From Candidatus Bathyarchaeota archaeon (GTDB lineage Archaea > Thermoproteota > Bathyarchaeia > TCS64): 64,000 nucleotides of DNA. The notes under the pieces were generated by a model. That model was given only the letters and a program-made list of their open reading frames with translations, did not search any database and was not told the DNA's origin. This document shows, in pieces, positions 1 through 64,000 of the stretch. The translations under genes and the position numbers were made by a program. Where the stretch lies: assembly GCA_963769425.1 (NCBI GenBank), contig CAVYLP010000006.1, positions 320,001 to 384,000 on the forward strand, given 5' to 3'. How positions within the stretch are numbered: position 1 is the stretch's first letter; every line of letters begins with the position of its first letter.

Positions 1-2295
1 GCTTGTCCTTTGCGCCTCCGAGGTACTGTTTGCACTCTGCCTTGTAGATGCGGTAGAAGCTGCTGTGGCCGAGACCACGCTCGACGGCTGCGCGGTTGAA
101 TATGATGGCGTCTTCCATGTTGTAGCCGCTGCTGCTGAGGACGGCGACTATGTAGTTCTGGCCGCTTGGGCGCTTGTCGAAGCCTATGATGTCCATGGGC
201 TTCGTGCCGACGACGGGCTTCTGCGGGTAGTGGAGTAGGTGGCCGCGTGTGTCTGTGCGGTCGCGGTAGTTGAGGACGTAGAGGCCTGGAGCCTGCTTCG
301 CCATGGCTGCCTGGTATGTGTTACGGGGTGACTGGTTGTGCTCTGGGTAGGGGTGATGCTGGCGACTACGCCTAGGATGGCGAAGGGGCAGATCTCGAGG
401 TGTGTGTGGTCGGTTGAGATGTTGTTGGGGTCGATGGCGACGTATGCGTTCTCCTCCTCCTCGGCGTCGAGGAACTCGATGATACCCTCGCGGACGAGGT
501 CGCCCCACTGCCACTTGCCCTCGCGGAGCTGGCGGGCGTGGCGCTGCTTGAGGAGGCTCTTGCCCTCGCTGACGACGATGAGTGGGCGCCTTATGCGTCC
601 CTCGTCGCAGTTGACGTAGATCTCGTTGTAGGTCTTGTAGTAGCAGGTGTTGACTTCACCACTTATTTCGCTACGGCGCCTCATCTCGCGGAGCTTTTGT
701 ACGAGCTCCTCGGGGGTGGTTGTGTAGCCTAGGAGGTAGCCTTCGACGAATATCTTTGCGCCCTCGTGGCGGAGGGTCTCGTCGGCGTCCTTGGCCTTGA
801 CGACGCCCATGAATTCGAGTGTGCGCTTTATTTTCTCTGCGTCTGTGCCGGTGCTGATGCTGGCGGTTAGGCTTAGGTTCTTGACTAGGCCACAGTTTGC
901 GCCTTCGGGGGTTTCGTTCGGGCATAGCCTGCCCCAGTGTGTGCTGTGTAGGTCTCGGGCCTCGAAGTTTGGCTGGCTCCTGCTTAGTGGGCTCTGTAGC
1001 CTGCGTAGGTGGCTGAGGGTGCTGATGGTGTTTGTGCGGTCTAGTAGCTGTGTCATGCCGACTCGTCCCCTGCGCCAGTTTCCGGTGGCGAGGGCGTGCT
1101 GGATTCGGCTGGTGATTATGCCTGGCCTGACGGCTGCGCTGATGAGGACTCCCTTGCGGCGGGTGCTCATCCTGCGGAACTGGTAGCGCATGTCACGGTA
1201 TAGGCTCCAGAAGGCGCTTCGGAATAGCTCGGCGAGGAGGGGCCCTGCGAGCTTGATGCGCTTGTTCTTGAGGTGGTCTTTGTCGTCCTCCTTCCTGTCC
1301 TGGAGTTTTAGCTCGATAATACGTGCGCACATCTCTCCGAGGAAGATGGCCTTGTCCTTGCGCTGGTCTGCGCCGCGGCCTATGTGGGGGAGGAGGTTGC
1401 GGTCGAGAATGGCCTCGGCGCGCTTCATTCGGAACTCTTTGACTTGACCGAAGGCTACTCGGTTACCGATGTAGAGGACCGCGTCCTCGCGGTTGTGGAT
1501 GTTACCGGCTTCTCGGAAGCTGGGTTCGAGTTCGCTTAGTATTCTAGCGTCTAGGCTGACCATGTCGGCGACTTGTTTGTCGGTCTCTACGCCTAGTGCT
1601 CTCATGAGGGCGACGTATGGGACGGGTACGGGTACGCCGGGGATGGTAACGCTCATCTCGCCCTTGGCCTTGAGGTTAGCCTCGATTCGGGCGCGGAAGC
1701 CCACCGTGGTTGAGAAGACTTTTCCGCGGTAGACTGGGTTGCTTCCGCGGTCGTCTATCTCCACGAGGACACGGTTGGGGGCGAGGTCCTCGAGGCTGAC
1801 TATTACGCGCTCGGATCCGTTGATTATGAAGTATCCTCCGACCTCCTCGGGGTCTTCTCCGAGTGCCATGAGTTCGTCGGGGGTGTGGCGGCTGAGAAGG
1901 CAGAGCTTTGACTTTACCATTATGGGGAGGTCGCCTATGTTGACCTTCTCGTAGGTCTCCTTGCCCTCGTCTTCGAGCATTATCTCGAGGTAGAGGGGGG
2001 CGGCGTAGGTGAGGTTTCGTATCCTCGCCTCGCGTGGGTAGACGGGGCGTTGGGTCCCGTCGACCTCGGTTATGACGGGGTCTCCGACTTCTATCGATCC
2101 GAACTTTATCTCGTATGTGTGGTTCGGCACCTCTATGGTGATGCCGCCTATCTCGTCTATAATCTGCTGCAGCGTGTGCTCGACAAACTCGTTGTAGCTG
2201 TCGAGGTGCTGCTTCACGAGGCCTTCGTCGGCGAAGAAGGTCTTCATGAGTTCCCAGTTGTTTTCCTCTGCGAGAAGCATTTCATCAATCCTCAA
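1..2295 (-). CDS. rpoB: DNA-directed RNA polymerase subunit B (single-chain RpoB); runs off window start; apparent 1-bp deletion near 350
   Basis: Motifs GGYFIINGSERV, ARDLHSTHWGRLCPNETPEGANCGLVKNL and EFLDAEEEEN. After ASITP the shifted frame reads YPEHNQSPRNTYQAAMAKQ and continues to position 1. Likely start is ATG at 2280. Confidence 0.97.
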
Positions 2296-2309
2296 ACGGG
2301 GGTGTTTGG

Positions 2310-2411
2310 CTGCAGGTGTGGTGGCTTCCCGTTATGTTTCTATAGATAATCGAACGGAATCCCTCCTCTCCCTCGGTGTTCATCTCTTAGAAGCCACTAC
2401 CCTGCAGAGGC
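2310..2411 (-). promoter_or_regulatory. Structured 5' leader upstream of rpoB (long closing helix plus internal hairpin)
   Basis: Inverted repeat 2310-2328 / 2390-2407 (CUGCAGGGUAGUGGCUUC pairs with GAAGCCACCACACCUGCAG), plus inner CCGUU/AACGG stem. Confidence 0.55.
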
Positions 2412-2434
2412 TACTATGCATGCCGAGCACTCAC

Positions 2435-2449
2435 TAATAAATGTTTTTG
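2435..2449 (-). promoter_or_regulatory. Probable BRE/TATA box for rpoB
   Basis: Minus strand reads CAAAAACA-TTTATTA, about 25 nt upstream of the start of the leader helix. Confidence 0.5.
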
Positions 2450-2554
2450 AATGTTGATTAGAGGTGTATTAGGGGTGTTTGATTATACCAAATGTTTAAT
2501 AGGGGAACTCGGTTATTCGATTAGAGCCCGACGGGGAAAATAGGAGATAGATAC

Positions 2555-2785
2555 TTGGCAGAGATGATTGAGCGGGTCCTAGAAAGAAGCATTGGAAAGA
2601 CCGTCCTCATCAAGGTGAGGGGCGGCAAGACGCTTCGCGGGACCCTCGAGGGCTTCGACCAGCACGTTAACCTGGTGTTGAAGGACGCGGAGAATGTCAG
2701 TGATCCGATGAAGTCTGAGGTTATTGGGACGATTGTGCTGCGGGGCGACAACGTGATCATGATCTCTCCGCCTCCAGAGGGTTAA
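2555..2785 (+). CDS. lsm: Sm-like archaeal protein (SmAP/Lsm)
   Basis: Sm1 motif GTLEGFDQHVNLVL, Sm2 motif IVLRGDNVIMISP; directly upstream of rpl37e as is usual in archaea. Confidence 0.96.
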   Translation: MAEMIERVLERSIGKTVLIKVRGGKTLRGTLEGFDQHVNLVLKDAENVSDPMKSEVIGTIVLRGDNVIMISPPPEG

Positions 2786-2795
2786 GGTGTAGTTT

Positions 2796-2979
2796 ATGCC
2801 GACTAAGCATGCTCTTCATACGGGTAAGCGGACTCACATGAGGTGTAGGCGCTGCGGACGTAGGGCTTATCATATTCGCCTCAGGCGTCTGTGCGGCCTG
2901 TGGGTTCGGTAAGACGCCGACTCTCAGACACTACAACTGGATGAGGAAGGATCTGCAGAGAACGCACAGGCTCATCTAG
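2796..2979 (+). CDS. rpl37e: 50S ribosomal protein L37e (absent from ORF track; extra C near 2880)
   Basis: MPTKHALHTGKRTHMRCRRCGRRAYHIR, then shifted frame SGVCAACGFGKTPTLRHYNWMRKDLQRTHRLI*; C2-C2 zinc ribbon. Confidence 0.93.
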
Positions 2980-3243
2980 TCTGATTGCTTCGACTCTCTC
3001 GTCGTTCTCGTTATCTCGTTTCAATTACCTCTGACGAGTTTCTAGTCTTATTTTGTATTCATAGGGATGGTAGAAAACATTTTTATTACTGGCTTCTAAC
3101 GTGTGGCGATACTTATGGAAAAAAAAATTCCGATGCTCTTGAGGATGATAAGCCAATTACTAATTGATTTACTCCCCTCAATCCCTGTTCCTCCGTCATT
3201 TTGGGAGTATGTTTTTTAGGTTTGGCGTGTGGGTTCTTGTTGG

Positions 3244-3353
3244 GCGGGGGTACCCGAGACTGGCCAAAGGGGCGGGACTTAAGATCAGGCAGTCTCTGGT
3301 GAGAGATCCCGTAGCTCAGGCTTTCGTGGGTTCAAGTCCCACCCCCCGCACCA
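3244..3353 (+). tRNA. tRNA-Leu(UAA) with a 22-nt canonical 37/38 intron (3284-3305), CCA encoded
   Basis: GCGGGGG...CCCCCGC-A-CCA acceptor; anticodon TAA at 3280-3282; long variable arm; bulge-helix-bulge with CUUA/UGAG central helix, two AGA bulges and UCAG/CUGG outer helix. Confidence 0.95.
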
Positions 3354-3366
3354 ACCCTGAACCTCC

Positions 3367-3417
3367 TCATATTCGCTTCTTGAAGACCATTGGGCCATCA
3401 GGAGTGTTGCAGACGAA
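3367..3417 (-). pseudogene. Probable remnant of a tyrosine integrase C-terminal tail facing the tRNA 3' end
   Basis: Minus strand FVCNTPDGPMVFKKRI*, resembling from memory the ...YVCTTPDG.MLFRKRK ends of Bathyarchaeia integrases; stop lies 14 bp from the tRNA CCA; no upstream ORF. Confidence 0.4.
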
Positions 3418-3515
3418 GATATTTTTCCTCGGCTGAAGCTACTCCTCAGTCCATACGAAAACGCGTATTTTCGCGTCGGAAACGAGCTCCCTGTACGTGT
3501 GGCAGGTACATCCTG

Positions 3516-3745
3516 TTCCTAGTAGCTGGAACTCAATTCCTAGTAGCTGGTACATCGTATTCCTTGTAGCTGGAACTCAATTCCTAGCAGCGGGAACACC
3601 AATTCCTTGTAGCTGGTACATCGTATTCCTTGTAGCTGGAACTCAATTCCTAGTAGCAGCGACTTAATTCCATGTAGCTAGGAATCGGGTTCCTAGTAGC
3701 ATGGTATAACGTTTTTCGCCACACGGATTCCTAGCAGCGGGTACA
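3516..3745. repeat. Phased repeat array 1: nine TTCC(T)(A/T)GTAGC boxes plus one distal copy
   Basis: Boxes start at 3516, 3537, 3560, 3581, 3603, 3626, 3647, 3668 and 3690 (21-23 bp period), with a further copy at 3728. Confidence 0.95.
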
Positions 3746-3809
3746 TGGGATCCATAATCTCGTCACCGATTCCCTATCCAGTCCCTACTGTAGAGGTATG
3801 GGGGCTGTG

Positions 3810-4040
3810 TTCCTAGTAGCGGTGTCACTGTTCCTAGAGCGGCGTCTGGGTGTTCCTAGCTACGGCGTCACTGTTCCGCGTAGCGGTGTCCCGCTGTTCC
3901 TAGCAGCGGGGTCGCATGTTCCTAGTGGCGGTGTCTCAGTTCCTTGTAGCGGTGTCTGTGTTCCTAGTAGCATGGAGTCGGGTTCCTAGTAGGATGGGAT
4001 AACGATTTTTTGCAGGCATTGTACCATGCAGCAGGTACTC
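3810..4040. repeat. Phased repeat array 2: nine TTCCTAGTAGC-like boxes plus one degenerate distal copy
   Basis: Boxes start at 3810, 3831, 3853, 3874, 3897, 3919, 3940, 3961 and 3983 (21-23 bp period), with a degenerate copy near 4022. Confidence 0.95.
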
Positions 4041-4204
4041 AATATTCACCAATACTTCGGGTTTGAGCATGGTTATCCATGGTTAGCTGATTTATGACTC
4101 TCCATAATAGGAGACCGCATTCATCCAGTAACAATGAGATCCTCACCCTGCCACAAGGTACAAGTCACTTCGCAGCAATAACCCAATTAAAATACTCCCT
4201 CTAA

Positions 4205-5638
4205 TTGGCAGCCCAAATTAAAGGGTGGAAAGATATATGCCAAGCCCTTCCCCGGAGGAAACCCAGCTTGACCGAGATCGTTCTAGTCTACCCCTACGTT
4301 GACCCGCCCAGAAATAGGTCCATTTTCAGGTTCCCGCCTCTCGGCCTAGGTTATATTGCCGCCCACCTCCGAGACAACGGCCACGATGTGGCGATAGTGG
4401 ACGCCACCTTCACCGGGGAGGGGGCTTCAATAGAGAAGGTAAAGGCTCTCAACCCTAGAGTGGTTGGCATCTACTCTATGTTCACAATGCGTGAGGCATC
4501 TCTACGCTTCGCGCGCGCCCTCAGGGGGAACTGTGACCTTCTCATTGCTGGGGGTCCCTTACCCACTGTTGAGCCCGAGGCTTACCTCAATGACTTCGAC
4601 GCTGCAGCAGTCGGCGAGGGGGAGCAGACAATGCTTGAGATCGCGCAGGGCCGGAGACTTGGCGAGGTCAATGGCCTTGTATATCGTGAGAAGGATGGTA
4701 AGCAAATCAGGCCTGGCGAGGATGGTGGCGAGGTCGTCCATACATCGCCCCGCGAGGTCCTTAAGAACCTCGACTCCATCCCACTTCCCGCCCGTGACCT
4801 ATTCGACAATGCCAACTACATCAACTACTACAAGAAGCGCAGGGAGCCCGCCACAACAAGCGCCATAACAAGCCGAGGATGCCCCTTCGCCTGCGATTTC
4901 TGCAGCCACCCTATCTTTGGGGAGAGCTTCCGCGAACGCAGCCCTCAGAATATGGCTGACGAGGTCGAACAGATACTCGACCTAGGCTACGGGCGCATCT
5001 TCTTCCAGGACGACTGCTTCACCCTAACCCGTGGAAGAGTCGCGAGGTTCTGTGACGAGGTCGAGCGACGAGGTCTCCACTTTGGCTGGGAATGCCTAAG
5101 CCGAGTCGACAGCATGGACGAGGCAACAGCCGCAAGGATGCGCGCCGCCGGTTGTGACCACGTTTTCTTCGGGCTTGAATCTGGCAGCGACAGGGTCCTC
5201 AAGATCATGAACAAGAGCGCCACCCCCGAGATGGGCCGACGAGCCGTCGAAGCCGCGAGGGCCGGCGGCCTCAAAACGGGGGCATTCTTCATTTTTGGGT
5301 ACCCTGGCGACGATACCGAGTCCATGCTCGAAACCCTACACTTTGCCAACAGCCTTCCCCTCGACTACCTCAGCTTCACATACCCCTACCCCATCCCTGG
5401 AACACCACTCTACGAGCGCGTCAAAGACAAGATGATGGAGGGCAACCCCGAGCCACAACAGAAGGGACTCGTCCAACACCAACTCATCTACTACAGCGAA
5501 ATATCCGAGAAGAAGCTAAAGTTCGGTATAATCAAGGGCCTAACAATCCACTACCTGAAACTCCATGGAGGCCCCGTGGCCCCTCTCATCATCAAACCTC
5601 TTAATACGATAAGCGACAGCGTGTTCAGGCTCCTCTAG
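4205..5638 (+). CDS. Cobalamin-binding radical SAM enzyme (class B methylase-like); likely start TTG 4268
   Basis: N-terminal B12 domain FPPLGLGYIAA; SRGCPFACDFC (CX3CX2C); FGLESGS. Confidence 0.92.
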   Translation: MAAQIKGWKDICQALPRRKPSLTEIVLVYPYVDPPRNRSIFRFPPLGLGYIAAHLRDNGHDVAIVDATFTGEGASIEKVKALNPRVVGIYSMFTMREASLRFARALRGNCDLLIAGGPLPTVEPEAYLNDFDAAAVGEGEQTMLEIAQGRRLGEVNGLVYREKDGKQIRPGEDGGEVVHTSPREVLKNLDSIPLPARDLFDNANYINYYKKRREPATTSAITSRGCPFACDFCSHPIFGESFRERSPQNMADEVEQILDLGYGRIFFQDDCFTLTRGRVARFCDEVERRGLHFGWECLSRVDSMDEATAARMRAAGCDHVFFGLESGSDRVLKIMNKSATPEMGRRAVEAARAGGLKTGAFFIFGYPGDDTESMLETLHFANSLPLDYLSFTYPYPIPGTPLYERVKDKMMEGNPEPQQKGLVQHQLIYYSEISEKKLKFGIIKGLTIHYLKLHGGPVAPLIIKPLNTISDSVFRLL

Positions 5639-5729
5639 CTTCAACATCGCTTTGACCGTCGTGTCGAGGAGGGAACATACTTAAGACCTCCGAGCGTCTA
5701 AAAACGAACAGACACCTCGGGGGAACATA

Positions 5730-6167
5730 ATGGGAATCCTAGGCACAGGCGCATCGACGGTCGCAGACATCAACCTAATTGCTCAGTTGGTAATCATCGC
5801 CCTCCTCGCCGAGGGATGGATAATCAGCAGGGACAAGAAGAGAATCCGTGTACACGGGCAGCTCATGGTCGCAGCGGTCCTCATTAACGCTGCCGCAATC
5901 GCGCTCGTCATGGTCCCTTCACTGATCCTCGGACTCGGCGCAATAACATCTGATCCACTAGGTCCCGGCCCCCTGATAAGCGTCATACACTCCGCCATCG
6001 GAACCGTTGCCTGGCTCCTCGGAGCCTACCTGAGCTGGACATGGGGCTTAAAGCCGGCGACGGTTGAGTGTTTTAAAAGGAAGAGGCTGATGAAGCCTGT
6101 CACCTACCTCTGGCTTCTCGCCGCTGTCCTCGGGGTAGGGTTCTACGTCTACTACTACGTCCTCTAA
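5730..6167 (+). CDS. DUF420-like 4-TM membrane protein
   Basis: Four hydrophobic helices with conserved-looking His residues (VHGQLM, IHSAIG). Confidence 0.6.
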   Translation: MGILGTGASTVADINLIAQLVIIALLAEGWIISRDKKRIRVHGQLMVAAVLINAAAIALVMVPSLILGLGAITSDPLGPGPLISVIHSAIGTVAWLLGAYLSWTWGLKPATVECFKRKRLMKPVTYLWLLAAVLGVGFYVYYYVL

Positions 6168-7571
6168 TTCTTCCGCAGGGTCGTCTTTCCTTATCTCCTC
6201 GTACTTCTTCGTCCTCCTGAGGACCGCGTACCATGGCGCGACAGCGTCGAAGAGCATCCCTAGGGTGGCTCCCCAGACCATCTTGAGCCGCTTGTAGGGC
6301 TCGGGCCTGTCGACGTATACCTCGTGCATCTCTATCCCTACCTTGTAGGCGCTGTAGATGGTCCACCACATGAAGCCGGTGATTATGCCGCCGATTATAG
6401 GGAAAACACCCCCGGTCAGATAGAGTAAGCCTACGGCCGTGGCTATAAGGGAGGGCAAGGCGCTAAGCCAGGAGCCGAGGCTGTAGATCAAGGGTAGCTT
6501 GTATTTCGTCTTGACGTCCTTTCTCGCCAGGACCTCCATGGAGCCTAGTATCCACCTCCTCCTCTGCTTGAGGTGATCGCGGACCGTGAAGGGGGGTTTC
6601 TCGTAGGCGAAGCCCTTGAGGCTTCTAGTGACTCCGCCGAAGCGCTCCCTGAGTTTGAGGCTGAAGAGGAGGTCCTCTGATCGGACCCTGCCGAAGTCCC
6701 AGCCTATGTCGTTCTCCACGTCCGCCCTGACTATGAGGTGGGAGCCGTGGTAGCCGAACGGGACGGAGCCCCAAATCTTCATCTGCCCCATGGCACCGAG
6801 GTCCCCGACGCTACGGGTAGTCTCCTCGACCGAGTTGAACCTGTACTTCCAGTCCTGTGGGTAGAGTATGATCCCTGCGCCGATAAGGCGCCCGTCGCCC
6901 GTGTCGGTAACGAAATCGAGACAGCCGAGGACAGTGTCCTCACCTATCATCGTCTCCGTGTCCTGGTGATAGATCCAGTCGTCCGGGGTGTCTATGCCAC
7001 GGTCTATCCTGACCTCGGAGGCGTAATGTAGTGCGCGGGCCTTGAAACCTGAGTGGTTGGGGGTTTCATACCCCTCGGGGACGATGACGAGAGTCGCCCC
7101 GTCCCGCTCCATCTCCTCGAAGAAGACCCGCTCCGCTCGGAACCTGTCCTCCTCAGTCACGATCCATATCTCTGATCTGAAATTAAGACCATGATCCACC
7201 TTGACTCCCCGGAGCCAGTGTCTCACGGAGTCGAAAGAGTTCCTTAGGGTGATTAGGTTCTCGCCCCGAGTGGTTATGGTGTAGATTATGCGCTTCCGGG
7301 CGACCTCTTCGCGCCTCTCTTTTAGATCCTCCACGCTAATGAGGAGGTTGGGGTTGAGCGCAAGCTGCGTGGACACCGCTTGGATCATGAAGATGGGGAT
7401 AGGTATGAGCCAGCTGAGCTTGGCAGCGTAGAGAGCAGCACCAAGACTGTCTGTGAAATTGGGCCCGCCCGGGAAAATTATCCCCATCGAAGCTGACATT
7501 AGGACAATATTTCTCATCCTGGCCGTCTTGCCCTTGATCTGCTTCGTCAGGGACGCGTTATATTTACTCAT
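6048..7571 (-). CDS. Membrane glycosyltransferase family 2 (egghead/beta-1,4-mannosyltransferase-like)
   Basis: FKARALHYA, HQDTET, SEDLLF and QRRRW motifs with flanking TM helices. The C-terminal 120 bp overlap with the convergent gene may be an indel artefact. Confidence 0.85.
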   Translation of the reverse strand: MSKYNASLTKQIKGKTARMRNIVLMSASMGIIFPGGPNFTDSLGAALYAAKLSWLIPIPIFMIQAVSTQLALNPNLLISVEDLKERREEVARKRIIYTITTRGENLITLRNSFDSVRHWLRGVKVDHGLNFRSEIWIVTEEDRFRAERVFFEEMERDGATLVIVPEGYETPNHSGFKARALHYASEVRIDRGIDTPDDWIYHQDTETMIGEDTVLGCLDFVTDTGDGRLIGAGIILYPQDWKYRFNSVEETTRSVGDLGAMGQMKIWGSVPFGYHGSHLIVRADVENDIGWDFGRVRSEDLLFSLKLRERFGGVTRSLKGFAYEKPPFTVRDHLKQRRRWILGSMEVLARKDVKTKYKLPLIYSLGSWLSALPSLIATAVGLLYLTGGVFPIIGGIITGFMWWTIYSAYKVGIEMHEVYVDRPEPYKRLKMVWGATLGMLFDAVAPWYAVLRRTKKYEEIRKDDPAEELEDVVVDVEPYPEDSGEKPEVGDRLHQPLPFKTLNRRRL

Positions 7572-7663
7572 AGTGTATCCGAGATAGGGTAGGCGGTCCT
7601 GTCGGTGCAACGTGGGATGGTTTTCGGAAGCCTAGAACTTAAACAGGACCAACTGAGATTGGG

Positions 7664-8855
7664 CTACCCCACAAACACTCCGCTTACGAATCCGAGCCAC
7701 AGGATGAGACAGGTTATGACCGAGACGGCAATGATGGTGAATGCAACCCACTTACCCCTGACTACAAGCGCCGAGAAGGGAAACCAGAGGGGGAAGAGAA
7801 CGGTCATGAACCGGGGGTATGAGACTAGGCCCCCGAAGGCAAACATGCTTGCGATGTAAGCAGTGCAGTAGATGGCCAGGTTCCTGTCGATCCTCGCTAC
7901 CCTCCAAACGAGAAACGGTGGAAGTAGAATAGAGAACCAGACCGCTATGGGGAGGAGCATATGGAGATCGAGGCCCGTCCCTGGGAACGATATGGCAGCC
8001 ACGCCGCTAGGAAGCACTGTTGAGAGGTAGGTCAGTAGGTTGTAGTTGCTAGACCACTCAGTAGTGTGGATTATTGCGAGAGGGTCACCCGCGGATAGAC
8101 CCATGTAGGTGACCCAGGCGAGGAGTACCGATACAGTCGGGAGTATCATAAGAAAGGCTTTGCGCCTGTCACTGCCTACCTTTGAAGACAGAAGGTCGAT
8201 GAACATTGGCAGGGCGATGAGGAAGCCAGGTATCCGGATGAGTGTGGATACTGCCGCGGCCAATGAAGCGGGGAGGTACTTTTTGTCTTGAAATAGCCTC
8301 CAGGCGAGAAGCGTGGTGAACAGGAACAGCCCCTCCGAGTAGGCGACTGTGGTAAACAGTAAGGTGAAGGGGGAGAGGGCGAAGAGGAGGGCACTGACAA
8401 TGGCTATTTCCCTGCCGATGTAGTGCTCGGCGACTGACTGGTAGACCGGTACCCAGAGCAGCCCGGCGACGAGGTTACAAACCACTAGGGCAACGAGCGT
8501 GCCACCAACGAAGGGCTGCAGAAGTTGGGTTAGGAGGGGAAAACCCGGTGCGAATGCATAGCTCTGCCCGCTGAAATTGTAGCCATGCGCGGCTATGCTG
8601 GCGTACCACGCGCTGTCCCACCCCACAAACGCGGAGACCCACCGTGGGGCCCCGCTCGCGAGTAGTATCTGATTCTGGGGGAGTGGATCAACCAGTGCGG
8701 GGTTCGTCCAGAAGCCGACTTCCGAAGGCGCTGACGATGACGGCTAGGAGCAGCTTAACGAGCGCGACGACCGCCAGCGATGCAAGATACCGCCTGGGAA
8801 TCCTAAGCGACGAAACGGCGACATCGCCCTCTAGGAGCCAGCTGAGCCCACCCAT
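7664..8855 (-). CDS. GT-C mannosyltransferase, PIG-V/GT76-like; 1-bp insertion near 8720
   Basis: GWDSAWYASIAAHGY, YAFAPGFP and AYSEGLF motifs, multi-TM. The N-terminal TM (RRYLASLAVVALVKLL) lies in an adjacent frame and joins via GVGFWTNPAL. Confidence 0.82.
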
Positions 8856-8910
8856 CGCTGCCTCTAACAGGTTTATTGCGTGGCGAAATAAGATTCTTAA
8901 TGGTGGATTG

Positions 8911-9756
8911 ATGGTGAGGGACGAGGCTGAGGGAATGGAATCCGTGACAGTAGACCTTCGCCACGGCCTCGCTATAAGGGCGTACCCGGATAGGAGACCG
9001 GGGAACCTTGAGATAGCCGGGATACAGAAGGGCCTCATCCTCCTTAACGGAGGCGTTGAGCTCGTCGAGGAGGGGGCGGGCTTCGGGTTGCCCATCGCCA
9101 TATTCAGGGACAAGACGCTCTTCCCCGGATCAGCGACCTTGAGAGTCATCCAATATGAGCCCTACCCCATTATCGAGAAGACTTACGAGATGGACACTGT
9201 GTCGGTGAAGGTTCTAGGGGGGTCGAGGATTAGCGATGCCATCTACCACCCCGCTCACAGGGTCTTCAGCGCCTTGTACCTGACTCTAGGGAGCCTGAGA
9301 CTCGTTCTAAACAAGGTTATAGAGCTCAGAGACACGGCGGGGGTCAAGACGAGCTTCCAGGCGACCGAACCGAGGGGAAGGGTAAAGGTACGCTACGCGA
9401 TCCACTGTGACCTTATCGAGGTCGAGGCGAAATCGGAGATGACTGCGGGATGCGATGAGCTGATCATGCTCAACGAGCAGGGCGCGTCAACCTTCAGGGT
9501 TTGTAGGGATGGGGACTCGACTCTAATCGACGACGACATCGGCGCCTGGCGGACTATGGATAGCCCGGAAGCGACGCTCTCATCACGAGATGAGTGGCTC
9601 TCGTTTACCGTTGAAAAGCCTAAGGGTATAATATTCAGGAGAGGGCGGGAGAGCGTGAGGGGAAAGCTCAGCTGGGCCGGTTTCAGCCTCTCCTTCGCGC
9701 CAATCACCCAATACGATACACCATCAGGGTCAAGAGCCGAGAGCCTCACTGCATAG
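8911..9756 (+). CDS. Hypothetical protein
   Basis: Long ORF with normal codon usage, divergent from the GT pair; start re-assigned to ATG 8911. Confidence 0.7.
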   Translation: MVRDEAEGMESVTVDLRHGLAIRAYPDRRPGNLEIAGIQKGLILLNGGVELVEEGAGFGLPIAIFRDKTLFPGSATLRVIQYEPYPIIEKTYEMDTVSVKVLGGSRISDAIYHPAHRVFSALYLTLGSLRLVLNKVIELRDTAGVKTSFQATEPRGRVKVRYAIHCDLIEVEAKSEMTAGCDELIMLNEQGASTFRVCRDGDSTLIDDDIGAWRTMDSPEATLSSRDEWLSFTVEKPKGIIFRRGRESVRGKLSWAGFSLSFAPITQYDTPSGSRAESLTA

Positions 9757-9760
9757 TTTT

Positions 9761-10552
9761 TTGAGGGGCGAAGCAGGTATCGGCTGTGATGAGCGCAATC
9801 GAGAACTTCCACCGCGTCAGAGGCTGATCCTCGCCGCCGAGGGGAAGCGGAGGGGGCTCAAGTGGGCGATGGGCGTCGCCCCCTTCGACGCCGTATACGG
9901 CACCCTGCTCCCCGTGCAGAAGACGAGGCTAAGCGAGATCGCAAGCGGCTTCTTCGAGCACATGATGAAGGAGGGTTCCGTCATCAGCATCGCCTACGCC
10001 TATCCACCCTACGCGATAGAGGCTATAGCTCAGGGGAGGGAGAAGGCATGGGACATGGACAGGTGGAACGTCTACGCACGCGCCTACATGAGGCTCAACA
10101 AGGCCCTCAACGAGACGTCGGCGCTCATCGCGAAGGAGTTCGGCGGCATAGCGATACCCGCCACCGTGGAGGGCCTCTCCTCTCAGGTGAGCCACGTCGA
10201 GCAGTATTACGCCCAGCGCGTCAGCCACCGCGTCGCGGCGGAGTTGAGCGGCGTCGGCTGGAGGGGGAAGAACGAGCTGATAGTTAACCCCCGATTCGGC
10301 TGTGCCATAAGGCTCGCCTCCGTCCTCACCACCGTCCCCATAACAAGGACGCCGCCCAGCAAGCAAGGTTGCGGGGAGTGTCGCGCCTGCTTCGACAAAT
10401 GCAGGTTCCTTGATAACAAGAGTAAACTAGACAATTACAGGGAGCAATGCCGCAGGTATCTAGTCTACCTCAACCTCGAGGACGAGGTCTGCGGGAAGTG
10501 CATAAAGGCGTGCTTAAAAGAGAGCCTATACGCGGGTCAGTTCAACCTCTGA
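9761..10552 (+). CDS. Epoxyqueuosine reductase / reductive dehalogenase-like Fe-S protein
   Basis: SHRVAAELSGVGWRGKNELIVNPRFGCAIRLASVLT, CGECRACFDKC and CGKCIKAC; true start possibly ATG 9789 with an indel. Confidence 0.8.
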   Translation: MRGEAGIGCDERNRELPPRQRLILAAEGKRRGLKWAMGVAPFDAVYGTLLPVQKTRLSEIASGFFEHMMKEGSVISIAYAYPPYAIEAIAQGREKAWDMDRWNVYARAYMRLNKALNETSALIAKEFGGIAIPATVEGLSSQVSHVEQYYAQRVSHRVAAELSGVGWRGKNELIVNPRFGCAIRLASVLTTVPITRTPPSKQGCGECRACFDKCRFLDNKSKLDNYREQCRRYLVYLNLEDEVCGKCIKACLKESLYAGQFNL

Positions 10553-10624
10553 GCCCCACTTTTCCCGCCTCTAAAACGTCGGGTTCATAAACGATTTTTC
10601 CCGAAAAGTACACGGCGCATAAAA

Positions 10625-11041
10625 TTGGAGAACGTTCCCGGTCTGCAGGAGAGCTTCAAGAGGGCACGAGTTGTATTCCTCACGACCTTCTCGGAGGATG
10701 GCGAGCCACACGTCAGGCAGATGACAAACCTCAACGAGGACCCGTACAAGATGATGTGGTTCACGAGCTACACGAAGTCGAGGAAGATGGAGGACGTCAA
10801 GAAGAACACGCGGGTAGTCATCGCCTTCCCCGCCGCCGAGAGGGGGAGCTTCTACGAGATCGAGGGAAAGGCAGAGTTGGAGAGGCCCGAGGTGGTGGAG
10901 GAGAAGTGGGACTGGTGGTACCTGTACTGGCGCCCAGAGCAGGAGGACAGGTTTTGGTTCCCCCGCAGCGTTGGCCACCCTAACTGGTCCATAATAAATG
11001 TCTACCCGGACTCCGCGAGGGTCGTCAAGCAAAGGCCATGA
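10625..11041 (+). CDS. Pyridoxamine 5'-phosphate oxidase-like (general stress protein 26 type) flavin-binding protein
   Basis: FLTTFSEDGEPHVRQM...TKSRKMEDVKKN split-barrel signature. Confidence 0.8.
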   Translation: MENVPGLQESFKRARVVFLTTFSEDGEPHVRQMTNLNEDPYKMMWFTSYTKSRKMEDVKKNTRVVIAFPAAERGSFYEIEGKAELERPEVVEEKWDWWYLYWRPEQEDRFWFPRSVGHPNWSIINVYPDSARVVKQRP

Positions 11042-11103
11042 AACCCTAAGCCCCCACGAGAATATTCGGAAAAAACTATAGATACAGAGACGGATCGTAC
11101 TGC

Positions 11104-11652
11104 ATGCCGCCCACAGCCATCAGGACGATCCGCCAGCAGATCTACTGGCAGTACGCCAAGATCATAGCCGAGTCATCGGGCATCGGCAAGGGGAGCTACG
11201 GATTCGTCATGGACCGCTTCAAGAAGCTCGACTCGGGAGAGATCGAATGGTCCACCTCGATACGGGAGTGGGTGCACGAGAGGGAGACGCCACGCCAGTG
11301 CATCTACTGCGGCGCCACGGAGAACATCACGACCGACCACCTCATACCCCGCTCTAGGGGAGGCCCGGACCACCCCGACAACGCCATCTGGAGCTGCATG
11401 AGCTGCAACGCGAAGAAAGGCTCGAAGAGGCTCTACGAGTTCTACGGCCTTGAGAACCGGAACAAGATCCCGCGCCTCGCCGAGGGGAAGTATCTGAAGC
11501 TTCTCTACACCGAGCTCGAGAAGAGGGGAGTCCTCGACACAGACGTGAGCCACATCGCGGAGATCTGCGCCAAGTGCGATCTAGGTAAGATCTGCCCCGA
11601 GAAGGAGAAGCTCACCGTATACTGCCTCGAGGGCATATTCACGAAGCCCTAG
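11104..11652 (+). CDS. HNH endonuclease with extra C-terminal Cys cluster
   Basis: CIYCG...TDHLIPRSRGGPDHPDNAIWSCMSCNAKKG. Confidence 0.9.
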   Translation: MPPTAIRTIRQQIYWQYAKIIAESSGIGKGSYGFVMDRFKKLDSGEIEWSTSIREWVHERETPRQCIYCGATENITTDHLIPRSRGGPDHPDNAIWSCMSCNAKKGSKRLYEFYGLENRNKIPRLAEGKYLKLLYTELEKRGVLDTDVSHIAEICAKCDLGKICPEKEKLTVYCLEGIFTKP

Positions 11653-12006
11653 AACGTTACTATCCTGTCTGCTTCCTTCACCCAGTTGGCTAGGATCATC
11701 ATGGTGCCCCTCTGGGTGCCTTCGACCATTTCCTCGTCCTTTGATGCCCCTCGACTTGAGGCAGGTCCCGCAGAGCTTCACCTCGACCCCCTTCGTGGCG
11801 AGGTCACCGAGCATCTTCTCGAGGTTGTAGTAGCCTTCTGGGGTGATCTGCCCCCTCTTGGCAGCCCCCACGGCGTCGCCCATGAGGAAGACCCTGACCT
11901 GCATCCCGATCTCGGCTGTGACCGACGCGCCAGCGAGTCGGAGGGCGTTCCACGTCTTCTCGCCCCCGTAGGGGGCGTCGTTCGCGATTATCAGTAGCTT
12001 GACCAT
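11649..12006 (-). CDS. DsrE/YchN family sulfur-relay protein; 1-bp insertion near 11740
   Basis: NDAPYGGEKTWNALRLA, FLMGDAV and CGTCLKSRG; corrected tail GIKDEEMVEGTQRGTMMILANWVKEADRIVTF*. Confidence 0.88.
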
Positions 12007-12046
12007 GCCTGAATGGGCGCGTCATGCCCCTAAAACTGTGACGGGT

Positions 12047-12799
12047 CTACTTCCGGCCCACGAAGAGGGTTATCATCTCGTCGTTCCGGATCGGGGCGTC
12101 GCCGCTCTCCTTCTTCCATTTCTTCAGGTCCGCGACCCCCTTTTCCAGCCCTTGCTTGCTGATGGGGCGGAACATGCTCCACAGCTTCTTCTCAGCGATC
12201 TCGATGAACTCGTCCGCGGACTGGTATCGCTCCATGTTGTAGGGGTAGACCTCGGTGAGGCGGAAGCCCGCGTTCGCGAAGTAGGTCTTGAAGGCCTCGT
12301 CGCTCGGGTAGGCGTCTAGCTGGCTCTGCCTTATCTCGGGGAAGAACTTGAAGACGACCTTGGAGTTGATCTGGGCGTGGCCGATTGTATGGGCGATCTT
12401 CGCTCCTCCCCGCCTGAGTATGCGGCAGCACTCCGTCGCAGCCGCCTGCTTGTCGACAACGTGGTGCCAGACCTGGGCGGCGTAGACGAGGTCGAAGACG
12501 TCGCCTCGGAAGGGCATGTGCTCCGCTACGGACTGGAGGACGGGTAGGTCGGGGGTCTTCTCCCGTGCCTGCTTGAGCATCCCGATGGCGGGGTCGAAGC
12601 CGACGACTGTCGCGTGGGTCCGCTCCCTGATCCCTAGGCCGTAGTTGCCCGTCCCGCACCCCATGTCGATGACGAGTGAGCCCGAGTCGAGGCGCGCGAG
12701 CCTCTCCGCCTCCCCAGCCCAGAACCAGATGTCCTCGCTGACGCGGCCCCTGTCGTAGTCGCTGCTCACCTTGTTGAAGTGTGGGTTGCTTACGGCCAT
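12047..12799 (-). CDS. Class I SAM-dependent methyltransferase
   Basis: VIDMGCGTGNYG; AEHMPFRGDVFDLV. Confidence 0.9.
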   Translation of the reverse strand: MAVSNPHFNKVSSDYDRGRVSEDIWFWAGEAERLARLDSGSLVIDMGCGTGNYGLGIRERTHATVVGFDPAIGMLKQAREKTPDLPVLQSVAEHMPFRGDVFDLVYAAQVWHHVVDKQAAATECCRILRRGGAKIAHTIGHAQINSKVVFKFFPEIRQSQLDAYPSDEAFKTYFANAGFRLTEVYPYNMERYQSADEFIEIAEKKLWSMFRPISKQGLEKGVADLKKWKKESGDAPIRNDEMITLFVGRK

Positions 12800-12891
12800 G
12801 CCAGTAGATGCGCGGCTCGATGGGATAAAATGTTAGGGTATGCCTCTCATCCAAACATTAATATTTTAATCTGGTAGCTTCCTGTTGTCGG

Positions 12892-12968
12892 GCCGCCGTA
12901 GCTTAGTCAGGTGGAGCGTCTGGCTGTTAACCAGTTGGTCAACGGTTCAAGTCCGTTCGGCGGCGCCA
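12892..12968 (+). tRNA. tRNA-Asn(GUU), CCA encoded
   Basis: GCCGCCG/CGGCGGC acceptor, CTGG-CT-GTT-AA-CCAG anticodon arm, GGTTCAAGTCC T-arm. Confidence 0.95.
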
Positions 12969-13058
12969 CATTTTAAAAAGGAATGGTTTATAGCCACAGA
13001 TATCCGTTTCAAGTAACTAAGTTTCAGAAAATCTGACACAGGAGTATGTGAGCGGTGG

Positions 13059-15042
13059 ATGGACCTTATTCTTCTTTCACTCTTCGTGGGCGCCGTCGCA
13101 TTGGCGTTCGTCGCTTACTTAGCTTGGTCTATTATCCGTGAGCCCGCTGGCACGCCTGAGATGATGCGGATCGCCGCGGCGATCGAGGACGGGGCACGCG
13201 TCTACCTCCGCAGACAGAACATGACAATCGCGGCGGTGACGGCCCTCGTCGCCATTCCCATAGCCTTCTACTACCATGACCTGAGGGTCATCGGCGCCTT
13301 CGTCGCAGGGGCCGCTCTCAGCCTCCTCAGCGCATACATTGGTATGATGGTGGCGGTCAAGGCAAACGTTCGGACGACGAACGCAGCTAAAACCTCGACT
13401 GCTAAGAGCTTCCTCATCGCCTTCAGGGGCGGAGGCGTCATGGGTCTGCTCGTTACGGGCCTCAGCCTCATCGGGGTCAGCGTACTCCTCATGATATTCA
13501 AGGACCCCAACCTCATTATCACCTACGGTTTCGGCTCTAGCTTAACGGCGCTTTTTGCACAGCTCGGCGGAGGCATATTCACGAAGGCGGCGGACATCGG
13601 CGCCGACCTAGTCGGTAAGGTGGAGCACAGGATACCCGAGGACGACCCTCGGAACCCCGCCGTGATCGCCGATCAGGTCGGCGACAACGTCGGCGACTGC
13701 GCGGGCAGGGGTAGTGACCTCTTCCAGACGCTCAGCGACGACTACATCACGGCGATGCTCCTCGCCTCGATCGTCCTCAGCGTCACGGGCATAAACGGCC
13801 TCGTCTACCCCCTCATGCTCGGTGCGACTGGGATAATCGCGACGATAGTCGGCATCTTCCTCACCCGCCAGTGGAGGGGGATAAAGCCAATCAGCGCCTT
13901 CAACGTCGGGCTCATCTCCTCCGCGGGGATCTGCATAGTCGGCGCATACATCGCCACGATGAACCTCCTCGGCGACATCAACATCTTCTACTGCGTCGTC
14001 GGCGGCCTCCTCGCGAGCCTCGCCACGGGGCTCGTCGTCCAGTTCTACATCGGGATAAACAGCGACCCCATCAAGAAGGTGGCGGCCAGCTGCGAGTACG
14101 GCTCTGCCATAAACATAATCACGGGCCTCGGCTACGCGCTGCAGGCCCCCTTCATACCCTTCCTATGCGTCGCAGCCGTCATCTACTTCGCCTTCGGCAT
14201 CACGGGCTCAATCTTCGGCGTCGTCGGCGTCAACCTCGGCACCGACCTCGCCATAGGCATCATCATGTCGAGCGACACCTTCGGCCCCATCAGCGACAAC
14301 GCTCAGGGCATAGCGGAGATGTCGGGGATGGCCGAGAACGCCGACTCCCTCGTGGAGCTCGACTCGATGGGCAACACGACGAAGGCGTTCACGAAGGCCT
14401 TCGCCACCCTCAGCGGCACAGTCTCCACGGTCGTCATCTTCGCCACCTACAGCCATCTCGGCGGGCTCACGAACGCAACCATCGGACTCCTCAGCCCCGT
14501 CTTCATAGTAGGACTCCTCCTCGGTGGCGTTGTACCCTTCCTCTTCTCAGCACTCATCATCGGCGCCACGGCCGAGTCCGCCTACAAGATGGTCGAGGAG
14601 GTCCGCAAGCAGTTCAACGAGAGGCCCGGGATACTGGAAGGGAAAGGAGCTGCCCGATTACCGGCGATGCGTCGACATAGCGACTAAGGACGCGCTCAAG
14701 AAGATGATCGCGCCCGGGCTTCTGGCCATGATCGCCCCCATAGCGGTGGGGCTCATCCTAGGGAAGTACGCCCTCGCAGCGATGCTGCTCGGCAGCCTAG
14801 TCACCTCCGCGCTCCTCAGCCCCTTCTTCACCTTCGGCGGAGGCATCTGGGACAACGCGAAGAAGCACATCGAGAGGGAGTTCTGGATGAAGGGAACCCC
14901 GGCACACGCGGCCGCCGTAACGGGGGACACCGTCGGCGACCCACTCAAGGACGTCGCTGGGCCGAGCCTCAACATCTTCATGAAGCTGACGAACATGACG
15001 GCGCTGCTTCTGGTGCCGCTGCTGCTCCTGCTCTCAGCGTAG
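13059..15042 (+). CDS. hppA: Membrane H+-translocating pyrophosphatase, K+-independent type; 1-bp insertion near 14644
   Basis: GGGIFTKAADIGADLVGKVE, PEDDPRNPAVIAD, GNTTKA (Lys marks K+ independence) and GDTVGDPLKD in the second frame. Confidence 0.95.
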
Positions 15043-15052
15043 GTATTTGGGG

Positions 15053-15550
15053 TCAGTGGAGCCCGATCATCGCCCCGTAACCGGAGTAGACCCTCTGAAC
15101 CAGCTCACCGGCCTTGGGGTTGTTCCAGTCATGCATCCACTCCGACACCACAGTCTCCAAGGTGATGGGGACGACGCCCACCTGAAGCATCCTCTCGACC
15201 CCATACCTGTGGGCATCGGGGGTCGAGTCTCCGGCGGCGTCGATTAGCCCGTAGACGTCGTAGCCCAATTTGAGGGCGTGGATTGCAGTGTATGCGAAGC
15301 ACATGCTCGTCCAGAGCCCCGAGACGACGACCTTCTGCCTGTTGGTCGCCCTCACAGCGCCCAGAGTGCCTTCATCCTCGAAGGCGTCAAAGCTGGGAAC
15401 CTTGCGCGCGAAGACCTGCTGGCCCGGGAAGAGCTCGGTTATCTCAGGGACGACGTCACCATTCATCTTCGGGTTTATTGATGAGAGGACGACGGGTATC
15501 CCGAGTATCTTCGCTGCCCTCGCTCCAAATAATCGGGGCTGCACCCCCAT
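15053..15550 (-). pseudogene. Isochorismatase/YcaC-like cysteine hydrolase, N-terminally truncated
   Basis: AAKILGIPVVLS, SGLWTSMC and DAAGD are present; the N-terminal IDxQ strand with the catalytic Asp is missing. Confidence 0.7.
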
Positions 15551-15603
15551 ACCCTATACGAACTCTTTTAACGCCCTGCCAGTCAACGAGATTGAATCGA
15601 GTC

Positions 15604-16395
15604 TTGCTGGATGCCATCCTCATCCTGAAGATCGCCATCGCCCCGTTGCTGATCCTCGCGGCGAGCTTCGCGGAGTACCGCTGGGGACACACGGTGAGCG
15701 GCTGGATCGTGGGGCTCCCCCTGACCTCGGCGCCCGTCATCCTCCTCCTCGCCCTCGAGCAGGGGAGCGGCTTCGCCGCGGCGTCGGCCCAGGGCGCACT
15801 GCTCGGCCTCGTCTCACTCTCCGCCTTCTCCCTCGCCTACAGCCTCCTCTCGCTCCGCCGACGACTCGGCTGGCTCCCGTCGATGCTGCTGGGCTGGGGA
15901 ATATACTTCGTCTCGTCGTTCGTCCTCGAGTATCGCCTCCGTGCCCATTGTGGTTGCCTTCGTCGGCGTCGTAGCTGTGGCTGCTCATCGTGGCGAGGGC
16001 CTTCCCGGTGGTGGACACCCCCGAGAAAACGACTTCGAGTGGCTCAACCTGGAGCGACGTCATCATCAGGATCGTGGGGGCAGTGGCCCTGATCTTCGCC
16101 ATCACCGAGTACGCCCCGTCGCTGGGGGCGACGCTGAGCGGTCTGCTCACCCCTTTCCCCATCTACACGAGCGTAATGGTTTCCACAATACACCGCAGGC
16201 AGGGCGTCGCCTCCGCCTCGCAGTTCGTACGCGGGGCCGACTCTCAGCCTCTTCACCCCAGCGGTCTTCTGGCTCATGGTCGGCTCGACGATAGTCGCCT
16301 GGGGCATCGGCGCGTCGTACGCCCTAGCCATCGTGGCCGCCCTCGTTCTCCACTGGGCGCTGTTCAAGGCGCTGAGAAGACGAGGACCTACTTGA
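15604..16395 (+). CDS. Multi-TM membrane protein broken by about 3 frameshifts
   Basis: Two related halves: RWGHTVSGWIVGLPLTSAP and LGATLSGLLTPFPIYT; ends ...HWALFKALRRRGPT*. Confidence 0.65.
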
Positions 16396-17390
16396 GGCCG
16401 GTGAAGTGCTCCCACCCGCCCTTGCCGACGGGCTTCTCGACGCCATCCTCCACGTAGACGATCTTACGATCCTTCGTGACGACGCCTAGCTCGATGAGGT
16501 CCGCCCCGGCACCTCGCAGCGCCTTCCTCGCCTCATCGACCATGTCGGGCTTGACGGTGAAGACCAGCTCGTACTCCTCCCCGCCGTAGAGGGCGAGGGC
16601 CGCCCTGTCGAGGTTGTGTAAGCTCGGCGAACTTCTCCGCGTCCCTCGTGAGGGGAACGTTTGTGAGCCTGAAGCCGTTGCCGCTGCTCTTCTGGAGGTC
16701 GTGCAGGCTGACGGCGAGGCCGTCGCTTGAGTCCATGCTGCTTGTGGCAGCGCCCGAGGCGGCGAGGGCGATACCGGCGTTGACCCTCGCCCGAGGCATG
16801 TAGACGGATTCGACAAGTCGATCCCTGAGTGCCTTCGGAGCCTCCGCGCCCTCTAGGAGTATCTTGAACCCGGCGGTGGTGTTGCCGAAGCCCCCCGTCG
16901 TCGCGAGCACGTCCCCCGGCTTCGATGTGCTACGTAGGACGAGCCGCCGCTCCTCGGCGAGGCCGTAGGCCATCCCCGAGATTATGATGTCGCAGGCCTC
17001 GTTCGTGTCCCCGCCCACCATGTAGCCACCGTACTCTCGGGCGCCGGACTCGAAGCCCTTCGCGATGTCTTCCACCCAGTCAACCGGTGTGGTGCTTGGG
17101 GCACCAAGTGCGGCGAGGAAGGCGAGGGGTTTGACGCCCTTTGAGCCGAGGTCGCTGAAGTTCATGACAACGGCCTTGCGCCCCGCCTGGAAAGGGGTCA
17201 TCCCGGCGGGTATGTCGGTCTTCCAGACTAACATGTCCGTCTTGAGGATGACGGCGCGTCCGTCGCCGAGGCTGACGGCGTTCACATCGTCCCAGTTTGG
17301 CACGGGCATCCCCGGCATGAGAGTCAGGTGCCTCATTATTCGGCTGATGAGCTCCCGCTCCCCGATCTCGGCGATGGTGGACAAGGGCAT
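16388..17390 (-). CDS. thiL: Thiamine-monophosphate kinase; frameshift near 16620
   Basis: GERELI, NFSDLGSKG, VGGDTNE and MDSSDGL, then ALYGGEEYELVFT and GGWEHF in the adjacent frame. Confidence 0.93.
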
Positions 17391-17489
17391 CGTTCTCGTC
17401 TAGGGTTGTCCCCGTTATAACGATTGGGGGCTGATAAACGTCTTATACACCCATCCCTGAACGTTATAGAACGCTTGGTGAATGACTTG

Positions 17490-18642
17490 ATGCGCAAACC
17501 CCTCGAGGATATAAGGGTCGTCGACATGACCCACGTCTGGTTCGGGCCATGGTGCACCATGATGCTAGCGGACATGGGCGCTGAGGTCATCAGGGTTGAG
17601 CCCCCATGGGGCGCGATAGACAGGATAAGCGAGGGTATGCTCTACGGCGGGGCACCCTATACGTTCCACCACCTCAACCACAACAAGAAAGACCTCACAC
17701 TCAACCTCAAGAGCCCAGACGGGATGCGCCTCCTAAAGGAACTCATCAAGAAGAGTGATATCATCGTCCAGAACATGAGCGTCGGGCACTATGGAGAAGC
17801 TGGGCCTCGGATACGAGGAGCTGAAGAAGCTCAACCCAGGCATCGTCTACGCGGCGCTCAGCGGCTTCGGCCAGACGGGCCCCTACAAGAACAGAAACTG
17901 CTACGCCGTCTTCGCGGAGGCGATGAGCGGCCACACCAGGATGACGGGGGACGGCGTCGACCCGCAGGGTCCGCCGATCGAGATGGCGATGGCCCTCGGT
18001 GACACTCTTCCGGGCAGCCTCGCCGCCATGGCCATCCTTGGAGCCCTCCGCTACCGCGACAAGACCGGCTTAGGCCAGATGATAGACGTCGCCCAGCTCG
18101 ACTGCATGGTCGCCGTCAACCCGGGAATCACCGGCTACTTCCTAAGCGGGTTAACCAACTGGGAGATGAGGAAGAAGTACCCTACCGGCGGCATCGGAGG
18201 CATATTCAAGGCGAAGGACGGCGGCTACGTCCGCGTGGGCGCCTTCAGTCCCAGCGCACTCGAGAACATGAAGAACTTCCTGAAAGTCGAGGAGCCAACG
18301 AAGGAGGACTGCGAGAAGTACATCGCCACGAAGAACAGGGACGAAGCGGTCGAGGAGTTGGTCGCGGCGGACCTTCCCGCGTCCCCTATCTACCAGATCG
18401 ACGAAACGGTCAAGGACCCCCACCTCGCGGCGCGCGGCATGTTCATAGACCTCGACCACCCTCTCGCGGGCAAAGTCCGGACGGTGAATAACCCGATAAA
18501 GTTCAGCCTCACCCCCGTAGAGAGGAAGACTGCGGCCCCGACCTTAGGCCAGCACAGCAAGGAGATACTGAGCAGGATACTCGGTCTAAGCGAGGCCCAG
18601 ATCCAGGAACTCATAAACAACGGCGTCGTCGCATCCGTCTAG
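17490..18642 (+). CDS. Class III CoA-transferase (CaiB/BaiF); extra G near 17786
   Basis: PLEDIRVVDMT, LNHNKKDLTLNLK, SGFGQTGPY, catalytic ALGD, APTLGQH. Confidence 0.92.
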
Positions 18643-18689
18643 TCTCACCGATTTTCTTAAAAACAGGGGCTTCACCCGTATGGTGGAGT

Positions 18690-18765
18690 GGCCCGGTAGC
18701 TCAGCGGTCAGAGCGGCAGCCTCGTAAGTTGTAGGTCGCGGGTCCGAATCCCGCTCGGGCCTCCA
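18690..18765 (+). tRNA. tRNA-Thr(CGU), CCA encoded
   Basis: GGCCCGG/TCGGGCC-T-CCA acceptor; GCAGC-CT-CGT-AA-GTTGT anticodon arm; T-loop TCCGAAT. Confidence 0.92.
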
Positions 18766-18818
18766 CTCTCTTCTCGAAACCCATTAAACGGAGCCAATGA
18801 AACATATCAGGGAAGCTC

Positions 18819-19997
18819 ATGGGCGTAGACTTGGGAATCGAGCCGGTCTGGCAATTCATAGCGAGGGCATCCTCAGCACGGGACAAGGGTGACTACCAAG
18901 AGGCCGAGTTCTACGCGCGCAAGGCCGTCTTCGCAGACCAGAGCGTCGGCGCCGCCTATGTACTCCTCTGCGAGATACTGGAAAAGCTGGGAAAGAAGGA
19001 GGAGGTGGAGAGGTGTCTCAGAGCGGGACTCGGCGCGTGCCCCGGCGACGCACCCCTCACGAGCATGAGCGCCCAGTATCTCATCAGGAATGGACGCCTC
19101 GACGACGCGGATGCATTCATCAGAAAGGCGATATCCACGGCCCCCGACGTGGCCGGGTACAGACTCCTCCTCTCCGTGATCCTTCAGCAGAAGGGGGACC
19201 TCGAACATGCAGAAGAGAGCGTGCGGAGGGCTATACTCCTCGATGACACGAGCGGCGACGCCTACTCGATGTACGGCGTCATACTCTGGAGGAAGGGATT
19301 GCACGACGAGGCGATGAGGTATGTAGCTCACGCCCTTGAACTCAAGCCACAGGACGCAAACATCCACCTCAACTATGCTATAATTCTCGAGGGCTCAGGC
19401 AAATTCACCGACGCCGAGGAGCACTACAAGAAGGCTCTGGAGCTCCACCCTGAGTGGCCCGAGGTCAAGGCTAGGTATGACAAGCTCAGGTACCGCCTAA
19501 ACGACCCCTCGGAGACGCTGAAGAAAGCGAACTCCGTCAAGGGGGAGAGCCCCGATGAGGCCGAGACGCTATACAAGAAGGCCCTGGAGATGAGGGCGGA
19601 CTCCCCCGATGCTCACAACGACTACGGCGTCTTTCTTTGGGAAAGGAAAAGACTGGTGGAATCCGAGGAGCACCTTAAGAAGGCTGCGGACCTAAAGCCG
19701 AGCTGGGTCACCCCTCAGTACAATACGGCCCTCAACCTCGTGAACCAGGGTAGGTTCTCCGACTCGGAGAACTATTTCAGGAGGACCCTGGGCCTCTACC
19801 CGGCCTTCCCCGACGGACACTTCTGGTACGCAAACGCCCTATTCAAGCTCCATCGCCTCCCCGAGGCAGAGGAGCACTACAAGAAGGCGATCGAGCTCAA
19901 ACCCGACCACAAGAAGGCGCACGAGAACTACGCCCAGCTGCTAAAGCAGCTTGGCAGACTCCCCGAGTCCGAAGAGCAGGCGAAGCTCGCTCAGTAA
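18819..19997 (+). CDS. Tetratricopeptide repeat protein
   Basis: Repeated AEEHYKKALELxP-type TPR units. Confidence 0.92.
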   Translation: MGVDLGIEPVWQFIARASSARDKGDYQEAEFYARKAVFADQSVGAAYVLLCEILEKLGKKEEVERCLRAGLGACPGDAPLTSMSAQYLIRNGRLDDADAFIRKAISTAPDVAGYRLLLSVILQQKGDLEHAEESVRRAILLDDTSGDAYSMYGVILWRKGLHDEAMRYVAHALELKPQDANIHLNYAIILEGSGKFTDAEEHYKKALELHPEWPEVKARYDKLRYRLNDPSETLKKANSVKGESPDEAETLYKKALEMRADSPDAHNDYGVFLWERKRLVESEEHLKKAADLKPSWVTPQYNTALNLVNQGRFSDSENYFRRTLGLYPAFPDGHFWYANALFKLHRLPEAEEHYKKAIELKPDHKKAHENYAQLLKQLGRLPESEEQAKLAQ

Positions 19998-21190
19998 AAG
20001 GTCGGCTGCCCCTCGTAGACGAGCTTCGGGGGCTGCATCTTCGCAGCCTCTGCCGGGGACATAATCTCGATGAGACGGTACTTTCTTGTCCCGAGCCCCA
20101 GCTCCTCGGCGTACTCCACCTGGTCGTATGGGTTCTTGAGCCCGCCCCAGATGCGCTGGAAAGGGTGCAGCTTCGCGTCGCAGCTGAAGTCTCCAATGTA
20201 GGGAGGCACCATCTCGGGGAGGAACGTGGCCTTCCCTATGAGGTCGAGGGTCGCCTCCTCGACAGCGCAGATGTCCCTACTCGCGGTGACGCCTACATCG
20301 GGGACGATCTGTGGCTGGATCATGCCGAGGCAGTTGCACTGCGGCGTGATATCCATCATGAAGTTGAAGAAGAACCTCTTCTCGCGGTCGAAGTGACTAA
20401 GTATCTCCTCCGTCGTGAGGGCCATGAGCCTGCTGAAGGCCTGGAAGAACTCGGGCTTGATCTCGATGCACCCGACGCCCTCGTCCGCCTCAAGGCACTT
20501 GAGGCAGTTGGTGTTGGTGCAGGTACCCTCCATGAGGCTTAGTTTGTGCTTCTTGGCGTCATACTTTAGCGCGCCCCTGGGGCAAGACTTAACGAGCTCC
20601 TCAGCGTGGGCGGGGGTACACTTGTCGGCGTCCCACCAACTGACGCTGTTCTCGACGCCGTGCATCTTGTGCCAGCGACTGCCCGCGGCGAGTCCGCCGA
20701 TGGCGAGGTTCTTTATCGCCCCTCCGTAGCCGCTCACGGCGTGCCCCTTCGCATGGCTCACATCGATTAGAACATCCGCGTCGTGGAGTACCCCTGCGAA
20801 CCCGATCTCGCCGACGCCGCCGAACTCGAAGTCGCTGTGGTAGACGTACCTGTCCTTGATCCCCGCAATGGGGATGAGGGGGCAGCCGCACGTCTCGCTA
20901 GTGTAGCCGCGGTCGACCGCGTTGTAGATGGCCGTAGGGTTGTCGGTCACAAACGGGTAACCGCCCGCTTCCTTGACGGCTTTAACGATCTTGCGAACGA
21001 AGTAGACGGGGACGGTCTGGAAGTCGTCCTCGAAGCCCATGTGCATCTTAAGGGCCACCTTGTCACCCTTCTTGATGGTACAGAAGTCGAGCTGCCTGAT
21101 CATCTCGTCGAACTTGGCGCCGAGGCTGGCGAACCGCGCCGCCTGCCCGTGGATCATCGACCCGTACCAGACGGTGGAAGTCTTTACCAT
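19991..21190 (-). CDS. DUF362 iron-sulfur protein
   Basis: KVALKMHMG, SHAKGH.SGYGGAIKNLAIG, DITPQCNC and ASRDICAVE. Confidence 0.85.
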   Translation of the reverse strand: MVKTSTVWYGSMIHGQAARFASLGAKFDEMIRQLDFCTIKKGDKVALKMHMGFEDDFQTVPVYFVRKIVKAVKEAGGYPFVTDNPTAIYNAVDRGYTSETCGCPLIPIAGIKDRYVYHSDFEFGGVGEIGFAGVLHDADVLIDVSHAKGHAVSGYGGAIKNLAIGGLAAGSRWHKMHGVENSVSWWDADKCTPAHAEELVKSCPRGALKYDAKKHKLSLMEGTCTNTNCLKCLEADEGVGCIEIKPEFFQAFSRLMALTTEEILSHFDREKRFFFNFMMDITPQCNCLGMIQPQIVPDVGVTASRDICAVEEATLDLIGKATFLPEMVPPYIGDFSCDAKLHPFQRIWGGLKNPYDQVEYAEELGLGTRKYRLIEIMSPAEAAKMQPPKLVYEGQPTFY

Positions 21191-21284
21191 GGAGACACCT
21201 GAATTGAAGGAAGGGACATTTCGGGCTTAATAAAGAAAATCATACGCCGAAAGCGGTTTTCAGTTTCCCGGGGACCGCGTGGAG

Positions 21285-21677
21285 CTAGACGAGCTTGAGG
21301 TTGACCCTGATCTCGGGCGTGTTCTTGATGGTGTTGCTCACGAAGCAGCGCCCCGCCTCCCTTAGGATCTCTAACCTCTGTTCCTCGGTGAGGTCCGCCT
21401 CAAGCTCCACCTCCATCGAGATCTCGGTGGCGCGGTTCATGTCCTTACTCACCTTTGGCCTGACGTTTACCCGGATCGCGCCGGCCTCCCACCCCCTGTT
21501 CTTCATCTGCTCGGCTACGCGCGTCCCAGTGCAGAGCCCGATCGCGGCGAAGAGGACGGCACCCGCCGCCATACCCTCAGGCTGGGAGTCATCACTCACC
21601 CTCCCCGTGATTATCTCGAAGCCGCCGACTGTGGCCTTGAACTTGGTTCCCTCTATCCTCTCGATCTTGGCGCTCAT
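21285..21677 (-). CDS. OsmC family protein
   Basis: AAIGLCTG...GRCFVSNTI two-Cys OsmC signature. Confidence 0.85.
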   Translation of the reverse strand: MSAKIERIEGTKFKATVGGFEIITGRVSDDSQPEGMAAGAVLFAAIGLCTGTRVAEQMKNRGWEAGAIRVNVRPKVSKDMNRATEISMEVELEADLTEEQRLEILREAGRCFVSNTIKNTPEIRVNLKLV

Positions 21678-21717
21678 GGCTGTTGAAAAAGGGGCTGGGC
21701 CGTATGAATCTTTGCGG

Positions 21718-22893
21718 CTACGCCTTGGCGAGGGCCTGGTCGAGGTCCTCGATTATGTCGTCGACGTCCTCTATGCCGACGCTGAAGCGGACGAGGCCGT
21801 CGGTTATGCCAGCCTTGATGCGGTCCGCCTTGGGGACGACGGCGTGCGTCATCGTCGCCGGATGGCTGATCAGGGTCTCGACGGCGCCGAGGCTGACGGC
21901 GAGGCTGCAGAGCTTGACGTTGTTCATCACCTTGCGCCCCGCATCTATCCCTCCCTTAAGCTCGAAGCTCATCATGCTGCCGAAGCCGTCCATCTGCCTC
22001 TTCGCGAGGGTGTACTGCGGGTGGCTCTTGAGCCCTGGGTACTTGACCCACTCCACCTTGGGGTGGTCCTCGAGCCACTTGGCGATCTTCTCCGCGCTCT
22101 CGGTCTGGCGCTGCATCCTGACGTGGAGCGTCTTTATGCCGCGTAGTGTGAGCCACGCTTCGAATGGGCCGAGGTTCGCGCCCATGTTCTTGTACATGGG
22201 GTCCATCGCCTTCAGGAACTCCTTCGAGCCGACGATGGCTCCGCCGAGGACGTCACTGTGCCCGCTGAGACTCTTCGTGATGCTGTGGACGACGACATCG
22301 ATGCCGTGCTCCAGTGGGCGCTGCAGGTAAGGGGACATGAACGTGTTGTCCGCCATCGTAGTTATGCCGTGAGCCTTCGCGATCTTGGCGACGGCCTTCA
22401 TGTCGGTGAGCTTCATCATCGGGTTCGACGGTGTCTCGATGTAGATTAGCTTCGTATTGGGCTTGATCGCCTTCTCGACGGCCTTGAGGTCACTCGTGTC
22501 GACGAGCGTGCACTCGACTCCGTAGCCCTTGAGTATGTCAGTGAAGACCTTGTGGGTTCCCCCGTAGAGGGCGTCCCCCGCGAGTATGTGGTCCCCGGAC
22601 TTGCATACTGCCATAGCTGCTGTGCTGATGGCCGCCATGCCGGATGCTGTTGCGCGGCAGTCCTCGCCCCCCTCCAGGGCGGCGATGCTCTCCTCCAACG
22701 CCCTCACCGTGGGGTTGCCTAGCCGGCTGTAGATGTAGCCGCTCTCCTTCCCCGCGAACCGCGCGGCGCCCTGCTCCGCGTTCTGGAAGACAAACGTCGA
22801 TGAGGCGTAGATCGGGACCGAGACCGCGCCGGTCGCGGGATCGGGGTGCTGACCAGCGTGCACTGCCATAGTTGCGAACTTCTCTTTACCCAT
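21718..22893 (-). CDS. Methionine gamma-lyase / Cys-Met PLP enzyme
   Basis: YSRLGNPT, ETPSNP, DNTF, HSITKSLSGHSD and AVSLG. Confidence 0.92.
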   Translation of the reverse strand: MGKEKFATMAVHAGQHPDPATGAVSVPIYASSTFVFQNAEQGAARFAGKESGYIYSRLGNPTVRALEESIAALEGGEDCRATASGMAAISTAAMAVCKSGDHILAGDALYGGTHKVFTDILKGYGVECTLVDTSDLKAVEKAIKPNTKLIYIETPSNPMMKLTDMKAVAKIAKAHGITTMADNTFMSPYLQRPLEHGIDVVVHSITKSLSGHSDVLGGAIVGSKEFLKAMDPMYKNMGANLGPFEAWLTLRGIKTLHVRMQRQTESAEKIAKWLEDHPKVEWVKYPGLKSHPQYTLAKRQMDGFGSMMSFELKGGIDAGRKVMNNVKLCSLAVSLGAVETLISHPATMTHAVVPKADRIKAGITDGLVRFSVGIEDVDDIIEDLDQALAKA

Positions 22894-23011
22894 ACGACCA
22901 CTGACCCTATTCCAGCAATAATAATATCATCTCCGAGATAATGCCTTCTAGACGCAGACGCAGAAGACCCCCTCTTTTATACACAGTCGCTCGGATTCAT
23001 CTTGGTTCACA

Positions 23012-23554
23012 TTGAAGGTTCTAGGCATTCTGGGCGGAGCCAACAGGAACGGTAACACGGCCAGGCTCGTTGAAGAGGTCCTCGCGGGTGCGAGAGAGGC
23101 GGGGCACGAGACGGTCCTCATTAAGCTCGTCGACGAAAAGATCGGTCACATCGGCTACAGTAAGGGGGAGTCCACGTTCCCAAAGGACGACTTTGACTCT
23201 ATCAAGCCCCACCTTGAGACCATGGGGGCCATCGTCATCGGCGCACCAATATGGTACAGCACCGTCGACTCACGCACACACGCCTTCATCCAGCGCCTCT
23301 ACTACTACAGCAGCTACTACAGCGAGGAGAACAGGAAGAGGTGGCCCACGGGCGTCAAAGCCGTGAACATCATCACCTACGCCCAGAGCGACCCACACTA
23401 CTACGACCAAGTCCTCGCTTGGCTCAAGACCATCGAGAAGGACTACGGCATGAAGGGCATCAAGGAGATCGTCGCCGAGAACACTGGTGAGAAGCCGGTC
23501 GAGACCCGCAAGGACCTTCTGAAAAAAGCCGGTGAGATAGGCAAGAAGCTCTAG
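23012..23554 (+). CDS. Flavodoxin-fold (Isf/WrbA-like) flavoprotein lacking the Fe-S Cys motif
   Basis: GGANRNGNTARL, DDFDSI, GAPIWYS; the protein contains no Cys. Confidence 0.8.
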   Translation: MKVLGILGGANRNGNTARLVEEVLAGAREAGHETVLIKLVDEKIGHIGYSKGESTFPKDDFDSIKPHLETMGAIVIGAPIWYSTVDSRTHAFIQRLYYYSSYYSEENRKRWPTGVKAVNIITYAQSDPHYYDQVLAWLKTIEKDYGMKGIKEIVAENTGEKPVETRKDLLKKAGEIGKKL

Positions 23555-23576
23555 TGAGACCTATCTCAAGAGGGTG

Positions 23577-23969
23577 TCAGAAGGTCTTTATCTCGTAGTT
23601 GAAGCGGGGCAGCCCCCGCATCGTGTTCGCGACGTAGCATCGCTTAACCTCAGCGAGTAGCCCCTCTACCTGCTTCGCGTCGAGATTCGCACCCACCTTC
23701 ACTGTGATGTTGAACCCGAGCGCCCGGCTGGGCTCCTTCTCGTTCATGTCGTCTACCTCAATCAGGAGGCTGGTCGCCTCGATCTTCTGTCTCTTCAGGT
23801 ACATGGAGGCGTGGAATGCGCTGCAGAGCCCCAAGCTAGCCACCATGAGCTTCCCCGGGGACATGCCAATCGGAGGCGTCTGCGCGTCGAGCCTCCCGCT
23901 CAGGACCTCGTAGCCCTCCGACTCGGCCCTGAACTGGTCGCCGTCGAGCCGCGTTATCTTAACTGTCAT
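23577..23969 (-). CDS. OsmC family protein
   Basis: GMSPGKLMVASLGLCSA...KRCYVANTM. Confidence 0.85.
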   Translation of the reverse strand: MTVKITRLDGDQFRAESEGYEVLSGRLDAQTPPIGMSPGKLMVASLGLCSAFHASMYLKRQKIEATSLLIEVDDMNEKEPSRALGFNITVKVGANLDAKQVEGLLAEVKRCYVANTMRGLPRFNYEIKTF

Positions 23970-24062
23970 GGATATCGCGGATCATGGGGTGAACGAGAAT
24001 AAGTACCTTGCCGGTTGAATGGTGAAACATTTATGTGGGGTTCGACCGCTTTCAGGTGGTGT

Positions 24063-24140
24063 GCCCTGGTAGCTCAGCCTGGCTAGAGCGGCAGCCTTGT
24101 AAGCTGTAGGTCACGGGTCCAAATCCCGTCTAGGGCTCCA
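24063..24140 (+). tRNA. tRNA-Thr(UGU), CCA encoded
   Basis: GCCCTGG/CTAGGGC-T-CCA acceptor; GCAGC-CT-TGT-AA-GCTGT anticodon arm; T-loop TCCAAAT. Confidence 0.93.
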
Positions 24141-24144
24141 ACTT

Positions 24145-24801
24145 CTACGCAAGTGTCAGCTGCCTGCCACGGGGCTGTTGCTTCGCCGGGTCGGGCTTCG
24201 ACCTTAGAATCGGTGCCGGCTTCGGCTCAGTATTCACACGAGGTTTAGTGACGGGTGGTGCCTCGACCTTTGCTGTGGGCTTGGTCTTTGTCGGTTTCGG
24301 CTTATCGGCATTGGCGGTTCTCCCAGCCTTAACGGTCTTGACTGCCTTCACCGTCTTCGCGGCCTTCTTCTTCGGAGACCTCTTGGCCTTCTTGGGCTTC
24401 TCCACCTTCTTCCCCCGCGTCTTCTCCGGCTTCTCCTCCTTAGCCGCTACCTTCGGGGGGTTGACGAGGTCCACCTTGTCCGGGTGGTTCATCGCGACGT
24501 GCTTCCTGAGGCCGGACTCGCTGTTCATGATCTTCCCGCAGACGGGGCAGGGGAGGCTCACGGATACGAACTCGACGTCCTTTCCGAGGTACTCGCGTCG
24601 GAACTTCGCGGAGAGGCGCTCGGCCTCCTCGTAGCTGATCCTCCCCTCGGTCTTGATGGCTATACCAATCGTTATGTTGAAGGAGTCGTGCCTGTCGCTG
24701 TCCCTGATAACTCCGATCTCCCTAACCGGGCCCTTCAGCTTGAGGTCGTCCGCCACCCTGCTCCCTTCAGAACGCTCGCTATGTGTAGCTGAATCGGCCA
24801 A
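24145..24801 (-). CDS. C2H2 zinc-finger protein with Lys/Ala/Pro-rich tail
   Basis: CPVCGKIMNSESGLRKHVAMNH followed by about 100 aa of basic low-complexity sequence. Confidence 0.8.
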   Translation of the reverse strand: MADSATHSERSEGSRVADDLKLKGPVREIGVIRDSDRHDSFNITIGIAIKTEGRISYEEAERLSAKFRREYLGKDVEFVSVSLPCPVCGKIMNSESGLRKHVAMNHPDKVDLVNPPKVAAKEEKPEKTRGKKVEKPKKAKRSPKKKAAKTVKAVKTVKAGRTANADKPKPTKTKPTAKVEAPPVTKPRVNTEPKPAPILRSKPDPAKQQPRGRQLTLA

Positions 24802-24902
24802 GGGCTTAAAAGCGTGTCTTTCACTGCGACAGTCTCAGTTAATAAAAATCCTTTGGGACAATCACGCTTGGTGAAAATGGTCTCGGAAACAGGGTAAGAC
24901 GC

Positions 24903-25967
24903 CTACTTCTTGTAGGCGCCATACTTCCAGACGGCCCTGCCGACGGCGTTGTAGTTGGCGATCGGCATGTCCGAGTGGACCGTGCAGCCTGGGCCGAGCA
25001 TGAATCCGCCGCCCTCGGCGCAGTCGTCGATCGCCTTCTTCGTTGCGTCTTCGATCTGCTTCGGTGTCCCCTTCCTGAGGGTCTCCTCGTGGTCGAGCCC
25101 GCCGCAGATGGCGAACTTGTCCTTGTAGAGTTCCTTGCCTTTCTTGGCGGGGGTCCAGGATTGGCTCGCCCAGTTGATGGTATTGACCGGGTACTTCTTG
25201 AACCAGCCAGCCTCCATCAGCTTCTCCGGGGTTCCTTCGGAGGTGCTGCAGATGTGCATGAACTTTATGGGGCACTTCACGGCGTCGAGTACCTTCTTGT
25301 CGTAGCTGAGTGCGTACTCCTCCAGCTGTTTCTGGTCGAGTGCCTTCCAGATGCGGCCTCCTCCTCCGATCCCGAAGAAGATCCCTGTGGCACCCGCGTC
25401 GATGCAAGCTTTGGTGAACTCTATCGTGGTGTCGGTGATGGTCTTTATGCCTTGCTTTAGGGTGTCTGGGTTCTCCTTCATGTCCTTGAGGACCTGGTCT
25501 GGAGTCGAGACGCCGTTCATGGCCTGGATGATTGGACTGGGGATGGTGTAGATGAAGGGGACCCTGCGTAGGTCACGCGCCAGTATCTCGTTGGTCCTGA
25601 CGAACTCGCGGAGCTCCTTCTTGGGATCGAGGACCCAGAGCTTCTCCCAGTCCTTTGTCTTCTTCACGGCGACCTCCTTGGTGTCGGCCTCCTCCTCGTT
25701 GTTTATGAACTCGAACTTGCTCCCCCACTGCATCGCCATGAAGCGGTAGTGGGGAGTGACCTTGAGCATGTCCATGTTGTAGTCGAGCTCCCTCAGGAGG
25801 GCGATGTGCGCCTTAGCGGACTCCTCGCCGTTGCGCGATGCCTTCTCCCAGCTGTAGCCGTTTAGCCACTTGCATGCAGGGAAGTGGCCCCAGATCGCCC
25901 ATGGGACGCGGTCAGGAACCTTGCGTTGCATGACCGCCAAGACGCGGTCGAATCTCTCAGACTCCAT
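24903..25967 (-). CDS. Uroporphyrinogen decarboxylase superfamily protein (URO-D/MtaA-like)
   Basis: PDRVPWAIWGHF, MHICS and GGGFMLGPGCTV. Confidence 0.85.
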   Translation of the reverse strand: MESERFDRVLAVMQRKVPDRVPWAIWGHFPACKWLNGYSWEKASRNGEESAKAHIALLRELDYNMDMLKVTPHYRFMAMQWGSKFEFINNEEEADTKEVAVKKTKDWEKLWVLDPKKELREFVRTNEILARDLRRVPFIYTIPSPIIQAMNGVSTPDQVLKDMKENPDTLKQGIKTITDTTIEFTKACIDAGATGIFFGIGGGGRIWKALDQKQLEEYALSYDKKVLDAVKCPIKFMHICSTSEGTPEKLMEAGWFKKYPVNTINWASQSWTPAKKGKELYKDKFAICGGLDHEETLRKGTPKQIEDATKKAIDDCAEGGGFMLGPGCTVHSDMPIANYNAVGRAVWKYGAYKK

Positions 25968-26074
25968 CTCAGATCGTAGAGGATAGGGAGGCACTAACCA
26001 TAAAAAGGCGTCCCCGGCGTCGGTAACCTGTATAAATCACCTCGACACTGGCTTCATCATTCTGTGATCCCTAA

Positions 26075-27217
26075 ATGAAATACAGAAAGTTCGGCAAGCT
26101 AGACTGGAAGCCCTCGGCCCTCGGCTTCGGAGCCATGAGGCTCCCCATACTCGACGGCGACGCGGGCAAGATCGACGAGCCCCTCGCCATTGACATGATC
26201 AGGTACGCCATCGACAATGGCGTCAACTACGTCGACTCCGCCTACCCCTACCACAAGGGGCAGAGCGAACTTGTCGTCGGAAAGGCACTCAGGGACGGAT
26301 ATCGTGAGAAGGTTAAACTCGCCACGAAGATGCCCTGCTGGCTCGTCAACACCGCCGACGATTTCGATAAGTACTTTGACGAGCAGCTGAAGAAGCTACA
26401 GACGGACCACATCGACTTCTACCTCCTACACGGGCTGGGGAAGGAGAGGTGGCCGAAGGTCAGGGACCTCGGCGTCCTAAGGTGGGCGGAGAAGAAGCTC
26501 AATGAGGGCAAGATCGGGCACCTGGGCTTCAGTTTCCACGACGAGCTCCCCGCCTTCAAGGAGATCGTGGACGCCCACGACTGGACCTTCTGCCAGATAC
26601 AGTACAACTACATGGACACGAACTACCAAGCGGGGACCGAGGGACTCCACTACGCCGCGAAGAGGGGGCTCGCCGTCGTCGTCATGGAGCCCATCGCTGG
26701 TGGACGCCTCGCCGTCAATCCACCCGAGGGTATAAAGAAGCTCTGGAGGGAGGGACACCACCGCTGGAAGCCCGCCGAGTGGGCGCTCCAGTGGGTCTGG
26801 AACCAGCCCGAGGTAAGCCTCCTACTAAGCGGCATGAGCGCCATGCAGCACGTTGAGGAGAACGTGAAGGCGGCGGACAGAAGCGGCGTCGGCAAGCTCA
26901 CGAAGGGGGATCTCCGCCTCGTAGATAGTGTAGCCAACAAGTACAGGGAGATGGGGTTCGTCGGCTGCACCGGCTGCAGGTATTGCTCCCCCTGCCCCAG
27001 CGGCGTCGCCATCCCCGAGGTCTTCTCCCTCTTCAACGAGTTCTACATGAAGGATAGGGACCCGGTGGTTAAGGCGAAGTACAAGGAGCAACTCAAGCCT
27101 GAGCAGTGGGCGAAGAACTGCACGAGCTGCGGCAGATGCGAGGATCTCTGCCCGCAGCACCTGCCCATCAGGACGTTGCTACGCGGCGCGGTGGATGCCC
27201 TAGAGAGGGAAAGGTAA
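26075..27217 (+). CDS. Aldo/keto reductase with C-terminal 4Fe-4S dicluster
   Basis: LGFGAMRLP, DSAYPY, CTGCRYCSPCP and CTSCGRCEDLCPQ. Confidence 0.93.
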   Translation: MKYRKFGKLDWKPSALGFGAMRLPILDGDAGKIDEPLAIDMIRYAIDNGVNYVDSAYPYHKGQSELVVGKALRDGYREKVKLATKMPCWLVNTADDFDKYFDEQLKKLQTDHIDFYLLHGLGKERWPKVRDLGVLRWAEKKLNEGKIGHLGFSFHDELPAFKEIVDAHDWTFCQIQYNYMDTNYQAGTEGLHYAAKRGLAVVVMEPIAGGRLAVNPPEGIKKLWREGHHRWKPAEWALQWVWNQPEVSLLLSGMSAMQHVEENVKAADRSGVGKLTKGDLRLVDSVANKYREMGFVGCTGCRYCSPCPSGVAIPEVFSLFNEFYMKDRDPVVKAKYKEQLKPEQWAKNCTSCGRCEDLCPQHLPIRTLLRGAVDALERER

Positions 27218-27275
27218 CGACCACAACGCACAGGCGGTCTTTCCGCCAGAATATTCACCCTGAAGGTCGTTTGGT

Positions 27276-28503
27276 CTACTCCTTGACCTTCCTGATTCCC
27301 CTCTTTGACGAAGGCAAACCCCACAACGGACGCCAGCGCCGAGGCAGTCAGGAACCACCAGCCCCATGAGTAGGAGCCCGTCGCGTCGATTATCAGGCCA
27401 AAGATCGGCGGGCCGATGATATTCCCGATGAGCCCGATCATGTTAGAGTACCCGACGGCGATCCCTGCGTTTTCCCTCCCCGCGAACTCGGAGACGAGTA
27501 CGAAGTTCAGCCCACCCCACCCGAGGGCGGAGAAGCCGAACAGCGCGAATATGACAGATAGCACGATGAACGGGGTGCTCGAGGAGATGAACTGCATGAG
27601 TATCGAGAAGAAGAAGGACAATATCGCGGCGAGGAGCAGCGGCCTCTTCCTGCTTCCCCCGAACAGCCGATCGCTCATTGCACCAAGGACCGGTTTACCT
27701 ATGGCACCGCCCGCGTTCACTATAGCGAGGTAGCCGCCAGCGAGGGCTACTGATATGCCGACGATCTCCTTCAGATATATGATTAGGTAGGTCGTCATCG
27801 CGAACTGCACCATCATTAGCCCGACGCATGAGAGGCTGATGAGGAGGATGTTGTGGTCGAGCATCATTTTGAGGGCGGCTTTCCTGTTCGGCTTCACCGA
27901 CTTCGTAGGCGCCACGTCGACCAGAGTGTTCGGCGCGTCCCTGTAGAGGGTGTAGGCGAGTATAGCGATCAGTATGGTTACGATTCCGATGGCGACGAAC
28001 CCGATGCGCCATCCGTAGAGTATAGCGACGGTGGGGAGTGTCGCGGCGGTGATCATGCCCCCCACGTTGACGGCGGTCTGGTTGATCCCGATGGTCGTCC
28101 CCCGCTCCTTGATGGGAAACCAGGTCAGCAGAGCCTTCGTGGAGACCGTGGGGAAGGCGCCGCACCCGAAGCCCGCCACGATGAGGAGCAGCATCGCGGT
28201 GGAGAAGCTATTGACGAGGTACATCCCGAGGACGAGCGCCCCCGCGAAGCTGGTGCCGAGAAGTATCATCTTCCTCACGCCGAGGTCGTCGACGAGCCAC
28301 CCCGCGGGTATCTGGGCCACCGTGTATCCCACCGCCACCGCGGAAGCGAGGAGACCTACGTCAAACCGGGAGAGGCTCAGGTCGTCCACGATGAAGGTGG
28401 AGAGCGGAGGGACAGCGTTCCTGATTAGGTAGACACTCATGTAGGTGAGCCACGTCACGCCGAGGACTACCCAACGGTAGCGTCGGACATCCGCGGAGGC
28501 CAA
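27276..28503 (-). CDS. MFS transporter (true stop probably 27276; the ORF-track extension is an indel read-through)
   Basis: About 12 TM; GWLVDDLGVRK, WFPIKERG and GAMSDRLFGG. Confidence 0.9.
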
Positions 28504-28714
28504 TTCGAATCCCTTTCAAACCCGGCGCCGGATATAAAACTGTATTTTGCCTGAAAATCGCGAAAAGGGAGGATTTGAGCCCTTTTAAGGGATACGGGTT
28601 CTTTCAGGATGTATTGAGCCCCTTTCCTCGATGAAGGGCTCTAAGAAGGCTTATTAGCTTAAGACACTCCACCGCTTCTATTTCGTCTAGAGGAGGTGCT
28701 CAGCCACGGGGACA

Positions 28715-29974
28715 ATGAGACTGAGGGACGTCATCAAGGGGAATGTCCTCGTCCTCACGGTGAGTAGCGTTCTCTGGAGTGTCTCGGATACAATCACCTA
28801 CGCCTATCTGAGCCTCTACATTCTCTCCCTGGGCGGGGACTACATCACCATCGGGGTCGTCAATTCCGTGGCGGCCATCTCCGCCATCGTCCTCTATCCA
28901 GTCGGCGGCTACATCGCGGATAAAGCTGGGAGGGCGAAACTCATCGGGCTGTCGACCCTCCTCTACACGTCGAGCTACGCCCTCTTCGCCATCGCGACCA
29001 CTTGGCAGATCGTGGCATTCGCGATGGTCTACCAGCAGGTCGTCCTCTTCTACATGCCGGCAATAAACGCGCTGATGGCGGACTCGATACCCGTGGGCTC
29101 CAGGGGTAGGATGTACGCGCTCACCGTCGGGTTCCCCGAGGCGGTCAGGGTCGTCACCCCCTACCTCGGCGGCTACCTGATCGCCGTCCTCACACTCCAG
29201 CCGGCGATGCGCGTCGGCTACACCATCGGTTTCGCCCTCGGCTGGGTGGTCACCTTCATCAGGCTCCGCTACCTAAAAGAGACGCTCAACACGAATGAGC
29301 CGATCGGGAGGGACCTCCCGAAGATATTCAAGGAGTCGTACAAGGGGGCCTTCTCCTCCATCCGCTGGATGTTCAAGAACATAAAGGGATTCGTCGCCGT
29401 CGCGATAATCATCGCCTTCACCGGCAACTTCGTGATGCCGTTCTGGATTGTCTACGCGCAGCAGGTTAAAGGACTGACGCCGTACGAGTGGGGCATCATC
29501 CTCCTCCTCTCGGGCGTCACTAGGGCGATAAGCAGCCTCCTCATCGGCGGCCTCATCGACAGGATCGGGGCAAAGAGGTGCATGCTCATCGGCTTCGCTC
29601 TCACGATCCCGAGCCTCATACTCTTCGTCAACGCCAACGGCTTCCTCCAGATGACCCCCGTCTACCTAGTGCTCGTCCTCGGTAGCACCTTCTCGTGGAT
29701 TGCCTCCTCGGTGCTCCTAGCTGACATAATCCCGAAGCCACTCAGGGGCAGGATCATGTCGGGGATAGGGCAGGGGCTCGGCCTCGGCGTCTCTGGGGGC
29801 GGCTACGCGAGCGGCTTCCTCCTCTTCATCCCCCTGAGCCTAGGCGCCCTCGTCGCGGGGTACATCTTCGCCTACAACGCCGCGTTGCCCTGGATACTCC
29901 TCTCAGGGTTCCTCGCCGTCGCGATGGTGATAACGATCCTCTTCGTGAGGGAGCCGCCGAAGGCCGAAGACTAG
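28715..29974 (+). CDS. MFS transporter
   Basis: GGYIADKAGR and GGLIDRIGAKR motif A in both halves. Confidence 0.9.
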   Translation: MRLRDVIKGNVLVLTVSSVLWSVSDTITYAYLSLYILSLGGDYITIGVVNSVAAISAIVLYPVGGYIADKAGRAKLIGLSTLLYTSSYALFAIATTWQIVAFAMVYQQVVLFYMPAINALMADSIPVGSRGRMYALTVGFPEAVRVVTPYLGGYLIAVLTLQPAMRVGYTIGFALGWVVTFIRLRYLKETLNTNEPIGRDLPKIFKESYKGAFSSIRWMFKNIKGFVAVAIIIAFTGNFVMPFWIVYAQQVKGLTPYEWGIILLLSGVTRAISSLLIGGLIDRIGAKRCMLIGFALTIPSLILFVNANGFLQMTPVYLVLVLGSTFSWIASSVLLADIIPKPLRGRIMSGIGQGLGLGVSGGGYASGFLLFIPLSLGALVAGYIFAYNAALPWILLSGFLAVAMVITILFVREPPKAED

Positions 29975-30025
29975 CCTAGGTAAGGTAATTATCCGCCCCT
30001 TCCGCGCGAAGACTCGGGGACTTGC

Positions 30026-31030
30026 TTGAGGGCGGCTGTACTGCACGGTATCGGGGACATGAGGGTCGAGGACGTTGATGACCCCGAGGTCGAGGGCGGG
30101 GACGTCCTAATAGGGGTGAGGGCGGCGAGCGTCTGCGGGACGGACGTCCATTTCTACGGGGGTCAGCTTGAGTCCGAGCCGCCGATGATACTCGGCCATG
30201 ACTTCTCGGGGGTCGTCGAGCGGGTGGGGGACAGGGTTGATGAGTTCTCCCCGGGGGAGAGTGTGATTGCCGAGATAGCGAGGTACGATGGCACCTGCCA
30301 TTTCTGCAAAACAGGCAGGTACCACCTCTGCGTCAACTCCAACTATTTGGGGTTCGGCGCCGACGGTGCCTTCGCGGAATACGTCTCTGCCCCAGCCAAG
30401 AATGTGTTCATGATCCCCAAGGGGGTCACACTCGACGAGGCAGCGATTATGGAGCCCGTGACGGTGGCACTCCACACGGCGGAGTTGCTGGAGTTGGAGA
30501 AAGGTGAGTCCGTCGCCGTCTTCGGGGCAGGCCCCATCGGGCTCGCCGTCGCTCAGGTTGCGAATCTGAGGGGCGCGAGGGTAATAGTAGTTGAGCCAAA
30601 GCCGCAGAGGCGGGATCTCGCAGTTACGCTCGGGTTCAGCACAGTAATGGACCCCAGCAAGGGAGACCTCAAGACTGCCATGGAGAAACTGACGGAGGGG
30701 CTGGGCCCAGAGTGCGCCGTGGAGGCCGTAGGGAGTCAGGAGACGGTCGACCTCGCGGGGGAGGTAATCAGGAGCGGTGGCAGGGTTGCCCTCATCGGTG
30801 CGGAGCAGGGACTCCACGGCCCACCTATCAGGTACGACGACGTGACCATCCGCACGGTTATGGATGGTGGATCGGGAAACTACCCCAAGGCGCTGGCACT
30901 CATCGCCGAGGGAAAAGTCGATGTGAAAAGCATGATAACCCACCGAATCGGGCTCGACGAGCTCCCCGAGATGATGGAGAAGCTCTCACGGGGGAGCCTA
31001 GATGCGGTGAAGGTAATCGTAAGGCCCTGA
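30026..31030 (+). CDS. Zn-dependent medium-chain dehydrogenase (threonine/sorbitol DH-like)
   Basis: VCGTD, LGHDFSG, DGTCHFC...HLC and GAGPIG. Confidence 0.92.
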   Translation: MRAAVLHGIGDMRVEDVDDPEVEGGDVLIGVRAASVCGTDVHFYGGQLESEPPMILGHDFSGVVERVGDRVDEFSPGESVIAEIARYDGTCHFCKTGRYHLCVNSNYLGFGADGAFAEYVSAPAKNVFMIPKGVTLDEAAIMEPVTVALHTAELLELEKGESVAVFGAGPIGLAVAQVANLRGARVIVVEPKPQRRDLAVTLGFSTVMDPSKGDLKTAMEKLTEGLGPECAVEAVGSQETVDLAGEVIRSGGRVALIGAEQGLHGPPIRYDDVTIRTVMDGGSGNYPKALALIAEGKVDVKSMITHRIGLDELPEMMEKLSRGSLDAVKVIVRP

Positions 31031-31115
31031 CAACGCATGAGCTCACCACCTCTTGGGCGGTCGGGATGCTTTTTAAGGCTGGCAACTCGAATCTAACAGA
31101 ACACAGGGATCAGCC

Positions 31116-32606
31116 TTGGACTTCGACATCGAACGGTACACCCCAATGCCAGTCGCCTACGAGCTCCGCTACATTATGCTGAAGAAGCTCAAGGAGGGCG
31201 AGGACCCACTACCAGACATCGAGGGCAGAGAGGGGACGAAGGCGGATGTCATCCGGGCCGTCCTGAGCAATAGCTACCCTTACCTCGTCAGTAGGGAGGG
31301 CACGGGGAAGACGCGCCTAGCGGAGAGCCTCGCCAAGCTACTCCCACCGGTCCCCAAGATCAAGGGCTGTCCCTACAACTGCGACCCCAAGTGGCCCGAG
31401 GAGTGGAAGTGCCCCAGCTGCCAGGGCGAAGAGGAGCCGGAGATCGAGATCATCTCGGGCATCCAGCGCTATAGTAGAATTCAGGGTAACGAGTACACGA
31501 ACGAGGCTAAGATACTCGGTGTGAAGGACATACAGGCCATTGTGCAGGGGGAGAGTCCCACCGATCCACGCGCCTTCATCGGCACGGGCGTACTTCGTGG
31601 CAACCGCGGCGTCGTCTGCGTCGACGAGCTACCCGCCATACCCACAAAGGTGCAGGTCTTATTCCACCCGATGCTCCAAGAGGGCAAGATCGTACTCGAG
31701 GAGTACAACTGGGTCCGCCCAATCGACATCTTCTTCGTCGCCACCGGCAACCCAACCGGCTTCAGCCACGTCAACAGGGTCCCCGAGCCGCTGCTCGACC
31801 GCTTAGAGCTCATCCCCATGGCCCTCCCTGAAGAGGACGTGGAGAGGGAGATAATGCTCAAGGAGGGCTTCAAGGTCCGCGATGAGTTCTTCCTCGACAA
31901 GACGAGGAGAATAACTGAGGAACCCATCTACGCGAAGCCGGAGGACCTGCGCCGACGCGCCTCCGCCCCGTGGTGGATCGTGGACGCCGTCGAGAAAACC
32001 GTCCGCTTCACACGCGACTGCCCTAACATCGACAGGGGCAGCAGCATCCGCGGCACGATAAAGAGCCTAGATCACACCCTTAGCTCAACGGAGCGTGCCG
32101 GTAAGAGCGTCGCCGGCCTCAGGGAGGCGTCCGACGGTCTCAAGCTAGCCCTCAGGGGCAGGATCAGGCTTCGCGCCGACCTGGTCGGCTTCGACGACAG
32201 CCCAGCCGCCTTCATGGTGAAGTACGATGAGGTAGTCGAGGACGTCCTCTGGTACGCGGCACGTGACGTCGGCGTCGCCATCCTTAAGGGCGTCGACGTC
32301 GACCCGCGCCAACTCGCCGGTGAACTCAACGCCCTGCTAACCGGTGGCGATATAATAGAAGACCTTCAGGACCACGAGGCCGCGTACCTCGTCGTCCGAT
32401 TCATGGAGGAGAACCAGCCCTGGGAGAGCCCCAGCCTCGTCAGCGACTTAGGCGACCTCATCAGGGACAGCCCCGAGGCCGTGGACGCTGACACGCTCCG
32501 CGAGTACAGGGGGAGCGCCCTCGAACTACTCGCCCACGCCCTCACAGCGGGTAAGTTAGTCGAAGCCAAGATAGAGAACACCTACGCCCCGAAGCGGATG
32601 GAGTAG
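31116..32606 (+). CDS. AAA+ ATPase, Mg-chelatase ChlI/MoxR-like
   Basis: Walker A REGTGKT, GCPYNCDP, Walker B VCVDE, and PLLDR. Confidence 0.88.
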   Translation: MDFDIERYTPMPVAYELRYIMLKKLKEGEDPLPDIEGREGTKADVIRAVLSNSYPYLVSREGTGKTRLAESLAKLLPPVPKIKGCPYNCDPKWPEEWKCPSCQGEEEPEIEIISGIQRYSRIQGNEYTNEAKILGVKDIQAIVQGESPTDPRAFIGTGVLRGNRGVVCVDELPAIPTKVQVLFHPMLQEGKIVLEEYNWVRPIDIFFVATGNPTGFSHVNRVPEPLLDRLELIPMALPEEDVEREIMLKEGFKVRDEFFLDKTRRITEEPIYAKPEDLRRRASAPWWIVDAVEKTVRFTRDCPNIDRGSSIRGTIKSLDHTLSSTERAGKSVAGLREASDGLKLALRGRIRLRADLVGFDDSPAAFMVKYDEVVEDVLWYAARDVGVAILKGVDVDPRQLAGELNALLTGGDIIEDLQDHEAAYLVVRFMEENQPWESPSLVSDLGDLIRDSPEAVDADTLREYRGSALELLAHALTAGKLVEAKIENTYAPKRME

Positions 32607-32608
32607 CC

Positions 32609-33844
32609 GTGCAGACCCCCAACCCCTGCAGCGACATCATGGATAACACCCTGGACTTACTGAGGGACGCCGCGAAGATGCAGATGGGGAAGGGCCTAGA
32701 CCAAGACTCCCAGATGATGGAGAAGGTCAGAAAGAAGACTGAGAAGCGCCTCCAAGCCAACGAGAAGAGGCGAGAGAAACTGAAGGAGAAGCTTGAGCAG
32801 CTGAAGGCCCAGATGATGATGAAGGCCGTCGAGAAGCTTCTCGAGGGGGAGTCGGAGGAGGAGGTACTTCAGGAGCTTGAGCTCACGGGAGAGATGGATG
32901 GGCTGGAGGAGCAGATCGAGGAGCTAGACTCGGAGCCACACGCGGTGAGTCAAGAGGACTTCGAAGAGGCGCTCCGAGACCTCGAGCAGAAGGGGCTACT
33001 AGACGGCAGGGGTAAGGGGGTCATCCTCACGAGCAAGGGTGCCCAGCTACTAGGCAGAGGCTTCCTCAGCCGCATCCTCATGAACCTCGCCCGGAAGGGG
33101 CTCGGCACCCACAGGGTCGAGGACATCGGCCACGGCCCCTGGCTCGCTGCCACCTACCGCCCCTATGAACCTGGTGACCCATACGACCGCATCAACATTG
33201 AGCGCACCCTCATGGCCGCCATCGAGAGGGGTGGCGGATTCAGCGAGATGAAGATGAGCGACTTCCGCATACACGAGAGCCGCCACGCAACGGAGGTCCA
33301 CTTCGGCGTCCTCGTCGACCAGAGCGCCTCAATGAAGAAGAAGGGAAAGATGGAGGCAGCCGTCGAGACGGCACTCGCCCTGAGCGAGTTAATGCGCTTG
33401 GAGTTCCCGGAGGACAAGCTGCGAATCTATGCCTTCAGCGAGGAGACGAAGATGGTTGAGCCTTACGAGCTCCCGGGCGTCGCCGTCCCCCAGCAGTTCA
33501 CCGACATACGCAGGCCGCTACGCGCCTTCCGCCTAGCGGTGGCAATGGAGCCGGGCAACAAGCAAGCCCATCTCATCACGGACTCAGCCCCCAACTTCCT
33601 CGATGGCGAGTTCGTAGGCTTCAAGAAGGCTATGGAGGCAGTTGTCGAGGAGGCCCGCCTCTACCGCTTACACGACATACTCCTAAACGTAGTAATGCTC
33701 GACGACGACCCCGAGCTTCACGAGATGGCGAAGAGGATAGCCCAGGTGAATAACGGGCGCGTCTTCTTCGCTGACCCCAAGAACCTCGGTGAGGCGCTTG
33801 TGGAGGACTATCTGTGGTCGAAGAAAGAGATCCTCAGCCTCTAA
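32609..33844 (+). CDS. VWA domain protein with N-terminal coiled coil (partner of the AAA+ ATPase)
   Basis: MIDAS LVDQSASM, TDIRRPL and LITDSAPN. Confidence 0.88.
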   Translation: MQTPNPCSDIMDNTLDLLRDAAKMQMGKGLDQDSQMMEKVRKKTEKRLQANEKRREKLKEKLEQLKAQMMMKAVEKLLEGESEEEVLQELELTGEMDGLEEQIEELDSEPHAVSQEDFEEALRDLEQKGLLDGRGKGVILTSKGAQLLGRGFLSRILMNLARKGLGTHRVEDIGHGPWLAATYRPYEPGDPYDRINIERTLMAAIERGGGFSEMKMSDFRIHESRHATEVHFGVLVDQSASMKKKGKMEAAVETALALSELMRLEFPEDKLRIYAFSEETKMVEPYELPGVAVPQQFTDIRRPLRAFRLAVAMEPGNKQAHLITDSAPNFLDGEFVGFKKAMEAVVEEARLYRLHDILLNVVMLDDDPELHEMAKRIAQVNNGRVFFADPKNLGEALVEDYLWSKKEILSL

Positions 33845-34012
33845 TGGGAACGATGAGGCTGGGGCTCTAAAAAATTGAGGTTGGGAGTGTATCAAGAAGC
33901 TTAAGATTAGTCAATTAGTCTGGACACCACCTCCCCACGTATGTTTGCCCGGGGAGCGGCGCCTTAAATGGGTTTGTGGATAACAGATACCTGTTATTCC
34001 GGTGACTGACCG

Positions 34013-34492
34013 CTACTTCCTGAACCTAGCCTCGACGAGGTTTGTGATGTCGATGTCTTCTCCCACAGAGTATAGCCAGAGTGGCACTGAGGTTGGGCCC
34101 ACGTGCTTGAAACGGGAGGTAACCTTTCTTACGACGCCCTGGTAGTTGTTTGACTTGTCGAGGCCATCGAGCCAAGCGGTGACGCTCCCATTCTCTTTAA
34201 CGATCCTCTCGAACTCTCGGGCGTTGTGGATTGTTGCGAGGATCTTATTGCGGTTCCTGATTATGCTCGCGTCCCCCATTAGGCGGGTGATATCTTTGGA
34301 CCCGTAATCGGCTACCTTTGTGATCTCGAAGCCTTCGAAAGCTGTCTTGAATGCGAGCCATTTCTCCGCGATAGTAGCCCAGTTCAACCCAGACTGGAAG
34401 ACGCAGCGGCTCAAGTTCTCGAAGTAGGCGGAGTCGCTCGGGGGTCTCCTCCCCCGGTACATCCAGCTAGTGTAGACTGACTCGTTCCCCAT
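34013..34492 (-). CDS. tag: DNA-3-methyladenine glycosylase I-like
   Basis: FQSGLNW, IIRNRNKILATIHNA and FKHVGPT. Confidence 0.85.
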   Translation of the reverse strand: MGNESVYTSWMYRGRRPPSDSAYFENLSRCVFQSGLNWATIAEKWLAFKTAFEGFEITKVADYGSKDITRLMGDASIIRNRNKILATIHNAREFERIVKENGSVTAWLDGLDKSNNYQGVVRKVTSRFKHVGPTSVPLWLYSVGEDIDITNLVEARFRK

Positions 34493-34524
34493 GAGGTGCT
34501 ATAGAAATCTGGACCGTTTGAGGT

Positions 34525-35157
34525 TTATGGCTTCATGTATGCCCTGGTAATGACGATGTCATTGACAGGCCAGTTTTCGAATGGGTATGGGCCATAGCCG
34601 GGTATTGTTACATTTCTCGTATATGTTTGCACTTTTCCAATTTGATTGATGACATCCATGCCGGATATTACTTTCCCGAATACAGCATATCCAGGGTTTG
34701 TAGATGAGTAGTCGAGGTTTGGATTGTCAACGAGATTGATAAAGAACTCACTCGTGGCGCTATCCACCTCGTTCGTCCGCGCCATAGCTATGGTTCCTAT
34801 GACATTTTTCAACCCGTTATTTGACTCAAGCTTGATCGGGGCGTTGGTCGTCTTCTCGGTACCATTAACACTGAAGCCTCCTCCCTGAATGACGAAGCCT
34901 GACTCTACCCTGTGAATTAGGGTGTCGTTGTAGAAACCAGCGTTGACATAAGTTACGAAATTGTTGACGGTTATAGGGGCGTGCTGACTGTCAAGTTGTA
35001 TCTCTATTTTGCCCATAGATGTTTCTAGAACTACTATCTCATTAGGTTGCCCACCCGGAGATCCACCAAGAATGAACTGTGAAAAGGCAACAAGTCCCGA
35101 GGTTATCAAGACCACTATCACGGCGATCGATATCACCGCCTTTCGATTGAACTTCAT
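34525..35157 (-). CDS. Cyclophilin-type peptidyl-prolyl isomerase with N-terminal membrane anchor
   Basis: HRVESGFVIQGGG, GTIAMART, SEFFINL and YAVFGKV. Confidence 0.93.
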   Translation of the reverse strand: MKFNRKAVISIAVIVVLITSGLVAFSQFILGGSPGGQPNEIVVLETSMGKIEIQLDSQHAPITVNNFVTYVNAGFYNDTLIHRVESGFVIQGGGFSVNGTEKTTNAPIKLESNNGLKNVIGTIAMARTNEVDSATSEFFINLVDNPNLDYSSTNPGYAVFGKVISGMDVINQIGKVQTYTRNVTIPGYGPYPFENWPVNDIVITRAYMKP

Positions 35158-35207
35158 GAATCAGGAGAACTCCGGCGAGCCTCTAAAAGGTTTGTTCCCC
35201 CGTGAGG

Positions 35208-35762
35208 CTAGGTGAGCATACCCAATAGGTCCGCTTTCGTCACGATGCCGACGATCCCGCCCTTCCGCTGTACCAGGACGGCGGGGTAGAATTTGAGGAG
35301 GTTAGTTAGTAGGCTGACTGGGGCGTCCTCGCCAACTTGGGGGAAGGGCTCATCCATGATCTCGGAGACGGTCTTCGCCTGGCTTTCGTTCTTCTTCGCG
35401 GCGAGCATGTGGTCGAGGAGAGTCCCCTCGCTTATGCTCCCCACGGAGTGCTCACCGTCCATAACGGGGAGTTGGCTGAAACCATTCCTCCTCATCACCT
35501 CGATTGCGTCCGAGATCGTGGTCACCTTCTGGATGCCCACCACGGAGCGGTTCATAATCTGCCCTGCCGAGACCTGCTTCTCCTGCTCGAGCCTGTCGAG
35601 GGCCTCAAAAAGGGCCTTCACCTTCGTGTAGCTCGGCTCGATGTTACCGGCTTCGAGCTTCGCTATGTAGCTCTGGCTCACCCCAGCGAGCTCAGCGAGC
35701 TGGCTTTGGGTTAAGCCGAGCTTCCGCCTCCGTTCGGGGATTATCTCAAGCGCGGGTAGCAT
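35208..35762 (-). CDS. HTH (Xre) plus CBS-pair transcriptional regulator
   Basis: RRKLGLTQSQLAELAGVSQSYIAKLE, GFSQLPV and GIVTKADLL; start MLPALE. Confidence 0.92.
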   Translation of the reverse strand: MLPALEIIPERRRKLGLTQSQLAELAGVSQSYIAKLEAGNIEPSYTKVKALFEALDRLEQEKQVSAGQIMNRSVVGIQKVTTISDAIEVMRRNGFSQLPVMDGEHSVGSISEGTLLDHMLAAKKNESQAKTVSEIMDEPFPQVGEDAPVSLLTNLLKFYPAVLVQRKGGIVGIVTKADLLGMLT

Positions 35763-35799
35763 GGGGGGATACGGGAGCGGGTTGGGGATATATTCTTTT

Positions 35800-37230
35800 C
35801 TGAATACTGGGGGGCGTTGTTTATTCAGGGAGGGATTTGCAGACCAAACGGAAGAGCCCCCGATCGCCGAGCCTCCGCCGCTAAAGGACGAGAATAAAGG
35901 CTCCCAAACAATAAAACTGCTCAAAATAAGCTGAAGCGTGGCAGCGGCGAAGTACCTCCTCCCTACGCGCACTGCTTTGTTCCTAAATTGATAAAAGATG
36001 GTTAAAAACGGTCCTAAACACCATTATGCCAAATAAGGCACCAAACGAACCCTTTCTACATCGAGAACCTGAACCACCTAAGAGACGGCAAAATCAGCGA
36101 GGTACTTTAAAAATCGGTTCCCTTTGCCTTCACCCGCATTACATAGGCCGCCTCCTTCACAATCTCAGGGCATCCGACATGAGGCACAGAGGAAACACCG
36201 GTAACAATGGCTCGGAAGCCTCCGAACCAAATAAATGACACTAGCTCACCGAACCAGGGCTGATGCTTGAAAGACAAGTACCCTTTTTATGCCATACTAA
36301 GAAAGCTATTTAGAAAATACCCCCACAACGAGGTCTATTACCAGGTTGCATTCTCCTCCACATATTCAGCTATATATAGCGACGTCATCGGGGACGCGTC
36401 GCCGGAACCATCTGAAACATGTTAAAAAACGTTGAATATCCATTGAAAACCGTTGCATTCCGGGGGCCTTCAATATCCATTGAAGGGCTTGGATCGCGGT
36501 TCATTGAACGATGTGAATAGAGGCGGGTTGAGTGGATTGTCATTCAGTCGAAGGCGTAACCCGGTTTGGATGCGTTTAGTCATCGGTGTGAAGGGTGTCC
36601 CGTGGAAACACCTTATTAGTGGTTACCACTTACAGGAAACATCATAGCAAGAGGGTTGGCGAGGGGTAAACTCGGGGAAGGCATTCAGTTGATCTTCTCA
36701 GCCCAGAAGATGGAGTTCGTCTACTTGTTCCAGGGAATTCGGCCGGATCCTGGCCGCCGTCGAGCTCTCCCGATACACGCTCGCCGCCTCGGATCGCTTG
36801 AGGAGCGGGGGATGATGACGGGGAGAAGGCGGCCCGTGTGGGGGCGTGAGGGGGGCCTGGGTTCGTCTGCTTGGTCGTTGTTGGCTTGGTTGGGGTGTCT
36901 GGGTTGTTTCCGGGTTCGTCGGCGGGTGTGGTTTCGACGAGTTTCGAGGAGTTGAGTCGGGTCTGCGGGTTTTGAAGGGGTGGCTTCTGCGTGGGGGTGG
37001 GGTGGGTCCGTGTAGTGGCTGGGTTTGTCCCCGGATTCGGTGTTGGGGTTATGACGGTTTGAAACCGGTATTATTCAATAAAAGGACAAGGCCGCACGCA
37101 GCAAATCAAAAGACACATATCAATCAGTTCGCCAAGCCTAAGAATGGTGGAACAGGCACACCAAATATTCATCTAGGAATATCCATAGTCAATAATACCT
37201 AAATATAGGAATAACCCCACTAAGGCATCC
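35800..37230. other. About 1.4 kb gene-free region with palindromes, ORB-like motifs and strand-composition switches
   Basis: No credible ORF; GGAAAC motifs, AATATCCATTGAA twice, GCTATATATAGC palindrome; A/C-rich then G/T-rich segments. Confidence 0.55.
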
Positions 37231-37245
37231 ACGAATCGGAGGAAA

Positions 37246-37632
37246 CTAAAACTCATAAACATCAAGGATTGGGGCACCTTCACTGAGGTCGGTGAAGGCT
37301 ATGGATTCCACAAGGATGGCCGATTCTACTCCATCCTAGAGACCAAGAAAGGCGCATACAGGGGCAATCACAAGCACCCCTACAACCAGTACACCCTGCT
37401 CATATCGGGCAAGGGCAAGTACGTCAGATACGATGACTCGATAACAGAGATACCCCTCGTCAGGGGGGAGATATTGAAGGTTGAGGCGGGAATCCCACAC
37501 GTCATGGTGCCCGAAGAGGACTGCCTCGCATTCGAATGGTGGGACGGCGACTTCGTCGACAACGAGTGCCAACCAGTCTTCGGCGAATACGTCGACGAGA
37601 GGATAGGGCCTGACAAGCTCAGGAAAAGGTGA
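37246..37632 (+). CDS. Cupin-domain protein (absent from ORF track; no ATG/GTG/TTG start)
   Basis: LKLINIKDWG...RGNHKHPYNQYTLLISGKG...LKVEAGIPHVM...DKLRKR*; GGAGG just upstream; stop overlaps the GTG of metF. Confidence 0.8.
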   Translation, partial: LKLINIKDWGTFTEVGEGYGFHKDGRFYSILETKKGAYRGNHKHPYNQYTLLISGKGKYVRYDDSITEIPLVRGEILKVEAGIPHVMVPEEDCLAFEWWDGDFVDNECQPVFGEYVDERIGPDKLRKR

Positions 37633-38499
37633 TAGCAACTCTTCGAGAAGCGATTTCCCCTGACCTACGAGCTCCTACCCCCTAGAGGCTGCGTGACCAA
37701 CGGATTCGACGCCGTCGCGCCGATAGCTGACAAGCTTGACGCGGTCACAGTCACAGATAACCCCATGGCCACCCTCCGCGCCAGCAGCATCGCCTACGGC
37801 TCAAGAGCCAGGGACAGCCTACACATCGACGTCATCCCCAACCTAAGCTGCAGGGACAGAAACCTACTCGCCCTACAGTCGGAGATCATAGGCGCCGATA
37901 TGCTCGGCCACCACAACCTCTTCATAATCACAGGCGACGCCCCCCGTGACAGGAAGGGCTTCAAGCCCGTCTGGGAGGTTAACAGCATAGAGCTCTGCGG
38001 CATCGTAAAGGGTCTCAACGACGGCACCGCAAATGTCCACGGCTCGGAGCAGGTCATCAACGGGAGCACACGATTCACGGTCGGGGGAGCCCTCGTATTC
38101 GACCGCCCAAACGAGCAGGACACCATCAGGAAGAAGGTCGACGCCGGGTTCGACTACTTCATAAGCCAGATCAGTTTCGACGCCGAGGAGGCGGAAGACT
38201 TCTTCGCCGAGGCCGAGGAGAGGGGCGACAGGGTGGACAGACACGTGCAGATCGGCCTCGCCCCAACATCCACCCCGAGGCGACTTCGCACCGTCTCACA
38301 GATGCCCGGCATAAAGATCAGGGATACAACTCTAGAGAAACTGGAGAAGAGCCCCGATTTTGTCGAGGGCGTCGTCACCCACCTCGCCGAGGTAGTAGAC
38401 GACTTAAAGTCAAGCCTCTCAACCTACAGCATAGGCTTCCACCTAATGCCAATAGGCAGCGACGAGGCGACACACAGGCTAGTGGAGGAAATGACATGA
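37629..38499 (+). CDS. metF: Methylenetetrahydrofolate reductase (MetF family); indel just after the start
   Basis: LTYELLPPRG, VTDNP, LSCRDRNLLALQS, ITGD and KKVDAGFDYFISQ. Confidence 0.9.
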
Positions 38500-39461
38500 T
38501 AGGATCAAACATATCTGGAAACCTGCCTAGGACCCAGGAGCTGATCGCGAAGACCCGGGCCTACGACAGGGCTAAGCTATCAGATGAGGAGCTGGAGGCC
38601 GCCTATTTAGAGGCTACGAAGCAGGTTATAGATGGGCAAGTTAAGGCTGGGCTCACCCACGTCAATGACGGGTTGCTCAAGTGGCAGGACCTCCTCCGCC
38701 CGTTCACCCTCGGCCTCGGAGGCGTCGAACTCGGCCCCATGGCCCGATGGTTCAACAACAACACATTCTACAAGGTCCCCATCGTCAACGGACCCATCGT
38801 ATATAATGGATCGGTGACGGAGAAGCTCGGCTACAGGAAGCTCCTTCCCAAGGGATCGGCACTCAAAGCAGTCCTTCCAGCCCCTTACACGTTCGCCGCC
38901 CTCGCCGACGACCACTTTTACGGCAACAAAGTCAAACTTCAAGCCGCCTACGCAGAGGCACTAAACCAAGAGGCAAAGCATCTTGAAAAACTCGGTTACG
39001 GCTATATCCAGTTTAGCGACCCCGCCCTCGTCTACGTCACCACGAAGCCCGCGAAGAATGAGTTGAAGGCTTATGGTAAGGTGCTTGAGGTTGCTACGGC
39101 GGGGTTGAAAGTGAAGACGTGCCTGCAGACATTCTTCGGAGATGCCGGCGACATCCTCCCCGAAGCACTTGCTTATCATGTGTCGGACCTTGGATTTGAC
39201 CTATACGAGACAGCACCGGAGATCTTGAAGGGGCTAAAACTGAATGGCGGGATATCACTCGGTCTCGTCGACGCCCGCAACTCGACGATAGAGGACGTGG
39301 GGGAGATCACCGAGGCCGCCAAGCAGATACTCAAGAACCTGAAGCCGAAGGACGTCTACGTCTCTACGAACTGCGACACCGACTTCCTCACCTGGGAGAA
39401 GGCGGAGGAGAAGATTGGCGTGCTGGCTCGTGTGGCAGAGAACCTCAGGAGGGACACTTGA
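38496..39461 (+). CDS. Methionine synthase MetE N-terminal-half homologue (split MetE)
   Basis: DGLLKWQD, RWFNNNTFYKVP, LQTFFGD and LGLVDARN; Zn ligands absent. Confidence 0.8.
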   Translation: MIGSNISGNLPRTQELIAKTRAYDRAKLSDEELEAAYLEATKQVIDGQVKAGLTHVNDGLLKWQDLLRPFTLGLGGVELGPMARWFNNNTFYKVPIVNGPIVYNGSVTEKLGYRKLLPKGSALKAVLPAPYTFAALADDHFYGNKVKLQAAYAEALNQEAKHLEKLGYGYIQFSDPALVYVTTKPAKNELKAYGKVLEVATAGLKVKTCLQTFFGDAGDILPEALAYHVSDLGFDLYETAPEILKGLKLNGGISLGLVDARNSTIEDVGEITEAAKQILKNLKPKDVYVSTNCDTDFLTWEKAEEKIGVLARVAENLRRDT

Positions 39462-40591
39462 TGGCGAAGCTCTTCGAGACATATGAGATAGGCAGCCTCG
39501 CCAAGCACAGCTGGAGGCTAAAGGGCTACAACGGCGCGAAGCTCACCGAAGCGGACATCGCAGAGGCGGAGACCTGGGGGAAGAGGCTCGGAATCGACTA
39601 CAAGCCACTCATCAAGCTCCTCAAGGGCAACGCCCCCGACAAAAAGCAGCAAGTAGTCAATTGGAGCGCCCTATACGCCGTCAAGATGTTTGAGAAGCTC
39701 GGCCTTGACTACGTCTACACCGGCGAGCAATGGCGCGAGGAGATGTACGCACACGTCGCCAAGAACGTCGAGGGATTCGAGTTCACGGGCTGGATAAAGA
39801 GCTTCGACTACCGCTACTACAGGAAGGCGGCCGTCGTCGGCGAGGTCAAGTACCGAGACCCCTTCTACATCGACGAGTACGAGTACATCAAGTCCCACGC
39901 CAAGGCGGAGCTCAAGGTCCCAATCACCGGTCCATACACGATGACGGACTGGAGCTTCAACGAGCACTACTGGCGGAAGCTGGGGAAGGTGAAGAGCCTC
40001 AAGGAGAGGAAGTCACGAGCACGTAGGGAGCTTATGCTCGACGTTGTAGACAACGCGTTACGCCCCGAGTTCGAGAAGCTCATCGCTGCAGGGACAAAGT
40101 GGATTCAGATCGATGAGCCCGCACTAACGACACAGCCTACAGCTGAGGAGATGGGCCTCTTCGTCGAGGCGTGGAACAGGCTCGTCTCGGGGCTAGACTG
40201 CAGGTTCAGCCTCCACAACTGCTACAGTGATTACGGGTTGCTAGCCAAGTACGTCTCAGACCTGAAAAACTGTGAGCAGATTAGCCTCGAGTTCGCCAAC
40301 AGAGACACGAAGGAGTTGGGAAGGAATAGGCCCGCTTACGACCTCATCAAGAGCTTTGAGGACCACGGTTACGAGGGAGCCTACGCTCCCGGCTTCATCC
40401 ACGTACACACAGATCAGATAGCCTCCCCCGAGGTGGTAAGGGACCGCATCCTCTGCGTCGCCGACATCGCCGGCCCGGAGAGGGTCTACGTTGCTCCCGA
40501 CTGTGGGCTTCGGACGAGGACCTGGGAAATAGCCTACCAGAAGCTAGAGAATCTCGTCAAGGGCGCGGAACTAGCCAGAGAAGCAGTTTAA
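39458..40591 (+). CDS. metE: Cobalamin-independent methionine synthase catalytic (C-terminal) half
   Basis: KVPITGPYT, IQIDEPA, Zn ligands H-N-C, E and PDCGLRT. Confidence 0.88.
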   Translation: MMAKLFETYEIGSLAKHSWRLKGYNGAKLTEADIAEAETWGKRLGIDYKPLIKLLKGNAPDKKQQVVNWSALYAVKMFEKLGLDYVYTGEQWREEMYAHVAKNVEGFEFTGWIKSFDYRYYRKAAVVGEVKYRDPFYIDEYEYIKSHAKAELKVPITGPYTMTDWSFNEHYWRKLGKVKSLKERKSRARRELMLDVVDNALRPEFEKLIAAGTKWIQIDEPALTTQPTAEEMGLFVEAWNRLVSGLDCRFSLHNCYSDYGLLAKYVSDLKNCEQISLEFANRDTKELGRNRPAYDLIKSFEDHGYEGAYAPGFIHVHTDQIASPEVVRDRILCVADIAGPERVYVAPDCGLRTRTWEIAYQKLENLVKGAELAREAV

Positions 40592-41547
40592 ACCTTTTTC
40601 TTGCCCTCGACCTTCTCGAGTGCACCCGCAATAATCAGTGGGAGTATGCTCGTGACCTCCCCGAATATAGTGGAGGTCATGTCCATCTGCTCACCCTTTA
40701 GCTTCCCCCAGCTGATCGACTCCTTCAGCGGCGCACCGCTTAGGCTACCGTCTTCGACACGTGCTGACCCGATTTGGACCGCGGCGTCGAGCCCCTCCCT
40801 GAGGGTGTGGAGGTACTGTGTGTGGTGCTTCGGCGTCCCGCCACCGAGGATTATCGCCCCCGACTTCTTTGCATCGTAGACCATGTCCGTGAACCTGTCG
40901 AAGTCCCTGAGGGGGTTGATGACGAGCTTCTTCTGCTTCGAGTACATGTAGAGGGGGATCCCGAGCATGCAGTCGAGGAACCCGGGGCTGAAGATGGGGA
41001 TGTCCCTCTTCGCTGCGTTGTAGAGTATCGAGTCCTTGTCGGTGAGCCTGAGCCCGATCTCCTTTAGGAGCCCGTTAATCGGGATGCCGTCACGCGTCTC
41101 CTCCGGGATATCGTCGAGAATCTTGTAGACGTACTTCTCGAGTTCCTCGAAGACCTTACCCTCGAAGTAGATGTCGTAGGCGCGGTTGATGCCCTTCTTG
41201 TAGAGCTCCTCGTCGTCCGCGTCGACCTTCCCGATGTAGTGATGGGCACCCATCGCCTCGATTAGGTCTCCGACCATGTTCGCGCCGTTAGTAACAACGG
41301 CATCCACGTACCCGTCCTTGACGAGGTCGGAGAAAACGACCCTAAGGCCACCATGACAGAGGGGGCCAGAGAGCGTAATGAACGTGGTGTACTCGGGATT
41401 AGAGAACATCTCGGCGACTATATCAACGGCCTTCCCGACCCTACCCGCCTGCATGACGCCGGTCTTACGCATCTCGTCGGCTAACTCGCCGACGGTCATC
41501 CCGGCCTTGAGGCGCATCTGGTGGACGCGCTTCAACCGGGGGCTCAA
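40588..41547 (-). CDS. dys: Deoxyhypusine synthase
   Basis: GGGTPKHH, DGSLSGAPLKESISWGK (catalytic Lys); downstream of aIF5A. Confidence 0.95.
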   Translation of the reverse strand: MSPRLKRVHQMRLKAGMTVGELADEMRKTGVMQAGRVGKAVDIVAEMFSNPEYTTFITLSGPLCHGGLRVVFSDLVKDGYVDAVVTNGANMVGDLIEAMGAHHYIGKVDADDEELYKKGINRAYDIYFEGKVFEELEKYVYKILDDIPEETRDGIPINGLLKEIGLRLTDKDSILYNAAKRDIPIFSPGFLDCMLGIPLYMYSKQKKLVINPLRDFDRFTDMVYDAKKSGAIILGGGTPKHHTQYLHTLREGLDAAVQIGSARVEDGSLSGAPLKESISWGKLKGEQMDMTSTIFGEVTSILPLIIAGALEKVEGKKKV

Positions 41548-41945
41548 CTCTTTACGCGGTTGATCTTGTACCGACCCATTATGATCCAGTACTCGACCTC
41601 TTTACCCGCCGCGATCTTCGAGGCGATGTCCTCATCGGTAGGCATCGCTATCTCAATGGTCTCATAGGTTTCGAGGTCCATGAGTTGCACGCCCTGACCA
41701 GGTGTGATGGATACTATCTGACCACTCCTCTTGTCGACGATGGGGACCTGGCAGCCCGCGTCCGCTTGGGCGAGGTAAGTCTTCTTCTTCCCGTCGAAGA
41801 GGCTTATACCGCTTGCGCGTATCTTTGCGCTGCCGTGCTTGCCGGGCTTGCTCTTTTCGATGTCGACTATCTGGCAGGGCTCATTGTCTATGAGGGCGTA
41901 GCTGCCGACTTTTAGATCGCCGGCCCTCGAGTTCTTGTATGCCAT
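41544..41945 (-). CDS. eif5a: Translation factor aIF5A
   Basis: KSKPGKHGSAK hypusination loop; QLMDLETYET. Confidence 0.97.
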   Translation of the reverse strand: MAYKNSRAGDLKVGSYALIDNEPCQIVDIEKSKPGKHGSAKIRASGISLFDGKKKTYLAQADAGCQVPIVDKRSGQIVSITPGQGVQLMDLETYETIEIAMPTDEDIASKIAAGKEVEYWIIMGRYKINRVKS

Positions 41946-42065
41946 GGATACACCTGTTGGTTCAGTTTCAAGCACCCAAACAGTATTAAAGATTGTGCAG
42001 AAATGCTGGGTTTTAGGACCTAGAACATCTTTTATTTTTCATTAACAGATATTTCAGGGGGTGGA

Positions 42066-43116
42066 TTGGGTTCGGCTCGCATACATCGGCCAGAGATGAT
42101 CGCGAACTTCGCCATCACATACAGGTGCAACAGCAGGTGCTCCACATGCGGCATCTGGAAGACTGGGGACCCGACCGCGGGGGAGTTGACCCTGAGGGAG
42201 ATCAGGGGGTTCTTCGAGTCCGAGAAGGACTTCCTCTCGGAAGTCAAATCCGTTCAATTGACAGGGGGTGAACCCTTCCTTCGCCCCGACGTCGTCTCCA
42301 TCGCCGAGTCGATCTGGCGTAACATCCCTGGCGCCTTCATTTGGATTGCTACAAACGCCCTGCTCTCGGATGTGGTGGTTAGTAAGACCGAGGAGATGCT
42401 CAACATACCTGGGAGAGGTGGCTTGGGGGTGACTGTCTCCGTCGACGGGATCGGGAAGACACACGACTCCCAGAGGGGTGTCGATGGGGGCTATGAGAAG
42501 GCGCTACTAACCCTCGCCTGGCTGTCAGAAATTCGAAGCCGGAACCATGACATGAGCCTCTCGGTTGGCATGACTCTGACCCCTCTGAACCAGAAGGAGA
42601 TAACAGCGGTGAGGCATGTCGCGGAGGCCCACGGTGCGGACTACACAATAAGACCCGCGAACGTCAGCGAACTGTACTATCGAAACGAGCCAATCGTCGG
42701 TGGGTGGGACATGGAAATTATACGCCGAGGACTGAGAGGTGTCGAGGAAGCGTATATCAGACGCAGGGGAGTGAGGGGATGCAGTCCCGGTGATCAGCTA
42801 CCTGAGAAGGATACCATCCTACATCTCAAAGGGGGTGAGGGAAATGCAATGCACCGCGGGTTCCTCATCATTTTTCCTCGACCCCAAAGGGGCAGTCTAT
42901 CCGTGCCTATTTGTGGAAACGAAGATTGGTGACATTAAGGAAGCGCCTCTATCAGAATCATGGGGATCGAGTGAGGCAGAGGTAATAAGACGACGGATCA
43001 GAAGTGGGCACTGCTCTGGGTGTTGGGTTGAGTGCGAGGCGATGAGGGAAGTAAGAAGAGATAAGATCGGGTTAGCCTCGGCTGCGTTAAAAGCCAGCTT
43101 CAGCTGGTTCGCTTGA
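42066..43116 (+). CDS. Radical SAM protein with SPASM/twitch domain; frameshift near 42775
   Basis: [11 protein letters not shown] and LTGGEPF; second frame CTAG...GAVYPC...CSGCWVEC. Confidence 0.88.
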
Positions 43117-43375
43117 TTATGTGGTAGCCGAACTGGGTCTTAACGGGATCGGATACCTGCCCGGGTTTGAGGGCGAACGCGACCTTCTCGAACTCCTTCA
43201 CCATCTGGCCCCTCCCGAACTGGCCAAGGTCTCCGCCCTTCTTGCCAGAAGGGCAGGTGCTGTACTTCTTTGCCAGTTCGCTGAAGTTTCCGCCAGCCTT
43301 TAACTCCTCGGCCACTTTGAGGGCTTGTGATTGCTTCTCCACAAGTATGTGGGACGCCCTGATCTTTGTGGACAT
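43100..43375 (-). CDS. ppiC: Parvulin-type peptidyl-prolyl isomerase
   Basis: [21 protein letters not shown] and TQFGYHII. Confidence 0.95.
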
Positions 43376-43422
43376 CTCTATCCACTAATGCCCGGATTCG
43401 GTTTAGATAAAGGGTTGGGTGG

Positions 43423-45444
43423 TCAGTACTTGACCTTGTATACGAGGACCCAACCTAGCGGGGAGGGGTATACCAGCTCGAAGTGGGCCTTAAAGTCGGC
43501 TGAGCTGTTGCCGTACATGAGCCCCGCGATCGTCGTGTTCTTGAACTTCGTTGTATACTGGTACTGGCCTGCTTGCTGGTTGTACGAATAGTAGTCGGCG
43601 ACGTTTAAGCCGGCTATATTCGCCATCTGTGGCCACTTTGCGTTGTCACCGAAGGGCCATTCCTCCTGTCGGTTGTTGGGGTTGAAGGTTATGAATACGA
43701 CGACGTAGTCGACGTGGAACTTCTGCATGAGTGGGAGGGAGACGTTCTGCGGCTGCATCATCATGTTCGCGATGTTGACGATCTGTGTCCTGTTCAATGT
43801 GGAGCCGTCGGCGAGGGTTGTGCGGTTGGCCATCGTCTCTATCCAGTAGCCGTAGTCCCACCATGAGCAGACAACGGACCCGGGGGTCGTGTTCGCGTTC
43901 ATCCAGCTGAGGGTCTTGATCCAGTCATTCGCGTACGCTCCGTCGAGGATTACCGGGACGCCGCTCTGGACGAGCGGGCCTGGGCTAACGGCCGAGGATG
44001 TTGCATTGAGGGCGTGTGGGACTAGGGCGCCGAAGAGGAGGATTATGAAGATGAGGCTGAGGCCTTTGCTGACGGCTACCGCCTGCGCCTTCCTGCTCCG
44101 ACTCTTCGTATCCTGCCTCGTGAAGACTGCGCGGAAGGGCTCGAGGAGCTTCACGAGCGCGTATCCTGCCAGTAGGGAGGCGGGGAAGGCGAGTATGAGT
44201 GTGAGCCTAACGACGGTCCCCGTGAAGTAGACTGAGGTTAGGAAGAAGAGGAGCATGTAGTACCTGCTGTCCCCGCCCTCCTTCAGGATGAAGTAGGCGC
44301 CGAGAGCGGCGAGCACTATGGTGACGCCGAAGTCGGCGAAGAAAACGGACCAGCTTGAGACCTTGTTTTCGCCGACCGACGAGTAGAGGGCTCCAGCGTC
44401 CTCGAAGGGGTTGAGGACCTTCGCGAACTTACCGGCGATAGGGTTGCCGATGCCGAAGTATGGTAGTACAATGAAGGCGGCGAGAGCCAGAACGACAAGG
44501 CCGAGCGTCGCCATGCGGGCCTGGGATTCGGGCATCCTCGTCTTTATGATCTCATAGACGACGAGGAGGCCGATGGCACCGAGGGCGGCGAGGTTCTCGA
44601 TGTTGAGGATGTAGCTGACTCCTAGGCGGGGGACGATTAGTGCGATGAGGAATCCCACTATTGTAGTTATGCTGTAGGAGATGATGTGGCGCTGCTCGAT
44701 CTTCCCGATCACGAGCATGACAACAATGTAGAGCAAGAGAAGGCTCGATATGTATCGTGCTGCGCCCCAGGAGGCGAAGGCGTACCCCATTGTGAGCCCG
44801 CCTGCGATTGCATATATCACGCGCTTTGATAGCGAGTTCTTGGCCTGAATGCTTCTAAGGAAGAAGAATGGGGTCGCGACTATGCCGAAGATGCCGATGT
44901 TCTCCGTGTCGAAGAAGCCCGCGACTGTCCTACCTATGTAGCTTGGGCTGATGGCCATCAGGAGTGAGGTAAAAATACCCGTGGCCTTCCCGCCGAAGTC
45001 CTTACCGAAGAAGTAGGCAATGACGCAGACCACCGTGGCCATGAAGACTGGGAAGTACATTGCAACGTTTAGTAGTGAGATCTTGAGTTGGATGGTGTTT
45101 AGTAGCTGGTAGATGAATACGGCCGAGAATGGGTTGCCCGGGTAGCTGCTCGCTGCGATATCGCGTCCCTTTGGGAACCAGCTCAGGGTGTCGTGCCAGG
45201 TGAAGTAGGCACCGTAGCCGTTCTTCGCTATGTACTCGGATATCCTGTAGAAGAAGAAGGGGTCATACTCGTTGAGGTAGTCGCCCCATCTTAGGAGTAT
45301 CACCCTGAGGATTATGGCGACGGTGATGATGAGGCCGAGGGCGGCGATCTCGATAGCAACTGCCCTGCTGAGCCTTATGCTAGATAGGAAACCTCCGCCG
45401 GTCTTCTTGGTCTGCTGGTCGGGGGTTTTCCCTTTCTCGGCCAT
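43423..45444 (-). CDS. aglB: Oligosaccharyltransferase AglB (STT3)
   Basis: EYDPFF, GFFDTE, SVGE and SWWDYGYW; many TM helices. Confidence 0.95.
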   Translation of the reverse strand: MAEKGKTPDQQTKKTGGGFLSSIRLSRAVAIEIAALGLIITVAIILRVILLRWGDYLNEYDPFFFYRISEYIAKNGYGAYFTWHDTLSWFPKGRDIAASSYPGNPFSAVFIYQLLNTIQLKISLLNVAMYFPVFMATVVCVIAYFFGKDFGGKATGIFTSLLMAISPSYIGRTVAGFFDTENIGIFGIVATPFFFLRSIQAKNSLSKRVIYAIAGGLTMGYAFASWGAARYISSLLLLYIVVMLVIGKIEQRHIISYSITTIVGFLIALIVPRLGVSYILNIENLAALGAIGLLVVYEIIKTRMPESQARMATLGLVVLALAAFIVLPYFGIGNPIAGKFAKVLNPFEDAGALYSSVGENKVSSWSVFFADFGVTIVLAALGAYFILKEGGDSRYYMLLFFLTSVYFTGTVVRLTLILAFPASLLAGYALVKLLEPFRAVFTRQDTKSRSRKAQAVAVSKGLSLIFIILLFGALVPHALNATSSAVSPGPLVQSGVPVILDGAYANDWIKTLSWMNANTTPGSVVCSWWDYGYWIETMANRTTLADGSTLNRTQIVNIANMMMQPQNVSLPLMQKFHVDYVVVFITFNPNNRQEEWPFGDNAKWPQMANIAGLNVADYYSYNQQAGQYQYTTKFKNTTIAGLMYGNSSADFKAHFELVYPSPLGWVLVYKVKY

Positions 45445-45497
45445 GGGTTTTCAACCATTAGGGTGTCCCCGCTTTTATTTAAGTAGCTATTACCGGG

Positions 45498-46181
45498 CTA
45501 CGTACCCCTGTATAGACGTGTAGCGAACCTGTGGGGTAGGCCGGCGGCGTCTATTGCCTCCGCGGTGGCGTCGATGCTGTACTCTACGCGCCTGTGTTCG
45601 ACCCTGAGGGGGTCTGTTTCGAGGATCAGGTAGCTCGCCCTTGGGTCGCCATCACGTGGCTGCCCCACTGAACCCGGGTTCAACATGAGGCGACTACTCC
45701 GCTCGATCTTGTAGGGGACGTGGGTGTGGCCGAGGATGATTATGTCCGAGCCAGTAAGGCGTAGGTAGTCCTCGGCACGAGCCTCGGCGGTCTCCGGGTA
45801 GATGTAGCTGGTTAAGTGCTCCGTGGGACTCCCGTGGTAGACGGATACATTCAAGCCGTCAAGCTCGATCTTGAGTTCGGTTGGGAGTTTACCGAGCCAC
45901 CTGAGGCTGCCCCCGGATAGCTGCCCCCTGTTGATCCTGATGGCCTCCTGGGCGTCGTCGTTGAACCAGTCAGTCTCGACGGTCGCGACGGCGTTGTCGT
46001 GGTTCCCCGCGACGCATCTGAAGCCCTTGAAGTAGAGCCTGTCGACGCACTCCTCCGGGCTGGGGCCGTAGCCGACGGTGTCGCCGGCGGAGATGGCGGC
46101 GTCCCATGGCCCCGCGTCTTCGAGGACTGCCTCGAGGGCGGCGAGGTTGCTGTGTATGTCGGAGACGATGAGAACCTTCAA
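45498..46181 (-). CDS. Metallophosphoesterase (calcineurin-like)
   Basis: SDIHSN, GDTVGYG, GNHD, GHTH and NPGSVGQPRDG. Confidence 0.93.
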   Translation of the reverse strand: MKVLIVSDIHSNLAALEAVLEDAGPWDAAISAGDTVGYGPSPEECVDRLYFKGFRCVAGNHDNAVATVETDWFNDDAQEAIRINRGQLSGGSLRWLGKLPTELKIELDGLNVSVYHGSPTEHLTSYIYPETAEARAEDYLRLTGSDIIILGHTHVPYKIERSSRLMLNPGSVGQPRDGDPRASYLILETDPLRVEHRRVEYSIDATAEAIDAAGLPHRFATRLYRGT

Positions 46182-46249
46182 CGGGCGTCGAAGTGTACTC
46201 GGCGCCTCGTTGGATAGGCTTAACTCATGCCACGGCTACTTTCGGAGTA

Positions 46250-46579
46250 ATGAGCCTAGCCTTCCGCGTCGAGAACATGGAGGTCGAGGGGAAGACCCTG
46301 CACTGCGGCGTTCTGGAGCTTGAGAACGCCGTGGTGGCACTGTTCTGGGAGGGGGAGGAGCCGAAGCTGGGCTCCACGACGGTGACCCTCCCGGGGATGG
46401 CGTCCACCCAGCTCCTCGGCGACAGGGACCAATTAATCGGCAGGGTGCTCGGCACGCACCTCGCCGCGAAATATGGGAAGATGGCTCTCGTCTCCACCCA
46501 CATCTCTAAGGGGTATGGGGAGGAGATGGGGAAAACGCTGCTCGAATTGGCTAGGCGATTTACGGAGGAGAAGAGTTGA
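46250..46579 (+). CDS. Small protein resembling proteasome assembly chaperone (PAC4-like) family
   Basis: ELENAVVALFWE.EPKLGSTTVTLP...LAAKYGKMALVS pattern; recognition from memory. Confidence 0.5.
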   Translation: MSLAFRVENMEVEGKTLHCGVLELENAVVALFWEGEEPKLGSTTVTLPGMASTQLLGDRDQLIGRVLGTHLAAKYGKMALVSTHISKGYGEEMGKTLLELARRFTEEKS

Positions 46580-47919
46580 GCGACCTCAGAACATTCTTGA
46601 AGCAGCTGGAGAAGGATAACGACCTCATCAAGATCAAGGAGCCCATGAGCGCGAAGCTGGAGATAGCGGCGGCGCTGCAGAGATTTGACTCTGGTAAGGC
46701 TCTGCTGTTCGAGAAGGTTGATGACTACGATGTGAAGGTGGTCGGCGGCGTCTGCGGGACGCGTGACCGTATCCTTCAAGGCCTCGGGGTTGAGGCTAAG
46801 GACCTCTATCCGCGTCTTCAGCAGGCGATAAAGAACCCGAAGCGATGCGAAGTCGTGGAGAAGGGGCCGGTCATGGAGGTCGTCGAGGAGGGCGACCTGA
46901 CGAAAATACCGGTGCTCACCCACTTCAAGGGCGACCCCGGGCCCTTCATCACATCGGGGATACTCTACGCGAAGAGCCACGATGGCAATGTGGAGAACGT
47001 GAGTTTTCACAGGCTCATGGTGTTGGACCCACAGAGGATGACGATCAGGATAGTGCCTCGACACCTGCATAGGTTGACGCAGCTCGCGAGGCAGGCGGGT
47101 GTTAAGGCGCTCGACTGCTGCGTGAGCATCGGGCTCCACCCCGCAGTGCTGCTCGCGGCTAGCTCACCCGTCAACTGGGGGGTCTGCGAATACGATGTGG
47201 CGAATAACCTCCTCGGTGGCTCGCTGAAGCTGGTGAAGTGCCCACACGTGGACGCGTTAGCTCCGGCGGACGCGGAGCTAGTGCTGGAGTGTCGCATCAG
47301 GCTCGACGAGGACGTGGACGAGGGACCCTTCGTGGACCTCTCGGGAACCTTCGATGTGAAGCGCAGGCAGCCTATCGTGGAGGTAATCGGCCAGATGCAT
47401 CGGAGAGACTACATGTATCAGGCGCTGCTCCCGGCGGGGGCGGAGCACATGTTGCTGATGGGGATGCCGCCGGAGGTCCGTATCTGGGAGTACTGCATGA
47501 ACATCGTACCCACGGTGAGGGGCGTCAACATGACCCTCGGCGGCAACGGGTGGCTCCACTGCGTCGTCTCCTTCGACAAGGTCCGGGAGGGGGACCCGAA
47601 GAACGTCCTGATGGCAATGTTCGCAGCGCACCCAAGCCTCAAGCACGCTGTCGTCGTGGACGGTGACATCGACCCGACGAACATGCAGGAGGTCGAGTGG
47701 GCGATAGCGACGCGATTCAAGGGCGACGAGGATCTACTCATCGTCCCCGGCGTCCGGGTGAGCAGCCTCGACCCGACCGCGGACCAGCAGACAGAGCTCG
47801 GATGCAAGGTAGGCTTCGATGCCACGCGCCCCCTCGGCAAGCCGAAGGAGAAGTTCATGAAGGCCGAGATAACGGTCCCGGACCGCGTCAGGAAGATACT
47901 CGACCGGTACGCGGGATAA
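46576..47919 (+). CDS. UbiD-family prFMN decarboxylase, probably anhydromevalonate phosphate decarboxylase
   Basis: NVSFHR, EGPFVDL and VVVDGDID; directly followed by the AcnX subunits. Confidence 0.88.
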   Translation: MSDLRTFLKQLEKDNDLIKIKEPMSAKLEIAAALQRFDSGKALLFEKVDDYDVKVVGGVCGTRDRILQGLGVEAKDLYPRLQQAIKNPKRCEVVEKGPVMEVVEEGDLTKIPVLTHFKGDPGPFITSGILYAKSHDGNVENVSFHRLMVLDPQRMTIRIVPRHLHRLTQLARQAGVKALDCCVSIGLHPAVLLAASSPVNWGVCEYDVANNLLGGSLKLVKCPHVDALAPADAELVLECRIRLDEDVDEGPFVDLSGTFDVKRRQPIVEVIGQMHRRDYMYQALLPAGAEHMLLMGMPPEVRIWEYCMNIVPTVRGVNMTLGGNGWLHCVVSFDKVREGDPKNVLMAMFAAHPSLKHAVVVDGDIDPTNMQEVEWAIATRFKGDEDLLIVPGVRVSSLDPTADQQTELGCKVGFDATRPLGKPKEKFMKAEITVPDRVRKILDRYAG

Positions 47920-47997
47920 ACACTTACTGCTTATATCGAAAATATTTTTTTTTCCGAGGGTTTTTAGCGTCGTATCTTGCTGTCTTTGTGATACTGG

Positions 47998-49189
47998 TTG
48001 CATCTCACGAGGGAGGAGGAGCGGATGCTCGTCGGGGAGCACGGCGCGGGGGTGGCGAAGTCCCTGGAGCTGCTCGTGGCGCTCGGCGATGTCTTCGGGG
48101 CGGAGAAGCTGGTGCCCGTTGAGAGCGCTCACGTCTCCGGTGTGAGCTACAAGAACCTCGGGGACGCTGGGCTTGAGTGGCTTGAGGATCAGGCGAAGCT
48201 GGGCGCGAAGGCGAAGGTGACGGGCGACGCTCAACCCGGCGGGGATGGATATGAATCGCTGGAGGGAGATGAACGTCCCCGAGAAATTCGCTGACGGGCA
48301 GCTACGAGTCATCCGTGCCTTCGAGGCCCTCGGGATCGAGCCAACGTGCACATGCACTCCCTACCTCGTGGGACACGTGCCGAGGTTCGGTGCACAGATA
48401 GCGTGGGCGGAGTCGTCAGCCATCTGCTACTCGAACTCGGTCCTCGGGGCGAGGACTAACAGGGAGTCGGGGCCCACAACGATAGCGAGCGCCATCACGG
48501 GCCTCACCCCCCTCTACGAGTACAGGCTAGATGAGAACAGGCTCCCGGGGAAGCTGGTGGAGGTCGAGGCGAAGCTCTCGGACCCCCTCGACTACAGCGC
48601 CCTCGGCTATGTCACGGGGAAGATGGTGGGCACCACCGTCCCGTACTTCAAGGGACTCGGGAAGCCAAGTCTAGAATCTCTGAAGACCTTGGGGGCTGCC
48701 CTGGCCACGAGTGGCGGCGTCGCCCTATGGCACGGTGAGGGAGTCACGCCCGAGGCGGAGAAGGTCAAGCCCCACCTCCGGGAGGTGGAGAAGGTCACGG
48801 TCACCGAGAAGGACCTGCGGGAAGCGCGTGAGAAGTTCACCTGCGAGGTCGCCGACCCCGTCACCTGCATCGGCTGCCCCCACTGCAGCCTTCACGAGGT
48901 CGGGGAGGTCGCGAGCCTCTGCAAGGGCAAGGAGATTGCCAGAAAGCTCTGGCTCTTCACGAGCCGCGGCGTCTATGTCGAGGCAGAGAGCAAGGGCTAC
49001 GTGCGCCAGATCGAGGACGCGGGCGGCAAGGTCTACGTCGACACCTGCATGGTTGTCGCTCCTCTCAAGGAGATGGGGTGGAAGGAGGTCGCCGTCAACA
49101 GCTTCAAGGGCGCACAATACAGCGCCAACATGGGACTCAAGACCAGGGTTGGTACCGCTAGGGAGCTCGTCAAGGAGGCCCTGAAGTGA
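47998..49189 (+). CDS. Aconitase X large subunit (phosphomevalonate dehydratase); extra G near 48223
   Basis: AHVSGVSY, (T)LNPAGMD, TCTCTPY, WAESSA, GARTNRESG, GCPH and DTCMVV. Confidence 0.9.
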
Positions 49190-49584
49190 TTTTAAAGGGG
49201 CGTAAGGTAGTCGGTGGCACAGCTGAGGGCGAGGCACTCGTGAGCAAGGATCCCGTCAGCTTCTACGGCGGCGTTGACCCAGATACAGGCATCATCACTG
49301 AGCCGGGCCACGCCTGCTACGGCAAGAGCATCTCCGGTAAGGTCTTCGTCTTCCCTACTGGGAAGGGGAGCACAGTCGGGAGCTACGTCATCTACAGGAT
49401 GAAGAAGCAGGGCACTGCTCCCGCCGCGATCATAAACGTGGAGACGGAAGCGATCCTCGCCACTGGCTGCGTCATATCCAACATCCCACTCGTCGACAAG
49501 CTAGACACCGACCCACTCAAGGCATTTAGAACGGGTATGAGGCTACGCGTCTTCGGCGACGAGGGGCTAGTCGAGACGATCTAG
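49186..49584 (+). CDS. Aconitase X small (swiveling, DUF126) subunit
   Basis: SFYGGVDP and GKGSTVGSY. Confidence 0.92.
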   Translation: MILKGRKVVGGTAEGEALVSKDPVSFYGGVDPDTGIITEPGHACYGKSISGKVFVFPTGKGSTVGSYVIYRMKKQGTAPAAIINVETEAILATGCVISNIPLVDKLDTDPLKAFRTGMRLRVFGDEGLVETI

Positions 49585-49624
49585 GGGCAACCGATTTATC
49601 GCCTGACGCCATTCTAGGTTCAAT

Positions 49625-50767
49625 ATGGATTTTAAGAGGCGACTCACCGGGCTCCAGGCGAAGATGGAGGAGCAGGGTCTAGACCTTGTCGTCTACGGGG
49701 GTAGCCCCGACCTCCAGTACCTGACAGGCGTCAACCTGGAGTGGCGCCGCGGTAGGGACCTCCTCCACCCACAGGACAACGTCTTCGTGCCCCGCAGCGG
49801 GGAGCCCGTCCTCACCATCAACCCGGAGAGCCAACAACAGGCCACCGGGACCTGGATCAAGGACGTACGCGTCACGGAGAAGAACCAGCCCTACGGCGAC
49901 GTCGTCAAGAAGATCGTCTCCGACCTCGGCGTCAAGCCCGGGCGCGTCGCAATAGGCGACTTCTGCTGGGGAAGCACCAGCCTAGAGATAGCGAAGGCCT
50001 GCGCGGGGTCCCGGTTCCGCGTCGGCGAGGGGCTACTCGACAACATGCGGATGATCAAGGAGCCCGAGGAGGTCGCGAAGCTGAAGAGGGCTGCGGAGGT
50101 CACCGAAGCGGTGATGGCCCTCATCTCTCCGCGCATAGTGGAGGGGTTGACGCAAAGGAACCTGCAGATCATGATGGAGATGATGGGAAGGGGGCTCGGC
50201 GCATCGGACGCGAGCTTCCCGCCGACGGGTGGCTACCTTAAAACCGGGACCATACCCTCCGATGACCCGTTCATCTACCCGAAGGAGGCTGGCCTCACAA
50301 AGGGGACGAGTATAGCCTTCGACTTCGGCCTCGTCGTCGACGGCTACTGTAGCGACTGGGGTAGGAGCTTCTACTTCGGCAAGCCTCGCCCCGACATACT
50401 TCAAGCGTACCAGGCCCTCCAGCTCGCCGTCGTCCAGGCGGGCGACGCCGTGGGGGGAGAGATTACCCGCCTCTGCGACTTCTATCCATTCATGGAGAAG
50501 GCGTTGGATAGGGACGGTTACGGTAACTTCCTTAGGAACAGGGTGAAGACGGGTGTGGTCGGCCACCAGATAGGCGTCGAAGTCCATGAGGACCCGTGGC
50601 TCAGACCCGACGTGACCCAGCCGCTCGTCGACGGTATGGTCTTCTGCGTCGAGCCGAAGCTCTGGAGCAAGGGTGAGTACTACCTCAGGGTCGAGGACAT
50701 GATACTGATAAGGAACGGTAAAGCCGAGTTCCTCACCACGTACACCCGTGAGCAGTTCCAGACCTAG
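49625..50767 (+). CDS. M24 family (Xaa-Pro) peptidase
   Basis: DFG...YCSDWGR, GHQIGVEVHE, VEP and RVED. Confidence 0.9.
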   Translation: MDFKRRLTGLQAKMEEQGLDLVVYGGSPDLQYLTGVNLEWRRGRDLLHPQDNVFVPRSGEPVLTINPESQQQATGTWIKDVRVTEKNQPYGDVVKKIVSDLGVKPGRVAIGDFCWGSTSLEIAKACAGSRFRVGEGLLDNMRMIKEPEEVAKLKRAAEVTEAVMALISPRIVEGLTQRNLQIMMEMMGRGLGASDASFPPTGGYLKTGTIPSDDPFIYPKEAGLTKGTSIAFDFGLVVDGYCSDWGRSFYFGKPRPDILQAYQALQLAVVQAGDAVGGEITRLCDFYPFMEKALDRDGYGNFLRNRVKTGVVGHQIGVEVHEDPWLRPDVTQPLVDGMVFCVEPKLWSKGEYYLRVEDMILIRNGKAEFLTTYTREQFQT

Positions 50768-50804
50768 GAAGGATTTTATCGCCACCCGTTCTCTTCTCCC
50801 ATCG

Positions 50805-51407
50805 ATGGCTCCCACTGGCTGGTTCATAGTCTTCGAGGGCGTCGACGGAAGCGGCAAGAGCACGCAGATAGACTTGCTGAGCATGAAGCTCCGCGACCAG
50901 GGGATCGATCACGTCCTTGAGAGGGAGCCGAGCGACGGGAGCATAGGTCGCTTCATCCGCCACTACGCGGAGGCGGGGGACAGGTACCTGAGCCCAGAGT
51001 CTGAGGCCCTGCTCTTCACTGCGGACCGCTTCGAGCACAGCAAGCGCATCAGCCAGATGCTTGATCAAGGCACTACGGTCATCTGTGACAGGTATTACCA
51101 CTCGACGCTCGCCTATCAGGGGGCTGCGGGGGTGGACGTGGCGTGGCTGCGCGACCTGCAGAAGTTCGCGTTGAAACCGGACCTCGCGCTGCTCCTCGAC
51201 GTGGACCCGGAGAGGAGCCTGATGAGGGTCTCGGGGAGGACGCTGACCGTCTTCGAGAACCGGAGCTACCTGATGAGGGTGCGGGACATCTACCTCGATT
51301 TCGCTAAGGCGGGGGAGATGAAGTTGGTAGACACGGCTCGCCCGGTAGATGAGGTCGAGGCTGAGGTTCAGAGGCTCGTCGAGGGCCTCATGGGGTTGAA
51401 GCTCTAA
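50805..51407 (+). CDS. tmk: Thymidylate kinase
   Basis: FEGVDGSGKSTQ, LFTADR and CDRYYHSTLAYQG. Confidence 0.95.
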   Translation: MAPTGWFIVFEGVDGSGKSTQIDLLSMKLRDQGIDHVLEREPSDGSIGRFIRHYAEAGDRYLSPESEALLFTADRFEHSKRISQMLDQGTTVICDRYYHSTLAYQGAAGVDVAWLRDLQKFALKPDLALLLDVDPERSLMRVSGRTLTVFENRSYLMRVRDIYLDFAKAGEMKLVDTARPVDEVEAEVQRLVEGLMGLKL

Positions 51408-51742
51408 GATTTCTTCGGCCTCAACCTTGCTAGAGCGTCGAGCAGGGCGGTTATCGTCTCGGTGAGTTCCCTTATCTCAGCTGGCTCCGTGGCGGCGTCG
51501 AGGCGTCGCTGGAGGAGGACGAGCTTGTTCTGGAGGGTCTTCTCGAGGCTCGCCTCTTGCTTGGCTCCCTCGGGGGTCTCGCCCTCCTTCATCAGCTTGA
51601 CTTCGCGTTTCTCGCGTGGACAGAAGGTCTCGCCGGTTTTGAGCTGGAAGAGGGGGGCGCCGCACTCTGGGCAGGTGGTGCTGAGCATCTTGGCTCCTTG
51701 GCGGAGCATCTCGGCCATCTCCTTCATGCTCTGGTCGGTCAA
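51404..51742 (-). CDS. UPF0148 / autoantigen p27-like Zn-ribbon protein
   Basis: MAEMLRQGAKMLSTTCPECGAPLF...FCP. Confidence 0.88.
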   Translation of the reverse strand: MTDQSMKEMAEMLRQGAKMLSTTCPECGAPLFQLKTGETFCPREKREVKLMKEGETPEGAKQEASLEKTLQNKLVLLQRRLDAATEPAEIRELTETITALLDALARLRPKKS

Positions 51743-52002
51743 GGCGATATAGTCTGGCGAGTGGGGGTATATGTCTGTTCGCGTACGCGTAGCGCGTCGT
51801 TGTAACCTGCTACCCCATGATAAGAGAAAAAAATGTTTTACGAACTTGGTAGCGAATATGTGCTCCTTTTGACTGGATCGGATCGCCAACGGGGTATTAA
51901 TTAGGCGTATTTTCATCAGTGGGTCATGTTTTCTGGTTATTTACCCGACCCCCTTCCCACCGTGATCCGTGATTTATTAAACACGTTTGGCACTAGAGAA
52001 CC

Positions 52003-52359
52003 ATGGAGTCTAAGAAGTTCAAGACGGTTGACGAGTACATAGCCTCGTTCCCGCCGGAGGTCAGGGGGGTCCTTGAGAAGGTCAGGGCGGTGGTGAGGAA
52101 GGCGGCTCCGGGAGCCGAGGAGAAGATCAGCTACGGGATGCCCGCCTACAAGCTCAAGCACCCCCTCGTCTACTTCGCGGCGCACACGAACCACATAGGG
52201 CTCTACCCGACACCCTCGGCGACTGGGGCGTTCGCCAAGGAGCTAGAGCCCTACGAATCGGGAAAGGGCTCCATCAAGTTCCCACTCGACACGCCGATCC
52301 CATACGACCTGATCAGGAGGATCGTCGAGTTTAGGGTCAAGGAAGAGGAAAGAAAATAG
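52003..52359 (+). CDS. DUF1801 (YdhG-like) protein
   Basis: TVDEYI, EKISYGMPAY, HIGLYP and KGSIKFP. Confidence 0.9.
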   Translation: MESKKFKTVDEYIASFPPEVRGVLEKVRAVVRKAAPGAEEKISYGMPAYKLKHPLVYFAAHTNHIGLYPTPSATGAFAKELEPYESGKGSIKFPLDTPIPYDLIRRIVEFRVKEEERK

Positions 52360-52524
52360 ACGCTTTTGCCCAAAACGTTTTCAATTGTTCTCCCGGGGAC
52401 CAGGCGCGCTGTTAGTCGGGAATAGTCTTATCACCGCGTCGGGGCATAGTTGATGAGGAATTGCCGCTTGAAGAACGAAGCCCAGCCGGTTGGCCGAGCC
52501 GACCTCTTCAAGGAGTGATGAGGC

Positions 52525-53391
52525 TTGGGGAGTAGACGTCTCGGCTTCAAGCTGGAGACGCCCCTGATCGACCTCGAGATCGCCCTCGAGGAGCTGGCGC
52601 GACTCCACATCCATGAGGAGATTATCCCCGAGAAGATGCTCGAGCTCGTGGCGAAGATGCCGGGGGACGGTGTCTTCATCCACCCCATCATAGTCGACTC
52701 GCGGAGCCTCGTCGTCCTCGACGGGATGCACCGGGTCGCCGCCGCAAACGAGATCGGGTTCCGATACATCCCCATCTGCCTCGTAGACTACGCCAACCCG
52801 CACATACAGATCGGCTGTTGGTACAGGATGTTCACGGGCCTCGACGACGAGGGGGAGGCGGCTGAGGCGATCCGAGAGGCCGGCCTCGAACCCGTGGAGG
52901 AGAGCTACGAGGACGCCCACGCGATGGTGGAGAGGCGCGAGACCGTCCTGGCCCTTTTCTCGGATTCTTGGAGCCTCGCCGCCCATGGGGAAGCCGCGGA
53001 CATCAAGGCGAGATACGACGCCGTGAAGAGGATGGAGAGGACCCTGCAGGGGCGCGGACACGAGATGGGGTACAGCACTGACAGGGACGCGCGCTCCCGG
53101 GTGGCCTCAGGGGAGTACTCCTCGGGCATGATGACGCCCACCGTCACGAAGAGTGAGGTCGTCGAGACCGCCCTCGCCGGCAGGGTCTTCGCCCAGAAGA
53201 CGACGCGCCACATAATCCCCGCGAGGCCGATGAACGTCAACGTCCCGATAGCGTGGCTGGGCGGGGGCATGAGGCTCGAAGAGGCGAACACACGCCTGCG
53301 TGAGCACCTCGCATCTAGGAGGATTGAGATACTCCCCCCGGGGCAGATCATCGACAGGCGCTACGACGAGGAACTCTACGTCTTCAAGTAG
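52525..53391 (+). CDS. ParB/Srx-fold protein, SerK (L-serine kinase)-like
   Basis: HEE, PIIVD, LDGMHR, VDY...CWY and FAQKTTRH match the SerK layout. Confidence 0.75.
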   Translation: MGSRRLGFKLETPLIDLEIALEELARLHIHEEIIPEKMLELVAKMPGDGVFIHPIIVDSRSLVVLDGMHRVAAANEIGFRYIPICLVDYANPHIQIGCWYRMFTGLDDEGEAAEAIREAGLEPVEESYEDAHAMVERRETVLALFSDSWSLAAHGEAADIKARYDAVKRMERTLQGRGHEMGYSTDRDARSRVASGEYSSGMMTPTVTKSEVVETALAGRVFAQKTTRHIIPARPMNVNVPIAWLGGGMRLEEANTRLREHLASRRIEILPPGQIIDRRYDEELYVFK

Positions 53392-53452
53392 GGCGCCCAT
53401 CTCCCAACATTAAAACCCCCGCGGCGAAACGCTACTAAATCAGGCGACACCG

Positions 53453-54463
53453 ATGGCGACGTGGACGGATAGGCTCAAGCACGACCCCATCAAATCGCTG
53501 GCCAACTGCGCCTACCCCGCCATCAGGTATTATGCGCGGCGCGACCTCCTCGGCGAGAAAGTGGAGCCAATTCAGACACTATGGGCGCTGCCCGACCCGG
53601 CGAAGCTCCTGAGGCACCAGCAGGGGGACGGCTCGTGGACGGTGCCCCCGAACTACCAGGAGAAGAGCCCCGACGTCAACTACCCCCTCGTCGAGACCTT
53701 CAGGCGCATCCGCGAGCTAGTCGGCAAGTACGAGCTCAACAGGTCGCACCCCGCCATCTCCAAGGCGGCGGAGTTCGTCTTCACCTGCCAGACTGGAGAA
53801 GGGGACATCCGAGGCTTCTACGTCGACCAGTATGCGCCCCACTACACGGGACTCTACACGGAGCTCCTCGTGAGAGCAGGTTACGGCGAAGACCCGCGCA
53901 TCGCTAGGGCCATCGAGTGGCTCGTCGCCCACAGGCAGGGGGACGGGGGCTGGGTCTATCCGCCACTCGCCGCGGGGATAAGCTGGGCCGAGGAGGTCTA
54001 CATCTCTGGCCACCACGCCGAGGCGATACCCTTCGACGCCTCGAAGCCCAGCAGCCACAACATAACCGGCATGGCGCTACGCGGGCTCGTCTGCCAGCCG
54101 GGATACGCGCGAATCCCCGAGGCGCGGAGGGCGGGCGAATTCCTCGCTAACCGCTTCTTCCAGAAGGACTCTTACACCTCCTACGAGGCCGGCGACTACT
54201 GGGTCAGGTTCCTCTACCCGTGGTGGTGGAACAACCTGATCATGGCCCTCGACTCCCTCCACCGCATCGGCTTCACCGCGGACCACCCGAGGGTCCGGGA
54301 GGGGATCGAATGGCTCGCCGAGCACCAGTCCCCCGACGGCCTCTGGGAGAACAGCTACAAGAAGGGCGCCAAGACGTACGAGACCGAGAGCGCCGCCGAG
54401 GGCAGGCTCTGGGTGAGCCTGGCAATCTGCAGGGTCCTGAAGAGTTACGGGAAAAACGGGTAG
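53453..54463 (+). CDS. Prenyltransferase/squalene-cyclase (QW) repeat alpha-barrel protein
   Basis: QQGDGSW, RQGDGGW and QSPDGLW repeats. Confidence 0.8.
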   Translation: MATWTDRLKHDPIKSLANCAYPAIRYYARRDLLGEKVEPIQTLWALPDPAKLLRHQQGDGSWTVPPNYQEKSPDVNYPLVETFRRIRELVGKYELNRSHPAISKAAEFVFTCQTGEGDIRGFYVDQYAPHYTGLYTELLVRAGYGEDPRIARAIEWLVAHRQGDGGWVYPPLAAGISWAEEVYISGHHAEAIPFDASKPSSHNITGMALRGLVCQPGYARIPEARRAGEFLANRFFQKDSYTSYEAGDYWVRFLYPWWWNNLIMALDSLHRIGFTADHPRVREGIEWLAEHQSPDGLWENSYKKGAKTYETESAAEGRLWVSLAICRVLKSYGKNG

Positions 54464-54476
54464 ATGCGCTTAGCCT

Positions 54477-55791
54477 CTAGATCTTCATCTTGTTGAGCTT
54501 GCCCTCGATGACTTCCATGCCCATGTACTTCTGGAGCGCCTTCGGCACCCTGATGGTGCCGTCCTCCTGCTGGTACTGCTCCATAATCATGATCATGGTC
54601 CTCGAGGTCGCTATTGCGGTGTTGTTGAGGGTGTGGACGAAGCCGACGGGGGCCTGCCCCTCCTTCATCCTGTAGCGGACGTTCAGGCGACGCGCCTGGT
54701 AGTCGGTGCAGTTGCTGTTGCTGCCCACCTCGCGGTACTCGCCGTCCGCCATCCACGCCTCCGTGTCGTACTTCTTCGCCGCGATGCTCCCGATGTCGCC
54801 GGTGCAGACGTTCACGACGCGGTAGTGGATGCCGAGCCCCTCGTAGAGGGCCTCGCTGTTCCTCTGAAGCTCCTCGTGGAGCGTCCAGCTCTGCTCGGGG
54901 AGGCAGAAGATGAACTGCTCGATCTTGTTGAACTGGTGGACGCGGAATATGCCCTTCGTGTACTTGCCGTGGCTCCCGATCTCCCTGCGGAAGCAGGGGG
55001 AGACGCCGCACATCTTTATGGGCAGCTGGTCCGCGTTCAGTATCTCGTCCTTCAGCATCGCGCCCATCGGGTGCTCGCTTGTGGCGATGAGGTAGAGTGG
55101 GTCCTTGACGTTCTCCGCGTCGTCTATCTTGTACATGACGTTCTCGAAGTCGGCGAGGTCGGTGACGCCCTCGTAGAAGCTCCTCCTGATCATGTAGGGC
55201 GGCTCGATGAGGCTGTATCCCCTGCTGAGAAGGAGGTCCATTGCGTACCTCATCACAGAGTAGTCTAGGAGCGCCATCTCGTTGCGCAGGTAGTAGAACC
55301 CGGTGCCCGTCACCTTCGCGGCCCTCTCGAAGTCGGCTATGCCAAGGTTCTGGGAGAGCTCGGCGTGACTACTCGGCGAGAACCCGAACCTCGGCGGCTC
55401 ACCCCAGACCTTGACGACGACGTTGTCCTTGTCGTCCTTACCGTAGGGCACGGACTCGTGGAGCATGTTCGGCAGCCTCATGAGGCCGTTCCTCACGAAG
55501 ACCTGCCTCTCCTCGAGCTCGGACTCGACTGACCTTTATCTCCTCCGGGATCTTACTCGCCTCGGACTTGAGGGACGATGCGTCCTTCCCCGCCTTCATG
55601 GCCTGGGCTATCTCCTGGCTCACCTCGTTCCGCCTCTTGCGGAGCTGGTTAGCCTTAGCAGTCAACTCGCGCCACCGCTTATCCGCGGCGATCACCTGGT
55701 CGAGGAGCTCCAGCTTCTCGGGCTGCTGCCTACGCTCCAGGTTGGCGCGCACCACATCAGGGGTCTCCCTGATCAGCTTGATGTCAAGCAA
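54477..55791 (-). CDS. serS: Seryl-tRNA synthetase; frameshift near 55525
   Basis: MLDIKLIRE coiled-coil arm; LIATSEH, CFRREIG, RVHQF, EVGSNSNCTDYQARR and HTLNNTA. Confidence 0.96.
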
Positions 55792-55885
55792 CTACAGTCA
55801 CGCAACCAAAAGGAGCCCGCTTGGTGAATTTAGAAGTTAGGGTCCCGGGCATGGTTTATTATCCACTGATCCCGTCGAAGCACAG

Positions 55886-56200
55886 GTGACTGTTGTGAAG
55901 TTCATAGCGTTCCTCGAGTGCTCGTCGGAGGATCTGGACGACTTCATAGAGATATGGAGGAGGAGGACGAAGGCGGGGCACACGGTGAAGACGCTTTTCC
56001 CGCCGCACACGATGGCGAACACCCCGAAGGGGTACTCGGGCTTCACTATCTTCGAGACGGATGACCCGGACGACATCATGCACTACGTGACAGAGTACGG
56101 GCAGGTAGCGAGCGTGCAGGTCTACCCAATCTGGGAGTCCCAGAAAGGCGCGGAGCTCTACCAGAAGCTCAAACTCCCGATGAAGAAGAGCGCCAAGTAG
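55886..56200 (+). CDS. Small hypothetical protein (DUF3303-like)
   Basis: GFTIFETDD...VYPI pattern; coding-like composition. Confidence 0.55.
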   Translation: MTVVKFIAFLECSSEDLDDFIEIWRRRTKAGHTVKTLFPPHTMANTPKGYSGFTIFETDDPDDIMHYVTEYGQVASVQVYPIWESQKGAELYQKLKLPMKKSAK

Positions 56201-56282
56201 ACCGCGACACCCAGTTTCACCCGGGTCCCCCCTGCGCGGTGGTGCGCAACCCCTTTTAACGCTGACGGAGCTGAGACTCGCG

Positions 56283-56480
56283 GTGAAGCACATGGAGTCA
56301 GCCTCAAGCTACCAGATGGGCGCCTTCGAGGCCCTAGAGTGGGCTTGGCACCTCCTCAGGACGCAGAAGGAGCACAGCGGATCCGTCGACGACGCATTCA
56401 GCACGGTCCAGAAGCTCCTCGCAGAGGTTGGCAAGGGTGGAGACGTCGACTTCCGCAAGGAGATCAGCCGCCTCCAGTAG
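56283..56480 (+). CDS. Small hypothetical protein
   Basis: 65 aa ORF with normal codon usage, downstream of a TATA-like TTTTAA. Confidence 0.55.
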   Translation: MKHMESASSYQMGAFEALEWAWHLLRTQKEHSGSVDDAFSTVQKLLAEVGKGGDVDFRKEISRLQ

Positions 56481-56525
56481 ATTTCTCTGGAAAACCATTA
56501 ATCACGACGCCCCAACTATCTGGAC

Positions 56526-57767
56526 ATGGCCCAGAACGTCCCGGTGAAAGTGGTCAAGAACGCGTACCTCATCGATGGGACGGGTAAGAAACCCGTCAAG
56601 GATGTAACTATTCTAATCAAGGGCACCACGATCGAGGAGGTCGGGAAGACCATCGACGCCCCGAGCGGGGCCGAGGTCATCGACGCGGCAGGCAAGACGG
56701 TGATGCCCGGGCTCATCGACGCCCACGTCCACATCTGCAGCAACGGTGACCCGAGCGTACTCAGCGCCCTCAGCTACCCGCCCGGCCTCGTCCAGCTCTT
56801 TGGCGCCCACAACGCGGCGAAGACCCTTGACGCGGGCTACACGACCATCAGGGATATGGGTGCGCCCGGTGGGTTCGCCCTCAGTCTCAAGAAGGCGATC
56901 GAGATGGGGGTTGCGAGGGGGCCGAGGATCGTCGCCCCCGGTAGGATCATCAGCATGACGGGGGGTCACGCCGACTTTTATCTCCCCAGCGGCGTCAGTT
57001 ACAACGACATGACCCTCGTCAGCGACGGCCCTGTTGAGACGAGGAAGTCAACAAGAGTCAACCTCCGCGAAGGGGCCGATTTCATAAAGATATGCACAAG
57101 CGGCGGCGTCATGAGCCCGAGCGACCCCGTTGACACACCCCAGTTCACTGTCGATGAGATCAAGGCGGTCAGTGATGAAGCCTACCACGTGGGTAAGTTC
57201 GTGGCTAGCCACGCACACGGCCCTACAGGGATTATGAACGCCATCATGGGTGGCGTGAAGAGCATAGAGCACGGGAGCATCCAAACTAAGGAAACGGTGA
57301 AGGCGATGGCGGAACATGACGTCATCCAGGTCCCAACCCTAGTCGCCTCGTGGAACATCCTCCAGAAGGGCACTGCGGGCGGTATCCCAGAATGGGCCGT
57401 TGCAAAGGCGAAGGAGATCGCCGAGTACCCACCGATAAGCCTGATGCTCTGCTACAAAGCGGGCGTCAAGGTGGCGGCGGGTACCGACGCTGGGACCCCA
57501 TTCAACCGCCACGGTGATAATGCGAAGGAACTGGAGCTCATGGTCGTCGCCGGCCTCAAGCCTCTTGAGGCTATAACCTGCGCCACGAAGATCGGCGCCG
57601 AGGCATGCTACCTCGGGGCGAAGACGGGCACTCTTGAGAAGGGGAAGTGGGCCGACCTCATCGTCGTCGACGGCGACCCAACTGCGGACGTGAAGATACT
57701 TCAGGATAGGGCGAAGATACGCCTCGTTATGAAGGCGGGCAGTGTTGAGGTCGATAGGGGCAATTAG
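56526..57767 (+). CDS. Amidohydrolase family (metal-dependent, prolidase-like)
   Basis: PGLIDAHVH, IKI, SHAHG, SIEHG and AGTDAG. Confidence 0.92.
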   Translation: MAQNVPVKVVKNAYLIDGTGKKPVKDVTILIKGTTIEEVGKTIDAPSGAEVIDAAGKTVMPGLIDAHVHICSNGDPSVLSALSYPPGLVQLFGAHNAAKTLDAGYTTIRDMGAPGGFALSLKKAIEMGVARGPRIVAPGRIISMTGGHADFYLPSGVSYNDMTLVSDGPVETRKSTRVNLREGADFIKICTSGGVMSPSDPVDTPQFTVDEIKAVSDEAYHVGKFVASHAHGPTGIMNAIMGGVKSIEHGSIQTKETVKAMAEHDVIQVPTLVASWNILQKGTAGGIPEWAVAKAKEIAEYPPISLMLCYKAGVKVAAGTDAGTPFNRHGDNAKELELMVVAGLKPLEAITCATKIGAEACYLGAKTGTLEKGKWADLIVVDGDPTADVKILQDRAKIRLVMKAGSVEVDRGN

Positions 57768-57770
57768 TCG

Positions 57771-58454
57771 ATGGAGATTAGGCATCTGAGCCTCCTCGAG
57801 GGGGCGCGAAAGGCGGAGGGCACCGCCGTCATCATAGACGTTTTCCGGGCGTTCACGACGGCCGCCTTCGTAATGGCGAACGGCGCCGAGACGATAATCC
57901 CAGTTGGCACCGTCGACGAGGCGCTGGAGTTGCGCCGCCGTAACCCCGAGTGGATCGTCATGGGCGAGGTCCACGGCCACAAAGTCCCCGACTTTGACTA
58001 CGGCAACAGCCCCGACGAGGTGAGCCGCATTGACTTCACCGGAAGAACCGTGATCCAGCGGACGAGCAGCGGTGTCCAGGGGATACTCGCCGCCTCCGGC
58101 GCTGAGGAGGTACTGCTGGGGAGCTTTGTTACCGCCGAGGCCACGGTCAAATACATTAAGAGAGAAGACCCGGCCGTCGTCTCCCTCGTCGCCATGGGCT
58201 GGGAGGGGGAATACGAGGCCATAGAGGACGAGCTATACGCCGAATACCTTGACACGAGGCTTCTAGGGGGGCACCCCGACTTCGCCGACATCGCGAGGAG
58301 GATCAGGGCTGATCCGCAGGGGGCGAAGTTCTTCGACCCGACGCAGACGAGCTTCAGGGAGGGGGACTTCCACGCCGCGATGAGCCTCGACAGGTTCTGC
58401 TTTGCCCTCAGGGTTAACAGGGGGCCGCCGATGCGCGTCGAGAAGGCCCGATGA
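57771..58454 (+). CDS. comB: 2-phosphosulfolactate phosphatase (ComB) family
   Basis: IIDVFRAFTT, DYGNSP, TSSGV and EDELYA. Confidence 0.88.
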   Translation: MEIRHLSLLEGARKAEGTAVIIDVFRAFTTAAFVMANGAETIIPVGTVDEALELRRRNPEWIVMGEVHGHKVPDFDYGNSPDEVSRIDFTGRTVIQRTSSGVQGILAASGAEEVLLGSFVTAEATVKYIKREDPAVVSLVAMGWEGEYEAIEDELYAEYLDTRLLGGHPDFADIARRIRADPQGAKFFDPTQTSFREGDFHAAMSLDRFCFALRVNRGPPMRVEKAR

Positions 58455-58494
58455 CTCTTTTTAAGCTCTAGAGTCTATTGTTTATCCGATTCTC

Positions 58495-58917
58495 ATGCGT
58501 GTCTCCGAAATCATGACCAAGGCGCCCGTCACCCTCTCTCCCGCGGCGATGGCGGACGAGGTCGCGAACATCATGTGCGAGAAGGGGATAAGCAGCGTAA
58601 TCCTCGTCACGAACGGGAAGCCGGTTGGCATAGTCACCGAGCGTGACCTCGTCCACAGGGTACTCGCTCCGGGGAAGGACCCGAAGAGGCTCATGGCGGC
58701 CGATATCTGCACCAAGCCCGTCGTCGCCGTCTCAATCCACTGCCAGGTTGAGGACGCCGTCGACACCATGCACAGGAACAAGATAAGGCGTTTAGTTGTG
58801 ATAGACAGCAACGACCACGTCGCCGGGATTATCACGACCGACGACATAGGCTACAACCTAAGGAGCATGAGCGAGGAGCTCGCCATGAAGTATCTGAGCC
58901 TCGCGAAGAGGAAGTAG
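58495..58917 (+). CDS. CBS-pair protein
   Basis: GIVTERDL and GIITTDD. Confidence 0.92.
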   Translation: MRVSEIMTKAPVTLSPAAMADEVANIMCEKGISSVILVTNGKPVGIVTERDLVHRVLAPGKDPKRLMAADICTKPVVAVSIHCQVEDAVDTMHRNKIRRLVVIDSNDHVAGIITTDDIGYNLRSMSEELAMKYLSLAKRK

Positions 58918-58994
58918 CTCTCGGGGAGTGGAGTTATTGCTCCATTCAAGTTTTAAGCTGAACCGCCACGTGTCTCTGTAAGGGGGTCCAGTGT

Positions 58995-60074
58995 GTGAAG
59001 ATCGACCCTTTCAGGTTGGAGCGCTGGCTACTCGAGAAGGCCGAGATTGACCTTGGAGGCGGTGGCGTGGCGAAGCTCCAGCTCAGGGAGGTGGTCCCCC
59101 AGTTGTCGAGCGAGACCCCGCTGAGGTATGGTCGGACATGCGGCTCCGACGCCCTTAGAGGTCTCGTCGCTGAGTGGTACGGGGTCGAGGCGGAGAACGT
59201 CCTAATCACCTCCGGGACGAGTGAGGCGAACCTGCTCGTCAACCTCACTCTCCTCGAGCCGGGGGACGAGTACTTCACCGAGGTCCCACAGTACGAGCAG
59301 ACGACGGCCTTCGTCAGGATGCTTGGGGCGAAGGTGAAGCCCTTCCACCTCGTCGAGGAGAAGGGCTGGGCTCCCGACCTCGAGGAGCTCAAGGGGAGGA
59401 TGAACCGCCGGACGAAGCTTGTCTTCCTTGATAACCCGAATAATCCGACTGGGGCAGTTATGAGTCAGGGGGATATACAGGCGCTCTGCGAGATTGCGGA
59501 GAGGGTCGGCGCCTACGTGCACTGCGACAACGCCCTGAGGGGCTCGGAGGCGGATGGTAAGCCAGCCGCGACACCCGAGTTCTACGAGAGGGGAGTGGTG
59601 ACGGGGAGCATAAGCAAGCTCGGCGCCACGAGCCCCCGCATCGGCTGGATAGTGGCGGATAAGGAGGTCATCGAGCGGTGCTGGGTGATGAAGGACTACA
59701 CGACGCTGAGCCATTGCGGCATCGGCGAGGGGATAGCGGAGAGGCTGATGACGAACCGGGCGCGGTACCTGAAGAGGAACCTCGCGATCAGGCAGGCGAA
59801 CGCCGCGACCTGGGCTGCGTGGTATAAGGAGAACTCCGACCTCGTCACCTGCGTGGAGCCGGACGCGGGCTTCACGGTCTTCCCAAAGTACAGGAACCGC
59901 CTCGGTTCAACGAAGTTCTCGGAGAGGCTCCTGAAGGAGGAAGGGGTGCTGGTGAGCCCCGGCGACCAGTTCGGGGTGGAGAGGCACCTGAGGATCAACA
60001 TCGGTGCGAAGGGGGAGACGCTGGGGAACGGGCTGGAGCGCATCGGCAGGTTCATGCGCAGGATATTGAAGTAG
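58995..60074 (+). CDS. PLP aminotransferase class I/II
   Basis: NPNNPTG and GSISKLG...RIGW. Confidence 0.9.
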   Translation: MKIDPFRLERWLLEKAEIDLGGGGVAKLQLREVVPQLSSETPLRYGRTCGSDALRGLVAEWYGVEAENVLITSGTSEANLLVNLTLLEPGDEYFTEVPQYEQTTAFVRMLGAKVKPFHLVEEKGWAPDLEELKGRMNRRTKLVFLDNPNNPTGAVMSQGDIQALCEIAERVGAYVHCDNALRGSEADGKPAATPEFYERGVVTGSISKLGATSPRIGWIVADKEVIERCWVMKDYTTLSHCGIGEGIAERLMTNRARYLKRNLAIRQANAATWAAWYKENSDLVTCVEPDAGFTVFPKYRNRLGSTKFSERLLKEEGVLVSPGDQFGVERHLRINIGAKGETLGNGLERIGRFMRRILK

Positions 60075-60252
60075 CTCCGCGTGCGTGCATGAGGGTGGAT
60101 CCTTCGCCATCGCCACGTCTTTGGTTATTCTCGTCCCTTTTCGGGTTTAGCGGGTTTTTCTGGTTCCTTTGGTGGCGGAGGTGCGGCGGAATCCGTCGCT
60201 GGCTTGTGGATGAGGTCTATATCCTCGGCTCCCCCTGTTTATCAGGGTCTGG

Positions 60253-60957
60253 ATGAGGATCGGGATACTCGGCGGAACTGGCAACATGGGTGGCGGTCTC
60301 GCGCTCCGCCTCTCCCTCGGGCACGAGGTAACGGTGGGGTCGAGGAGCATCGAGAAGGCGGAGGAGATAGCGAAGGAGCTGCGGGCTAAGGCTGTGGGTT
60401 TCTACGGCTCCGCGATGAGGGGGAGCATCAGGGGGGCACTCAACGAGGACACCGTCGAGGGCAGGGACGTGGTCATCGAGACCCTCCCCGCGTCCGCCGC
60501 CATCACGACCCTCACCGCCATCAGGAACAGGTTCACACCCGGGCAGATAGTTGTCTCCTGCGTCGTCCCGATGAAGAAGAAGGGAAAGCTCTACACGTGG
60601 TCGCCGGTCGTCGCGGGGGGCTGTGATGAGGCGCGGTCCGCCGCGGAGCTGATACAGGAAGCCGTCGCACCGGTGAAAGTGGTCTCCGCCTTCCAGACGG
60701 TCCCAGCCGAGTACCTGAACGACGTGGAGGCGATTCTGGACCTCGATGTGCTCGTAGCGGGGGACGACGAGATGGCAGTGGATGCGGTGATGGGGCTCGC
60801 GAGGGACATCCCGGGCCTTAGGCCCCTCAGGGTCGGCCCCCTCGAGAACTCGAAGTGGGTGGAGTCGCTGACGCCGCTCCTGCTTAACGCCGCTATCCTC
60901 AACCATCTCCACGACCCCTCGATAAGGATCGTGCCGTGGTCCCCAGACGAGAAATGA
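60253..60957 (+). CDS. npdG: F420H2:NADP+ oxidoreductase family
   Basis: GGTGNMGGGLA, VGSRSIEKA, SAAELIQ, SAFQTV and GPLENSKWVESLT. Confidence 0.88.
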   Translation: MRIGILGGTGNMGGGLALRLSLGHEVTVGSRSIEKAEEIAKELRAKAVGFYGSAMRGSIRGALNEDTVEGRDVVIETLPASAAITTLTAIRNRFTPGQIVVSCVVPMKKKGKLYTWSPVVAGGCDEARSAAELIQEAVAPVKVVSAFQTVPAEYLNDVEAILDLDVLVAGDDEMAVDAVMGLARDIPGLRPLRVGPLENSKWVESLTPLLLNAAILNHLHDPSIRIVPWSPDEK

Positions 60958-60961
60958 GGAT

Positions 60962-61131
60962 ATGGCGATCCTGAACTCGAGCTGCACCTCGGTCTACTGG
61001 CGCGCTAGGGCATCTTAGCCGCCTTCAAACGCAGCGGCAGGTGGTTCGTGAAGGAAGAGGAGCTTAAAACCTACCTCAACAGCGTGAAGAGAAGAAAACA
61101 ACGAACCATAAATCGAGCTACTTCCCCCTGA
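60962..61131 (+). pseudogene. Excisionase-like (HTH_17/MerR-type) remnant with a frameshift near 61008
   Basis: MAILNSSCTSVYWRA/GILAAFKRSGRWFVKEEELKTYL; ends 22 bp from the tRNA-Ser 3' end. Confidence 0.5.
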
Positions 61132-61152
61132 GAACGTCATCTAGAATGAGTG

Positions 61153-61239
61153 TGGCGCCGGGAGAGGGATTCGAACCCTCGAGTCCGTACGGACACCAGC
61201 TTTCCAGGCTGGCTCCCTACCGAGCTAGGAGACCCCGGC
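61153..61239 (-). tRNA. tRNA-Ser(GGA), CCA encoded
   Basis: GCCGGGG/TCCCGGC-G-CCA acceptor; CCAGC-CT-GGA-AA-GCTGG anticodon arm; long variable arm GTCCGTACGGAC. Confidence 0.95.
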
Positions 61240-61328
61240 TCCACCAATATCCGAAGGGATCACCGATTTAAAGTCTACCCGGGGGGACCGGAGACGTTTT
61301 TAGGGGCGAATGGTGAGGCTTCTACGCA

Positions 61329-61682
61329 ATGGAAGCCCTCAACGTCAACTGGGTGGAGCGCAGCGAGAAGACCCTGGAGGAGCTTAAGAAGCTCATGGAG
61401 AAGAAGGACCAGGACCGCCTCGACAGAGTGCGCGCCATGCGCTTCGCCTTCATGGCCCTCGGCCAGAGCCTAGCGGGCTGGATGCAGTGGGTCAACAGCC
61501 CCGAGGTGATGAGTAACTTCACCAAGGAGGAGCTTGAGGAGATGAGCCAGACCCTCATGGGTATGGTTGAGAAGTTCATAAAGTACGACATTGAGATAAC
61601 GGATGAGGGGATGCAGAAGGGTGTTGCCAAGCAGCGCGAGCAGGATATGCTCGGGCAGCCTGGCAACAACTTCGTAATCTAG
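61329..61682 (+). CDS. DUF2153 family archaeal protein
   Basis: DRLD...SLAGWMQWVNSPEVM...KYDIEIT. Confidence 0.85.
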   Translation: MEALNVNWVERSEKTLEELKKLMEKKDQDRLDRVRAMRFAFMALGQSLAGWMQWVNSPEVMSNFTKEELEEMSQTLMGMVEKFIKYDIEITDEGMQKGVAKQREQDMLGQPGNNFVI

Positions 61683-62077
61683 CCTAGCTTCTTGCCCGCG
61701 CCTTCGCCACCGCTCCCCTGGTAGATTTCCTCGATGGAGCAGACAACCGCGGCCTTGCCTGGGAACTGGCGGGTGCCGCTCGTCGCCATCTTCCTGATCT
61801 GCTCGTATCGCTGACCAGTCATCTCCCAGTGGACGCGGCACTTGATCTGGTAGCTCTTCCCATCCGCGTAGCCGTTGAAGGCGACTATGGGGTTCTCCTC
61901 CAGGTTCGCCTTCGTCTTGTTCAGGTAGTTGTCGGAGACTACGAGGGTCTCGTCGTCGGCCCAGTACCACATGCCGACGAGGATGACGTTCGGGCGCGCC
62001 TTTTTGTCCGCGGTAGCCATGGGGATGACGCGTTGCTTCTCGAATGCGGCCTTGATTTCGGGTGAAACCTTTACCAT
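61679..62077 (-). CDS. Pyridoxamine 5'-phosphate oxidase-like FMN-binding protein
   Basis: MATADKKARPNV, DNYLNKTKANLEENP and SYQIK. Confidence 0.85.
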   Translation of the reverse strand: MVKVSPEIKAAFEKQRVIPMATADKKARPNVILVGMWYWADDETLVVSDNYLNKTKANLEENPIVAFNGYADGKSYQIKCRVHWEMTGQRYEQIRKMATSGTRQFPGKAAVVCSIEEIYQGSGGEGAGKKLG

Positions 62078-62091
62078 GATTATCCCTCTGT

Positions 62092-63180
62092 GTGGCGCAA
62101 CGCGCCGTGATAAGCGTTGGGAGCCAAGTCTCATCTATCACAAGGGCATCAATCAACTCGATCCCCTTGGACGAATACCCCCTCAGACTCCACAATCAGA
62201 CACTCGTTGTCGACACACACTGCGACACCCTGAAGTGCCTCCTCCCCCAGTTCACGCGCCCACGCAACAGCATGTGGCAAGACAGGAGCAATGTAGGCTT
62301 CGGCACGAGGTCGAAGCTCGGCCACATAGACCTACCCCGCCTCAAGGAGGGCGGCGTCGATTGCCAAGTCTTCGCCATAAGCAGCGAGAGGGACCCGACC
62401 CCCGCCTACCCCCTCCGCACCGCCATGGAGATGATCGATGCATTCTACACCGAGTGCGAAAAGTACCCCAAGCTTGTCCAGCCCGTCAGCAGCTACGCTG
62501 AGATAATTCAGGCAAACGAGGATGGAAAGATCGCCGCGATGCTCAGCATCGAGGGTGCAGACGTCCTCGAGGGGCGCCTAAGCATGCTCAGGATCTATCA
62601 CCGCCTCGGGGTGAGGATGGTCGGCCTCGTCCATAGTCTCCGCAACCTCCTAGCAGACGGCGTCGCGGACAACCGCACAAAGGGCGGACTAAGCCAGTTC
62701 GGTGTTGAGGTCGTCGGGGAGCTTAACAGGCTCGGCATGATCGTGGATGTGAGTCACCTGAGCGACGCGGGCTTCTGGGACGTGATGGAGGCATCCAAGG
62801 ACCCCGTCGTAGCGAGCCACAGCAACTCGCGCGCCGTCTGCCCCCACCCACGCAACATGACCGACGACATGATCAGGGCACTCGCCGAGCACGGCGGAGT
62901 AATGGGGATGAACTTCGCCAACGCCTTCGTCCACGAGACAAACCCAAGCGTCGAGACGCTTGTAGATCATATCGACCACATAGTTGATCTCGTTGGGCCG
63001 GAGCACGTCGGCATCGGAAGCGACTTCGACGGCATCCCCTCCACCCCGAGGGGACTAGAAGACGCCTCCAAGATGCCCGCCTTAACTGAGGAGTTAGTAA
63101 AGCGCGAGTACTCGGAGGACTACATCCACCTCATCCTCGGGGGCAACCACCTCAGACTCGTCAAACAGGTCGTCGGCTGA
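62092..63180 (+). CDS. Membrane dipeptidase (M19) family; likely start TTG 62167
   Basis: DTHCD, SIEG, DVSHLS, SHSN and GIGSDFDG. Confidence 0.93.
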   Translation: MAQRAVISVGSQVSSITRASINSIPLDEYPLRLHNQTLVVDTHCDTLKCLLPQFTRPRNSMWQDRSNVGFGTRSKLGHIDLPRLKEGGVDCQVFAISSERDPTPAYPLRTAMEMIDAFYTECEKYPKLVQPVSSYAEIIQANEDGKIAAMLSIEGADVLEGRLSMLRIYHRLGVRMVGLVHSLRNLLADGVADNRTKGGLSQFGVEVVGELNRLGMIVDVSHLSDAGFWDVMEASKDPVVASHSNSRAVCPHPRNMTDDMIRALAEHGGVMGMNFANAFVHETNPSVETLVDHIDHIVDLVGPEHVGIGSDFDGIPSTPRGLEDASKMPALTEELVKREYSEDYIHLILGGNHLRLVKQVVG

Positions 63181-63310
63181 CCCCGCTCGGCTGACAAAGC
63201 TTATACCAACCAGATAGAAACCCTATGAAAGGCGATGAGGCTCGCCTTCAACCGCGTCCACCTTGGACGCTGATGGCTTCTACAAGAATAACTCAAAAAA
63301 GATGAGAAAA

Positions 63311-64000
63311 ATGACTGAAACTGAGAACTTGAGAAGGAAGGCTTACCTCGCAATAATGCTGATGGGCGTCGTCAGCATGCTGGGTGACATCGTCTACGAG
63401 TCGGGGAGGGGTATCGCTCCGGACTACCTCTACTTCCTCGGGGCCTCCGCCCTGCTCGTTGGGTTGACCTCCGGCGTAGGCGAGCTCATCGGCTACGGCA
63501 TGAGGCTCGTCAGCGGCCCACTCGCGGACCGCTCCCACGCCTACTGGGTATTCATCTTCCTCGGCTACGGCCTCATCCTCGCCATCCCGCTGATGGGGTT
63601 CACGAACAGCATCTGGCTCGTTATGGGCTTCCTCATATTGGAGAGGCTTGGGAAGGCGCTCAGGTCTCCGTCGCGTGACGCCGTCGTCTCAGTCATCAGC
63701 AAGGGCATCGGCTCGGGGAAGGCATTCGGTCTCCACGAGTTCATAGACCAGATCGGCGCCGTTGTCGGCCCCGCCTTCCTCGGGCTAATGATGCTGTGGA
63801 GCGGGAACAACTTCCAATTCTCACTCCAGACGCTCCTGCCCTTCTACCTACTCATGATGGTGGCCCTCTACCTAACCTACAGGAGGATCGGCGGCACCGT
63901 CGACGAGATCAGGAGGAAGAGCAGCAACGCGAAGGGTAGCCTCGGTAAGGGGTTCTGGATGTACACGGGTGCGGTCCTCTTCAACACGATGGGGCTACTC
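63311..64000 (+). CDS. MFS transporter (partial, runs off window end)
   Basis: MTETENLRRKAYLAIMLMGVVSMLGDIVYE..., GPLADRS, ERLGKALRSPSRDA and GKAFGLHEFIDQIGA. Confidence 0.88.
   Translation, partial: MTETENLRRKAYLAIMLMGVVSMLGDIVYESGRGIAPDYLYFLGASALLVGLTSGVGELIGYGMRLVSGPLADRSHAYWVFIFLGYGLILAIPLMGFTNSIWLVMGFLILERLGKALRSPSRDAVVSVISKGIGSGKAFGLHEFIDQIGAVVGPAFLGLMMLWSGNNFQFSLQTLLPFYLLMMVALYLTYRRIGGTVDEIRRKSSNAKGSLGKGFWMYTGAVLFNTMGLL

Follow-up and report, generated by a model that had tools for sequence, protein, structure and literature searches.

The window, that is, the whole 64,000-nucleotide stretch of DNA analysed here, belongs to a Candidatus Bathyarchaeota archaeon genome whose contigs we refer to as C1 to C6. 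At C6:323k, it contains a tRNA-Leu gene directly followed by repeat-rich inserted DNA, the neighbouring genes of which encode RNA polymerase subunit B and a B12-binding radical-SAM enzyme. In window coordinates, the features of this locus are as follows.

3244–3353, plus strand: tRNA-Leu(UAA) gene with a 22-nt intron (Rfam, ARAGORN); its 3′ end constitutes an attL-like left junction
3354–3447, minus strand: dead 5′ stub of a gene for a small helical protein, recognised by translation and by alignment with other copies
3448–3515, no strand assigned: leader from the stub to the first box, with a TCCCT...GGTA element inside; homologous leaders occur at other loci
3516–3700, plus strand: array 1 (type A), nine boxes with TGGAAC/TGGTAC linkers, the last pair palindromic
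3701–3727, no strand assigned: conserved terminus with a T tract, present after every array
3728–3738, plus strand: tenth box of unit 1, 38 bp past the ninth box
3739–3809, no strand assigned: spacer between the units, homologous to the spacers of other twin loci
3810–3993, plus strand: array 2 (type B), nine boxes joined by GGTGTC linkers; two of the boxes are degenerate
3994–4031, no strand assigned: terminus of unit 2 with a T tract and a degenerate box at ~4021
4032–4219, no strand assigned: remaining inserted material, ending at a putative remnant of the right attachment repeat (~4209–4219)

The tRNA gene reported in a preliminary description of this DNA is real, with Rfam placing a tRNA at 3244–3350 (42 bits) and ARAGORN, run with introns, a tRNA-Leu(UAA) at 3244–3353. 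Inspection of the sequence likewise bore out the basic geometry given there, namely two nine-box arrays with start-to-start spans of 174 and 173 bp, offset by 294 bp, with a box spacing of 21–23 bp and a common terminus followed by a T tract in both. The box itself comprises 11 bp with the core TTCC-NN-G-TAGC. Boxes of the TTCCTAGTAGC type start at positions 3516, 3537, 3560, 3581, 3603, 3626, 3647, 3668 and 3690 in array 1, and those of array 2 at 3810, 3831, 3854, 3874, 3897, 3919, 3940, 3961 and 3983. Tandem Repeats Finder assigned a period of 21 to both arrays (8.5 and 8.6 copies; scores 174 and 158) and in addition picked up higher-order periodicity at 44 and 66 bp; in array 1, the longer of these periods reached 92% matches and a score of 247. 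When two mismatches were allowed, a search of the window for the box returned 25 matches, as compared to a mean of 12.5 (sd 3.7) after shuffling, and none of 100 shuffles of the window reached this count; 17 of the 25 matches fell on the plus strand between 3516 and 3993.

Some finer points of the same description held only in part. Seven of the nine boxes of array 2 were recovered at two mismatches or fewer, but those at 3831 and 3854 are degenerate. Similarly, of the tenth boxes that had been ascribed to both arrays, the one after array 2 (~4021) is degenerate, with four mismatches, unlike that after array 1 (3728). B-DNA makes one turn per 10.5 bp, and the placement of all boxes on a single face of the helix is therefore only approximate: each step exceeds two turns by ~0.7 bp, which adds up to a drift of about half a turn over eight steps. 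A sigma-70 scan found nothing, the underlying model being bacterial and not applicable to archaea. Among Logan contigs of four public runs (X1 for DNA, X18–X20 for RNA) the tRNA was covered, and parts of the arrays were covered only by short X1 DNA contigs.

At the scale of the genome, the same phased architecture recurs at 14 loci, and the gene family linked to it encodes a small protein. A strict box-pair pattern matched 15 times in the genome and never in the reversed control; clustering of boxes gave 16 clusters of at least three boxes, which merged to 13 loci spread over all six contigs, and a looser pattern added one further locus (C6:494.9k). Across 13 regions we counted ~153 boxes. Inter-box steps of 19–25 bp (n = 106) averaged 21.72 bp (sd 1.07), with 58 steps of 21 bp, 18 of 22 bp, 16 of 23 bp, ten of 24 bp and four of 20 bp. 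The terminus is common to all array loci, and at most of them a further box follows 38–40 bp on. By their linkers the arrays fall into subfamilies—type A (TGGAAC/TGGTAC), type B (GGTGTC) and two more types—and the A-then-B twin order of the window is also found at C3:227216–227688, at C6:762625–763138 and on the metagenome contig L035. Array 1 together with adjoining DNA is 83–85% identical to C4:9426–9742 and C6:260229–260546.

The retention of box core, count and phase alongside diverging linkers had earlier been taken as a sign of selection. Comparison of paralogous arrays does not sustain this argument. In eight pairwise alignments, 937 of 1,023 box positions were identical (0.916) and so were 698 of 778 linker positions (0.897); between the arrays at C6:900k and C6:762k, identity amounted to 93% in the boxes and 97% in the linkers. 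For the last three boxes, each position has a linker of its own, which recurs at different loci. Since linkers are as conserved as boxes between copies, the arrays appear to have been copied whole, and the count of nine and the phase would thus be inherited rather than evidence of selection on each array. TTCC and the G are highly conserved within the boxes, which is in part a product of the way boxes were picked.

At eight array loci, the window included, the opposite strand beyond the first box encodes the start of a small protein (..RKYVFTEIERRRL..), with cut-off points that vary among the eight. The stub in the window reads R-K-N-I-F, is then interrupted by a 29-nt insertion and a stop codon, and continues into the 3′ end of the tRNA. 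Contrary to the earlier statement that a cognate protein is not encoded here, the array-linked gene is thus present as a dead stub beside array 1, and four intact paralogs of 79–130 aa reside elsewhere in the genome, intact copies being found for instance at C4:351851–352123 and C2:94957–95193. An SSV-type split integrase had been considered as the identity of the stub and was dropped because the intact proteins have this length and lack an integrase signature.

The small-protein family counts 165 representative clusters (E ≤ 1e-3) among 1.84 billion proteins and occurs in 14 of 41 related genomes including the present one, often in multiple copies and often with internal stops. It matched no family in Pfam, PHROG, NCBIfam or PADLOC, no solved structure and no viral model, and relatives in viral contigs were not confirmed. 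The closest small-terminase match, Terminase_7, lay below threshold (E 0.043) and concerned two of 80 members. A structure predicted from 80 sequences (pLDDT 84) consists of a short and a long helix and is devoid of a recognisable helix-turn-helix; fold searches with it (PDB Foldseek, VIA wide, BFVD) returned nothing above the noise expected of helical proteins.

In relatives, the small gene recurs in third place of a five-gene cassette encoding, in this order, an ABC-type ATPase, a GNAT-like protein, the small protein, an 85-aa helical protein and the large terminase subunit TerL. The cassette is present in several Bathyarchaeia and conserved in two Bathyarchaeia families. Genes for the small protein, the 85-aa protein and TerL stand together at six of 30 small-gene loci, and those for the ABC ATPase and the GNAT-like protein precede the small gene at seven of the 30, many of these loci ending at contig ends. 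TerL is identified by phrog_2 (E 6e-37) and by Pfam Terminase_6N and Terminase_6C. For the 85-aa protein, a PDB sequence search returned nothing; the ESM Atlas and a search of 5.8 billion proteins, queried with this protein and with the small one, yielded only unnamed hypothetical proteins, and the cassette as a whole matched no PADLOC or NCBIfam system model. The genome under study holds one intact set of small protein, 85-aa protein and TerL (C2:93277–95193, with TerL at C2:93277–94770), a broken TerL gene at C6:24–25k and a TerL pseudogene fragment adjoining the twin array at C3:227k. Apart from such cassette remnants, no gene family recurs beside the 14 array loci, and no mobilising gene does. 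In the three contexts inspected (C2 of this genome, G028 and contig C49 of G002), the genes that come after TerL are ordinary cellular ones and include neither a portal nor a capsid gene, which renders a role in packaging uncertain.

Boxes in smaller number precede several copies of the small gene. A looser pattern returned four box pairs in the congener G002. All of them immediately follow an AT-rich element, and in two cases a copy of the small gene comes ~35 nt later. In the array-bearing genome, inverted box pairs stand 15–20 nt before the start of three copies, at C4:352129 (an intact paralog), C3:378753 (broken by stops) and C6:958018, and a single box-like word after a TATA-like word was seen by eye in G006, on contig C49 of G002 and at C4:319026 of the array-bearing genome. 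Read on the minus strand, the array terminus is A-rich and TATA-like, and a comparison by eye with G002 and G006 shows it to be homologous to the AT-rich element that precedes small-gene copies in congeners; this likeness suggests the terminus to be the homolog of a probable core promoter. The box stretch between terminus and start codon would have grown from one or two to nine or ten boxes here, and the arrays appear to be a lineage-specific amplification of the small-gene control region.

A scan of 40 relatives, whose genome assemblies are fragmented and may have lost arrays, returned no strict box pair, and at 30 small-gene loci of relatives no tandem array with a 19–25 bp period lay within ~1.5 kb of the gene. 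Congeners have at most two boxes, and multi-box arrays occur only in the present genome and on one metagenome contig; among the nine loci at which public metagenome contigs carried the box pair, L035 is the sole true relative. Confinement to one lineage with a copy number that varies between relatives had been named in the preliminary description as grounds for giving up its functional reading, and this is largely the pattern obtained.

To the right of the tRNA, the locus bears the marks of integration. We searched 17 congeners with the DNA of the window region and found inserts after the tRNA-Leu in G002 (~18.6 kb), G016 (~8.1 kb) and G006 (~0.66 kb). Their right border is a repeat of the last 26 nt of the tRNA-Leu, exact in G016 and G006 and with one mismatch in G002, and in G002 and G016 a tyrosine integrase gene adjoins the tRNA-Leu. 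In G008, the homolog of the radical-SAM gene region is preceded, at a distance of ~45 bp, by a 29-nt fragment of the tRNA-Leu 3′ end. The left junction of the insert in the window falls exactly at the tRNA-Leu 3′ end, from which ~0.85 kb (3354 to ~4208) extend to the point equivalent to that in G008; there, ~11 nt of the right repeat can be made out by eye, and this short stretch (~4209–4219) is probably what remains of a right attachment repeat. The 3′ end of tRNA-Leu(UAA) is thus an integration hotspot in this genus, and from the congener inserts with their tRNA-end repeats we infer the window arrays to be a remnant of inserted DNA. As in known integrative elements of tRNA genes, the insert begins at the 3′ end of the tRNA-Leu, and the congener inserts, two of which carry integrases, are bounded by repeats of the tRNA end. 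It differs from such elements in that no integrase lies beside it, the right repeat has almost gone and what is left is a repeat-rich remnant of ~0.85 kb; the single tyrosine integrase of the genome is encoded far from every array.

We consider it probable, with a fair share of doubt, that the arrays represent the amplified and dispersed control region of the terminase cassette and that their boxes are relic operator or terminase-recognition sites. The 294-bp tandem units would belong to a lineage-specific repeat family that combines an AT-rich, promoter-like element with the box in a 21–24 bp register, and would trace back to the control region that immediately precedes the gene for the two-helix small protein. 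In its original form, the box may have been the binding site of a protein encoded by the cassette—the small protein or a partner—and may have served as a promoter-proximal operator, as the site by which the terminase complex recognises DNA, comparable to cosB or pac, or in both capacities. Amplification to nine or ten copies would most likely have proceeded by unequal recombination, as suggested by the higher-order periods of 44 and 66 bp. The amplified region, often together with the 5′ stub of the small gene, would then have been copied to ~14 places, the whole unit having been duplicated in tandem, and the linked genes would have decayed after the spread. Weighing against this account are the small protein's lack of a family match, solved structure or recognisable helix-turn-helix, the cellular genes after TerL in the three contexts inspected, the missing canonical boxes upstream of C2:95193, and the four array loci that show no gene stub.

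Because the linked gene is dead at the window locus, the arrays there most likely survive as relics and could at best titrate a protein made elsewhere. The general idea put forward at the outset, that the boxes are putative protein-binding sites, stays the best reading, but the specific proposals attached to it are not supported. Minisatellites offer a parallel in their higher-order periods (here 44 and 66 bp), lineage-specific amplification and copying of whole arrays; the difference is that the repeat unit of the present arrays is a box also found singly or in pairs before a defined gene family in another species.

The boxes might instead be live terminase recognition sites, read by a subunit of the orphan cassette or of a tailed virus, with the arrays serving as packaging sites in trans or as decoys. 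This we regard as unlikely, even though direct and inverted box pairs do precede gene copies, the repeats stand directly upstream of the gene preceding TerL, and the genome retains one intact TerL along with several intact small-protein paralogs. In phage lambda, cosB contains the partly inverted elements R3, R2 and R1, which are bound by gpNu1 and lie directly upstream of the small-subunit gene. The present boxes resemble cosB in being repeated, partly inverted elements directly upstream of a small gene, but they are far more numerous, no cosN-like nick or IHF site was identified beside them, and their function is putative. [quoted passage not shown] Whereas pac has two to three sets, each unit has nine to ten boxes here; the linked protein carries no small-terminase signature, its Terminase_7 match being subthreshold; and the setting is a cellular chromosome, on which the arrays are dispersed and accompanied by dead gene stubs. 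Live use of the sites is further opposed by the lack of capsid and portal genes beside TerL in the three contexts, by the death of the array-linked gene copies and by the absence of canonical boxes upstream of C2:95193, the one small gene of this genome that is intact and still precedes a TerL gene. No array was found on viral contigs or in collections of phage and plasmid records. A more specific version, in which the capsid-less orphan cassette reads TTCC-NN-G-TAGC and the ~14 arrays are live entry points for packaging or cutting, or decoys for a viral protein, seems to us quite improbable; if the sites were live, the terminase-based machine would be a virus or a gene-transfer-agent-like particle made elsewhere that packages or cuts host DNA.

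Dispersal to unrelated loci in near-identical copies (C6:900k and C6:762k) would also suit a non-autonomous mobile element, that is, a MITE- or satellite-like unit of ~300 bp whose boxes are bound by a transposase or integrase acting in trans. Four array loci without a gene stub have a short, weakly conserved left border in common, as judged by eye, the copies in the window and at C2:143k abut tRNA or tRNA-like 3′ ends, and the tRNA-Leu is a hotspot for integration. We nevertheless assign a low probability to this explanation: inspection of the borders by eye revealed neither terminal inverted repeats nor target duplications, no transposase-like neighbour recurs, the one tyrosine integrase of the genome is far from all arrays, and the variable breakpoints of the stubs fit decay after copying better than precise transposition.

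At the level of RNA, the array could be transcribed, as a long 5′ leader that starts from the AT-rich element or within a tRNA-linked transcript that terminates at the T tract, with the motif acting as a protein sponge or a regulatory structure. The position of congener boxes between the promoter-like element and the start codon is compatible with this, as is the T tract that follows each array on the box strand, and the two strands fold slightly better than shuffled sequences (z −3.1 and −2.3). Most of this additional stability, though, comes from the terminal palindrome, the dyad is absent from type B arrays, and Rfam matched no family over the arrays, the tRNA being the match nearby. An RNA-level role therefore strikes us as very unlikely.

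As for the initial proposal of a replication origin, centromere or chromosome organiser, the existence of 14 loci, the location of Cdc6_C on another contig, the lack of a skew extreme and the unrelated neighbours leave it unsupported, and a chromosomal loading platform for replication, partition or organisation is the least probable of the explanations considered. Its attraction lies in the phased direct repeats beside a T tract and in the tight spacing across the family (21.72 ± 1.07 bp over 106 steps); dispersed sites could, in principle, also suit a condensin- or ParB-like organiser. Plasmid iterons such as those of R6K, RK2 and P1 incA are direct repeats phased at ~21–22 bp, nine of them in P1 incA, and the present arrays share this phasing and a similar repeat number, with directly repeated sites in helical phase as at iteron origins (17–22 bp). 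Unlike iterons, they occur in 14 copies per genome rather than one or a few per replicon at a skew switch, have a link to a terminase cassette and lack an adjacent Rep or Orc1/Cdc6 initiator gene, as seen in the locus neighbours and in a search for Cdc6_C, whose only match in the genome is at C1:24396. On the contig that contains the window, the extremes of cumulative GC skew fall at ~50 kb and 720 kb, and none falls at C6:323k, where the preliminary description had suggested looking for one. In archaeal ORB or mini-ORB origins, inverted elements flank an AT-rich unwinding element adjacent to orc1/cdc6; the boxes are direct repeats with no orc1/cdc6 gene nearby and do not qualify as such. The parC locus of plasmid R1 consists of ParR-binding repeats around the par promoter; the likeness here is one of iterated short boxes at the promoter of an operon for a small, putatively autoregulatory DNA-binding protein, but no actin- or ParA-type partition ATPase is linked and the copies are many and dispersed. 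Genes for a partition NTPase and a centromere-binding protein, or for replication, are absent beside the window locus, and none recur at the others. The varying composition of the 14 loci, their ties to dead gene stubs and the absence of the strict pattern from 40 relatives speak against a platform as well.

Iterated boxes at protein sites, minisatellite-like amplification and remnants at tRNA integration sites are all known in kind. In the libraries tried there was no family or system model for this particular box, for the small proteins or for the terminase cassette without capsid genes, and our literature search found no paper on such a cassette or such arrays, nor any on intergenic tandem repeats of Bathyarchaeia or on an archaeal orphan terminase. 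The accessible part of a paper on Bathyarchaeia viruses describes tailed viruses with terminases, but not the five-gene cassette. An attractive reading as origin or centromere hence gives way to a more ordinary one, in which control DNA of a selfish cassette was probably amplified and left as a relic at a tRNA hotspot. The arrays provide a clear case of an operator-like site of one or two boxes that would have grown into arrays of nine or ten and spread genome-wide, and the box and the small protein make up a defined, testable candidate pair of site and binder in a phylum without genetics.

Matches to the box patterns outside the Bathyarchaeia were set aside on inspection. Viral contigs gave one locus with the box pair and four with a looser three-box pattern (the same one and three new), which were coding-like by eye; three of the four consist of 12-nt-period repeats, and the fourth, L082, alternates steps of 21 and 12 nt. 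In the genome collection, box pairs occurred at five loci, all of them bacterial and all unrelated tandem repeats of ~20–23 bp that contain the 11-mer; we treated these as chance matches because the pattern itself picks such periods. One of these unrelated bacterial arrays lies near genes that we read by eye as istA and istB of IS21.

The tRNA-Leu(UAA) gene beside the two nine-box arrays (window 3244-3353) is an integration hotspot in this genus. Three congener genomes carry inserts at this gene, and in each the insert is delimited by repeated sequence from the 3' end of the tRNA:

L097 (G002, contig C34): insert of ~18.6 kb
L096 (G016, contig C20): insert of ~8.1 kb
L095 (G006, contig C131): insert of ~0.66 kb

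A tyrosine integrase adjoins the tRNA in two of the three (G002 and G016). Inspection by eye of the smallest insert, that of G006, revealed a candidate RelE/ParE-type toxin-antitoxin pair.

Tracts resembling tRNAs were also encountered elsewhere in the own genome. At the C2:143k array, the adjoining gene stub runs into a tRNA-like 3' end (region C2:143210-143290) with a T-arm-like word and CCA, for which ARAGORN called no tRNA; this end may represent a relic attachment site. When introns were allowed, ARAGORN additionally reported at C3:267170 a 'tRNA-Stop (tta)' interrupted by an intron of 7 nt, which may be a miscalled long-arm tRNA.

Two Bathyarchaeia families share a five-gene terminase cassette, comprising an ABC-type ATPase, a GNAT-like protein, the small helical protein (that of the small-gene family), an 85-aa helical protein and a terminase large subunit. 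It was inspected in three contexts:

L066 (related genome G028, C2:22000-41900), 8995-12438: five-gene cassette
L099 (congener G002, contig C49), 4156-6476: five-gene cassette
Own genome, C2:93277-95193: five-gene cassette context

In all three, ordinary cellular or defence-type genes lie downstream of the cassette, and none contained portal or capsid genes after it. Searches of PADLOC and NCBIfam returned no system matching the five-gene cassette.

Two further features were noted around intact paralogs of the small gene. The intact paralog at C3:87k has, ~0.5 kb from its 3' end, a tandem array of 10-bp period (8.6 copies, score 102; positions 998-1083 of L050, own genome C3:85757-89014). The intact paralog with the inverted box pair is preceded, ~0.5 kb upstream and on the opposite strand, by a gene for a 122-aa protein (L014, own genome C4:350500-353500, positions 2168-2536, plus strand), judged by eye to be a winged-helix DNA-binding candidate.

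In a public sediment metagenome run (X1), contigs bear array-like pieces (window 3550-3983) in which boxes of the two window arrays are joined to each other; these joints could reflect array-length variants or the collapse of repeats during short-read assembly. The same 11-mer box also occurs within arrays of 22-bp units on three metagenome contigs (L032, L033 and L034) and in a bacterial MAG (L024), and these bacterial arrays are unrelated to those of the window. One metagenome yielded two contigs with an identical nine-unit bacterial array, sharing the right flank and differing in the left, an arrangement like that where a mobile element ends. A further bacterial array of 22-bp units is located ~290 bp past putative IS21 istA/istB genes, identified by eye.

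The window additionally harbors a riboswitch near its far end:

63222-63289, plus strand: fluoride riboswitch (Rfam RF01734, 51.9 bits)
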